A stretch of 49,759 nt of DNA from IMG/VR virus record IMGVR_UViG_3300020161_000762, positions 1 to 49,759 of that record. One strand, 5' to 3'. Below are positions 1 through 49,759 of the stretch, piece by piece (the first letter of the stretch is position 1; every line of letters starts with the position of its first letter). The notes below the pieces were generated by a model, which saw only the letters and a program-made list of their open reading frames with translations, was not told the origin of the DNA and searched no databases. The position numbers were made by a program, and so were the translations under genes. This stretch comes from a virus (lineage: Duplodnaviria; Caudoviricetes).

Positions 1-3000
1 AACCAACCCGGTAGTCGTCCGTGTAGTCTGGTACCGCCGATGCGTTTGTTCCCGTGCCAATCAGGGCGCCGTTTAAAAACATGCGAAATGTGCTGCCGGA
101 TCGCGTAACGGCTAAGTGATACCAAATGTTTGGTGATATTACATCTGCAGGCCAAATATCTACAATAGTTGAACCACCAGATATAATAGCAAACTCCGGT
201 CTGCCTGCGGTGGTGTGCAGGTACAGACTCATCCAGTTAGTGCTGTTGGTTCCGTGGCTCCAAATTGGTCTGTTTGCACCGGTTGTGGCGGTGGGATATA
301 TGAACGCCTCAATAGTAAAGTCGCTAGAGCCAAACTCAAGCGTGGCGTTGTCCGCAATGCTCAAATAGTCCCCGGTGCCGTCGAAGTACATCGTCCCGCC
401 GTAGCTCGCCGCGGACCATGCCTGTGTGGGGATGAAGGGCGAGACGGGAGAGATCGCGGTGTTGCCATTGGGCACCTGTGCCGCGTTCAGGATGGAGTTG
501 TCCCGCACACGGTTGGACTGGCACGCGAGCGTCATCGTGCCCGGTATCGCGGTGAGTGGCGCGGTTGGGGGTGTGAAGTTGCCGGTGTACACCGCGCTGC
601 CGCGCACGAACCGCAGGTTGGAGATGTACCCGTAGAAGTACTCCCTGAGTGTGTTTGTTTGGGCGCCAATGACGGGGTTGTTGCCGTTGGAGGTGTTCAT
701 CACCGTGTCGGCGAAGCTGGTGCTCGCCGCGATCGTGCCGCCGGCTACTTTTAGGCCGTCCACGTACAGGCTTATGTTTGTCGCGCTGTCCCTGGTGACG
801 ACCACGTGGTGCCACTGGTTCAGACGTATCACCCCCGCCGGGGCTGATATTGTTGTTACTGCTTGGTTGGTGGCTCTGAGCGTGCAGTTAAACGTCCCCG
901 TTGAGCTCACTATGTACGGGTAAATAATATCAGTGACTGTCGTGTAGTAGTGCCAAATGCCCTGCGCCGTGGCGCTGGAGTTGACGGTGTAAATCCACGA
1001 CTCCCAGGTGAACAAGTTAGTGCCAATCCCGTACGTCAGCGCGGTTGGGGTTGTGGAGATGTAATCCCCGCTGCCGTCGAAGTACGTGGACCAGGCCTGC
1101 ACGGGCGGGGTGGTGTAGTTGATCGGGTTGTTGAAGGGGTTGTTCAGCGTGCCCGTGTACGAGTTTCCAAAGACTGTAATTGCGCGCGCACTTGGGGAGT
1201 TATCAATAAACGTGCTTGATTGGCAGGTAAGTAATTGGGTGTTTGTTATCGCGGTTAAAGGTGCGGTTGGCGGTGTAAAGTTTGAGGTGTACACCGCTGT
1301 GCCAACCACAGCCCTGAAGTTAGACATTTGCCCGTTAAATGCGTACTCTGGTGAACCACCCCACCGCCCGATGTAGTTAATGGTGCCCACATCTAAAAAA
1401 GCCCCGGATTGTGTGGCTTGGGTCATGGTCTGGGCCACGCCGTTTACATAAATTGTTACGGTGTTAACGTTTCTGACTAAGGCTATGTGGTACCACACAT
1501 TGCTCGCTAAAGAGAAAGGGCAGGATGCTATTGTTGCGGCGCTCCCTCCCATCTGAGCTTGTAGTGTTCCGTTGTTGTTGTAGGTCAGATACTTTGACGC
1601 GCTTCCGCCATCTTCACTTATAAACATACTTAAAGTAGACGGCACGGCGTTCCAGGAAACAAAAAACTCTATTGTAAAAGATGTTGAGGCCGGTATGTTT
1701 AGCTCCGGAAACGTCAGGTAGTCCCCCGTGCCGTCGAAGTACCCCGACCAGGCGGTCATGCCGAACGGGTTCGTTGGGAGGGGCTGCGCGTTGCCGTTTG
1801 CGGTGATCGCAAAGGCGTTCGTTGAGTTGTCGATGAACTGGCTGCTCTGGCAGGTGAGCAGTGAAGTGTTCGTGATTGCGGTTAGAGGGGTGGTTGGTAC
1901 GGTGAAAGTTGTGCCGTTTGGGTATAAACATGTCCCTTTTACAAGACGGTAATTACTAACATAGCCATTTAACCCTGTTGAGCCCGCAGCATTTTGCCAT
2001 GCTCCAAACAAATACAAATTGCGAACAGTGTTTTGCCAAATAGATGCGGCGCCAATAGATGCTGTTCCAACTTGAACTCCATTTATGTACAAGCGTATAT
2101 TGGTGCTATCTCTAACACAGGCTACGTGATACCACTGACCCGAGGATAAAGTAGTGGTAGCTATTGTCACTTGAGAAAAAATGTTCCAAGTGCCCGCTCC
2201 CGTATCGGCGTATAAGTACCAAGTGTTTCCCGCTTGAATTAAATTAAATGGCGAAACAATTGCAAGCCCGCTATCTTGAGCGTACCAAGAACAGCCGGTG
2301 TTGGCTCCTACAGAGCCGGTAGGTAGTGCATTATAATAAACCCAAAAATCAATAGTGAAATTGCCGGTTCCATTTATGTAAGATGCGTTCCCGGAAGCGG
2401 GCAAACTTAAATAATCGCCCGTGCCGTCAAAGTACCCCGAGTAGTACCCGTTCGCCTGGGTGGTGCCGCCGCCGAATGTGAACGGTGTGAAGTTGCCCTG
2501 GGTGGTGTTGCCGTTCCGGGTAACGGTGAAGTTGTTCGTGGAGCTGTCCAAGAAGGTGTTGTTCTGCGCTCCGTTCGTGCTGGTCGTGTCAACCAGCAGC
2601 GTGTTGTAGGGCCAGTACGGGAAGTCCTGCGCGGTGGTTTTGGGGTTCTGACCAAGGTCAACCGCGAGCGCGGCGCCGCTGAATGGCAGGTAGAAGCCGT
2701 TCGTTCCGCGGTTGCCCGCGTACTGCGCCGGGACGAGCTGCCCCGTGTTCGCGTCGGTCGCGGTGAAGGAGGACGGGGTGAGCGCCAGCCCGTCCACGAA
2801 GTTTATGTCTGCGAGGTAGCCAGAGAAGTACTCGCCAATGGTTGGTTGAAAACCAATCGCGTGTGAATAGCCTGATCCGTTAACAGATAGTTGTGCGTAT
2901 TGAGCAACGGTGGTTGCAGCTGTCAGTGTCTGCAACACGCCGTTAATGTAGATGCTTACTCTATTGACGGCTGTTGTCTGAGTGGTGTCAATAGCGACCA

Positions 3001-3369
3001 GCACATGGTACCACGCGGAGACATCCCTAAAAACCGCGGCGGTTGTGTAGTTTGATGTGGCGGTGGACGAACTATTTTGTGAATAAAACAAAAGCGTGTC
3101 GTTTGTTGCTAAACGAAAAATTGTTGATTCGTTTCCTGACCTGGCAGCAAAAAGATTTTGAAGGGTAGAGAGCCCACTCCTTTTAACCCAACCGCTCCAC
3201 GTCCAGGTTGTTCTACTGCCCTGTAAGGTTGGAATGTACGAGAAGTACGCGGTGTCCGCCGGGTTAAACCGCACGCTCGCGGATGCGTTGTACGTGGGCG
3301 CGGGCGCGGGGCCGAAGCCCGGCGATCCCACGCTCTGCGCGATCGTTCCTCCGCTTGGGTATACGGGCA

Positions 3370-3370
<1 letters not shown>
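1..3370 (-). CDS. Large receptor-binding/tail fibre protein with tandem LamG (concanavalin A-like) domains, >1120 aa, runs off the left edge
   Basis: Missing from the ORF track because it has no stop in the window. ATG at 3370 overlaps the upstream TAA (TAATG). Manual translation MPVYPSGGTIAQ... stays open to the window edge, with 4x YFDG(T/S)GDY and 5 W(Y/H)H...(L/I/M)(Y/F)xxG LamG-like cores. Confidence 0.85.
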
Positions 3371-6250
<2,880 letters not shown>

Positions 6251-6252
6251 TA

Positions 6253-6558
6253 CTAGCCCTGAACGCCGGACTGGACCACGGTGAGCGTGTCGCCCTCCGC
6301 GCCGCCACTCAGACGAATGGCACGGTAAGGCTGCCCAATAAAGCCGGCGGCGTTTGGGGAGGTTGTTGGGGCTGTAACCCAAGTGAAGGAGGCGGTAGTA
6401 AAGTCGCCGTTCACCACGGGGTACGGGTCGGTCAGCGAAACCTGAACCGTGCCAGATCCCGTCTTTGCGTACGATACGCTGAACGGGTTCTGGTACTGGT
6501 CAAGGACTACCGCTGACGTTGCACCACTAACACCCGCCGTCACTGTTGTTTGACGCAT
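6253..6558 (-). CDS. Small beta-rich virion protein
   Basis: 101 aa, Thr/Ser/Gly rich, GGAG RBS, lies in the structural operon. Confidence 0.65.
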   Translation of the reverse strand: MRQTTVTAGVSGATSAVVLDQYQNPFSVSYAKTGSGTVQVSLTDPYPVVNGDFTTASFTWVTAPTTSPNAAGFIGQPYRAIRLSGGAEGDTLTVVQSGVQG

Positions 6559-6572
6559 GGTGTTATCTCCAA

Positions 6573-7034
6573 TTAGTTGTTAGTGAAGCCTTCGCCCGTC
6601 GGGGTGATCGTGCCATCAGCGTTGCGGTCTGTGTAAACCACGGACAGAACGCCAGTCGAAGCTGCCTCAGATGCCAAGGTAACCGTAGCGTCTGATGTTC
6701 CAACGTTGGCTAGCCGGTTAGCAACAGCGGCCGAACCTGTTAGCGTGGCAGAGATCTGACCGAGCGCTGTGGTGGTGATCGTTCCGAGGGCTGTGGTTGT
6801 GCCACCGCCAACGATTGACACTGCGCGTGACGCTGCGCCAACTACGTTTAAGTAGGCGGTGATGCTGTGCACGATAGAGCCTGCGGGGATTACGATGGTT
6901 GCTGCGGCGCCTGCCACGATCGCTACCTGGCGTGAGCATACTGCCGCGCCGTAGTTGCTGGTGGAGATGGTGCCGTCGTTGCTGGTGGTTTGGCGTGTGC
7001 CAATCCGAATCGGACCGGTAAAAGTCGTTGACAT
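6573..7034 (-). CDS. Putative head decoration/structural protein
   Basis: Start MSTTFTGP with AAGGA RBS; directly downstream of the major capsid gene. Confidence 0.6.
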   Translation of the reverse strand: MSTTFTGPIRIGTRQTTSNDGTISTSNYGAAVCSRQVAIVAGAAATIVIPAGSIVHSITAYLNVVGAASRAVSIVGGGTTTALGTITTTALGQISATLTGSAAVANRLANVGTSDATVTLASEAASTGVLSVVYTDRNADGTITPTGEGFTNN

Positions 7035-7126
7035 GTTATTTCCTTGCTTAGAGGTCACCCCAATCCGTCGCTAAGCCGTCTGCCGGGAAGAGGTCGGCAG
7101 TCTGAGTGGGGCTGAATCTTCCTATG

Positions 7127-7140
7127 ACTACCTATGCACA
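7127..7140 (-). promoter_or_regulatory. Putative phage promoter motif TGTGCATAGGTAGT
   Basis: One of six near-identical motifs, each oriented toward a downstream gene. Confidence 0.5.
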
Positions 7141-7149
7141 AAATCCAAT

Positions 7150-7180
7150 AAAAAAGCCCCAGAGGATCACTCTGGGGCTC
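7150..7180 (-). terminator. Rho-independent terminator after the major capsid gene
   Basis: AGCCCCAGAG-tgatc-CTCTGGGGCT followed by a T-run on the - strand. Confidence 0.8.
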
Positions 7181-7198
7181 TTCTTGCTGCTGGACTGC

Positions 7199-8116
7199 TT
7201 AGACGCCTGCCGTGCCGTAGATGTTACGGGCATCGTGCCAGCCGGTCGCGTAGCGCTCGGTGGCCTTGTAGCGCATGGAGTCAGTCTCAAAGTCACCCTC
7301 CATGGATTTCTCCATGGGACGGCGCATTACGAGCATGAGACCATTCTCTGCGTCGGTCTGTACCCACCAGGCTTTGCTGGAGCTCAGACGGGTTACGACG
7401 TGCGTACCCTTCGGGAGCATTCCGGTTGACTTGATCGGGTTCAGATCGTTGTCAGCGGTTCCGGAGCGGAGAACAGACTTGAGGATGACCTCAGCCTGGA
7501 ACTCGAGCGCGGGAGGAACAACTAACTGCTCTGCCTTAAGGCGGATACGCTTGCCGTTGTTGTCAATCGCGGAGCGGATCTGAATAAGGATCTGCTCGAC
7601 CGAGGTCTGCGAGAGGTTGGCGGCGGTTGTGAGCGCGTTGCTGTAGGTCAGGCCGTTAGCGACCGGGTGAGCGGTGTTAACGAGCGTGACGCCATCGCCA
7701 CCGACATAGCCGGCTGTGAAGGCAAAGTTCAACAGGTTAGCGCAAAGCGTTTCCTTGGTCTCAATCATGGACTGAGCCAGGTGCTTGGCGAAGGTGCTGC
7801 CGATACGGATGTGATCGCCGTCTTCCATCAGTACTTTGGTCAGGGCATATGCCAGGCCATAGATCTGATAAATGAAACGGGTGATGTACAGCGTACCGCC
7901 CTGATCGTACGAAACAGGAGTTCCGTCGGGCATTGCGGGTGCTGCGTTCATGCCGTAAAGCATCACTTCTTCGTGATAGTTACGTGGAATACCTTGGATC
8001 TCGCTTACGAAACCCTTCCACTCGTCATCACGCTGCTTATAAACACCATCAAAGACTTCGTTGATAATCGGTTCGACTACCGCACGAAAGTCTGTACTAC
8101 GCATTGGGGTTGCCAT
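7199..8116 (-). CDS. Major capsid protein (HK97-like)
   Basis: 305 aa; LVVPPAL motif and DFETDSMRYKATERY..GW.D.R..YG C-terminus; position in head module; followed by a terminator. Confidence 0.85.
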   Translation of the reverse strand: MATPMRSTDFRAVVEPIINEVFDGVYKQRDDEWKGFVSEIQGIPRNYHEEVMLYGMNAAPAMPDGTPVSYDQGGTLYITRFIYQIYGLAYALTKVLMEDGDHIRIGSTFAKHLAQSMIETKETLCANLLNFAFTAGYVGGDGVTLVNTAHPVANGLTYSNALTTAANLSQTSVEQILIQIRSAIDNNGKRIRLKAEQLVVPPALEFQAEVILKSVLRSGTADNDLNPIKSTGMLPKGTHVVTRLSSSKAWWVQTDAENGLMLVMRRPMEKSMEGDFETDSMRYKATERYATGWHDARNIYGTAGV

Positions 8117-8139
8117 TGCTTAATCCTTTCTTTCGTTAA

Positions 8140-8802
8140 TTAGACCGAAGCGATCGGGTACACGAACGTGTTGTTCGCGATCTTGACTTGAAGAATCGTG
8201 TAAGTGTCACCCCAAGCGTTTAACTCGCCTGTGGGGTAAGCAACTTCACGGCCCAAACCGACAACACGGACCTGGCCTTGTACTGCTGGACCTGCTGCGG
8301 TGTCGTTCAGAGCGCAGGTTGAGAAGAACGCGCCACCGTTGCCGATGGATGTTCCGCTCGCGGGTGTTAGGTTCGCTGCGGTCTCAAAGTTGTACTGCTG
8401 ACCGATAGAAGCGGTCGTAGCAGAACCGTTCACCTGTGCCTCGTACACCATCTCAGGATCGGTGAAGATCCAAAATATGATGTCGGTGGATGCGTCCAAG
8501 GTTGCCTTGGATGCGCCCTTAGCCACAGAGCGACGTCCCTGGGAGTCGGTGAACTCCACGCCGTCAAATACGCCGTACACGGAGCCAGATGCGGCGGCCG
8601 ATGCGGCGATGGTCAATTGACCATTGGTTGTAAGCCCAACTGGCTGGAACTGGAAGAATGACTGTCCAGCGGTCAGCGAGTACGGTGCGGTGTACGTGGT
8701 GCCAGCGATGAAGCTGTTCGTGCCGACAAAAGGAGTCGCACGATCAAGACCGCTGGGGTGGTACACGGGCTTCAGACCAAAGGGTTTTAATGTCGTTGCC
8801 AT
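8140..8802 (-). CDS. Capsid-associated (cement/decoration-like) protein
   Basis: 220 aa starting PFGLKPV; immediately upstream of the major capsid gene. Confidence 0.6.
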   Translation of the reverse strand: MATTLKPFGLKPVYHPSGLDRATPFVGTNSFIAGTTYTAPYSLTAGQSFFQFQPVGLTTNGQLTIAASAAASGSVYGVFDGVEFTDSQGRRSVAKGASKATLDASTDIIFWIFTDPEMVYEAQVNGSATTASIGQQYNFETAANLTPASGTSIGNGGAFFSTCALNDTAAGPAVQGQVRVVGLGREVAYPTGELNAWGDTYTILQVKIANNTFVYPIASV

Positions 8803-8829
8803 TAGATTTCCTTTGTTTGTTGAAGAATG

Positions 8830-9381
8830 TTATTCAAAACGAATGTTCGTTCTGGCTTTTGCGGCCTCTTTTTCCATTTCCAGGATACCGCCTTCCAGGA
8901 TCGATCGTCCGCCCTTGGACTCTTGCGAGTTGCCACGAACCGCCGATGTGATGTTACGCTGGTGCTCCAGTGGATCTTCTAGGTGGAGCATCTTCATAAC
9001 TTCCTGGTAGACCTCTTCTGGTAATTTGAAGAGAACCATCTCGTTACAACTAACACAGCCTTCAAACTTGCCTGAACTCATCTTGCCCAGTGATTCAAAG
9101 CCATTGCCTAACTCCGCGGCTTTCACCGGCTCATAGCCTAGTGCTAATCGTTTGTCGATACTGTCGTACTGGTTCGTGGTGCTCAACCAGCACAGGTGAA
9201 ATCCAGGGATAGCATCCTTGGAGATCTCGGGCAACGCGCTATTTGCCCACTTATCACGAAAGGCCTCCAGCCTTTCTCTGCGCTCAATATCACCCGCGTT
9301 CGCGGTATTCCGTTCCTTGACTTCTTTGACGCGATCCTGAAGACGGTCATCTAAGTCACGCTTGATTCTTGTATTAGCCAT
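8830..9381 (-). CDS. Hypothetical head-module protein
   Basis: 183 aa ORF between scaffold and capsid genes. Confidence 0.65.
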   Translation of the reverse strand: MANTRIKRDLDDRLQDRVKEVKERNTANAGDIERRERLEAFRDKWANSALPEISKDAIPGFHLCWLSTTNQYDSIDKRLALGYEPVKAAELGNGFESLGKMSSGKFEGCVSCNEMVLFKLPEEVYQEVMKMLHLEDPLEHQRNITSAVRGNSQESKGGRSILEGGILEMEKEAAKARTNIRFE

Positions 9382-9384
9382 GTT

Positions 9385-10398
9385 TTACCCCTTGTTTTGT
9401 CTGTCGTACGACGCGTATGCTTTGATCATCTGGTTTCGCTTTGACGGGTCATCCCACGCCCCAGCGTCCTTGATCGCCTGAACCCTTTCACGTGAGAGCG
9501 TGAACGTCGTGCCGGATGGTCCTGCTCCCGGATTCGACGACCGTCCAGACGGTGCCGGGTTGGTGCGCTTTGACGCGCCCTTGGCCGCATACCTGTGAGG
9601 TAAACGTGATGCTAATCTGCTGTCCAGCTCGTCCCAGTACTCTGGGTCTGAGGGCTCCCACCCATCGGCGGCGAGCTCCTGGTCGATCACCTTGGCGATA
9701 CGGCTGTCCGTGTCCCGCCCCTGTGGATCGTACCACTTGTGTTTGTTCATCCAAGACTCTGCGTTCTCGCGCACGGACTCGGACACCGCGTCGGGAACGT
9801 TCTGCTTTGGCCTCTTCGCGTTCTCGATCTGCTGCTTCTTGTAGGCCTGCACCTGGGAGAGCCGGTTCTTTGACTCCTGTAGTAGCTCCAGGTACTCCAC
9901 CTGGGCCGCGGCGTCGTTCGACTGGGCGGCCTGTAACAGCTTCATCTTTGCGTACTCGACGCGGGTTGTCTCGTCGTCGATCGCCTTGTCCACCTGAGCG
10001 AACTGGAAAGAAGCCGCGGTGCTCTCCACCGCCGCCAACCTCCGGGCCAGCTCCTCGTTCCTGCGCTCAAGCGAGCTTATTTTATGTTTAGAAGACGCCT
10101 CACGCTGTTTGGCAAGCTCTTTCTTGAGCTTTCTCTCCTCTCGACGAGCCTCACGAATTCTTTCTCGGTCCTCGTCAGTTTCCCCATCGTCGCCTTTGGA
10201 AGAATCGTCAGCCGCCACGTTTGATTCGGAGTCGTCGTCTCCATCGTCGTCTTTATCGTCGGAATCAGCTCCGTCGTTGGACGCCTTCTCATTCTTTTTC
10301 TGATCTTCAAAGGGATCCTTGTCCTCTTCCACGGCGACCAGTACCGTGCCGTCCTCTTGCTCCCTGATCGGGAGATCCTTCTCGTCTTTCTCTGCCAT
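9385..10398 (-). CDS. Putative scaffolding protein
   Basis: Acidic N-terminus, long coiled coil, located between portal and capsid genes. Confidence 0.65.
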   Translation of the reverse strand: MAEKDEKDLPIREQEDGTVLVAVEEDKDPFEDQKKNEKASNDGADSDDKDDDGDDDSESNVAADDSSKGDDGETDEDRERIREARREERKLKKELAKQREASSKHKISSLERRNEELARRLAAVESTAASFQFAQVDKAIDDETTRVEYAKMKLLQAAQSNDAAAQVEYLELLQESKNRLSQVQAYKKQQIENAKRPKQNVPDAVSESVRENAESWMNKHKWYDPQGRDTDSRIAKVIDQELAADGWEPSDPEYWDELDSRLASRLPHRYAAKGASKRTNPAPSGRSSNPGAGPSGTTFTLSRERVQAIKDAGAWDDPSKRNQMIKAYASYDRQNKG

Positions 10399-10418
10399 GT
10401 TCCACTTTCTTCAAAGTT

Positions 10419-10859
10419 TTAGTCAACGAACGCCTTCATGCGCTGGGCGTGATCAAAGCTGCGGATCTTGGAGATGATCTCGCGCGCCTGTATGGTGATG
10501 AACACCACCGGTGCGCCCTCGTCCTCCGGGTTGACCACGAATCGGTCTCCGCCGTACTTGATCGTCCTCACAAGATCTCCGACGTTACACCAGGGACCCT
10601 CAGGCCATGGCTCTAACGTGTCCGGGCTCTTGTACGCCAGGGATCCGATCTGCTTGACCTTCGCAACCGTCTCGTTAAACCTGAGGGTTGCCTTGGTCTC
10701 ATCAACCAGAATGATCCCGCCCTTGCTCGTTGTCTTCTCGCGTCGTAGCTGCACCAGTACACGGTCGCCCGCGACGTCAATGCCAGGGTCTATGTCTGGG
10801 AAGCACTCCGCCTCCGTGCGTAGATCTGGCTCATCTCTCTGTACCACGTCAAATGCCAT
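10419..10859 (-). CDS. groES: GroES/Cpn10-like co-chaperonin
   Basis: GDRVLVQ...TTSKGGIIL mobile loop and VGDLV...KYGG motifs. Confidence 0.8.
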   Translation of the reverse strand: MAFDVVQRDEPDLRTEAECFPDIDPGIDVAGDRVLVQLRREKTTSKGGIILVDETKATLRFNETVAKVKQIGSLAYKSPDTLEPWPEGPWCNVGDLVRTIKYGGDRFVVNPEDEGAPVVFITIQAREIISKIRSFDHAQRMKAFVD

Positions 10860-10878
10860 TCGGCACTCCTTTCTTAGG

Positions 10879-11070
10879 CTATTCAGCCTCTTCAGTTTCG
10901 GACAGGATCAGGTTGATCTCGTCCAGGGCCCGTTGCAGGCCCTCCTTTTTACCGAGCAGGTTCTTGTACTGCTCGTGGTTGTGGATCCCAACGCCCGTAC
11001 AGAGCGTGGAGTCCACTAATCTGACCTCGTCGCCTACGCGACGGATAATTTCGGTTACTAGGTCCCGCAT
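10879..11070 (-). CDS. Hypothetical protein
   Basis: 63 aa helical ORF preceded by the promoter-like motif. Confidence 0.6.
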   Translation of the reverse strand: MRDLVTEIIRRVGDEVRLVDSTLCTGVGIHNHEQYKNLLGKKEGLQRALDEINLILSETEEAE

Positions 11071-11073
11071 ATA

Positions 11074-11087
11074 ACAACATATGCAAG
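11074..11087 (-). promoter_or_regulatory. Putative phage promoter motif CTTGCATATGTTGT
   Basis: Matches the six-copy consensus; 3 nt before the ATG at 11070. Confidence 0.45.
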
Positions 11088-11109
11088 GACTAGAGAAACT
11101 CCGCCCTTC

Positions 11110-11328
11110 TTAGTACAACGAACCGCTCGTGCCCTTCAGGTTGTTGTACGGACCGACCGGCTTGTTGTTAGCTACTTTAGCCTGTGCCGCGCCACGCTTC
11201 CAGTTGTTGTCGCGGTGCGAGCCCGACGCGCCAGCGTCTAGCCTCTTGTTGTCGGGGCCGCCGCCGCTCGATAGCTTACCGGTCTCCTGGTACGTCTGGC
11301 GAAATCCTTGTAGGTTTTTGTCTGCCAT
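11110..11328 (-). CDS. Small basic hypothetical protein
   Basis: 72 aa, abuts the portal stop, GGAG RBS. Confidence 0.55.
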   Translation of the reverse strand: MADKNLQGFRQTYQETGKLSSGGGPDNKRLDAGASGSHRDNNWKRGAAQAKVANNKPVGPYNNLKGTSGSLY

Positions 11329-14220
11329 TTACTTCTCCTTTTTGGTTGGTTTCTTGGTGACTCCACCGGCTCTCATCTGCTCGATGTTCATCTGTTGTTG
11401 CCGGTCCATCATCTTGCTCTGCTGCTGGTTTTGGTTCTGCATGCTAGCCATGCGAGCCTGGTGCTCCATGTCCATCATCTGGTTCTTCTGCGCCTGTTGC
11501 GCGTCGATAGCCTGCTGCGTAGCCTGAGCCTCTTGCATGAACGCCTCGCGCTCGGCCTGTATGCCGTGCTTTCTCATGTCCGCGTCCGCCATGTTGATAG
11601 CGTCGATCGCGGACATGTTCTGCTCGTGCGCGAGCTGTGCCTGCATCGCGTCCATCTGGGCGCCGGTTTGTACCTGGGCGACACGCTCCCGTGATGCGTT
11701 GTTGATGTTCGCGAGCGCGACGTTCGTGGAGTTCTTCTGGTCGTTGATTTGGTTCTCGGTCTGGAACTTTGTGACGAGCTCCTGCACCTTGCGCTCCAGC
11801 TCGGCCACCTTGAGTTGGTAGTCTTGCTGGTGCTTCGCCATCTCCTGCTGGAGCCTTGCTTGGGACTCGTCCGCCTTGCGCTTGGTCTCCGCCATCTGAG
11901 TCTTGAGGATGACCTGCGCCGTAGGATCCTGAGCCGCCATCTGCTCCATCTTCGCCTGCTGTGCCTGCTGAACCTTTTGAGCGAGCTCTTGTATCGCGGG
12001 CTGCGCCGCTTGGAATGTCTCTTGCGCGTCCTGCGAGACCATCTCCGCGGCCAGGGACAGCGCCTGCTGATCTTCCAAAGTGAGCGGGCGCTCCTCGAGA
12101 AGCTTTAGCTTGTCCTCTCCGCCCGTAGCCTCCGCGACGTACGCGCGCATGGACTGCAAGTAGTGAAGCGTTAGGTGCTGCTTGATGTGCTCCAGCGCGT
12201 GGGGCGCGAATGTGGGGCCAATGAGTGGGCTGCCACCGTAGTTGGGGTCTTGAGCATACGCCAAGTGTACCTTGATGTGCGCTAAGTGATCCTGACCTGG
12301 GTAGGCCGCCGCGGGGCGACCCATGGACATTGCAACGTTCTCCAGGGCAGGATTTGACTCCTTAATTCCTTCTGGATCTGGCAAGATCTCGTTGATGGCC
12401 GGTACTTTTAGCTGCTTCAAAACCCTCCGGTGTGCAGCCCGAAGGTCGTACATCTGTGGAGCAGAGTTAGCCATCTGCAACACAGCCTGTGCCTGCGCGA
12501 GTCGTTGTGTCTCCGAGAAAATGTTAGGGTCGGAGACCGGTCGCACGTCATTGTTGGACGCGAAGTCGCGGATCTCAATCTCTGTCCCCGACTGGTTGTC
12601 CATCTCTTCCAGGTACCAGTAGTTGATACGAGAAAGAATTTTAAGTGATTTTGCTTGCGCTCTGTGAAGACGGGCGTGGATGCTTGAGAATACCTTCGCG
12701 CCCTGCTCAATTAGTGCCTGGGTGGTGCCCACTGGCGTGTTAGCGTTTGCATCACCAATCTTCTCCTCGGCCGTCGTAACAACGCCCTTCGCGGCGTCGG
12801 TGAGCCAACCAAGTAAATTAAACAGTACAGTTGACGGTGGGTTGAACGGTAACGGCATAGCCAACTTGCGGATGTCATCCACGCCGGGGGCACCTTCAAT
12901 CTCAAGAACCTGTGTAGGCTCTATCTTGTCGCTCTGTCCGGAGATTCTTCCTCCTTTGAGCCGAAGCATTGTCTGGCTGTTGTTAATGTGCGCTGCATCA
13001 AGTAGGGCACGTAAAGAGCCAGTGAGAGCAGCGCTAAGCCCACCAATGAGGTGAGGTAAACCGATGGCATAAGCGCCGCGCCAAGGAATAAACTTAAACT
13101 CAACCATCCAATCCATCTTCGAGCGACGATCATCGCCAGCCTCCCAGTTTCTGTAGAGCGAGAGCACCTTGTTGGTGGTCTCGTCGATGGACATAATGTA
13201 GGGCGCGCGTGCGCCGTCTGTTTCTTTGTCGTCGCTCAGACGCAAGAAGCAGGTTACCTCGTACACGCGGCGAACGCCGTCTATGTTTTTAGATGGTGCG
13301 TCCTTGCCCTCAACCTTGTCGTTGGCCTTAGAGGAGCGGGTCTGCTTGTCAAGCTCCATCTCGTCAACGGTGTACACGTCAATGTCGCGGTAGTACCCCT
13401 GCTCAACGCGCTGCTCGTACGTGTCCTCGGTGATGTCCTGGATCTCTGTGATACGCGGCGACGTGTAGAAGTTTGTGCTCGAGTAAGGCAACAAGATGTT
13501 ATCGATCGGGATCCACTCGCACGTTGGCCGTCGTTGCTCTCCATCGTAGCGCCACTTCAGGTACTGCGAACCACCCAGCGGGATCTGTGTGAGCATCTGC
13601 TCCATCTCGTCCCGGAACTCTTCAACCTGCTCGGTGAGCTGCCAGTTCATGAACTGGACCTTGCGATCCGCGGTGTCTACCTGCTTGCGGTCTGACTCGC
13701 CCTTGATCTCAGACTTGACAATGCCCTCGGGCGGCAACAACTCACGGGCGCTGGACGCTGCGAAGTCAACGCACGCCTCCGCCATGACCGGGTGCACAAC
13801 CTTAGACGCGCCATCAAACGTCGCACCGCCGGGTGCGTCGTGGCCGAGTCCTGTTCTGCGAATTCCTTCTTCGTACTGCTTGTCGCGCTCCTTGCGAGCC
13901 TCCTGGTCGATCTTGATGAACTCCAGGTAGTCGTTCGACAAGTTCTCCAGCACGTCATCGTCCAACTCTTCTGCGAGGTTGGCGTAGAAGTCGGGGTCCT
14001 TAAGCGGGCCCTCGGTGGGCTTGTAGTTAACAACGACCGAGCCGTCCTCCAGCTCGATGAGCTCCTCCTCTGCCTGGCCGGGATCAAGATCAAGAACGTC
14101 TTCGATGTGCTCGATCTCTTCCTCTTGCATGAGCGCTATCTCTTCATCCTCGCGGGACTTGAGATCTAGCGCGCCGAGGGTGTTACCCTGCTGAATTGGC
14201 AGCTGCGGTTGCTGGGCCAT
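11329..14220 (-). CDS. Portal protein (P22-like) with long Gln-rich coiled-coil C-terminus
   Basis: 963 aa; VHPVMAEA, MNWQL, PVGTTQALIEQG..VFSSIHARLH motifs; downstream of TerL. Confidence 0.85.
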   Translation of the reverse strand: MAQQPQLPIQQGNTLGALDLKSREDEEIALMQEEEIEHIEDVLDLDPGQAEEELIELEDGSVVVNYKPTEGPLKDPDFYANLAEELDDDVLENLSNDYLEFIKIDQEARKERDKQYEEGIRRTGLGHDAPGGATFDGASKVVHPVMAEACVDFAASSARELLPPEGIVKSEIKGESDRKQVDTADRKVQFMNWQLTEQVEEFRDEMEQMLTQIPLGGSQYLKWRYDGEQRRPTCEWIPIDNILLPYSSTNFYTSPRITEIQDITEDTYEQRVEQGYYRDIDVYTVDEMELDKQTRSSKANDKVEGKDAPSKNIDGVRRVYEVTCFLRLSDDKETDGARAPYIMSIDETTNKVLSLYRNWEAGDDRRSKMDWMVEFKFIPWRGAYAIGLPHLIGGLSAALTGSLRALLDAAHINNSQTMLRLKGGRISGQSDKIEPTQVLEIEGAPGVDDIRKLAMPLPFNPPSTVLFNLLGWLTDAAKGVVTTAEEKIGDANANTPVGTTQALIEQGAKVFSSIHARLHRAQAKSLKILSRINYWYLEEMDNQSGTEIEIRDFASNNDVRPVSDPNIFSETQRLAQAQAVLQMANSAPQMYDLRAAHRRVLKQLKVPAINEILPDPEGIKESNPALENVAMSMGRPAAAYPGQDHLAHIKVHLAYAQDPNYGGSPLIGPTFAPHALEHIKQHLTLHYLQSMRAYVAEATGGEDKLKLLEERPLTLEDQQALSLAAEMVSQDAQETFQAAQPAIQELAQKVQQAQQAKMEQMAAQDPTAQVILKTQMAETKRKADESQARLQQEMAKHQQDYQLKVAELERKVQELVTKFQTENQINDQKNSTNVALANINNASRERVAQVQTGAQMDAMQAQLAHEQNMSAIDAINMADADMRKHGIQAEREAFMQEAQATQQAIDAQQAQKNQMMDMEHQARMASMQNQNQQQSKMMDRQQQMNIEQMRAGGVTKKPTKKEK

Positions 14221-15575
14221 TATTTGTAACCTTCCATGACTGATCTGTAACCAGGCGTTGCTTGGTCCTCTGAGTACTCGTACTGCGGACGGTGCCTAGC
14301 CTCGCGCTCGTCCATCAACTCCTGTAGCGCGCCGATTCCCATGGACGCTGCGCCGGGGATCATCCCAACGACTGGCATCATGGAGGCTGCGTCGAGCGCT
14401 GTCATCGCGCCAGACATCGCCGCGCCACGGTAGTCGCCCTTTGAGAGTCTCTTGCCCGTGTCGTGAGCGCTCATCGCGGTCATCGCCGCGCCAACTGGGG
14501 GCATCGCGCGCTCGAGCACCTTGGTGCCGAACCTTGCGGCCTTGCTGCCGCCGATCTTGTCCATCGCCCGACCCGCGCCCTTCTTTGCGGCTCTTAGGTA
14601 GTCCTTCATGCTCAGACGTGATGGCTCACCACCACGCGTGATCATCTCGGCTTGCATCTCGTACGGTGAGAGCACCATACCGCCAACGTCATACTTCTGA
14701 GGGCGCAAGGTGGGTACCTCTCCTTGTTGCATCTTCAGCTCGTCCATCATGTAACCGGGGTAGTTCGATGGCATGTCTTGTATTGCGTACTCAGGAACTC
14801 CCTCGGCGCGTGCGCTCTCCCTCCAATCTTTCATGCCCTTGGCGGTGCGTGGCCGCTCACCAAGAACGCCAAGACCTTTTTCGCCGTACTGGTGGCGCAG
14901 TGGGTTGTACGCGGAGATGAGCATCTCAAGCTCCTCATCCGACGGGTACCGTTTGTTCTTCTGAAAAAACTCAATTTTAATTTGGTCGATCATGGGCACC
15001 TTGCCACTAGCAAGCGCGGCGTTCTCTAAACCTGTAGACGTGCGAGCGATCGCGTCGGACGCTGGCGTCACAGACTGCGACGGGTACATGTCATCCAAGC
15101 GACCGGCGCCCTGCGCTTTCTCGATGCTCTCAACAACGTTAGGGTCGCTGATCTCCATGGTCTTGGGTCGTAGCATCGTGCCACGAGCGCCACGCCCAAG
15201 CATTGCGCGAGATAAGAACTCGTCGGGCGCTGTCTCTGGGTTGAAGTTCTTGGTGATGCCTCGCTCGTTAACAACGGGCGATGTGGCTCTTAAGTTAGGG
15301 TCTGTCGCAAGAGCGTGCGTAGCTCTTGCCTGTGTCTCGGGGTCGTGCTTTGGCACGAAGGGGCCCTTGCTTAGCGAGCGAGCGTATTCGTGCAGCGCCT
15401 TCACATCCTCAGGGCTGGGTGGTGAGCCAGTTTGCTTGGTGTAGTCGGAGATTGCCTTCGTAATCTTCTTGTAGATGTCGGGGCCAATCTTTTGGACGCG
15501 GCCAACATTGGCGTAGCCCGGTAGTATACCGGACATCTCGAATAGCATCTGCCGTGGTGTTTTGATTGGGTTCAT
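14220..15575 (-). CDS. Hypothetical virion/internal protein
   Basis: 451 aa between TerL and portal; YDVGG motif; Gly/Ala/Met-rich hydrophobic C-terminal helices. Confidence 0.6.
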   Translation of the reverse strand: MNPIKTPRQMLFEMSGILPGYANVGRVQKIGPDIYKKITKAISDYTKQTGSPPSPEDVKALHEYARSLSKGPFVPKHDPETQARATHALATDPNLRATSPVVNERGITKNFNPETAPDEFLSRAMLGRGARGTMLRPKTMEISDPNVVESIEKAQGAGRLDDMYPSQSVTPASDAIARTSTGLENAALASGKVPMIDQIKIEFFQKNKRYPSDEELEMLISAYNPLRHQYGEKGLGVLGERPRTAKGMKDWRESARAEGVPEYAIQDMPSNYPGYMMDELKMQQGEVPTLRPQKYDVGGMVLSPYEMQAEMITRGGEPSRLSMKDYLRAAKKGAGRAMDKIGGSKAARFGTKVLERAMPPVGAAMTAMSAHDTGKRLSKGDYRGAAMSGAMTALDAASMMPVVGMIPGAASMGIGALQELMDEREARHRPQYEYSEDQATPGYRSVMEGYK

Positions 15576-15597
15576 TATGAGTTATGGTCTCCCTAGT

Positions 15598-15611
15598 ACC
15601 ACTCATGCACA
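15598..15611 (-). promoter_or_regulatory. Putative phage promoter motif TGTGCATGAGTGGT
   Basis: Consensus match upstream of the portal operon. Confidence 0.5.
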
Positions 15612-15629
15612 AAAATCATAAATTTGTGC

Positions 15630-17066
15630 CTACTGGGCGTATGGGTTGACCCTGGATCTCTTGTCGTCCGCGTACCCATAGTCCCTGGGCGGCAGGGGGT
15701 CGAGCTGCACCCATCCAGAGTCTCGGAGCACCCGGAGCGCCTGGGAGAGGCTGTCCACGTAGTCATCGTGACCGCCAGACTCCGGGAACGAGCACACCTG
15801 GCGCAGGAATCTCTTCGCCCACGCCGCAAACTCGCCAGGATTCTCTGGGTCCTCGGGTATGTACACCTTGCCCTTCGCGATCAGCGGCGCGACAATGTTC
15901 AGGCGCTGCACCTTGTCCGCCTTGCCAGGGTTGTACGCCCTCACCGGTATGTTGGCGCCCTGCAACTCTTGCACCAGGGAGATACCAGCGGACTTGTCCT
16001 CCATCAAAATAAGGTCCGCCTTCCTTCCCTTCGCAAATGTCTGGTCCGAGCCGTACACCACCTCCTTGAAATCCGCGACGACCTTCTTTCGCAGCTCGGG
16101 GTACGAGAGGTGCGTGTCCCACGCGTCCAGTAGCATCAGGCACGTCCCAGCGTCAGGTCTCTCAAACACGCCCCACACCTCGCAAGCGGTCGGGTCGTTG
16201 TGCGTCTTCTCCGAGGTCGCCGGGTCGTAGCTCGCAATCACGTACTCCAGGGTTGGGGTCTCCTGCTTGGCGGGCCACATCTTGAACCACTTCCGCTTGA
16301 TGATGCCGGCGTCCTCAGGGTTAAGAATCTCCCCGTAGATCTCCTGCTTACCAAGGTCGGTGCCCTCGTAGGTCTCCAACTGCTTGAAGAAGGTGGAGGA
16401 CAGGTTCGCCTTGTTGTCGTAGGATGAGGCGTTCACCACGTACACCTCGCCACCGATCTTGCCCTCGTTCAAATCAACGATCAGCTCCTTGGGCTTGGGG
16501 GTGGTGGTGACAATCTGCTGGACCCGGGGTATGGCCGGGTCTTTCAAACGCATTGTGAACTGCACCTGGTCGTACGCGTCGTCGATGTACTCGAACGCGC
16601 ACAGCTCGTCAAACCACCCGCCATGGAACTGCTTACCCCGGTACCGCTCTGGCTCGGATCCTGGTATGCCCTGGATGATAGATCCGTTGATCAGGGTGAT
16701 CTCCAGCATCTGCTTGTTGTAGTCCTTGATCAGCGAGGCGGGGATGATGTGCAACAGGCCCGAGTCCCCCTCGAAGCACGTCGCCCGGATGTCGTTCGAG
16801 GTCGGAGCGGTCACCAACCACCGAGTGTTAGGGTACTTCCACGCCCGGATACCAATCCAGTGGCTCGCGGTGTGGGTTTTACCCGATCCGCGGCCTGCCA
16901 ACATCAAAAACGTGTCATAGTCGCCGTCCTCGGGCTCTCTTTGGTGCGGGAGCGCCTCAATCTCCCACCGAACCTGCCACAGCGCCGCCTCCAGCTCGTG
17001 CTTGGGCCAGTGTTTGTTGTTTTTTGCAAAGTTTGCAAGTATTTTCTCTTGTTCCGGTGTCAGCAT
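15630..17066 (-). CDS. terL: Terminase large subunit
   Basis: Walker A AGRGSGKT, Walker B WFDE, TTTPK motif, nuclease SYDPA...HDDYVDSLSQA. Confidence 0.95.
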   Translation of the reverse strand: MLTPEQEKILANFAKNNKHWPKHELEAALWQVRWEIEALPHQREPEDGDYDTFLMLAGRGSGKTHTASHWIGIRAWKYPNTRWLVTAPTSNDIRATCFEGDSGLLHIIPASLIKDYNKQMLEITLINGSIIQGIPGSEPERYRGKQFHGGWFDELCAFEYIDDAYDQVQFTMRLKDPAIPRVQQIVTTTPKPKELIVDLNEGKIGGEVYVVNASSYDNKANLSSTFFKQLETYEGTDLGKQEIYGEILNPEDAGIIKRKWFKMWPAKQETPTLEYVIASYDPATSEKTHNDPTACEVWGVFERPDAGTCLMLLDAWDTHLSYPELRKKVVADFKEVVYGSDQTFAKGRKADLILMEDKSAGISLVQELQGANIPVRAYNPGKADKVQRLNIVAPLIAKGKVYIPEDPENPGEFAAWAKRFLRQVCSFPESGGHDDYVDSLSQALRVLRDSGWVQLDPLPPRDYGYADDKRSRVNPYAQ

Positions 17067-18031
17067 ACCGCCAAAAACCCCTCCTCAACCAAAAATGGGC
17101 GCTCGGTTAGCACGTGAGCGCACTGCTTGGGTGTTATTTTGTTAATTTTTGACAAAAACCGGTACAAATTGCTAGGTTTTTCCCTGTTTTTGTAAAATTC
17201 CAGGGTAAAGTACCCCCTGGTCTCGTGCTTTAGCAGCCTAGACCGGTACCCGAGCGACTCGACCAGCCCTTGAAGCTTGCGGATTCGCACCCAGGAGTGC
17301 TCCACTATCTCGACGAGGTCCTTTTTTGCGCCGTAGCCGTCCAAGAACCCGTCGAGCAGCTGCTCCCTTTGCTCTGGTGACGCGCTCATGTAGCTAAACG
17401 GTACGGAATCCGGCGCGCCCTCGCCATAAACCGAGAAGCTGGTAGCCAGCGGGGGCCGGAACTCCATGAGCGTGTCCCCGTTTTTGTGCCTGCGGGTGAC
17501 GATCGAGTAACCGTGCTCCCTCGACCTGGCCCTCATCCGCTTGATGTCGTGCTTCTCACGTAGCCAGTGACGCTTGGTCGGGCTGAGCGTAGCCAGGAAC
17601 ACACCCACAACGTAGGGCGGGACGGGAAGGTCAACCCACGAGTACTTGACCGGCAGCGTTGTTGGTAGTGAGTACTCACGTCTGCCATCCTCCCTAGCCA
17701 AGGATTCACGAGATAACTCATGAACGCTCTTCTTCTTGAGCGGGCGCTTCATGCTCTTCCTCGCGCCCTTCTTGCCACGGTTCTTCGCCCAGCTCCCGCG
17801 CCTGTCCCTCCAGGTCTTGTCCTGTAGCTCAAAGCTCATGTGCCGGTCGCCGCGCACGGCCACCCCATCGTGGAAGCTAGCCTCGTAGCACTCAGCGGGT
17901 ATGTAGAGCTGCACCCCCTTCACCGGCTGCGGGTTACCCTCGACGTCGAAGACCACGTGCTTCGTGGTGAGAGCGTGCGCTCGCACCCAGCCCTCGGTGG
18001 TAGGCACCGGGGTGTCAGAGGTCACGGCCAC
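17060..18031 (-). CDS. Free-standing Hint (intein-like) protein with degenerate LAGLIDADG-type insert
   Basis: N-terminal AVTSDTPVPTTEGW...VFDVEGNP..V (intein block A-like); LPVPPYVVGVFL and REQLLDGFLDGYG (endonuclease blocks); C-terminal FLVEEGFLAVC-stop. Confidence 0.7.
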   Translation of the reverse strand: MAVTSDTPVPTTEGWVRAHALTTKHVVFDVEGNPQPVKGVQLYIPAECYEASFHDGVAVRGDRHMSFELQDKTWRDRRGSWAKNRGKKGARKSMKRPLKKKSVHELSRESLAREDGRREYSLPTTLPVKYSWVDLPVPPYVVGVFLATLSPTKRHWLREKHDIKRMRARSREHGYSIVTRRHKNGDTLMEFRPPLATSFSVYGEGAPDSVPFSYMSASPEQREQLLDGFLDGYGAKKDLVEIVEHSWVRIRKLQGLVESLGYRSRLLKHETRGYFTLEFYKNREKPSNLYRFLSKINKITPKQCAHVLTERPFLVEEGFLAVC

Positions 18032-18215
18032 GCTTCTTCCTCTTCCTGTTGCGGTCCATCTTGGTGGCGTGCGCCGAGCTGCTAGGGGACAGCCAGATCT
18101 CCTTGAACGTCCCGTCCGCCCTTAGCACCTTCGTGTACGCAAAGAAAACAAACCCGTCCTCCCGCGTGTCGCCACGGTGGAACCTTTCGCCTGTGATTGG
18201 GTTGACTCGTCTCAT
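18015..18215 (-). CDS. Small hypothetical protein, first gene of the leftward arm
   Basis: 66 aa basic ORF preceded by the promoter-like motif. Confidence 0.55.
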   Translation of the reverse strand: MRRVNPITGERFHRGDTREDGFVFFAYTKVLRADGTFKEIWLSPSSSAHATKMDRNRKRKKRGRDL

Positions 18216-18221
18216 CTCTAT

Positions 18222-18235
18222 ACAACTAATACAAA
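18222..18235 (-). promoter_or_regulatory. Putative phage promoter motif TTTGTATTAGTTGT
   Basis: Consensus match 6 nt before the ATG at 18215. Confidence 0.5.
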
Positions 18236-18256
18236 CTTCATTGAAATCCTATGCAA

Positions 18257-18335
18257 CCGGCAAAAATTGCCGGTTTACCAGGTTGGTCGCACTTTGCCGA
18301 CTCATTCCAGGGTCGCCGGCAAAAATTGCCGGTTT
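18257..18335. repeat. Two copies of palindromic CCGGCAAAAATTGCCGGTTT (18257-18276, 18316-18335); variant GCGGCAAAATTTGCCGC at 18536-18552
   Basis: Read directly from the sequence. Confidence 0.85.
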
Positions 18336-18336
18336 G

Positions 18337-18459
18337 CTGCACAGGTTGCACAGGTCGCACAGGTCTAAGTCCACCTACTCCTTTTCTTTTTTTACTCATG
18401 AAGAAAAAAGAGAATAGGTAAGTGGGTTTAGACCTGTGCGACCTGTGCAACCTGTGCAG
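18337..18459. repeat. 123-bp palindromic element, copy 1 (origin-like)
   Basis: Perfect 32-bp inverted arms CTGCACAGGTTGCACAGGTCGCACAGGTCTAA (3x GCACAGGT) around an A/T-rich core. Confidence 0.9.
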
Positions 18460-18463
18460 GAAG

Positions 18464-18480
18464 TGCACCAAAGTAGTGCA
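18464..18480. promoter_or_regulatory. NtrC-like box TGCACCAAAGTAGTGCA
   Basis: Matches the 17-bp TGCAC(C/T)A-N3-T(G/A)GTGCA consensus. Confidence 0.45.
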
Positions 18481-18694
18481 CGTTTCGGATCTGTCTCTAT
18501 ACCTATTAGCTGATTTTTTGCAAAAATTTTTGCGGGCGGCAAAATTTGCCGCAATAGTAGAGCGATCGCTGGGTTGAGTGGGGCCCCCGCCCCCACCCCC
18601 CTGGTACCCGCGAAGGGGTGACCGACATGCTCGAAAGGGACCCTGCCAATATGCCTGTATGCGCATATAAGCATGTTGCGGTGCACAACGCCCC

Positions 18695-18877
18695 AGTGAG
18701 CGCACACTAACATGCCAATAGCGCGGAGTGAGCGCTTGCTAACATGGTGCGGTGCACCACCCCCAGTGAGCGCACGCTAACATATTGCACTGCAACAACT
18801 GGGCAATGTATGCGTGTATCCGCATATAAGCATATAGGCATATGGGCGCGCGGGCTAAGTAAGTGAGCGCTCACATT
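18695..18877. repeat. Four AGTGAGCGC(A/T)Y(A/G)C operator-like repeats (SlmA-site / TetR-like)
   Basis: 18695-18711, 18727-18743, 18765-18781 and 18859-18877; the last contains the perfect palindrome GTGAGCGCTCAC. Confidence 0.6.
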
Positions 18878-18891
18878 GGCAATAACCCCTA

Positions 18892-18951
18892 GCAAAAATC
18901 GTGCCAGCGAGCCAATTGGCACGCTAATTGCCCTAGCAAGAATCGTGCCAG
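18892..18951. promoter_or_regulatory. Three consensus sigma54 (-24/-12) elements
   Basis: CTGGCACGATTTTTGC (-, 18892-18907), TTGGCACGCTAATTGC (+, 18916-18931), CTGGCACGATTCTTGC (-, 18936-18951). Confidence 0.7.
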
Positions 18952-19000
18952 CGCGCGCAAATTCCCACAATGCGAAACGCTCAGATCGGCGCGTAGGCAG

Positions 19001-19009
19001 TTATCCACA
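19001..19009 (+). promoter_or_regulatory. Perfect DnaA box TTATCCACA
   Basis: Exact R1-type consensus, single copy. Confidence 0.5.
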
Positions 19010-19129
19010 GGGGGGCCAGGGGGTAGGTAGCCACCTGAGCACGAGGGCCACTGAGGCGCGATGCGCGCGCGACAGAGCCATCGCGGGCAGGGCGTGATTA
19101 GTGCACCAGTGCCCGGAGCGGCGCCCATA

Positions 19130-19246
19130 TTTCGCATGGTGAAAAGTAGGGGTAAAAAACCAATAGGGTGATACACAACACATGCGAGCCACCCCGTTTC
19201 GCATGGTGAAAAGTAGGGGTAAAAAACCAATAGAGTGATACACAAC
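19130..19246 (+). repeat. Two 50-bp direct repeats containing AAAAGTAGGGGTAAAAAACCAA (putative early promoter module)
   Basis: 19130-19179 and 19197-19246 differ by one base; the core recurs at 20326-20347 and 22229-22250. Confidence 0.8.
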
Positions 19247-19260
19247 CAAAGGAAAACACC

Positions 19261-19485
19261 ATGGACGACAATTTAGGAATGGCTGGTAAATACAACGTCT
19301 ACCGTTGCGAAGACAATGCCGGGTTTTATTTCGAGCACGAACAGTATGGCGACGAGCGCTCTGTCCGGGTCAACATTGACCCAGCGACCAAGCAGGCCTT
19401 TGACTACGAGGGCATGTACGAGGTCCCGGCGACGTGTTTGGAGTGGCTCCGCGCCAACGGCGTGGACGTCTCAGACGTCGAATAA
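19261..19485 (+). CDS. Early hypothetical protein
   Basis: 74 aa, AAGGA RBS. Confidence 0.65.
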   Translation: MDDNLGMAGKYNVYRCEDNAGFYFEHEQYGDERSVRVNIDPATKQAFDYEGMYEVPATCLEWLRANGVDVSDVE

Positions 19486-19488
19486 TCA

Positions 19489-19538
19489 GCACTACTGATG
19501 AGGCCTGAGTGGCCGAAACCCCTCCGGGGGTCTAGTGC
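19489..19538 (+). ncRNA. Type I hammerhead ribozyme 1
   Basis: Stem I GCACUA/UAGUGC, CUGAUGA, stem II GGCC-ugagu-GGCC, GAAA, stem III CCCC-uccg-GGGG, GUC; predicted cut after 19532. Confidence 0.9.
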
Positions 19539-19559
19539 AAACAACCAAGGAGAAACAGC

Positions 19560-19781
19560 ATGACAGACTTCGCACAAAAAACAATCGACGGATTTAACTG
19601 CGAATTCACGGACGAGTGGGGCACGACGTCCGTGATGATTCAAAAGGGGCGATTCTGTTCGTCGCTGGACTTCGCCGAGATGCACGGCGAGATCCTCGAC
19701 GACTTCAACGGCACGGCCATACCAGTGAGCAGTCACAGCCTCGCAAGGATTCAGCGCTGGGCCGATTCGCTGGGGTATTGA
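19560..19781 (+). CDS. Early hypothetical protein
   Basis: 73 aa, AAGGAG RBS. Confidence 0.65.
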   Translation: MTDFAQKTIDGFNCEFTDEWGTTSVMIQKGRFCSSLDFAEMHGEILDDFNGTAIPVSSHSLARIQRWADSLGY

Positions 19782-19784
19782 TCA

Positions 19785-19834
19785 GCACTACTGACGAGGC
19801 CTGAGTGGCCGAAACCCCTCCGGGGGTCTAGTGC
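19785..19834 (+). ncRNA. Type I hammerhead ribozyme 2
   Basis: Same as copy 1 except CUGACGA; predicted cut after 19828. Confidence 0.9.
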
Positions 19835-19855
19835 AAACAACCAAGGAGCCACACC

Positions 19856-20254
19856 ATGCGATTCAAACCCTCAAACCCACGCCCGGACGGCATGGCCGAG
19901 AACAATGACTGCGTCGTCCGCGCGCTGTCGCTGGCGTTCAACATGCCCTACGTCAACGTGCACGACGCGTGCGCCGCGGCCGGCCGCCGACCCCGTCGCG
20001 GCATGTTCCGCTCACAGACCGATCAGGCGATTCGCCTGCTAACGTCCAAGAACGACGCGAGCGGTTCGACGTTCCCGTACCGAAACCACCGGCCAACGTT
20101 CGCGCAATTCGCGGCGATGCACCCGGAGGGCCGGTACATTGTGATCAAGCGCGGGCACGCCGTCGCTCTGATCGATGGCGTGTATCATGACATGTACAGT
20201 AGCGCCGCGTGCGGAGCCCGGAGCAGGGTCCAGTACTACTACCGGGCCGCGTAA
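19856..20254 (+). CDS. Early protein with Cys/His motifs (DCVVRALS...HAVALIDG), possibly papain-like fold
   Basis: 132 aa, AAGGAG RBS; fold call rests on motif spacing only. Confidence 0.55.
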   Translation: MRFKPSNPRPDGMAENNDCVVRALSLAFNMPYVNVHDACAAAGRRPRRGMFRSQTDQAIRLLTSKNDASGSTFPYRNHRPTFAQFAAMHPEGRYIVIKRGHAVALIDGVYHDMYSSAACGARSRVQYYYRAA

Positions 20255-20256
20255 CA

Positions 20257-20309
20257 GCACATCTGATGATGGGGTGAGTCCCCGAAAACCGCGCGAGCGG
20301 TTCATGTGC
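20257..20309 (+). ncRNA. Type I hammerhead ribozyme 3 (divergent)
   Basis: Stem I GCACAU/AUGUGC, CUGAUGA(U), GGGG-ugagu-CCCC, GAAA, ACCGC-gcga-GCGGU, UUC; predicted cut after 20303. Confidence 0.8.
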
Positions 20310-20313
20310 AGAA

Positions 20314-20347
20314 TTTCACATAATGAAAAGTAGGGGTAAAAAACCAA
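20314..20347 (+). promoter_or_regulatory. Third copy of the early promoter module
   Basis: TTTCACATAATGAAAAGTAGGGGTAAAAAACCAA upstream of the ORF at 20379. Confidence 0.65.
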
Positions 20348-20378
20348 GGTAGTATCACAACACCACAGGAGCATCACA

Positions 20379-20585
20379 ATGCGTTACTCAGAGCAGTTAG
20401 CAAAACAGATCTTCGCCAATAACCCGGCGCTGACGACGGAGAATGAGATCCTCGACGAGGGTTACCGGGTCACAAAGGAAGAGATATCCAAGGCAGTCGC
20501 GGGTGCGCTCTTCAATTGCGACGAGGATTTTCAAGGCGATTTTATTGACGAATACAACAACCTGAAAGGAGCATCACAATGCTAA
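20379..20585 (+). CDS. Early hypothetical protein
   Basis: 68 aa, AGGAGCATCACA leader. Confidence 0.65.
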   Translation: MRYSEQLAKQIFANNPALTTENEILDEGYRVTKEEISKAVAGALFNCDEDFQGDFIDEYNNLKGASQC

Positions 20586-20776
20586 TTGTAAACCTACACA
20601 CCAAGGGCCCTGATGGGTGGGCTCAATTCAAAAGCGCGCCGATCAACAGCGCGTCGTGGGGTCAGGCTGACCGGGACATGATCGACTGGATGTGTCAGAA
20701 CGGCGAGAACGTCGTCACGATCGGCCATGACATGTATGAGATCGTCACACCTAAAATCAACTGGAGCAGACCATGA
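20579..20776 (+). CDS. Early hypothetical protein
   Basis: 65 aa, same AGGAGCATCACA leader. Confidence 0.6.
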   Translation: MLIVNLHTKGPDGWAQFKSAPINSASWGQADRDMIDWMCQNGENVVTIGHDMYEIVTPKINWSRP

Positions 20777-20964
20777 CACTCGAAGAGATCAGAGCAGAGC
20801 AGGCCCGCATCAAGGCGCAGTTCTACGCGCGCAAGGCCCGACTCGACACCGTACGCGCGGAGCGCGAGGCCAACACCACGCTCACCCCGTGGGTGGTGAT
20901 CGGCGCCATCGCGCCCATGTCAGACTATCACGAGAGCGTTGAGCGCGGATGGTCAACCGACTGA
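20773..20964 (+). CDS. Early hypothetical protein
   Basis: 63 aa, GGAG RBS, ATGA overlap. Confidence 0.55.
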   Translation: MTLEEIRAEQARIKAQFYARKARLDTVRAEREANTTLTPWVVIGAIAPMSDYHESVERGWSTD

Positions 20965-21025
20965 GAGTCTAGCGAGCAGGGTCCGCCCTGCTCAGTACAC
21001 TTTCAACCAACCAAGGAGCATCACC

Positions 21026-21250
21026 ATGATTCAATTTAAGACCGGCCGCACGTACGACGCGGAGCAAGTGCTCGAGATCACCATCGAGCAGGACAAGGAG
21101 GACGAGTTTGGCATCCGCAAGATCACTGCCACGTTCGTCGACGCATCACGCCACATCGAAGGCCGCGTGCACACCGTAGCATCCGCATTCGCAGGCATCG
21201 GGCCGATCGTGCTAGAGGCCTACGACGCCGGACATTACACCCCAATTTAA
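21026..21250 (+). CDS. Early hypothetical protein
   Basis: Start MIQFKTG after AACCAAGGAGCATCACC. Confidence 0.65.
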   Translation: MIQFKTGRTYDAEQVLEITIEQDKEDEFGIRKITATFVDASRHIEGRVHTVASAFAGIGPIVLEAYDAGHYTPI

Positions 21251-21265
21251 CCAAGGAGCATCACC

Positions 21266-21463
21266 ATGAGACTACGCAACAGACCAGTACGCGAGGCCAC
21301 CAACGAGGAAATAAAAAAGGTGGCGTTGGCATATCGCGACGGGTACGACCTGACCGACGAAGATTGCGAGGAGATCCGCAATCAAGTCGGGATGTTCCAC
21401 GCCCCCAAGGACGAGACCATCGCGCAGGCGGTGGACGACTTTATTCGAGCATACGAGTGCTAA
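21266..21463 (+). CDS. Early hypothetical protein
   Basis: 65 aa, identical leader AACCAAGGAGCATCACC. Confidence 0.65.
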   Translation: MRLRNRPVREATNEEIKKVALAYRDGYDLTDEDCEEIRNQVGMFHAPKDETIAQAVDDFIRAYEC

Positions 21464-21474
21464 GGAGAACGACC

Positions 21475-21663
21475 ATGATGAGCAGCACAGAACGGTTCCA
21501 GTACGTTAACTGGGCGCTGGATAATTTCCCCGAGTTCGTGACCAACCCGGAGCAGTACCGGGCGTCACAGATCGCGTGGGAGGCGCGTAAGGCGCGCGTG
21601 TTTGACCCTGAGTATTTCATGGCGCGCATGCGCTCTGAGGACCTTGTATTCCCCAACGAATAA
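21475..21663 (+). CDS. Early hypothetical protein
   Basis: Start MMSSTERF after TAAGGAG. Confidence 0.6.
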   Translation: MMSSTERFQYVNWALDNFPEFVTNPEQYRASQIAWEARKARVFDPEYFMARMRSEDLVFPNE

Positions 21664-21674
21664 GGAGCAACACC

Positions 21675-21866
21675 ATGAACCTGTACCAACGAATGATCGC
21701 AAAGGCCACCGGCATTGACGACGTCGAAAAGGTCGACATGATTGAGCAGTACATGCGCCAAATTTACTTTCACTCGACGCTGTCATGGCAGACCCAAGAG
21801 GAACTGAACACAGCCGCGATCGAGTCCGCCGCGGAATTACAATCCATCAACTGGGACTTTAGATAA
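21675..21866 (+). CDS. Early hypothetical protein
   Basis: 63 aa, TAAGGAG RBS. Confidence 0.65.
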   Translation: MNLYQRMIAKATGIDDVEKVDMIEQYMRQIYFHSTLSWQTQEELNTAAIESAAELQSINWDFR

Positions 21867-21880
21867 CCAAGGAGAAGACC

Positions 21881-22159
21881 ATGCAGAAAATTGAACTGCA
21901 ATCGGTGAAGGTCAAGGCTAAGATCAGCCTGACCGCCGACGACTGGCAACTGTACAGCAACGTGCCAGGCAGAAACCTGACCGCCAAGCGCCTTAATCGG
22001 GCCGTGGAGCGTAAACTCGCCAAGGGTGAAATCGGCACCGTGCACGAGGCGCTCTACCCGTTCTCAAAGTGGGGCGCCGCGGACAGTGAGGGATTTTGGG
22101 CGCTGTCCAAAATTTTAAGAGACCTGGGATTTGACCCGGAGAAGGCGGTCCGGTGGTGA
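21881..22159 (+). CDS. Early hypothetical protein
   Basis: 92 aa, AACCAAGGAG RBS. Confidence 0.65.
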   Translation: MQKIELQSVKVKAKISLTADDWQLYSNVPGRNLTAKRLNRAVERKLAKGEIGTVHEALYPFSKWGAADSEGFWALSKILRDLGFDPEKAVRW

Positions 22160-22228
22160 TAGACGTCCTGACCCTCATGGCGGCCTGCGGGGCCGTCATT
22201 TTAGTATTCCGCCCTTGGGACCTCGACT

Positions 22229-22250
22229 AAAAGTAGGGGTAAAAAACCAA
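22229..22250 (+). promoter_or_regulatory. Fourth copy of the early promoter core
   Basis: AAAAGTAGGGGTAAAAAACCAA upstream of the ORF at 22282. Confidence 0.65.
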
Positions 22251-22281
22251 GGCAGTACCACAACACAACAAGGAGCATCAC

Positions 22282-22584
22282 ATGATTAAAAAAGAAAAAA
22301 TGCGCGTGTTCGATCACGCAGGCAACGCGGTCACAATCGACGTCACGGTGATCGACGACGAGCGCGACTACGCCATGCTCGAGGAGCCGCCCGAGCCCGT
22401 GATCACCGTCACGTATGACGGCGGTTCGTGGGTGGTGTACGGCGACGAAAACTCTGAGCACCCCGACTTCGAGGAGCAATGGTGGCCGGTCGTGATGTAC
22501 GGTGGGAGCGAGTACGGGGACGAGGCCAAGCACTACGCCAAAAAGTGGGCAAAGGCCGTACGCGGTGTTTGGGAAGAGGTATAA
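22282..22584 (+). CDS. Early acidic hypothetical protein
   Basis: 100 aa, AAGGAGCATCAC leader. Confidence 0.65.
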   Translation: MIKKEKMRVFDHAGNAVTIDVTVIDDERDYAMLEEPPEPVITVTYDGGSWVVYGDENSEHPDFEEQWWPVVMYGGSEYGDEAKHYAKKWAKAVRGVWEEV

Positions 22585-22609
22585 TTTAATTTTAACCAAG
22601 GAGAATCAA

Positions 22610-22885
22610 ATGGAAAACCAAGGAAACAAGATTGACATCGCGCGCTCGCGCAAACTGTCCGGCGAACTTCTTGCCACCAATGGCAAGTTCGTCACCGTGA
22701 CATTTGTCAAGAAGGACGGCACCGTGCGCAAGATGAACTGCCGCACGGGCGTGACAAAGCACCTCAAGGGTGGCGAGTCCACGCTCGACGCGGAGCAGTA
22801 CGTCACCGTGTACGACGTCGCCAAGGCCGCGTACCGCGCGATCAACCGCGACACCATCATCGACATCAGCGGGGTGGAACTATGA
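22610..22885 (+). CDS. SH3/Sm-like beta-barrel protein (WYL_2/DUF2693-like)
   Basis: FVTVTFVKKDGTVRKMNCR...VYDV.K.AYRAI motif; start MENQG after AAGGAG. Confidence 0.6.
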   Translation: MENQGNKIDIARSRKLSGELLATNGKFVTVTFVKKDGTVRKMNCRTGVTKHLKGGESTLDAEQYVTVYDVAKAAYRAINRDTIIDISGVEL

Positions 22886-23172
22886 GAGAGTCACTCGTTC
22901 ACTTTGCGGGGGCGAAGCCCAAGTGCTTCACCTCGCACGAGCAGTACAGAGACTGGCGCAAACTAGCGCGCGGAACCGTCACGAACAAAACGTTTGGGCC
23001 TTGCATCGACTGCACACCCAAGTTCCAGCAGGACATGATCCGCGCCAAAAAATGCGAGAACCCGTTCGTTGAGTTCCGCATGGTGAAGGTCATGCTACGC
23101 GAAGGCGAGACCGTAGACGAGATGCAGGGCTACGTGCGCGTCATAGACGAAGACGACGACGGGAGGTGCTGA
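22882..23172 (+). CDS. Hypothetical Cys-containing protein
   Basis: 96 aa, CIDC plus two more Cys; ATGA overlap. Confidence 0.55.
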   Translation: MRESLVHFAGAKPKCFTSHEQYRDWRKLARGTVTNKTFGPCIDCTPKFQQDMIRAKKCENPFVEFRMVKVMLREGETVDEMQGYVRVIDEDDDGRC

Positions 23173-23174
23173 TC

Positions 23175-23315
23175 ATGCTAACCGTCTTCGGAATCTTGCT
23201 CTCGCTGGTCTCGTTCCATGCGGCCGACGTGTTCGGCTTGTCATCCTCATCCGTTGGTGGTATGCTCCTCGGGGTTACCATGATCGGGATGGGTGTGTAC
23301 TTTGGCAAACGATAA
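23175..23315 (+). CDS. Small membrane protein
   Basis: 46 aa with two hydrophobic segments, GGAGG RBS; below the ORF-track cutoff. Confidence 0.45.
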   Translation: MLTVFGILLSLVSFHAADVFGLSSSSVGGMLLGVTMIGMGVYFGKR

Positions 23316-23874
23316 ATCGGCAATATCAGGCTACGTTCGTGGCCTGTACTCTTACCAACCACTACCCCTCGACGAGGAGAGGAAACTGTCCGGCATGATA
23401 CAGGCAGGTGACCGCCCCTCGCTCGAGCGGCTCGTGAAGCACAACCTCCGGTTCGTCATATCCGTCGTGAAGACCACCCCCGAGTGGCGCTACAGCGTGG
23501 TGCCACACGAGGACCTGATCGCGATGGGTAACGAGGCGCTACTCAGAGCGGCGAGGAAGTGGGTCCCCAAGAACAACGCGCGCTTCGCAACGTACGCGAA
23601 GCCATTCATCATACGCGGGGTTCGGCGGGCGATTGACAACGAGTGGGGGCTGATCCGTCTGCCCGTCAACATCTCCGAGGAGATACGACGGGTGAAGTAC
23701 GCGGAGAGGTCCCTGATGCAACGACTCGGGCGCGACCCGATCAACGAAGAGATCGCGCACGAGGCAAAGACCCACCCGGACAGGGTGGTGAAACTAAACA
23801 ACCTGATCGCCCGGGGGCCAATATCCCTCGAGTCGTTCAGCCCTGAAAACTTTCAAGAGGAAGACGAAGAATGA
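23293..23874 (+). CDS. Sigma70-family (RpoD/RpoS-like) factor with regions 1.2-3 only
   Basis: LVKHNLRFVISV, DLIAMGNEALLRA, RFATYA, IRLPV, LGRDP..EEIA, PISLE, then stop; no region 4. Start may be TTG at 23302. Confidence 0.85.
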   Translation: MCTLANDKSAISGYVRGLYSYQPLPLDEERKLSGMIQAGDRPSLERLVKHNLRFVISVVKTTPEWRYSVVPHEDLIAMGNEALLRAARKWVPKNNARFATYAKPFIIRGVRRAIDNEWGLIRLPVNISEEIRRVKYAERSLMQRLGRDPINEEIAHEAKTHPDRVVKLNNLIARGPISLESFSPENFQEEDEE

Positions 23875-24473
23875 AGGAATACCAATTTACCAACGACTGG
23901 TTCGGCGTCGCGCGCAACATGTGGCCCAGCCTGATCAGCAAACTGCCCGACGACAAGTCGTTCTTGGAGATCGGATCGTGGGAGGGCCGCGCCACGGTGT
24001 GGATCGCGGAGAACATGGCCGCGGAACAAGACGCGATGATCACGTGCGTGGACACGTGGCAGGGTGGCGAGGAGCACGACCCCAACGAGATGAACGACGT
24101 CTTCGCACGGTTCAGCGCGAACATGAGCGCGCTCTCAGACAACCAAAAGGAGCGGGGCAGGAACATCCTGATCCGCGCGATCAGGACCAAGTCATCGCAG
24201 GGCCTCGCCGAACTGATACACGAGGAGCGCTCGTTCGACTTTATCTACATCGACGGATCGCACATCGCCAAGGACGTGCTCATCGACGCGTGCATGTCGT
24301 GGCCCCTGCTCAAGGCGGGCGGGGTGATGGTGTTCGACGACTACATGTGGTGCGGCTCGCCCCTGCTACTGCACCGCCCCAAGCCCGCGATCGACGCGTT
24401 CACCTCGGTCTTCGGTCAGGACATCTACGTGCTACACAACGGCTACCAAGTCGCCATACAAAGGATAAGATGA
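23871..24473 (+). CDS. Class I SAM-dependent methyltransferase (Methyltransf_24-like)
   Basis: LEIGSWEGR, CVDTW, FDFIYIDGSH, LKAGGVMVFDDY. Confidence 0.85.
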   Translation: MKEYQFTNDWFGVARNMWPSLISKLPDDKSFLEIGSWEGRATVWIAENMAAEQDAMITCVDTWQGGEEHDPNEMNDVFARFSANMSALSDNQKERGRNILIRAIRTKSSQGLAELIHEERSFDFIYIDGSHIAKDVLIDACMSWPLLKAGGVMVFDDYMWCGSPLLLHRPKPAIDAFTSVFGQDIYVLHNGYQVAIQRIR

Positions 24474-24673
24474 TGGGAGACAAGGATCAGAAAATCATAC
24501 TGAAGGACGTGTACGGCGAGTCGGGGGACCTGCTCAAGATCGTCGCCACCGACCGGTGGGGCGAGCACGCGTACGACTTCTTGTGGACGCAGGACGAGCC
24601 CAACACCCCCGAGAACCGAGAAGAGTTCAGACTTTGGGTGTCCCGGTTTTTAGAGAATAAGGGTTTACTCTAA
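24470..24673 (+). CDS. Hypothetical protein
   Basis: Start MMGDKDQK via ATGA overlap. Confidence 0.55.
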   Translation: MMGDKDQKIILKDVYGESGDLLKIVATDRWGEHAYDFLWTQDEPNTPENREEFRLWVSRFLENKGLL

Positions 24674-24680
24674 TATGTCC

Positions 24681-24803
24681 CTGCACAGGTTGCACAGGTC
24701 GCACAGGTCTAAGTGCACTCACTTATTCTTTTTTTCTTCTTCTGATAAAATAAAAGAAGAGGTAAGTGGGTTTAGACCTGTGCGACCTGTGCAACCTGTG
24801 CAG
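24681..24803. repeat. 123-bp palindromic element, copy 2 (probable replication origin)
   Basis: Same 32-bp arms as 18337-18459 with a diverged A/T core; 18 bp upstream of the primase-helicase. Confidence 0.9.
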
Positions 24804-24821
24804 CAAATTTCATAATGTGGA

Positions 24822-27128
24822 ATGACCATGGAAAAACCAACAAAAATTGATGTGGACTTCGAGCGGATACCGTTCGAGCTCAAAAAGATCCCGCGGTGGG
24901 TTATGTGGCGATTTGTGGAGATTGGCGAGGGTGAGAGCCGTCGCTGGTCCAAACTGCCCGTGCAGGCGAACATGCACGCCGCGAGCAGCACCAACCCCGG
25001 CACTTGGACAGACTTCCTGAGCGCGCAGAACGCGTACCAAACCGGCAAGTTCGACGGTGTGGGGTTCGTGTTCGACGGATCTGACGGGCTGGTGGGTGTC
25101 GACCTGGACGATTGCTACGCCGGGGGGCAGTTTACGAGCCCCGAGGCGGCCCGCATAGCCTCGGAGGTAGAGGGGTACATGGAGGTCTCTCCGAGCGGCA
25201 CAGGGGTCAAGATATTCACGCTGGCGGCCATCCAATCCGCGCACGTAGACCACGACAAGGGGCTGGAGATCTACCCACGCGGGCGCTACTTTACGGTGAC
25301 GGGCCAACACATCGGCGGTGCGATACCAACGTCCCCAATTGATCTGTCCCCATTTATCCCGGAGAGATCCGTTCGCATGACGGGTGACGCGTTCGCGGAC
25401 TACACACCGCCCGTGGCGGAGTACGACGTCGCACGGGTGGAGTCCGACCTGCTCGCGCACCTCGACGCTAACTGCGGGTACTCGGAGTGGCTACGCGTGG
25501 GCATGGCGCTCCACCACCAGTTCAACGGCGACGTGGAGGCGTGCGAGGCGTGGGATCGTTGGTCCGCGACCACCGAGGGCAACTACCACCCCGGCGAGTG
25601 CGCCCGGAAGTGGGACAGTTTTACCAAGGGCAAGGGCGCGACTCTGCGCTCGATCATATTCGAGGTGAACCAAGTAAAGAAGAGCGAGGCGCTCGCCCGG
25701 GGTGAGATCGTGCTCGACCCCGCGCCTCTGAACCACGCGGCGGAGTATCTCGAGTCGGAGCACACCAACGAGGAGGGCACCACGCTCGTGCACTACGCGG
25801 CGGAGTTCTTCAAGTACACGGGCAACTGCTACGAGCCCGTCGAGGACGCCACGGTGCGATCTAAGATGTACGCGTTCTTAAACAAGTGCAACAAGACGGA
25901 CCGCCGGGGCAACCTGATACCGTTCGCGCCCACGCCACCACTGGTGAGCGCCGCGATCGACGCGTTGCAGGCCACGGTGCACCTGCCACAGAGTGCGCAC
26001 TCGCACCCGCCGGTGTGGCTCGAGGGGTTCGGCAAGAGCAAGCCCGAGGCGTCGAAGCTGATCAGCCTGAAGAACGGGCTCTTCCACCTCGAGGACTCGG
26101 TGCTACTGCCGCACACGCTCGGGTTCTTCACGCTGAACAGCCTGCCGTTCGAGTACGACCCGACGGCGAGCTGCCCGGTGTGGGAGGGATTCCTCGAGCA
26201 ATTGTGGGGGCACGACAGTGAGTCGGTGGACACCTTGCAGGAGATCTTCGGGTACATCCTGTCGGGCGAGACCGACCAGCAGAAGTTCTTCAACGTCATC
26301 GGCCCTCGCCGTAGTGGCAAGGGGACGATCAACAAGGTGCTCGTGGACCTGCTAGGACAGCACAACACGGTAGCGCCGGAATTAGGAGAGTTATGTGACA
26401 CGTTCGGACTACAGCCATGGCTTGGCAAACTACTTGCATCGTTTACGGACGCGCGTGCGCCGGAGAGGAACCGTAGCGCTGTTGTTTCTCAGCTTCTGCG
26501 TATTGTTGGTGGTGATACCGTAACCGTGAACCGCAAGAACCGCGAGGCGTGGAACGGGTACCTGCCAACTCGTATCGTGATCTACTCGAACGAGGTGATG
26601 CAGTTAACCGAGAACAGCAACGCGCTCACCGGCCGGATGATCGTGCTCAAGATGACTAACTCGTTCTACGGCAGGGAGGACACGCAACTCTCCACCAAGC
26701 TGAAGGCCGAGCTCTCGGGCATATTCAACTGGGGCATGGAGGGCCTGCGCCGTCGCAAGGCGCGCGGTGGCAAGTTCGTGCAGCCCGCGTCGGGCACGGA
26801 GCTCTTGCACGTGATGGAGGAGCTCTCCAATCCGCTAGGCACGTTCATCGAGGACACGCTGGTACTTGACGACAAGGCGAGCATCAGCAAGGACGACCTG
26901 TACCATGTCTTCAAGCGGTGGGCTACGGCTCGCGGGATACACCCGGGCACGGACCTGACATTCAAGCGCCAGTTCTTGGCGGCGACGAGTGACAAGCCGA
27001 TACGGATCACGCAGACGAGCAACGGCGAGGCACGGGTCAGGGTGTACCAAGGGATACGCTTCCAGGAGCGCGCCCAGCAGTACGTGGACAGCGTTAACAA
27101 CTCTCTTATGAGCGAGGACTTTTTATGA
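24822..27128 (+). CDS. Primase-helicase (prim-pol, PriCT-2, D5/P4-like SF3 helicase)
   Basis: GVDLDDC, EVSPSGTG, YFTVTG; YSEWLRVGMALH (PriCT-2); Walker A GPRRSGKGT. Confidence 0.9.
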   Translation: MTMEKPTKIDVDFERIPFELKKIPRWVMWRFVEIGEGESRRWSKLPVQANMHAASSTNPGTWTDFLSAQNAYQTGKFDGVGFVFDGSDGLVGVDLDDCYAGGQFTSPEAARIASEVEGYMEVSPSGTGVKIFTLAAIQSAHVDHDKGLEIYPRGRYFTVTGQHIGGAIPTSPIDLSPFIPERSVRMTGDAFADYTPPVAEYDVARVESDLLAHLDANCGYSEWLRVGMALHHQFNGDVEACEAWDRWSATTEGNYHPGECARKWDSFTKGKGATLRSIIFEVNQVKKSEALARGEIVLDPAPLNHAAEYLESEHTNEEGTTLVHYAAEFFKYTGNCYEPVEDATVRSKMYAFLNKCNKTDRRGNLIPFAPTPPLVSAAIDALQATVHLPQSAHSHPPVWLEGFGKSKPEASKLISLKNGLFHLEDSVLLPHTLGFFTLNSLPFEYDPTASCPVWEGFLEQLWGHDSESVDTLQEIFGYILSGETDQQKFFNVIGPRRSGKGTINKVLVDLLGQHNTVAPELGELCDTFGLQPWLGKLLASFTDARAPERNRSAVVSQLLRIVGGDTVTVNRKNREAWNGYLPTRIVIYSNEVMQLTENSNALTGRMIVLKMTNSFYGREDTQLSTKLKAELSGIFNWGMEGLRRRKARGGKFVQPASGTELLHVMEELSNPLGTFIEDTLVLDDKASISKDDLYHVFKRWATARGIHPGTDLTFKRQFLAATSDKPIRITQTSNGEARVRVYQGIRFQERAQQYVDSVNNSLMSEDFL

Positions 27129-27499
27129 TAATAGGAATAGGCTCAGACATTGTGAGCATTGACCACGTGGGCAACTGCTACAAGAAACAATCCTGGGCGT
27201 TCGTGCACAGGATCCTTGGCAAGCTGGAGCTCGACTACTTCGCGCAGATTTCCGACAACCGCGCCATGTCGGTGAGCTACTTGGCTCGCCGGTTCGCTGC
27301 GAAGGAGGCCACGCTGAAGGCGTTGGGGATAGGCATGAGCTCAGACCTAGACCTGAGAGACGTTCAGATACTGAACGACTTCAAGGGCAAGCCCGAGCTT
27401 CACATCGAAAAGCCCGGCTTGTTCCCGCACCGCGCGCACGTTACAATCACGGACAATCACCGCGACGTTGTCGCGTTCGTCCTTATCGAATCAAACTAA
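27125..27499 (+). CDS. acpS: Holo-ACP synthase (4'-phosphopantetheinyl transferase)
   Basis: MIIGIGSDIV, LARRFAAKEATLKALGIG, GKPEL motifs. Confidence 0.9.
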   Translation: MIIGIGSDIVSIDHVGNCYKKQSWAFVHRILGKLELDYFAQISDNRAMSVSYLARRFAAKEATLKALGIGMSSDLDLRDVQILNDFKGKPELHIEKPGLFPHRAHVTITDNHRDVVAFVLIESN

Positions 27500-27511
27500 A
27501 GGAGAATCAAA

Positions 27512-27739
27512 ATGTCTGACCAAATAAACTACGCATTTCCGTCTGAGAACGACCAAAGTAAACTGTACCACTATGTTAACAAAGGCATGACCTTGCGTGA
27601 CTATTTCGCGGCCAAAGCAATGCATGCCATATTGGCGAGTGGTGATATAAAACCAGATGCAAGTCAACTATTAGCACATGAAGCATATAAAGTTGCGGAA
27701 TCCATGCTAAATCAATCTTCACGCTACAAAGGAAAATGA
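27512..27739 (+). CDS. Phage hypothetical protein (GMTLRDYFAAKAM family)
   Basis: Characteristic motif, AAGGAG RBS. Confidence 0.7.
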   Translation: MSDQINYAFPSENDQSKLYHYVNKGMTLRDYFAAKAMHAILASGDIKPDASQLLAHEAYKVAESMLNQSSRYKGK

Positions 27740-27885
27740 GAATGAATATGCACCCCTCGGGCATGACCCAAGAGCGTTGGGACTGGCCGTTCAAAACGGC
27801 CGAGGAGCGCAAGCTCGTCGTGAAGTATTTCAGGAAGCAGGGCAAAGTAGATCCAGTACAAGAATATGGGGAGGCGCCGCTATGA
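27736..27885 (+). CDS. Small hypothetical protein
   Basis: 49 aa MRMNMHPSG...; ATGA overlaps at both ends. Confidence 0.45.
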   Translation: MRMNMHPSGMTQERWDWPFKTAEERKLVVKYFRKQGKVDPVQEYGEAPL

Positions 27886-28091
27886 GCATCGTCGGAAGAA
27901 TTGGGAAGTGGACGTCAAAGGCCGCGCTCGAGGAGGCGCTCCAACAGGTGGGCGATGAGGACCCGGTGATGGTGGTGAGCATCAGCAGAACCGATCAGCA
28001 GATGCGCTACTGGACCGCGAACTGCAACAACATGGAGGCCAACTGGATGGCTGACAACATCAAGGACGACGTCATGGGAGGACGGCTATGA
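27882..28091 (+). CDS. Hypothetical protein
   Basis: Start MSIVGRIG after GGAGG. Confidence 0.55.
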   Translation: MSIVGRIGKWTSKAALEEALQQVGDEDPVMVVSISRTDQQMRYWTANCNNMEANWMADNIKDDVMGGRL

Positions 28092-28537
28092 CTGACCTAC
28101 GCAAAGCAGCAGAGCAGGCCATAGAAGCGATTATGCACGGCGGCGTGAAAGAACAGGCCGCAGCAGTTTACGAATTACGCCAAGCACTAAATGTCGATGC
28201 CGTAAACATATCAGCAAAATGTGTCGATGAAACGGCAAAACATGAACATGAGCCTGTGGAGTACACGGGAAACGGAACTGCCGGTCGTGAGGCAGATGTG
28301 CGCCCGGCTGGATATTTCTTTAAGATGAACGACATGGTGAACCACCCACCGCACTACAAATCCGGCGGGATCGAGACGATCGACTTCATCGAGGCCAAAG
28401 AGCTGCCCTACCACCTGGGCAACGTGGTGAAGTACATCAGCCGCGCGGGTATCAAGTCGCACTGCCCGATCGAGGATCTGAGAAAGGCGCAGTGGTACCT
28501 AAACCGATACGTGCAACTTATGGAGAAAACAAATTGA
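28088..28537 (+). CDS. DUF3310 (T7 gp1.7/SaV-like) domain protein
   Basis: DMVNHPPHY..GGIETIDFI...GNVVKYISRAG.K...EDLRKAQWYL. Confidence 0.8.
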   Translation: MTDLRKAAEQAIEAIMHGGVKEQAAAVYELRQALNVDAVNISAKCVDETAKHEHEPVEYTGNGTAGREADVRPAGYFFKMNDMVNHPPHYKSGGIETIDFIEAKELPYHLGNVVKYISRAGIKSHCPIEDLRKAQWYLNRYVQLMEKTN

Positions 28538-28648
28538 ATTTATTTGAGAATCAGTACCTTGTACAAAATGGGGGCGCCGGAGAGTTCTTGCTGTGGATGC
28601 TACTGGTGATCGTGTTCGCGATTTGGATTGGAATGAGGGAGGACAAGA

Positions 28649-28912
28649 ATGGCAGAGGCAGGTAAGGGATCGCGGCACCGCCCGATCGAAGATCGTGACA
28701 ATTTTGAAAAGAACTGGGACCGCATATTCGGCGGTGTCAGTTCGCCGTGCGTTGACGTGTGCGACATGGACTACGCCGCAAACGTGTGCCACGGGTGCCA
28801 CCGCACCCTGGACGAGATAGCGGCGTGGGGCTACGCGAACGACGACGAGCGGCAGCGCATCCTCAACAACGTAGAGGAGCGAAAGAAGCATGCCCAAAGT
28901 AACAACGCTTAG
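28649..28912 (+). CDS. DUF1289-like Cys-rich protein
   Basis: SPCVDVC...CHGCHRTLDEIAAW. Confidence 0.75.
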   Translation: MAEAGKGSRHRPIEDRDNFEKNWDRIFGGVSSPCVDVCDMDYAANVCHGCHRTLDEIAAWGYANDDERQRILNNVEERKKHAQSNNA

Positions 28913-29090
28913 CCTGGCAGAACTATTAAGAGCGCAGACTCAAAATGAGGCCGACCTAGCATTCGCAAAGGTCGTAGAGCTTATGGAGAAGCACGGCGTG
29001 TGCTACTGCCGTTTTACGATAGAGGACGGGGTTCAAATCATCGACCCCCGTTACAATCAACGCATTGTAGGAGTCATATCAGATGCCTAA
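28890..29090 (+). CDS. Hypothetical protein
   Basis: 66 aa in the operon. Confidence 0.5.
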   Translation: MPKVTTLSLAELLRAQTQNEADLAFAKVVELMEKHGVCYCRFTIEDGVQIIDPRYNQRIVGVISDA

Positions 29091-29709
29091 GAACTGGGGC
29101 TATTACCACGTAGACTGTGGGCACTTTCCGTCACAAATAAAGCTGTGTTTTTCTAACGAGACATTCCAACGAGTGCTCAAGGACCACGGCATCACCGAGA
29201 AGGCCACCGCGCTAGACGAGGGCATCGCGGAGACGCACTACCTGACCGACGGCAAGCACGCGGTGATCATCATGGCGTTCGACCTGAAGGAGTGCGTGGA
29301 GGAGGATCCTGCGTTCTTGGCGGGCGTGATCGCGCATGAGGCAACGCATTGCGTGTGCAGGATATTCGAGCACATCGGCGAGTCACCGGAAGAGATCGGT
29401 GAAGAGTCGCGCGCGTATTTGACCGAGCACATTGTCAAGCAGATCACCACCGGGATCAACATGGAGATCCAGAAGAATGTTAGAAAAGAGCATCGAGCAG
29501 CATCTAAGCAAAAAGGTAAAGGAGCTGGGGGGTCTCAGCCTAAAGTGGATCAGCACGATAACGGGGGTCCCGGATCGGATAGTGTTTCTGAAAAATCAAA
29601 TACACCTGGTCGAGCTAAAAACAAGAACAGGGTCGCTATCAAAAAGACAGCTGTTAGTGTTCGCTCAATTAGCCGACTTAGGGCATCCGGTAACCGTATT
29701 AAGGTCTAA
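29083..29709 (+). CDS. HExxH (HEATH...EE) zincin-like protein with a basic tail
   Basis: IAHEATHC...GEESRAYL; the C-terminal part overlaps the VRR-NUC gene. Confidence 0.6.
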   Translation: MPKNWGYYHVDCGHFPSQIKLCFSNETFQRVLKDHGITEKATALDEGIAETHYLTDGKHAVIIMAFDLKECVEEDPAFLAGVIAHEATHCVCRIFEHIGESPEEIGEESRAYLTEHIVKQITTGINMEIQKNVRKEHRAASKQKGKGAGGSQPKVDQHDNGGPGSDSVSEKSNTPGRAKNKNRVAIKKTAVSVRSISRLRASGNRIKV

Positions 29710-29740
29710 GGAAGACGTCGATGAGTTTCTACAAAAATAA
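29477..29740 (+). CDS. VRR-NUC nuclease (resolvase-like)
   Basis: MLEKSIEQHL...GVPDRIV...VELKT..G.LS..Q. Confidence 0.85.
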   Translation: MLEKSIEQHLSKKVKELGGLSLKWISTITGVPDRIVFLKNQIHLVELKTRTGSLSKRQLLVFAQLADLGHPVTVLRSKEDVDEFLQK

Positions 29741-30257
29741 TGTTAAGTACAGAGGAACGCAACGCGGCCACATCGGCAGAGCCCTTGGCAAAGCCAGGGA
29801 AAGGTCCAAAGAAAAAAACTTGCCTATTGATATCGACCTAGACTACTTGTGTTCAATTGCCACCGATCGCTGCCCGGCGTTTGGCACCGTCTTTGATTGG
29901 GGTCAAAAGGGAGACAAAAAAGCAAGCCCAGATGGCCCCTCGTTGGACCGCATTATTCCAGATCTTGGCTATGTTAGAGGCAACGTCGTGTTCATATCTA
30001 ACCAGGCGAATAAAATAAAACAAGACGTAACCGAAAAAGAACTGTACGCCGTAGCCGATTGGCTACACGACAAACGAAAGGAAGTGCTAAATGCTTTCAA
30101 GGACAAACCTGCACCAGTACCAAAACCGCTTGATAAACCTGGCAGGAAGGATCCCGCACATGGGTCTGTTCATGGAGCCGGGGTTGGGAAAGACTGTGAC
30201 GGCGCTCAGCATCATCAAGGAGAATTCTTCGGGGCGGACACTGGTCATTGCGCCTAA
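29721..30257 (+). CDS. HNH-like (beta-beta-alpha-Me) endonuclease
   Basis: RCP...PSLDRIIPDLGYVRGNVVFISNQANKIK. Confidence 0.7.
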   Translation: MSFYKNNVKYRGTQRGHIGRALGKARERSKEKNLPIDIDLDYLCSIATDRCPAFGTVFDWGQKGDKKASPDGPSLDRIIPDLGYVRGNVVFISNQANKIKQDVTEKELYAVADWLHDKRKEVLNAFKDKPAPVPKPLDKPGRKDPAHGSVHGAGVGKDCDGAQHHQGEFFGADTGHCA

Positions 30258-31431
30258 GCGCGTGGCCGAGTCGGTGTGGGCCCAAGAGTGCCAAAAGTGG
30301 GAGCACCTAAAAGATATGCGCGTGATTAAGATCATGGGATCGCAACGCGAGAGACTAACCGCTCTGCACCAGTTTAATTGTGACGTGTTCATCATCAACG
30401 TCGAGAACGTTCCATGGCTCGTTGACAACTGGATCTCTGGACTATTTGAGAACCTGATCGTGGACGAGAGCTCGCGGTTCAAGGACCCGAGCACGAAGCG
30501 GTTCAAGGCGATCAAGAAGGTGCTCAACGAGTTCAAGCGCAGGCTGATACTAACGGGCACGCCAACGCCGCAGGGCATGGGAGATCTGTGGTCCCAGGTT
30601 GGCATTTTAGATCGCGGCGAGCGGCTAGGGAAAACCCTTACCGCGTTCCGCGACACGTACATGTTCGCCGCCGAGCGGAACAGGCACACGAACGTTGTGT
30701 ATAAGTGGGCTGTAAGGCCGGGCATGGATTGTCAGATCCGAGACCGCGTTTCTGACATCTGCTTCAGCCTGCGCGCCGAGGATTACTTGACCCTGCCGCC
30801 CCTGACTAACTTGTACCATACATGTACGATATCGTCGGAGGTCATGGCTAAGTACAAGCAGCTGCGCAAGGAGCTGGTGACGGAGATCGACGGCAAGGAG
30901 GTCACCGCGGTGACAGCCGCGGCGCTCGCCAACAAGCTCTTGCAGTTCACGAGCGGCACGCTCTACACCGAGGAGGGTGAGGCGCAGAGCTCGGAGGAGA
31001 AGATCGAGTTCTTGGAGTCGCTGATCGAGGAGAACCCGCACCCGACGCTGGTCTTCTACCACTACAAGACCGCGCTCAAGAAGCTCAAGGAGCGCTTCCC
31101 TGAGGCGCAGGAGCTCTCGGACGACAACCTGGACATGTGGAGAGCGGGCAAGATCAAGATCATGCTGGCGCACCCACAGTCGGGCGGCATCGGCCTGAAC
31201 CTACAGTGCAACGAGGGTCAGATCGCGCAGGTGGCCTGGTACGACCTGCCCTGGAGCTCAGAGAACTACATCCAGGCCAACGCCAGGGTGTACCGGCAGG
31301 GTCAGGAGAAGCCCGTGATCATTCACCACATACTGCTGGGTGGCACGATCGACGAGCAGGTGGTGAAGGTGCTCGAGGGTAAGATCAGCGCGCAGGAGGC
31401 GCTCATGAACGACTTGAAGATGGAGGGGTGA
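30091..31431 (+). CDS. SNF2-family helicase
   Basis: EPGLGKT, IVDESS, LTGTP, GLNLQ, QANARVYRQGQ. Confidence 0.9.
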   Translation: MLSRTNLHQYQNRLINLAGRIPHMGLFMEPGLGKTVTALSIIKENSSGRTLVIAPKRVAESVWAQECQKWEHLKDMRVIKIMGSQRERLTALHQFNCDVFIINVENVPWLVDNWISGLFENLIVDESSRFKDPSTKRFKAIKKVLNEFKRRLILTGTPTPQGMGDLWSQVGILDRGERLGKTLTAFRDTYMFAAERNRHTNVVYKWAVRPGMDCQIRDRVSDICFSLRAEDYLTLPPLTNLYHTCTISSEVMAKYKQLRKELVTEIDGKEVTAVTAAALANKLLQFTSGTLYTEEGEAQSSEEKIEFLESLIEENPHPTLVFYHYKTALKKLKERFPEAQELSDDNLDMWRAGKIKIMLAHPQSGGIGLNLQCNEGQIAQVAWYDLPWSSENYIQANARVYRQGQEKPVIIHHILLGGTIDEQVVKVLEGKISAQEALMNDLKMEG

Positions 31432-31712
31432 TGGACAGGGTACAACTATTTAATGAGATTGTGCGAGCGTCCCGAGCGATCGGGGTGCCCAGCACGGACG
31501 CGACCAGCCTGGACCAGAAGCTCTCGGAGGTAAACCTTGACAGCCTTGACACGTTGTTAGTAAGCATTTACTATTGTGATGTGTACGGGATTTCCGAAGA
31601 GCAGGCCAAGAAGTTGCAACCAAAGACGCTCGGGGAGATCTATGAGTTTATCGATCAGAACAAGACAAGAGAGCCTAAGACCATGGAGGAGGCGCTGAAG
31701 AAGATACGATGA
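31428..31712 (+). CDS. Acyl carrier protein
   Basis: NLDSLD phosphopantetheine attachment motif, helical pattern ending TLGEIYEFI; adjacent to a ketosynthase. Confidence 0.75.
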   Translation: MMDRVQLFNEIVRASRAIGVPSTDATSLDQKLSEVNLDSLDTLLVSIYYCDVYGISEEQAKKLQPKTLGEIYEFIDQNKTREPKTMEEALKKIR

Positions 31713-32836
31713 GGATATACCTGACAAAGTACAGCACGCTCAGCACCGAGGCGCTTCACCTGGTGGAGGACCACGCGTACCCCCAGCGAGCGCACTTCTT
31801 CCCGGAGCTGTTCAAGGCCACAAAGTCTGGGCTGTTCTGCACCCCGCAGCGCGCCATAGAGCGCGTGGTCACCCCGGAGATGGTGAGCTACATCCGCGGC
31901 AACCCGGTGCCCGGCAAGACCGGGTTCATACTAGCCGGTGGCTCACAGTCTTGGAACTCCGGCGGCGTGCCCGTGGACGAGCGGTACTTTGACAACTCCC
32001 TGGCGTACGCGTACAAGATGGAGATCCTCACCGTCACGAACATCTTCGGGTCTCGCATCGCCTCGCAGATCGGCGCCACGGATTACACCGCGACAGACGC
32101 GAGCACGTGCGCGTCTAGCCTGAAGGTATTGATGGACGTGCGCCACCTGATCAACCTGTACGGCTTCGACCGGGTGGTGGTGCTAGGCTTTGAGGACACC
32201 ATAAAGAACCAGCTCCTCACGTTTTTTGGGTCGTCCATGACCACGCTAACCAAGAAGGACGACGACCTCGGAGCGAAGCCGTCCTCATTCGACAAAGTCA
32301 ACCGTGGCTTTTACCTGGGCCAGGGTGCGGTGCTCGCCGTGTTCGAGTCGGACAGGGCTCTCAAGGACAGCCCCAACGCAGAGCTCCTGGGGGCCTACAC
32401 GGCCTCGGAGCACAACGCCAACCCCATAGGCCAGCTCGAGGACGGGCAGGGCTACACGAGGGCCATACTGGGCGCTCTGGGGGATCGCAGCCCGTCGGAG
32501 GTGGCGCTGATCAAGACGCACGGCACCGGCACCGGCATGAACAACAAGTCGGAGCGAGCCGCGATCGAGGGTCTCTTCGATGAGTTCATCGCGACATCGT
32601 ACAAGCCACGCATCGGGCACACCATGGGCGCGAGCGGGTTGTTGGAGACCTGTCTGCTACTGGACAGCATAAAAAAGGGAGAAATACCAGAAATAAAGAA
32701 CAGAACAGAGCGAGACACACGATTCATATCAGAGCCCCAACCCGTTCCGAGGGGGCTCATGCTCTCGCTCGCGGCCGGCATGGGGAATGTTTTTTCGGCT
32801 GCACTATTTAATTATCATGATTATCACAAAATATAA
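31709..32836 (+). CDS. Beta-ketoacyl-ACP synthase (FabB/FabF-like)
   Basis: TCASSL (Cys), THGTGT (His), K..IGHTMGASG (His), GF.LGQGA, GMGN. Confidence 0.9.
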   Translation: MRIYLTKYSTLSTEALHLVEDHAYPQRAHFFPELFKATKSGLFCTPQRAIERVVTPEMVSYIRGNPVPGKTGFILAGGSQSWNSGGVPVDERYFDNSLAYAYKMEILTVTNIFGSRIASQIGATDYTATDASTCASSLKVLMDVRHLINLYGFDRVVVLGFEDTIKNQLLTFFGSSMTTLTKKDDDLGAKPSSFDKVNRGFYLGQGAVLAVFESDRALKDSPNAELLGAYTASEHNANPIGQLEDGQGYTRAILGALGDRSPSEVALIKTHGTGTGMNNKSERAAIEGLFDEFIATSYKPRIGHTMGASGLLETCLLLDSIKKGEIPEIKNRTERDTRFISEPQPVPRGLMLSLAAGMGNVFSAALFNYHDYHKI

Positions 32837-33125
32837 AATAAATTGCGCCGCTCCACGGTTGTCAGACGAGGAGCCGGACTTGATGGAGCAGGAGGATGTG
32901 GAGGGGATAACGTCGACGAGCTCAGAGGGGTGGGTGCCGTGGACGCACGACGACTTGATCGACATTCGCAAGATCATGGAGAGCAAGATGCCGGTGAAGC
33001 AGCGAGAGGTTGTGGAGGCGTTCCTGATGGGGAACACCGCCTCGGACCTTGACGTCACCGAGAAGTACTGGAGGTATCATTTGAAACGAGCGCTTGAGCT
33101 CATACGCAAGGAGATGGGAATATGA
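32817..33125 (+). CDS. Sigma region-4-like HTH protein
   Basis: KMPVKQREVVEAFLMG.TASDLDVT...RYHLKRALELIRKEM resembles sigma4/LuxR-type C-termini. Confidence 0.5.
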   Translation: MIITKYKINCAAPRLSDEEPDLMEQEDVEGITSTSSEGWVPWTHDDLIDIRKIMESKMPVKQREVVEAFLMGNTASDLDVTEKYWRYHLKRALELIRKEMGI

Positions 33126-33361
33126 AGCACTACAAAGAGCTGTCAGAGATTGAGAACATCAGCATAGACCTGGAGGTATTCGCGAGCGCCGTGCGCGTGA
33201 TGGCGTTCGGTGCGACAGAGGCTTGCAAGCGAGACGTGGACAACATGATGCACCACATCTCCTCCGAGCTAGACAAAATAAACGCAAAGCTCGGGCATTC
33301 CTTTAATGAACTGTGGGATTCCGTACGCAAGGAGACTTTTGATGACACAAAAGAAGACTAG
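33122..33361 (+). CDS. Hypothetical protein
   Basis: 79 aa, ATGA overlap. Confidence 0.55.
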   Translation: MKHYKELSEIENISIDLEVFASAVRVMAFGATEACKRDVDNMMHHISSELDKINAKLGHSFNELWDSVRKETFDDTKED

Positions 33362-33566
33362 GTTTGATCTTGAGGACGCGATCATGCGCCTGTGGAGCTC
33401 TGACCAAGACGTGGACACGCTGTTCAAGTACTACTACGACCGCCAGGGGGAGGTTGACGTAGAGGAGGTGGCGAACGCTCTGCTGGGCATAAAGCAACTG
33501 ATCCACATGCGCGGGATGCTAGCGTTTGAGTTATTTGAGAAACTGTTAAAAGAAGAGAAATTATGA
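33342..33566 (+). CDS. Hypothetical protein
   Basis: Start MTQKKTRFDLE after AAGGAG. Confidence 0.55.
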   Translation: MTQKKTRFDLEDAIMRLWSSDQDVDTLFKYYYDRQGEVDVEEVANALLGIKQLIHMRGMLAFELFEKLLKEEKL

Positions 33567-33796
33567 ACCGTGAGATGAGACGACTGCTGGCGAAGCAGAT
33601 GAAGCCCATGAAGGACCCAATCAAAGAGGCACAGCGCGTAGAACGAGCCTCGGCCATGACCAAGGTCCTGATCAACCAGGCCCTGGGCACGGTCAAGGCG
33701 GCCAATCCACCGCCAGACACCAGCAAGAAATCCAGGAAGAAACACCCCAAGGGTAGCAGGGCGAGAATGGGTGGTTGTTTGCATAAGTGGAAGTAG
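33563..33796 (+). CDS. Basic hypothetical protein
   Basis: 77 aa, ATGA overlap. Confidence 0.5.
   Translation: MNREMRRLLAKQMKPMKDPIKEAQRVERASAMTKVLINQALGTVKAANPPPDTSKKSRKKHPKGSRARMGGCLHKWK
33778..33791 (+). promoter_or_regulatory. Putative phage promoter motif TTTGCATAAGTGGA
   Basis: Consensus match upstream of the TerS mini-operon. Confidence 0.45.
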
Positions 33797-33850
33797 GGCA
33801 CGTCGGGAGACGCCCCTTACCCACCACATTCTGTAATTGAGAGGAAGACC

Positions 33851-34051
33851 ATGGAAGGCTTCAAGAGACTACCTAAGATGGCCGGAGGCGGTCAACCACC
33901 CAAGCCAGAGGGCACCGTCATGCCGGCGCCGGTGCGCCCGTTTAACCCCATGTCGCCACCCAAGAAAGAGGGCGTGCGCGGATCGGGCAAGACCCTGGCA
34001 GAGCTCATGGGCATGGACAAAAAGAAGCGCGGCGGAAAGGTGTGCAAATAA
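33851..34051 (+). CDS. Small basic protein with MAGGG / KRGGKV motifs
   Basis: 66 aa, GAGG RBS. Confidence 0.6.
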   Translation: MEGFKRLPKMAGGGQPPKPEGTVMPAPVRPFNPMSPPKKEGVRGSGKTLAELMGMDKKKRGGKVCK

Positions 34052-34206
34052 TGGCTACAGCATCCAAACCCGGCTTGTACGCCAACATCGCCGCGAAGCG
34101 TGAGCGGATCTCTAAGGGCTCAGGCGAGAAGATGCGCCAGCCCGGGCAAAAGGGCGCGCCCACCGCCAAGGCGTTTAAAGAGTCAGCGAAGACAGCTAAA
34201 AAGTAA
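34051..34206 (+). CDS. Small basic protein (GLYANIAAKR...GAPT)
   Basis: 51 aa, TAATG overlaps at both ends; below the ORF-track cutoff. Confidence 0.6.
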   Translation: MATASKPGLYANIAAKRERISKGSGEKMRQPGQKGAPTAKAFKESAKTAKK

Positions 34207-34595
34207 TGGCAAAACAAAAGTTTGTGTTCAAGCCCGAGATGTGCGAGACGCTCATCGAGATGGGCAAGCTGGGCGCGTCACAGAAGATGATGTGGTCCGA
34301 GCTCGGCATCAGCAAGGACGTGGCCGAGAACTGGAAGAAGAAGTACCCGGAGTTTGCGGACGCGCTCGGAGTGGCCCTGGTGCACTCCCAGGCGTTCTGG
34401 GAGCGTGAGCTGCTAGCCAACGTCGGCAACAAGGCGTTCAACTCCAGGATTGCGGAGATCGCGCTGCGCGGTCAGTTCCCTACAGACTACAAGGAAACTA
34501 GAGACCAGAAGCTAGAGGTCAAGGCGGATGTGGTGGTGGACTTCACCGGCGCGGTTAACGACCTGATCTCTCAGTTAAAAACAGCAAAACAATAA
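34206..34595 (+). CDS. Probable terminase small subunit
   Basis: N-terminal HTH (LGISKDVAENWKKKYPEFADAL) followed by oligomerisation-type helices. Confidence 0.6.
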   Translation: MAKQKFVFKPEMCETLIEMGKLGASQKMMWSELGISKDVAENWKKKYPEFADALGVALVHSQAFWERELLANVGNKAFNSRIAEIALRGQFPTDYKETRDQKLEVKADVVVDFTGAVNDLISQLKTAKQ

Positions 34596-34618
34596 CCAAC
34601 TAAATTAGTCAACTACTG

Positions 34619-34649
34619 AACGGGACAGCCCAAAAAGCTGTCCCGTTTT
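34619..34649 (+). terminator. Rho-independent terminator
   Basis: AACGGGACAGC-ccaaaaa-GCTGTCCCGTT followed by TT. Confidence 0.7.
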
Positions 34650-34660
34650 GTATTAGTAGT
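34647..34660 (+). promoter_or_regulatory. Putative phage promoter motif TTTGTATTAGTAGT
   Basis: Consensus match directly after the terminator, upstream of DUF2800. Confidence 0.5.
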
Positions 34661-34693
34661 AGTACAACTTAACCGCTAAACAGGAAAACCGTC

Positions 34694-35827
34694 ATGACCG
34701 CTCACGCCGTTCTATCAGCCTCCGCATCAAAACGTTGGCTAACCTGCACCCCCTCGGCCCGTCTCGAGGCCACACTCCCAGAAGTAAAACGATCCGCTGG
34801 CAGCTTTGATTACAGCCAGGAGGGCACCATGGCGCACACACTGGCCGAGGTGAAGCTTCGCCACCACTACGGCCAGATTGGGTTTGAGGAGTTCAAGAGA
34901 GAATCCGAAATCATCAAAGCAACACCCTACTACAATGAGGAGTTTGAAGAGTATGTCGATAACTATGTGCTATTTGTACGCAGTCAAATTGGTGAGGGGG
35001 ATACTCCGCTATTTGAGCAACGCGTGGATTATTCTGACTGGGCTCCTGACGGATTTGGTACTGCTGATGTCGTGGTACTGTCGAAGCACAAGGTTAGAGT
35101 CATCGACCTCAAGTTCGGCAAAGGCATCCCCGTCGAAGCCAAGGACAACTCGCAGCTCAGGCTCTACGCGCTCGGAGCCTGGAGCAAGTTCAAAGAAGAC
35201 TACCCGGACATCAAAGAAGCCGAGTACACCATCGTCCAGCCCCGCCTCGACAGCATCACAAGCGACGGCACCTCGATCGCGAAGCTCGTCGACTGGGCGA
35301 ACTACTTCGTCAAGCCAAAAGCCAAAAAGGCCTGGGCGGGCTCGGGCGAGTTCGTAGCCGGGGATCACTGCCAGTTCTGCCGCGCGAAGGCCACGTGCCG
35401 CGCACGATCGGATTTTGTGAACGAGGTCGCCGCGCTAGAGTTTAGAGAGCCGGCGCTGTTGAGCGATGACGAGATAGAGCTGGCGTTCTCCAGAGCCTCT
35501 GACCTGAAAAAGTACGTCAGCGATTTGGAGTCATACTTCACCGACCGCGCGATAGAGAAGGGCGTGTCCCCCAAGGGGTACAAGCTCGTCACCACCAAGA
35601 CTCACCGGCGCATAACCGACGAGCCCCTGGCCGCGACGATACTGCTTGACAAGGGATTCAAAACGGAGGAGATTATGGAACCGGCCTCGTTAAAGTCGAT
35701 CGCGAAGCTGGAGAAGCTCGGGAAGAAGGGTTACGTGTCGGACCTGTTGTCGGTGCTGGTGGTAAAGCCGGAGGGGTCCCCCAAGCTTGTCAAGGACGAG
35801 AACGACGCCGCGGAGGATTTCAAGTGA
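34694..35827 (+). CDS. DUF2800 Cas4-like PD-(D/E)XK exonuclease
   Basis: HAVLSASASKRWLTC, GFGTAD, IDLKFG, QLRLYALG, HCQFCRAKATC. Confidence 0.85.
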   Translation: MTAHAVLSASASKRWLTCTPSARLEATLPEVKRSAGSFDYSQEGTMAHTLAEVKLRHHYGQIGFEEFKRESEIIKATPYYNEEFEEYVDNYVLFVRSQIGEGDTPLFEQRVDYSDWAPDGFGTADVVVLSKHKVRVIDLKFGKGIPVEAKDNSQLRLYALGAWSKFKEDYPDIKEAEYTIVQPRLDSITSDGTSIAKLVDWANYFVKPKAKKAWAGSGEFVAGDHCQFCRAKATCRARSDFVNEVAALEFREPALLSDDEIELAFSRASDLKKYVSDLESYFTDRAIEKGVSPKGYKLVTTKTHRRITDEPLAATILLDKGFKTEEIMEPASLKSIAKLEKLGKKGYVSDLLSVLVVKPEGSPKLVKDENDAAEDFK

Positions 35828-36099
35828 GCAGACGACAACAGATAGCGGACAACTACGTGGGCGGGGATGAGTTCCTGTTCATGGACCCGGAGTACTTCGA
35901 CGAGGCCATCATAGGTGTCGCGTCCAACTCGGTTGGCATGTCGGCCGTCGCGTACAGCGAGCCCAAGGTTATTGAGCTACTAATCAAGCACGACAAGATG
36001 ACCCCAGACGAGGCCATGGAGTACTACCAGTTCAACATCCTGGGTGCTTACTTGGGAGAGAACACCCCGGTGTTCATTGATGACGTGGTGCTAGAATGA
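35824..36099 (+). CDS. Phage hypothetical protein
   Basis: 91 aa, FNILGAYLGENTPVF, GTGA overlap. Confidence 0.6.
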   Translation: MSRRQQIADNYVGGDEFLFMDPEYFDEAIIGVASNSVGMSAVAYSEPKVIELLIKHDKMTPDEAMEYYQFNILGAYLGENTPVFIDDVVLE

Positions 36100-36263
36100 G
36101 CCCGCATGTTTTCTTGAGCCTGGTAGGTTTGATGTACATACTGACCACGATCTCGTACTTCAAGGTTCGCCGTATCGGAATGATGATCGCGTTCGTGGGG
36201 TACACAATCGGGCAGATTGGACTTATAATTGATTCCTTTGAAGTCGGAGATAAATCAGAGTAG
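36096..36263 (+). CDS. Small membrane protein
   Basis: 55 aa, two hydrophobic segments, ATGA overlap. Confidence 0.45.
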   Translation: MSPHVFLSLVGLMYILTTISYFKVRRIGMMIAFVGYTIGQIGLIIDSFEVGDKSE

Positions 36264-36326
36264 AATTGCAGTACCGGTATGGACCCGCCGGATTCCAGGG
36301 TCATTACGTTAAACAAGGAGCCTAGT

Positions 36327-36842
36327 ATGGCAAAGTCAGTAAAAATAGTAATCGGACCAGTTCGTTTTTCCTACGAGTCGGTCTTCGAACCTCGAGCGAT
36401 GCAAGAGGGAGCAACCCCCAAGTACTCAATTTCTTTGTTGATACCTAAGACGGACAAAGAAACCGTTGACAAAGTCAAAAACTCTGTTGAGCAATCAAAG
36501 GAAGAAAACAAAGAGATCTGGGGTGGTAAGATCCCAGCAGTGCTCAAGGGTGGTCTTCGTGACGGTGACGCTGAGAAGCCAGACGATCCTGCGTACAAGG
36601 GCATGTACTTTATCAACGCGAACAGCCAGCAAAAGCCAGGCGTTGTTGACGCCGACCTGAATCCCATCCTGGACCGTTCGGAGTTTTACTCCGGCTGCTA
36701 CGGACGCGCGTCGATCAGCTTCTTCGCGTACAACACCAGTGGCTCCAAGGGGATCGGCTGTGGTTTGAACAACGTGCAAAAGCTCAAAGATGGCGATAAA
36801 CTTGGTGGTTCATCAACCGCCGCCGAAGACTTTGCAAATTAA
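36327..36842 (+). CDS. DUF2815 ssDNA-binding protein (T7 gp2.5-like)
   Basis: VRFSY, KYS, LRDGD, YSGCY, GLNNVQ, acidic/Phe C-terminus. Confidence 0.85.
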   Translation: MAKSVKIVIGPVRFSYESVFEPRAMQEGATPKYSISLLIPKTDKETVDKVKNSVEQSKEENKEIWGGKIPAVLKGGLRDGDAEKPDDPAYKGMYFINANSQQKPGVVDADLNPILDRSEFYSGCYGRASISFFAYNTSGSKGIGCGLNNVQKLKDGDKLGGSSTAAEDFAN

Positions 36843-36886
36843 AGGCTTCGTTAACACAGCAACAGTAAATTAAATAGGAGTTTAAT

Positions 36887-37246
36887 ATGTCAAAAGCAGT
36901 TAGCTTAGACTTTTCAAAGTTCTTTCCGACCGACCAGTCGTTTGTCGCCGTGAAAGCCCGCGCGTCACAGGGCGATGATTTTTATATCAACCTGGCGTTT
37001 GGTGACGGTGAGAACAAGGTCACCTACTACGCGAGCGAGCACAACGCCAAAGAGACACTCAAGCAGATGCAGTTCATGCTCGAGGGTTTGGAGAAGAGCA
37101 TGGAGTTCTTGCAGAAGGCGATCACGCTGCCCGTGTCGCCGGAAGAGATCAACCCAGTGTTCAAGTGGTTTGATAACGCCCAGGGCGCAGTAGCCAAGGC
37201 CCCGGCGAAGAAAGCCGCCAAGAAAAAGAAAAGCGTTGTAAAGTAG
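36887..37246 (+). CDS. Hypothetical protein with Lys/Ala-rich tail
   Basis: 119 aa ending KAPAKKAAKKKK. Confidence 0.6.
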   Translation: MSKAVSLDFSKFFPTDQSFVAVKARASQGDDFYINLAFGDGENKVTYYASEHNAKETLKQMQFMLEGLEKSMEFLQKAITLPVSPEEINPVFKWFDNAQGAVAKAPAKKAAKKKKSVVK

Positions 37247-37322
37247 TACCCTGTAGTTGTTGTGCACTAGCCGCCGGCAGAACACCGCCGGCGGTTTCCC
37301 CTAACACACCAAGAAAAGAACC

Positions 37323-39197
37323 ATGGACCAATACCAAGAGTACATAGCCGCTAGCAGATACGCGCGGTTTTTAGACGACAAAGGACGTCGTGAGCAGTGG
37401 AGCGAGACCGTGTGGCGTTACGTTGACTACGTCTTCTCACGCACCCCGGCGATTAAAGACAACACAGAACTCAAGGATCGCATCTACAAGGCAATTTATG
37501 ACATGAAGGTCATGCCCTCGATGCGCGCCGTTATGACAGCAGGAAAGAGCGCAGACCGTGATAATACCTGTATCTACAATTGTTCGTATCTCCCCGTCGA
37601 CGACCCGAAGTCTTTCGATGAAGCTATGTTCATCCTGCTCTGCGGTACTGGCGTCGGGTTCAGCGTTGAATCTAAATACATTACTCAGCTGCCAGAGGTG
37701 CCGGAGCACCTTTTTGAAAGCGAACATGTTATCGCTGTCCACGACTCCAAAGAAGGATGGGCCAAAGCCCTCCGACTCCTCATCGCGCATCTCTACGCTG
37801 GCGAAGTACCTAAGTGGGACGTCAGCAAGATCCGACCAGCAGGAGCCAGACTCAAGACCTTTGGAGGCCGAGCGAGCGGACCAGGACCCCTCGTGGACCT
37901 ATTCACGTTCGCGGTTAACACCTTCAAGCACGCCCAAGGACGGAAGCTGAACACGCTCGAGTGCCACGATCTGATGTGCAAAATTGGTGAGGTGGTGGTC
38001 GTGGGTGGCGTTCGCCGCTCGGCCATGATCTCTTTGTCCGACTTGGACGACGAAAGGATTCGCCATGCTAAATCTGGACCTTGGTGGGAGACTGCACCGC
38101 ATCGTGCTCTCGCTAACAACTCGGCTGTCTTTGGAGAGACACCAACAGTTGGTAAGTTTATGGAAGAATGGCTTAGTCTTTATAATTCTCATTCTGGGGA
38201 GCGCGGTATATTTAATCGCGAAGCCGCTAAGAAAACTGTTGCCAAGTATGGTCATCGCGATCCTAATTTTGATTTCGGTACAAATCCTTGCTCCGAAATT
38301 ATTCTGCGACCCTACCAGTTTTGTAACCTTACCGAAGTGGTGGTAAGACATGACGATACGATCGAGACTCTTAAAGATAAAGTTGAGGTGGCGACGATAC
38401 TGGGAACAATTCAGTCCACCTTTACAAAGTTTCCGTATCTGCGAAAGGTGTGGCAGCGCAACACCGAGGAAGAGAGACTGTTGGGAGTGTCTTTGACAGG
38501 CATCTACGACAACATGAGAATGGTCACGCTCGGTCAAGACCTTGACCGTTTATTGGGCGAGCTGAGAGAGCACGCCAGAAAGGTAAATCATGAGTATTCG
38601 GAAAAATTTGGCATTGCGAAATCAGCTGCAATTACTTGCGTCAAGCCATCAGGCACGGTCTCGCAGCTTGTTGATTCCGCTTCGGGGATACATCCTAGAC
38701 ACTCCAAGTTCTACATCAGACGAGTCAGGGGCGATATTAAAGATCCACTATCATCCTTCCTTATCAACCAGGGAGTTCCGTCGGAGTCTTGCGTCTACAA
38801 ACCAACCCAGACAGTCGTCTTCAGCTTCCCGCAAAAAGCCCCCGACGGCCTGACGCGTGAGGACGTGACGCCTGTGAGCCACCTAGAGACATGGCTAGAG
38901 TACCAGCGCGAGTGGTGCGAGCACAAGCCGTCTGTTACAATCTCGGTTGAGGAGAAGGATTGGCCCTCGGTTGGCGCGTGGGTGTGGGATCACTTTGACG
39001 AGATCTCAGGCGTGTCATTCCTGCCGTACGATGGTGGCACGTACCGCCAGGCGCCGTACGAGGAGTGCACCGAAGAGCAGTACAATGAGCTCAAGGCAAA
39101 GATGCCAAAGATTGACTGGTCTTTGTTTAAGGAGCAGACTGACAACGTGGAGGGCGCGCAGATGCTGGCTTGCGTAGCAGGGTCATGCGAGATCTAA
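37323..39197 (+). CDS. nrdJ: Class II (adenosylcobalamin) ribonucleotide reductase
   Basis: YNCSY, GGVRRSA, TNPCSEI, KPSGT, C-terminal CVAGSCEI; no beta subunit gene nearby. Confidence 0.9.
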   Translation: MDQYQEYIAASRYARFLDDKGRREQWSETVWRYVDYVFSRTPAIKDNTELKDRIYKAIYDMKVMPSMRAVMTAGKSADRDNTCIYNCSYLPVDDPKSFDEAMFILLCGTGVGFSVESKYITQLPEVPEHLFESEHVIAVHDSKEGWAKALRLLIAHLYAGEVPKWDVSKIRPAGARLKTFGGRASGPGPLVDLFTFAVNTFKHAQGRKLNTLECHDLMCKIGEVVVVGGVRRSAMISLSDLDDERIRHAKSGPWWETAPHRALANNSAVFGETPTVGKFMEEWLSLYNSHSGERGIFNREAAKKTVAKYGHRDPNFDFGTNPCSEIILRPYQFCNLTEVVVRHDDTIETLKDKVEVATILGTIQSTFTKFPYLRKVWQRNTEEERLLGVSLTGIYDNMRMVTLGQDLDRLLGELREHARKVNHEYSEKFGIAKSAAITCVKPSGTVSQLVDSASGIHPRHSKFYIRRVRGDIKDPLSSFLINQGVPSESCVYKPTQTVVFSFPQKAPDGLTREDVTPVSHLETWLEYQREWCEHKPSVTISVEEKDWPSVGAWVWDHFDEISGVSFLPYDGGTYRQAPYEECTEEQYNELKAKMPKIDWSLFKEQTDNVEGAQMLACVAGSCEI

Positions 39198-39262
39198 GCG
39201 TTTGGAAGTGCCCGCCGCTGAATCTTTGGAATTGGAACTTAGCTTGGAAATGGAGGCAGTAA

Positions 39263-39442
39263 ATGTTATTAACTGGTTTGACACTTATATTTGTAATGGC
39301 TAAGCTGCTGGGGTACGTTGACTGGTCCTGGTGGTTGGTGCTACTACCTGCTATCATCAAAGTACTGATGACGGTGTTGTCCTTGTTGGTTGTGTTTATT
39401 GGTGTGTCTCTTGGCAAAGAGATTAAGTTGCCAAAAGAGTAG
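39263..39442 (+). CDS. Small membrane protein (WSWWLVLLP)
   Basis: 59 aa, GGAGG RBS. Confidence 0.55.
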   Translation: MLLTGLTLIFVMAKLLGYVDWSWWLVLLPAIIKVLMTVLSLLVVFIGVSLGKEIKLPKE

Positions 39443-39469
39443 TTTGTTGTTCCTTGGTGAAGTAGCCTT

Positions 39470-39566
39470 GGGGGTGCTAGGCAGGCCTCGAGAGGATGTG
39501 GCAAGCGGCGTATTTTCCTGCCTTCATAACCGCGTGCAGTAGCCACAAAATCTGGCCCCCTTTTTT
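39470..39566 (+). ncRNA. Candidate structured (pseudoknotted) RNA
   Basis: Several nested and crossing complementary segments ending in a T-run, in an intergenic gap. Confidence 0.35.
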
Positions 39567-39612
39567 GTAAAACAATCACACGCCGATGCGTCGGCCCGCC
39601 TTAGGAGCGTTT

Positions 39613-39768
39613 ATGACAGTCCAAGAAGTTCTCGCATTACTAACCCAAGAAAAATCTAACGCGTTCAAGAACAACGCGCCCCCGCCGTTCATACAAGGCC
39701 TTGAGCACGCCATCGCCGTGATCCGGATCAAGATCCGTGAGGAGGTTAAAGATGAACGTGTCAATTGA
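39613..39768 (+). CDS. Small hypothetical protein
   Basis: Start MTVQEV after AGGAG. Confidence 0.5.
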   Translation: MTVQEVLALLTQEKSNAFKNNAPPPFIQGLEHAIAVIRIKIREEVKDERVN

Positions 39769-41647
39769 CTTTGAGACCCGTAGCCGGGTCGACCTGCCAA
39801 AGCTTGGCCTGGACAAGTACTCCAGGGACCCGAGCACCGAGGTGATCTGCATGGCGTACTCGTTCGGGCCCGCCGAGCCGGAGATATGGATACCGAGCGA
39901 GACCCCGGCGCCGGATTGGCTTCTCGACGAGACCACCAGGTTCTCCGCGTGGAACGCGGCGTTTGAGGTGAACATCCTCCGCCACGTGCTCAAGGTGCCG
40001 GTTCAGTGGGAGCAGTTCACGGACAGCATGGCCGTGGCCGCCTCTAACAACCTGCCACAGTCCCTGGCGGACGCCGCGCAGGTGCTGAACCTATCCCAGC
40101 AGAAGGACGCCGCTGGCGACCGTCTGATACAGAAGCTCTCCAAGCCGCAGCGCAACGGCGAGTTCTGCTACGACCCGGTGCTGCTCTCGCAGATGTATGA
40201 GTACTGCAAGCAGGACGTGCGGACCGAGATGGCGGTGCTCAGGAAGTGCCGCAACATGTCCAGCTCCGAGCAGCGCGTGTGGGTGATGACGCAGAAGATT
40301 AACGACCGTGGCGTGCCCGTCGAGGTGAACGAGCTACAGAACGCGATCGGCACCGTGGCGGTTAACAAGGCGAAGATCGCCTCGGAGATCACCGTGCTAA
40401 CCGGCGGGATCACCGCGAACCAGCCCGCCAAGATAGCGATATGGTTGGAGGAGGCGAACATCAAGGTGGACGACCTCACCGCGGAGACGGTTCGTAAGCT
40501 CTTAGAGCGCGACAATATACCCGACAAAATCCGTCGGGTATTAGAGCTGCGCCGTCAGGGGTCGCTCACGAGCGTGGCGAAGTTTGAGAAGATGCTACAG
40601 GTTCAGGTCGGTGGCAGGATCCGTAACACCCTGGTCTACCATGGGGCTAGCACGGGCAGATTCGCCTCTAGGGGCGGTCTTAACCTACAGAACATAGCTA
40701 GACCCCACCTGAAGGACGAGAGCCTCCTGGAGGCCATTGAGCGCGTCCTGGTGGAGGGTCGCGGCGGGACTATGGACGAGCTGTCGAGCCTTGTGCGTAG
40801 TGTAATAAAAGCCCCCGCCGGCCGTACATTCTTGGATGCTGACTTCTCGTCAATCGAGAACCGTGTGGCGTCATGGATAGCCGGTCAAAATGACAAGGTA
40901 GAGATGTTTCGTCAGGGTCTTGACGAGTACAAGACCTTCGCGTCGAGCAGTCTTTATCGTGTGCCATACGAGGAGGTCACCACCGAGATGCGCCAGATCT
41001 CCAAGTCCGCCGTGCTGGGTTGCATGTTCGGTCAGGGATCACGTGGGCTGATTGAGTATGCCGATGGGATGGGGGTGAAGATGACGCCCGAGCAGAGCGA
41101 GCAGGCCGTGCGCGCGTACCGAGACTCCTACCAAAAGGTGAAGTCGGCTTGGTACGACTATGAGAGGTCCGCGATCTCAGCGGTGCGCGTCCCGGAAACG
41201 CCGGTGAAATCAGGCCGCGTTCTCTTTAAGTACACGAAAGGCACTCTTCTCATGCAGCTCCCGAGTAGCCGTATCATCTGCTGGCAGGGCCCCAAAGTCG
41301 AGGCTCAGCTGACCCCCTGGGGCGAGATGAGAGACGGCGTCACCGTGTTCAACCAGAACACTCTGACTCGGAAGTGGGGCCGTAACAAGCTTATTGGTTC
41401 GAGTATGTTTCAGTCGGCTGTCCAGGCGACTGCGAGAGATATGCTTACCGAGGCCATGCTCAGGCTTGAGGAAAACGGATTTGAAATGGTCAACACTATT
41501 CACGACGAGATTCTCCTGTTAGCAGAGGAGGCAGACGCCGAGTCCGCCTTAGATCGTGTGGTGCAAATCATGACCACGCCACCTAAGTGGGCTCCTGATT
41601 TTCCGCTCGCGGCGGAGGGTTGGGTCGGAGCTAGGTACCGTAAGTGA
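39752..41647 (+). CDS. polA: Family A DNA polymerase with 3'-5' exonuclease domain
   Basis: IDFETRS exonuclease, STGRFAS, DFSSIENR (motif A), RQISKSAVLGCMFG (motif B), IHDE (motif C). Confidence 0.92.
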   Translation: MNVSIDFETRSRVDLPKLGLDKYSRDPSTEVICMAYSFGPAEPEIWIPSETPAPDWLLDETTRFSAWNAAFEVNILRHVLKVPVQWEQFTDSMAVAASNNLPQSLADAAQVLNLSQQKDAAGDRLIQKLSKPQRNGEFCYDPVLLSQMYEYCKQDVRTEMAVLRKCRNMSSSEQRVWVMTQKINDRGVPVEVNELQNAIGTVAVNKAKIASEITVLTGGITANQPAKIAIWLEEANIKVDDLTAETVRKLLERDNIPDKIRRVLELRRQGSLTSVAKFEKMLQVQVGGRIRNTLVYHGASTGRFASRGGLNLQNIARPHLKDESLLEAIERVLVEGRGGTMDELSSLVRSVIKAPAGRTFLDADFSSIENRVASWIAGQNDKVEMFRQGLDEYKTFASSSLYRVPYEEVTTEMRQISKSAVLGCMFGQGSRGLIEYADGMGVKMTPEQSEQAVRAYRDSYQKVKSAWYDYERSAISAVRVPETPVKSGRVLFKYTKGTLLMQLPSSRIICWQGPKVEAQLTPWGEMRDGVTVFNQNTLTRKWGRNKLIGSSMFQSAVQATARDMLTEAMLRLEENGFEMVNTIHDEILLLAEEADAESALDRVVQIMTTPPKWAPDFPLAAEGWVGARYRK

Positions 41648-43429
41648 TCAGCAGTTCCACTTGCGAAGGGCTTTGTTGATGCGGCTGTCAGGATCGTTCG
41701 CGGTCTTGGCAGACGTGAGCTTTTTCTTCATGCCAGACATCCTAGAGCAGAACGAGTCGCGCCTGGCGCCACCCTCTGGCTGTGGCCGCTTGAGCGTGCC
41801 ACCGGTCTCGGCGTGGTAAGATGCGCGACCCTTGGCGTTCAACCCGCCCTCTGGGTTCTTGCCCTCCTTGCGCTGCCACGCCGCGGTCTTGCCACCCTTC
41901 GCGTACTGGGCGAGCCCACCATCTGCTTTTTTAAGGGGTGAATAACGCGGCAGGTCGTATGTACCAGACGCTTCGTTTATCGCTCGAACCTCTTCATCCG
42001 ACAGCACTCGATTGACGCGCATGTCGCCACTGATCAGCCAGTTGCCTTCCATGTTGGGGCTGGTCTTATAGCGGTAGTGACCACCGAATGGAATCTCGTC
42101 TGTTATGTGGGCCGTGCGCGGAATAATAAGTCCAGACTTATTGCGCTGTGCTCGTTCATTAGCAATTTTCTGCCAGTTCACATCGGCTGGCATGTCTACC
42201 TCTGCCCACACTTGCTCTGGAGGTCGCAGGTCCGGGGCTTTAAGATTTGGATTTGATTTAGCGCCAATGTGTGTTGCTATTGGCAAATCTCCAGCGTGCC
42301 ATCCTGGCCTATAAGCAAGCTCACCTAATTTGGATTTAACCTTACCAGTTGCCGACAGAGGCCCTACTTCCGCCTGAAGCCATTCACCAACGGGCACAGG
42401 CTTATTAGCATTTACAAAGAGCGGGTAAAGAGTCTCCGGATCGTTAGTCTTTCTGCGAAATAACTTGTAAGCTTTAACCATCTCCTTAAACACATCTCCG
42501 CCTTTTGCCAAATTTACGGGGCCCCCTTCTTTATAATCTTTCATAGCCTTGACAAGGTCCGCATGGGTTGTCTGCGCACCACCCATTTTGTCCCACAATG
42601 TGTGGTGCGCAAGGTGTTGATAGAACGGATCTAATGAAGGGTCAATGTCTAACGCTAAAGCTTTTTGCCGGGCCGTTAGGCGGTCAACGGCTTCTAACCC
42701 ACCGGTACCCTTACCGCGTTTCATAATAGACCCAATGCCGACTGGGGGTGTGTTTGCCTGCAAGTTTAACTGCCTGGCGTCCAACGTTGGAACGTCTCCA
42801 CGCCCCAGTAATGATCCAATAAAACCAGGCTTTGCACTGTCAATTCCTTTTATACTACTGGCCCATTTTCTAAAACGGTCACTATCAGAAAGCAGTGCTT
42901 TGTTTACGTCGCCCATTTTAGGTAACTCCGTGGCCCCGTACGCCATCTGACCGATTAGTTGGTTTTGCTTTCCAAACGGTGCAAACTTTTCCTGTATGTC
43001 ACTAAGCGCCCGTTGATTTACCTCCCCGCGTTCCGCGGATTGCAAATACTTTTGACCCATGGGGGAACCAAGCCACTCTGCAAACGCTCCCTCTGGCCTT
43101 ACTAATTCATCGGTACGAGGAACCTTTAGTCCAGCCTTTGTGGCCGTGTTGTAAGGTAAGCCACCTCGCCCAATACTCGATTGTGTTATGCCGTAGGCCT
43201 TTAACAAATCACGAGGGCCCATCTCACCGCGTTGTGCTCGCCCCAACTGCCGTTGCATAAACTGGCCGTAGCCACCCTGGATGTAGTCGGGCACCTCTGT
43301 TGGGTAGTCTAAACGCTGTGCAACTTCTTCAATAGGCTTCCAACTCCAGTCCTCAATTCTTTTAGTTGCCGGATCCTTGTACCCTTTGATCCTTGACAAC
43401 ACCTGAGACATTTTGACCGGGTTAGCCAT
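41648..43429 (-). CDS. Multidomain probable virion cargo protein (HhH glycosylase-like domain, RPGWH domain, basic C-terminal domain)
   Basis: 593 aa; domains separated by YKEGG/LAKGG and KADGG/YAKGG. Confidence 0.65.
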   Translation of the reverse strand: MANPVKMSQVLSRIKGYKDPATKRIEDWSWKPIEEVAQRLDYPTEVPDYIQGGYGQFMQRQLGRAQRGEMGPRDLLKAYGITQSSIGRGGLPYNTATKAGLKVPRTDELVRPEGAFAEWLGSPMGQKYLQSAERGEVNQRALSDIQEKFAPFGKQNQLIGQMAYGATELPKMGDVNKALLSDSDRFRKWASSIKGIDSAKPGFIGSLLGRGDVPTLDARQLNLQANTPPVGIGSIMKRGKGTGGLEAVDRLTARQKALALDIDPSLDPFYQHLAHHTLWDKMGGAQTTHADLVKAMKDYKEGGPVNLAKGGDVFKEMVKAYKLFRRKTNDPETLYPLFVNANKPVPVGEWLQAEVGPLSATGKVKSKLGELAYRPGWHAGDLPIATHIGAKSNPNLKAPDLRPPEQVWAEVDMPADVNWQKIANERAQRNKSGLIIPRTAHITDEIPFGGHYRYKTSPNMEGNWLISGDMRVNRVLSDEEVRAINEASGTYDLPRYSPLKKADGGLAQYAKGGKTAAWQRKEGKNPEGGLNAKGRASYHAETGGTLKRPQPEGGARRDSFCSRMSGMKKKLTSAKTANDPDSRINKALRKWNC

Positions 43430-45396
43430 TACGATAGTCCACCCTTTCTAAATCCGCTGCGTTGTAATTCTTTAATCCAATTTTCGGTAATCTCTTGACG
43501 CGGATATACGCGCTCACTACTGCCCTTCGGGGTATAGCCCGCCGTGTGTTCATAGTACCCGGGTTGTTTAAGTGCCCCTGACTTTTTAGGAGCTGTCTTG
43601 CCGGTGTCTTTTCGCCACTGTTGTTGAAAATCCATCAGTGACAACTCACTGGGCACCGGGGTGTACGTTACGTCAAGATCTTCTCCTAGCAATTTATACG
43701 GATATGCAGGGTTTAAATCATGTCGAGGTTGCTTCAGTGTTTCGCCAGATAATCTAAATGCGCGCGGACCCATAGAAAACGTTGGGGATCCCAATACCAT
43801 GGGATCTGTAGTTTCTTTAAGTATTTGTTCGTACGGAATAATTTGACCTTTTCGTCCTCCGATACCTTTACCACCAAATGCGTGTTGGGCTATCGCTTTT
43901 CTTTTGTCAAACGTTTTACCAAGTGATTCGACCATTTCGCGATCTGCGATGTCAAACCCTTCAATTGGATCAAAAGCTTGTTTAGTATTACCACGTATAT
44001 TACCTCCAGATTGAATGTAGTCGTTAATGTTTTTTCTTAACTCCGGGGTCATCTTACTTTGGTTTTTATAAAATTCTTCTAGCATCCTATCGTAAATCAT
44101 TTGATTAGACTGGTGCATCTTTGCCTCACCCAAAAGCGGCGCAAAGATTTGATTTTGTGTTCCACCGAACCGTGGATCTTTTGCAATGTTAGCAATTCCG
44201 GTTGCAGTTGCTGGTTGTCCGGATCCCCATGCGATATTTTGATATTTAGGATCACCTAATTGGTTAGCAGAAAAACTTGGTCCACCAACAAATCTCATAC
44301 GATCCGCTTGGGTTGGAACAAAGTAGTTACCAATATATTCTTGCGCCCAATCAGATAACTTTCCCGCTTGTTTTGACCCGTACTCAAAGGCTTCTTTAAC
44401 TTTTTTTCCCTTCGCGTACCCGGCCAATCCACCGGCGGCGCGGCGCTCGACATTTTCCTCGTCCTCTGTGAGGCTCTTGTACATCCTGGTGAGCGGAACG
44501 CCCAAGCCCATCAGCGTGCCAGCGGCTCGGATTGGCTTGATCCTGGAGAGCATGCCAAGGCCGCCAACGGCTCCGGCTCCGCTCATGGCGGCCTGACCGA
44601 TGTTGCCCTCACGGGCCTGCTCGTACGCGTCACGGCCCTGACCGGCGGCCATCGCGCCCCCAAGGTACAGCGGCGACTTTTTTGGCTCCGCAAGGTTGCG
44701 GCTCATCCTGCTTAGCATTGATGGCTTGGGCGGCGCTGCGGGTGGTGTAGCGGCCGGTGGCGCGGATAGCTGCGCGGCGGATCTTGTGGGTGGTGCCTCT
44801 TGTGCAAACCTTTGTTGGTTTATATCGTCACCTAATCGAGACTCTACTAATATGCCAGACCCGACCACTGGTTTGAATGCCCCACCGGTTTCCTTTTCTG
44901 CCTGCTTTAGTATTTTTTGTCTTTGGCTGGCCTCTGCATAATCTTTTCCGCCGTAATAAGCGCCATGAGATTGCCCAGTCTTAGGGTCAAGTATTTCGGT
45001 CTGTGTTTCAGCCCAGTTCTTAACCGCGCTGCTTTTTTCCGGGGTTGGCGCGGCGGTCTGCGGCGCCATGCTCGGCTCCATCCTTGGCGCGGCGGGCGCT
45101 GCCGGTGCCGCCCCAGGAGCTGGTGGCTTGCGCCCCATCATCGAGCGCGCGGCGGTGTCTATGCCGGCCCCAACCGCGGGTCCTAACAGTCTGCCCGCTG
45201 CGGCCCCTGCCAGTCCGTAGGTCATTGGGTTATGAAGACCACTGTCATCGGCCGGCGCGGCCTTCTTCTCTTCCTGAACCATCCCCTGGGCCTCTAGCTC
45301 GCGGATGTAGTCCGCTAACTTCTGAGCGTCCTCGGCGTTGCCGGCGGCGTCTGCTTGCTGTAGCGCGTCGTACGCGCGTTGTAATAGTTCGTTCAT
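43429..45396 (-). CDS. Probable internal virion protein with an AT-rich C-terminal domain
   Basis: 655 aa; Pro/Ala-rich and Gly-rich hydrophobic N-half; RAAGG/YAKG boundary. Confidence 0.65.
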   Translation of the reverse strand: MNELLQRAYDALQQADAAGNAEDAQKLADYIRELEAQGMVQEEKKAAPADDSGLHNPMTYGLAGAAAGRLLGPAVGAGIDTAARSMMGRKPPAPGAAPAAPAAPRMEPSMAPQTAAPTPEKSSAVKNWAETQTEILDPKTGQSHGAYYGGKDYAEASQRQKILKQAEKETGGAFKPVVGSGILVESRLGDDINQQRFAQEAPPTRSAAQLSAPPAATPPAAPPKPSMLSRMSRNLAEPKKSPLYLGGAMAAGQGRDAYEQAREGNIGQAAMSGAGAVGGLGMLSRIKPIRAAGTLMGLGVPLTRMYKSLTEDEENVERRAAGGLAGYAKGKKVKEAFEYGSKQAGKLSDWAQEYIGNYFVPTQADRMRFVGGPSFSANQLGDPKYQNIAWGSGQPATATGIANIAKDPRFGGTQNQIFAPLLGEAKMHQSNQMIYDRMLEEFYKNQSKMTPELRKNINDYIQSGGNIRGNTKQAFDPIEGFDIADREMVESLGKTFDKRKAIAQHAFGGKGIGGRKGQIIPYEQILKETTDPMVLGSPTFSMGPRAFRLSGETLKQPRHDLNPAYPYKLLGEDLDVTYTPVPSELSLMDFQQQWRKDTGKTAPKKSGALKQPGYYEHTAGYTPKGSSERVYPRQEITENWIKELQRSGFRKGGLS

Positions 45397-45398
45397 TG

Positions 45399-47210
45399 TT
45401 ACCTCTTAGGGTACTTGTCAAGCAGGGAACGACCCGGGTGTGTGTCCAAGCTCTTCTTAGCTCCTGCCGGCTTTACGGGTTCAATAGGAGTTTTAGCTAA
45501 AGCTAGAAGGTCCTTGCCGTATTGTTCCCTTCTCTTTAAGAACTCGGGGTTGTTGTACATGAAATCCCTGAAGTCGGCGTTCATGTTTTGCCTTCTCCAC
45601 GGTAAGTACACCTCATCGAATAATTTTTTGTCGTACTCCGCCCTCTTTTGCTGAAACGCCATGAAGCGCTTGGCGGCACCTGGAGGATCTGAGGCGCTAC
45701 CGGACATTTGTGATATTAAACGACGCTCCGCGTCTGAGACAGCGCCTTGGCCCTTTAAGAAAGACTGAGCGTTTGCAAGATTTAACCCGGCGTACTCCCT
45801 AGCCAATTCTCTTGCTGCGTTAATTGTGGCCTGGTCTTGGCCCTTCATTGCGCCAATTTGAATCACAGCTTGCTCAATCCCGGGGACGCTAAGCGATCCA
45901 AAATTTCCTAACTGGAACCCGGTTGCCAGGGTTCCCAATATGGCCGGAACTAGGCCCGGTTTTGCTAGGGGTCCGGAGGCATTGGAGTGACGAGCTATTA
46001 TGTTGTTTATGTTTTCAATCGTAGCCAGTCGACTGCCGGAAGTTTCACCAGCCTTCTCAATCTCGGCCTCTTTCAGCTCAACATCTTTAGCCCGAAGGTT
46101 CCGGCGCTCTTGTTGCACCGCTAGTTCTACCTCCCCCGCTCTCTGTCTAAGAGCATTTGCTTCTTTACTCACCGGAGCTAGATTACCTAAGTAGCTTGTT
46201 TCCGCCGAGGGAGCTTTTGGCGCCATCGTTGCCGGGGTGCCTGGAGCAGCAGCAGTTGGTGGCGTTGCTGGTGCAACAGCAGCCGGAGCTCGTGGCGCAG
46301 CAGCAGCAGTTGGTGGAGTTGCTGGTGCAGCAGCAGCCGGAGCTCGTGGCGCAGCGGCCGGAGCCGCAGCCGGTGGCATCCCAGCCTGTGGTGGTTGTTG
46401 TGGAGCAGCCCCCTGCGGCGCTTGCTGTGGTAGTGGGGGCGGCGCTGGGTTTTTAATTGCATTCGCCGCGGGTGTTCCTTTAGCGACCGGAACCGTTTGG
46501 TATAGAGGTGTGGGAATTGTTCCTCTTGATGTCACTTGATCAACATTCTTAAACGCCTCTGGACCTACCATCGCTTGCGTTATGTACTTTTGCCTGTCTT
46601 CATCCGAAATGTTAGGATCATTTTTTATCATGTTAATGCGCCTAGCCAGCTCCCCAGTCATCGGCGAGGATTCCATCAGGTACTTGTTAAGCTGCTGGTG
46701 CGCCGCCTTCTTGTCGGTGGCGTACAAGTGGGAAATCTGTCGCTTGAGGTTGGGGTCCTTGATCATATCGACCAAACCGCCAACTCGACCTATTTGGGGC
46801 GCAGCACCGGCGTCTGTCGCGGTGGCCTGCCCTTGAGCGGCCGCGGTTTGTTGTGGGGTGCCCAAGAAGATATTTGAGTCCAGCATCGCCTGGCGGTGCT
46901 GAGCGATCTGGTTCTGCATTGAGAACAGTTCAGCGGCTTGTTTGGAGCGCTGCTCGTCTCGCATCTTGAGTGTCTCCGTGGGGCCTTGGATGCCACCGCC
47001 GGTCCACGCCGCCGCGTCCTTCAGAGCCTCCATGAAGCCGCTCTGCTTCTCCATGCGCTGATTGTACAAATTAGCCATCGCCTCGAGCGTGCTCGGGCTG
47101 GCTATCGTCGCGGACTTGCCGGACCCGACCGTAACGCCAAGACCCGGCTCCTCTTCAACCTCTTCTTCGATCTCATCAACCGATGAGAGACCGCCTCTGT
47201 TCTGCGCCAT
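45399..47210 (-). CDS. Probable internal virion/ejection protein
   Basis: 603 aa, helical with Pro/Ala repeats and a KGQGAVSDAERR motif. Confidence 0.6.
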   Translation of the reverse strand: MAQNRGGLSSVDEIEEEVEEEPGLGVTVGSGKSATIASPSTLEAMANLYNQRMEKQSGFMEALKDAAAWTGGGIQGPTETLKMRDEQRSKQAAELFSMQNQIAQHRQAMLDSNIFLGTPQQTAAAQGQATATDAGAAPQIGRVGGLVDMIKDPNLKRQISHLYATDKKAAHQQLNKYLMESSPMTGELARRINMIKNDPNISDEDRQKYITQAMVGPEAFKNVDQVTSRGTIPTPLYQTVPVAKGTPAANAIKNPAPPPLPQQAPQGAAPQQPPQAGMPPAAAPAAAPRAPAAAAPATPPTAAAAPRAPAAVAPATPPTAAAPGTPATMAPKAPSAETSYLGNLAPVSKEANALRQRAGEVELAVQQERRNLRAKDVELKEAEIEKAGETSGSRLATIENINNIIARHSNASGPLAKPGLVPAILGTLATGFQLGNFGSLSVPGIEQAVIQIGAMKGQDQATINAARELAREYAGLNLANAQSFLKGQGAVSDAERRLISQMSGSASDPPGAAKRFMAFQQKRAEYDKKLFDEVYLPWRRQNMNADFRDFMYNNPEFLKRREQYGKDLLALAKTPIEPVKPAGAKKSLDTHPGRSLLDKYPKR

Positions 47211-47220
47211 GTTCTAGTCC

Positions 47221-48303
47221 TTACTCGTCGTATCCGAGATTGTAATCGTAGTCGCCGTAATTTTCTTCGGTAGTGTTACCTATATTATCCTCTTCGTAGG
47301 ACTCGTCGGTGCTCTCGCCCCAACCCGGCGACCATACCATGTTGCCGCTTGAGTCAAAATAGTTTCCGTTTCCGTCGATAAAGTAGTCGCTACCGTCAGC
47401 GCCGGTGTACTCATACAATCCGGTTTCTTCGTTATAGTAGCTCTCTGGTCCAAGAGTTGGCGCTTCTTCTGCCGCCCCCGTTGGTTTTGTGCTTCCAAAC
47501 ATTTTATCGTACAATCCCGGGAGACCACCCTTAATGCCAAGCTGCGATAATAGCCCCGGCTTCTCAGTCACCTTGCCGGTTTTTGGGTCCTGAACGTACT
47601 GATTGCTGAGCGCGTTCACGCCGCCCGATATCAGAGACCCCAGCGCGCCGACCTGGTTCAAGAACCCTAGGTCTGTGGACTTGGTGGTGGTCTTCGGAGC
47701 TTGTAGCTTGCCCACAACGCTCGCCAGGTTCAGCGCGCCCGCGTACGGGGCGTTCTGCTCAAACGTTCCAGTGTTAAGCGCGGACTGTACGAGCTGGTTG
47801 CCGACGTTGCCAAGCGCGGACCCTGCGGCCACACCCGTCTGTTGGTTCTGCAACGCGGACTGCATCTGCTTTTGGTACAGGTCCGTTAAAAAGTTTGCGC
47901 GTGCTCTTGACACGCCGCCAAGGTTCATCGCGCTGCCAAAGTCACCGCCCGCGATGTTCCTAGCCGTTTGCGCGGTGTCAATCTCCGGCATGAACTGTTT
48001 GGCTTGCTCGGTCTGAGCGGCGAACAACCCGCCCAGGGCGGTTGACTTGTCCGGGGCACCAGAGACTAGCCATGGGTTAGCGGCGCCGCTACCGATCGAC
48101 TCAAGCGTGCTCTGCGCGGATGCGAATGGGTTCGTCCCCACCTTGAACGCGTTGATCGCAGACTGCGCGGAGGTGTTGGCTACGTCTGGGGCTACGACAT
48201 CGGAGATCTTGTCGATCGCATCTTCCTGCGCGGTTGTGAACCACGATGGGAGAGACTCTGTTGAGATCTCCTTGTTTGTTAGCATGTTACTCAATCCGGC
48301 CAT
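47221..48303 (-). CDS. Probable ejection (pilot) protein
   Basis: 360 aa, Gln/Ala/Gly-rich, TESLPSW N-terminus, acidic tail. Confidence 0.6.
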   Translation of the reverse strand: MAGLSNMLTNKEISTESLPSWFTTAQEDAIDKISDVVAPDVANTSAQSAINAFKVGTNPFASAQSTLESIGSGAANPWLVSGAPDKSTALGGLFAAQTEQAKQFMPEIDTAQTARNIAGGDFGSAMNLGGVSRARANFLTDLYQKQMQSALQNQQTGVAAGSALGNVGNQLVQSALNTGTFEQNAPYAGALNLASVVGKLQAPKTTTKSTDLGFLNQVGALGSLISGGVNALSNQYVQDPKTGKVTEKPGLLSQLGIKGGLPGLYDKMFGSTKPTGAAEEAPTLGPESYYNEETGLYEYTGADGSDYFIDGNGNYFDSSGNMVWSPGWGESTDESYEEDNIGNTTEENYGDYDYNLGYDE

Positions 48304-48304
48304 C

Positions 48305-49759
48305 TTATGCTCCCACTCTCTCGTATGCCTCTGCTAGGTATGTCAGAGGTCCTTGGCTGTCCTCGGATAGTTCCTCGGGGTCCGCGTTTCTTTTGTGCTC
48401 TCGTATAACCTTAACGAACTGGTCTAGCACGTTCGCGCCGGCGTCGCTGCTGCCATTGCCAAGGCTTGACACGATGTCCGCCGGGAGAACGTACTCGTCG
48501 GCGGCGAGCATCGCGGGGACGCTGTCGCTGGTTCCGTCTCCGTCACCCTTGACGTGTCTCATCCCAACGCTAGCGCCACCCTCGGAGTAGAACTGTGGGT
48601 TGTGATCGATCAGACCACCCTGCGCGGCGTACACCGGCATCGTGTTCTGCTGCTGTTGGAACTCTGGCTGTTGCCACCAGGGTTGTGCTAGGTTCACATC
48701 TGTAGGGTCAAAGAACATGTCCTGTGCCTCGGGTTGGTATTGTTGCTCAAATTCTTCTCGATCTTTCTCTGCTTGTAACTCGTCCGCTGTCTTCCACCCG
48801 GTTGTCATGGGCGTGTCCTGCTCTACCTGCTGAACCTGTACTGGCTTCGACTTCTGGTCGAAGGTGGACATTGAGATCGGCTCTTGGTTGATAAACTTAC
48901 CGGCGAACCCAAGACCCTCAATGCGGCTCATCGGCGCCCACTTAGTGTCCTTGAGCGGGTCGAACAGCTCCGGCGCTCCGACCTCAGGCTTATCGGCTTG
49001 GAACGCCTCGTCGCGCGTATCTGAAAACTTAGGCTGCTCTCCTGCTTTTATGTCGCCCCAATCAAAACCGGAGCCGAGCAGTGGCTGCGCCGCGCGCTGG
49101 TACATACCTTTTGGGGTGCGCGAGTACGAGCGGCCAGACCCGTATATCTCATCTCGTTGTGGCTGGCTGAGCCGTTTTTGCAACTCTTTGTACAATCCCT
49201 GACCAAATGAACCGCCGAGCACGCCCTTGATCTGGTCGAATATGTCGTTTGGTGTTTGGCCCGGCTCAACCACTGGCTCAAACTGATCGGGGTCAAACTC
49301 TGTCGCGCCCTCGGTGTCCGGGGTGAAGCCCTCCTCCATCTCAAACTCACCGGAGTAGTCTGGCTGCCAGAATATGCTGCCGTCTTCGTTGTAGTAGTTC
49401 CCGTCCTCGTCAACGCCGATCTTGGACCCGTCCTCGCTTGGGTACCAAGTGATACCGCTGACAGGGTCAACCTCTCCCTCAACATCTTCCGGCGCTGAGT
49501 AGATCTGCTCCTTGCCCTCGCCGTATATGTTGCCTTCCTCGTCAAACCCGATCCACTCGCCGTCTTCATTTTGGCTCCAAGTAATACCAGTGCGCGGGTC
49601 TAGCTCACCACCCTCTGGCGCTACAAGATCGCTCTCAGGGACCTCAACGCGGAATGGCTCCTCAGGCTCTAACTCTGGCTCAGGCTCTAACTCTGGCTCA
49701 GGCTCTAACTCTGGCTCAGGCTCTAACTCTGGCTCAGGCTCTAACTCTGGCTCAGGCTC
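48305..49759 (-). CDS. Large acidic virion protein, starts beyond the right edge
   Basis: The frame stays open upstream of 49339 to the window end; C-terminal GDGDGTSDSVPAML...EYVLPAD domain. Confidence 0.7.
   Translation of the reverse strand, partial: EPEPELEPEPELEPEPELEPEPELEPEPELEPEEPFRVEVPESDLVAPEGGELDPRTGITWSQNEDGEWIGFDEEGNIYGEGKEQIYSAPEDVEGEVDPVSGITWYPSEDGSKIGVDEDGNYYNEDGSIFWQPDYSGEFEMEEGFTPDTEGATEFDPDQFEPVVEPGQTPNDIFDQIKGVLGGSFGQGLYKELQKRLSQPQRDEIYGSGRSYSRTPKGMYQRAAQPLLGSGFDWGDIKAGEQPKFSDTRDEAFQADKPEVGAPELFDPLKDTKWAPMSRIEGLGFAGKFINQEPISMSTFDQKSKPVQVQQVEQDTPMTTGWKTADELQAEKDREEFEQQYQPEAQDMFFDPTDVNLAQPWWQQPEFQQQQNTMPVYAAQGGLIDHNPQFYSEGGASVGMRHVKGDGDGTSDSVPAMLAADEYVLPADIVSSLGNGSSDAGANVLDQFVKVIREHKRNADPEELSEDSQGPLTYLAEAYERVGA
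49661..49759. repeat. 18-bp tandem repeat CTCAGGCTCTAACTCTGG x5.5 encoding (EPEPEL)n
   Basis: Read directly; truncated by the window edge. Confidence 0.95.

Follow-up and report, generated by a model that had tools for sequence, protein, structure and literature searches.

An array of host-type protein-binding sites with a fixed place and swapped contents, very probably within a terminal repeat, in an uncultured phage and its relatives

The gene-free region between the late and early genes of this phage carries an array of putative binding sites for different host DNA-binding proteins, the place of which is fixed among relatives while its contents are swapped. The array was found in place in 43 dereplicated relatives, with one class of site exchanged for another, and the sequencing depth in four runs indicates that it very probably lies in a short direct terminal repeat, with one copy at each end of the packaged DNA. 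On comparative grounds we tentatively propose that it may act as a generic host-protein coat, which would anchor and shield the genome ends at entry.

The window, by which we mean the whole stretch of 49,759 nucleotides analysed here, is a single virus contig, and complete or near-complete relatives measure 62–68 kb, from which about 12–19 kb of the genome are judged to lie outside it. In a protein scan of the window, the leftward genes comprise those for TerL, portal, and capsid, while rightward from 19261 there follow small early genes and genes for a sigma-70-like factor, a primase-helicase, an exonuclease, a ribonucleotide reductase, and a DNA polymerase; the gene-free region with the array is the point at which early and late genes diverge (Table 1). 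The slot usually taken by the small terminase is occupied by a free-standing Hint/LAGLIDADG-like protein, which had no match in a Pfam search and has TerL-adjacent homologues in relatives at 22–92% identity. The best cultured match of TerL, at 44% identity, belongs to the Caulobacter phage RW group, and the absence of matches to a sheath or a convincing tape-measure gene among the window proteins scanned suggests a short tail. A blastn search with positions 18000–19500 against 50,697 phage records gave no match, shorter queries from the array gave short motif-level matches only, or none, and Rfam had no matches in the window.

Table 1. Features of the gene-free region and its surroundings, in window coordinates.
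Feature	Position	Strand	Basis or details
Terminase large subunit, TerL	15630..17066	-	PHROG terminase families, E 2e-31
Free-standing Hint/LAGLIDADG-like protein	17060..18031	-	feature matches 0.90–0.96 with LAGLIDADG_3/Hom_end clusters
66-aa ORF, hypothetical; final gene ahead of the non-coding region	18015..18215	-	
CGGCAA-N3-TTGCCG palindromes (3), putative binding sites	18258..18551		at 18258, 18317, 18537
Origin-like inverted repeat, 130 bp	18333..18462		three 9-bp iterons per arm, AT-rich core between
NtrC-like palindrome TGCAC-N7-GTGCA	18464..18480		left of the landmark in the window
GC-rich family-conserved landmark, at which the host-site array stops sharply on its left side	18561..18652	+	profile HMM
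Direct terminal repeat, probable	18600..19200		left edge ~18340–18660, right edge ~19130–19230
ATGC-N8-GCAT 24-bp elements (2), putative binding sites	18651..18833		at 18651, 18810
PhaR/PhbF-type boxes TGNTGC-N3-GCA (3)	18674..18794		at 18674, 18745, 18783
SlmA-type sites (4)	18696..18874		18696, 18728, 18766 with 1, 1, 2 mismatches; 18863 perfect
Sigma54 -24/-12 elements (3)	18892..18950	-, +, -	TGGCAC-N5-TTGC at 18892, 18917, 18936
IclR-like palindrome, tentative	18963..18977		sequence
Perfect DnaA box TTATCCACA	19001..19009	+	consensus as in the available text of bioRxiv 10.1101/866236
Second family-conserved signal; right limit for sigma54/SlmA/PhaR sites	19061..19073	+	
Promoter-like 50-bp repeats (2)	19130..19246	+	at 19130, 19197; both begin with TTTC-N7-GAAA
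First small early gene	19261..19485	+	family search without match

The 22 metagenome runs listed as containing the region are mostly freshwater, aquatic or sediment. The host is likely a betaproteobacterium, the sole link being the binning of three relatives (TerL identity 80%), which can mislead, in a bin labelled uncultured betaproteobacterium; this bin encodes SlmA, PhaR, and RpoN above the family cut-offs. In the candidate host family, the link to which rests on binning, 20 of 41 genomes encode an SlmA that scores over the cut-off, with a DNA-binding end close to that of solved SlmA. Since SlmA sites show no excess over a reversed control in either the candidate host bin or these 41 genomes, nucleoid occlusion in the family is unproven. 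The PhaR gene is present in bin G001, with no PhaR/PhbF-type box within 3.3 kb around it. A scan of prokaryote genomes for the perfect 20-bp SBS was discarded as a clue to the host, its 32 matches being scattered, many of them in Actinobacteria.

The sequence-only reading had described the span 18255–19250 as a single landing pad for host proteins. All of the motifs that it listed were recovered at their positions with counts above those of 2000 dinucleotide shuffles, and they are real and far above chance; the uniformity of the pad did not survive, the span consisting of two distinct parts, the left one with an inverted repeat and the right one with the sigma54, SlmA, PhaR, and DnaA-type sites, followed by promoter-like repeats. 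The 130-bp inverted repeat had been overlooked, as had the fact that the TTTC-N7-GAAA palindromes belong to 50-bp repeats.

In the left part (18255–18560), the origin-like inverted repeat has a second copy in the window at 24680–24807, upstream of the primase-helicase gene, and two of the relatives (G043 and G044) contain two copies each, with an iteron sequence of their own. This position of the second copy, together with the relative-specific iterons, suggests an origin that is recognised by a phage protein, so that the repeat is probably read by such a protein and is not a host site. The tentative RegA/PrrA label of the first reading found no support. The three CGGCAA-N3-TTGCCG palindromes, a number reached in none of the 2000 shuffles, lie to the left of the landmark and recur in only 7 of the 43 relatives, each with a TerL at least 85% identical. 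The NtrC-like site at 18464 is the sole copy in the window (4 of 2000 shuffles reach it), and sites of this type are found inside the array in 17 of the 43 relatives.

Within the array proper (~18650–19075), each motif was compared with 2000 dinucleotide shuffles, the counts from which are optimistic, as the patterns were picked after the sequence had been read; the comparison with relatives is the stronger test. No shuffle contained three sigma54 elements, of which there are no others in the 49.8-kb window, and none contained four SlmA-type 12-mers (with at most two mismatches). Three PhaR-type boxes were reached in 2 of 2000 shuffles, position 2 of the pattern having been relaxed after the third site was seen, and a perfect DnaA box, the only one in the window, in 15 of 2000. 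Two of the sigma54 elements (18917 and 18936) face each other, with their -12 boxes 4 bp apart. The ATGC-N8-GCAT element recurs in 10 of 43 arrays and in none of the coding controls. For the sigma54, NtrC, Fur, LexA, CRP, and IclR labels, we used what we take to be the consensus sequences of these proteins.

The SlmA and PhaR labels, tentative at first reading, agree with motifs in the available text of published studies (PMC3020112, PMC4423959, PMC3206438). The SlmA site of Tonthat et al. is GTGAGTACTCAC, in which position 3 may be any purine and position 6 any pyrimidine (PMC3020112), and the 12-bp core GTRAGYRCTYAC is present in the window in one perfect and three imperfect copies. Positions 18857–18874 are identical to the first 18 nucleotides of the 24-nt E. 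coli SBS consensus oligo (PMC4423959), and in the relatives, the flanks of about 100 SlmA-type sites, which lie outside the search pattern, recreate the E. coli consensus. Three of the four sites in the window are without one strongly preferred base, according to the preferences in PMC3020112. The PhaR-type box fits TG[N]TGC[N]3GCAA, as footprinted for Herbaspirillum PhbF (PMC3206438), and a related PhaR-type motif is given in PMC10888616.

The array is bracketed by two signals conserved in the family. The profile HMM of the landmark matches 122 of 188 TerL-anchored loci, many of the non-matching ones being too short; the landmark is a candidate terminase signal or left-end signal. The second signal is present in 37 of 43 arrays and in none of 43 controls, and in the 37 arrays that bear it, 236 of 243 sigma54, SlmA, and PhaR sites are located between the two signals, the distance between which varies among arrays from 191 to 479 bp. 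A hairpin role was rejected for both (z of 0.06 for the landmark and -0.34 for the second signal). Of the promoter-like 50-bp repeats that follow, further copies are found at 20314 and ~22230, ahead of early genes, and they probably act as promoters, although a sigma70 scan did not detect them; the TT(T/C)C-N7-GAAA palindromes with which the repeats at 19130 and 19197 begin were matched in number by 2 of 2000 shuffles.

Comparison of the arrays of different relatives reveals that their contents turn over. The 122 landmark loci include 92 with at least 650 bp rightward, which were reduced by dereplication to 43 arrays, and sites were counted for each array to the right of the landmark, to the left of it, and in an equal coding control. 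The totals for the 43 arrays, in this order, are 106/0/1 for sigma54, 100/2/3 for SlmA, 70/3/4 for PhaR, 36/7/0 for NtrC, 19/6/0 for DnaA, 12/8/0 for Fur, and 35/6/0 for IclR-like sites. Individual arrays contain a median of 9 scored sites (range 0–17), compared to a median of 0 and a maximum of 2 in the controls. Sigma54 sites are present in 28 of the 43 arrays, SlmA in 26, PhaR in 21, NtrC in 17, DnaA in 12, and Fur in 9, and the make-up differs, with sigma54-only, SlmA-only, and NtrC plus PhaR types; a single array (L283) includes none of the seven scored classes and has other tandem repeats instead. The TerL tree being largely poorly resolved, swaps of class were read from supported sister pairs, such as the well-supported sisters L152 (nine sigma54 and no SlmA sites) and L166 (two sigma54 and four SlmA sites); the starred sister pair L313 and L179 also differs in its site classes. 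Tandem duplication is visible within arrays.

The arrangement of the sigma54 sites is not that of ordinary promoters. Their orientation is mixed, with 65 of 106 directed leftward, towards TerL, and 41 rightward, and the 43 arrays contain 31 facing pairs with the -12 boxes 3–7 bp apart, which would put the start sites inside the partner element. Nor is NtrC coupled to sigma54, since eight arrays have both and nine have NtrC alone. Thus, the -24/-12 consensus is present, whereas the gene orientation, the room for start sites, and the coupled enhancer of a sigma54 promoter are not, and to judge from the layout the facing pairs are probably binding sites and not working promoters. A search for the facing layout gave back-to-back pairs in 88 viral stretches versus only seven in 596 Gb of prokaryote genomes, all seven on contigs shorter than 19 kb from assembled bins. 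Ordinary promoter control had been doubted from the sequence alone on account of the density and mixed orientation of the motifs, and these observations strengthen the doubt. A role of the array in transcription, whether in tuning the early promoters to nitrogen, carbon storage, iron, or the cell cycle, in driving leftward late genes from sigma54, or in insulating early from late genes, appears quite improbable to us. It would agree with the position of the array at the early/late divergence, with the leftward majority of sigma54 sites, and with the overlap of the TTTC-N7-GAAA sites with the promoter-like repeats, but regulatory inputs would not be expected to swap freely.

That the region is a genome end had been suggested as part of the original reading, and depth doubling in four of four runs makes this likely. 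Contigs from the runs (X1–X4, from two studies, with X1–X3 from one of them and X1 and X2 possibly the window's own source) were placed on positions 15500–21500, and the depth was taken per contig piece. It amounts to 13.7 in X1 and 19.7 in X2 for 18431–19159, to 5.92 in X3 for 18440–19159, and to 137.8 in X4 for 18658–19164, and the ratios of array to flanks are 1.65, 1.66, 1.70, and 2.08, respectively, which are ratios of contig depth and not copy numbers. Single depth is regained at 19204–19529 and at 17473–18362. Because a short segment is doubled with single depth on either side, a direct terminal repeat is very probable; it would measure about 0.55–0.9 kb and be free of genes. Every 31-mer that starts within the doubled pieces is unique in the window, and the array is present once in the complete circularised relatives G043, G044, and G045.

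A left edge near 18650 predicts a ratio of 1.70 for X1–X3, in agreement with the values found, although the depth is in conflict with it at 18339–18457 in X1 (1.7-fold) and at 18515–18688 in X4 (about 129); for this reason the left edge may be located further left, with the array up to 300 bp from the tip. Established mapping of termini uses peaks of read starts (PMC3896407). Contig ends were uninformative as a map of the terminus, as they are scattered over the array or located in poly-A runs, and a pattern scan for the landmark gave no matches. The sigma54 arrays at both contig ends of the relative G042 were not counted, since they resemble the product of overlapping assembly within a tandem repeat.

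We prefer the reading of the array as a generic host-protein coat, while holding it only tentatively, because it explains the fixed terminal place, the free swapping, and the layout unsuited to transcription. The array would recruit any tight-binding host proteins at hand, and the swapping of classes would follow, as the identity of the protein would matter little. In tailed phages, the DNA end that is packed last enters first. If packaging runs leftwards from the repeat, along TerL transcription, its left copy, which the early genes follow, would be packed last and enter first. Bulky closed complexes of sigma54-RNA polymerase, as well as SlmA, PhaR, NtrC, Fur, and DnaA, may then clamp the DNA or ratchet it against back-sliding until RNA polymerase takes over at the promoters at 19130–19246, and the coat may obstruct nucleases that load on ends at a stage when the phage has made no protein of its own. 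The right copy would receive its coat when it arrives, and the titration of host proteins as the phage replicates would be a by-product. In favour of the coat, similar sites adjoin terminase genes in other lineages, and lambda-type Gam was not found in five of five near-complete relatives, in a test of one family only. The coat reading is weakened by the array without any scored class, by the preferred base that is missing in three SlmA sites of the window, by the distance of up to 300 bp that may separate the array from the tip, and by Pakpunavirus sigma54 triplets about 12–13 kb from the record end; RecBCD, moreover, can evict bound proteins. The coat and the roles in packaging, titration, and promoter control are not mutually exclusive.

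A late role at the terminase cut accounts for the same facts nearly as well as a coat does, and the place of the array suits such a role just as well. On this explanation, which we consider unlikely on balance though worth serious attention, host proteins bound late would form a roadblock or bend that stalls the packaging motor, or the synthesis duplicating the repeat, with the cut made at the landmark. Precedents of packaging aided by host proteins are IHF at lambda cos and the paused RNA polymerase at the T7 concatemer junction, and a roadblock, too, would tolerate the swapping of classes. The array adjoins the landmark with a sharp edge and is located just upstream of terminase genes in four TerL groups. 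Known packaging accessory factors, however, are specific and precisely spaced, whereas here the distance between the two signals and the number of sites (0–17) vary widely. In T5, Repeat Region 3 extends across the terminal-repeat end (10.1101/866236), and the pac site of ICP1 is located in an ORF-less gap (10.1101/639039), as far as the available texts describe them.

The sponge that had been proposed alongside the coat, in which replicated copies of the array would draw SlmA away from the nucleoid and so stop the cell from dividing, while also titrating DnaA and capturing sigma54 polymerase and PhaR, is in our estimate improbable. The match of the flanks to the full SlmA consensus, the occurrence of SlmA with a conserved DNA-binding end in about half of the candidate-host-family genomes (20 of 41), and the block of Z rings by plasmid SlmA sites when SlmA is raised 4-fold (PMC4117426) speak for it, but SlmA sites are absent in 17 of the 43 arrays and sigma54 sites in 15, and neither the candidate host bin nor the family genomes show an enrichment of SlmA sites. 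A sponge also has no need for a fixed terminal place; with the position fixed and the classes swapped, a role tied to the genome end is a better fit than a sponge alone. Least credible, and in our view very improbable, is an array of sites for phage proteins or of neutral tandem duplications, with the depth step arising from another strain or from a further copy that escaped notice. Such duplication is indeed visible, a part of the genome lies outside the window, and the left part is probably read by a phage protein; against this, several host consensus sequences with no relation to one another, known from papers or textbooks, turn up again in unrelated phages, the X1 flanks contain no second strain, and the complete circularised relatives carry a single array.

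Similar arrays are found in other phages. A search with the tandem SlmA-site pattern gave an estimated 220 stretches of viral DNA, of which 80 were taken with flanks, 19 of them from the family of the window phage. TerL was found just downstream in 27 of 43 dereplicated non-family loci with ORFs (68 of 115 ORFs scanned), and these 27 fall in three other TerL groups with 18, 5, and 4 loci. Among the 88 viral stretches with back-to-back sigma54 pairs, 35 belong to the family of the window phage by protein match, and 30 others were scanned, 4 of which have the landmark; a terminase gene follows just downstream in 10 of the 26 scanned non-family loci. In the T5-like phage Sepoy, the injection-stop region, where the terminal repeat has its inner end, contains LexA-type sites, two DnaA sites, and several of Fur type, and in the T5-like Vibrio phage D419, sigma54, DnaA, LexA, and CRP-type sites adjoin the DNA-transfer gene. 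A sigma54 triplet is found in Pakpunavirus Kat, and in many Pakpunavirus records such a triplet lies 12–13 kb from the record end, which means that not all such clusters are terminal. In the stretches read of two distant TerL relatives, RLK (44%) and MW202545 (52%), no obvious array was seen by eye; the annotated 2940-bp terminal repeat of RLK includes the terminase genes. We can speculate that unrelated lineages convergently paved their ends with interchangeable, high-affinity host-protein sites, by which the regulators of the host would grab, pull in, and shield the entering DNA without the help of any phage product, although on the sequences compared here we regard this as rather doubtful. 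What these data add is the doubled depth that points to a terminal repeat, the pair of signals around the array, the exchange of site classes among 43 relatives, and the link to the terminase in other lineages.

The closest known likeness is the T5 injection-stop region, a stretch of the terminal repeat that is free of coding sequence and has eight ordered DnaA boxes, for which Davison proposed that membrane-bound DnaA halts the entry of the DNA (10.1101/866236). Terminal-repeat non-coding DNA, crowded repeats and palindromes, and DnaA boxes are shared with it, as far as the available text goes, and the T5 end that enters likewise meets RecBCD before phage proteins are synthesised (10.1101/866236). 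The T5 repeat, however, has 10 kb and contains pre-early genes, whereas that of the window would be about 0.55–0.9 kb and gene-free. The roughly eight DnaA boxes of T5 are fixed in number and spacing, paired in IRC/IRD, and located behind A1/A2, about 8% into the genome; the window array is very probably terminal, with a single, unpaired DnaA box, and varies among relatives in the kinds and numbers of its sites. At least one DnaA box is present in 12 of the 43 arrays. No A1 or A2 gene was found among the window proteins scanned, some small ORFs lying outside the scan, and the words Fur, LexA, sigma, and RpoN do not occur in the main text of 10.1101/866236.

The E. coli SBS is matched in its 12-bp core and 20-bp flanks (PMC3020112, PMC4423959), and a pair of SBS carried by a multicopy plasmid can prevent Z rings from forming once the SlmA level is increased (PMC4117426). 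Chromosomal SBS are dispersed, whereas the phage arrays pack 2–7 of them in 300 bp, and the likely host is a betaproteobacterium, with chromosomes that show no SBS enrichment. ICP1 resembles the window phage in that a gene-free gap holds its packaging terminus, near a proposed replication origin, and differs in having a headful pac site, with no host-factor array named in the available text (10.1101/639039). Phage end-binding proteins are treated in PMC12407980, and the available part of the review PMC13330545 does not deal with an entry ratchet. The literature searched, which covered titles and the beginnings of abstracts and few subscription journals, contained no account of arrays for several host factors at the ends of phage genomes. 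Linear ends must survive host nucleases, and T4 gp2 and Mu Gam are proteins that protect them; at the left end of T7, entry begins with a short non-coding leader, behind which lie promoters for the host polymerase. These systems use promoters or phage proteins, whereas in the window the end itself carries the sites for host proteins.

How phages complete the entry of their DNA and survive before phage proteins are synthesised is a long-standing open question, for which the T5 injection stop has offered a candidate sequence, yet no proven partner for decades. A short terminal repeat with named, mutable sites for well-studied proteins, swapped in relatives, makes the question directly testable. 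Such arrays may also mark termini and hint at the hosts of uncultured phages. Should the array be a sponge, it would mean host takeover by DNA alone, possibly with a block of division via SlmA. If unrelated lineages did pave their ends with interchangeable host-protein sites, the array would be a natural, sequence-encoded form of the protein-binding ratchet that has been put forward for DNA entry, of which the T5 injection-stop region would be a special case.

In the relatives checked, the gene for the terminase large subunit (TerL) is located directly downstream of that for the Hint/LAGLIDADG-like protein, and the latter protein shows a faster divergence than TerL does. Possibly it is a homing endonuclease that has been domesticated to act as a small terminase or as an end-nicking enzyme.

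Features of the window, with positions and strands
Feature	Position	Strand	Remarks
GroES-like gene	10419-10859		
Hint/LAGLIDADG-like protein	17060-18031	-	free-standing
Origin-like inverted repeats, two copies	18333-18462 and 24680-24807		
Hammerhead-ribozyme-like element 1 of 3	19489-19538	+	CUGANGA...GAAA core, three-stem fold
Hammerhead-ribozyme-like element 2 of 3	19785-19834	+	CUGANGA...GAAA core, three-stem fold
Hammerhead-ribozyme-like element 3 of 3	20257-20309	+	CUGANGA...GAAA core, three-stem fold
Sigma-70-like factor, phage-encoded	23293-23874	+	regions 2 and 3 only
Phosphopantetheinyl transferase gene	27125-27499	+	replication module
Beta-ketoacyl synthase gene	31709-32836	+	replication module

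The three hammerhead-ribozyme-like elements are all intergenic within the early-gene region, each followed directly on its 3' side by a ribosome-binding site, with folds scoring z of -2.3 to -2.8; Rfam at the gathering score did not report them. The equivalent region of relatives contains between none and six matches to the hammerhead-like pattern. A strain variant in sequencing run X4 lacks a 296-bp gene cassette flanked by two hammerhead repeats (window 19499-19796), which suggests that the loss occurred through recombination between these repeats.

The iterons of the twin origin-like repeats agree with each other within each genome and differ in sequence from relative to relative. The phosphopantetheinyl transferase and beta-ketoacyl synthase genes of the phage replication module are of fatty-acid type. 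Five E. coli-type Chi octamers (6957, 6981, 25088, 35755, and 45119) are all found on the + strand of the window, with none on the - strand, a distribution that may reflect codon bias.

Among cultured phages, the T5-like terminal-repeat regions of phage Sepoy (record L204, 1520-1780) and phage D419 (record L206, 3390-4185) carry sites additional to the known DnaA boxes, comprising, in the two taken together, putative LexA-, Fur-, CRP-, and sigma54-type sites. A sigma54 triplet that includes a facing pair is present in phage Kat (record L205, 3002-3190), as well as in 134 Pseudomonas phage records; in Pakpunavirus, the triplet is conserved and positioned at the edge of small early genes. The arrays of four loci (L283, L314, L275, and L209) consist of repeats of other words, such as GAGGCAAGGTG, ATATAACCACAC, GATCA-N2-TGATC, and AGGG-N4-CCCT, which are candidate sites for further host proteins.
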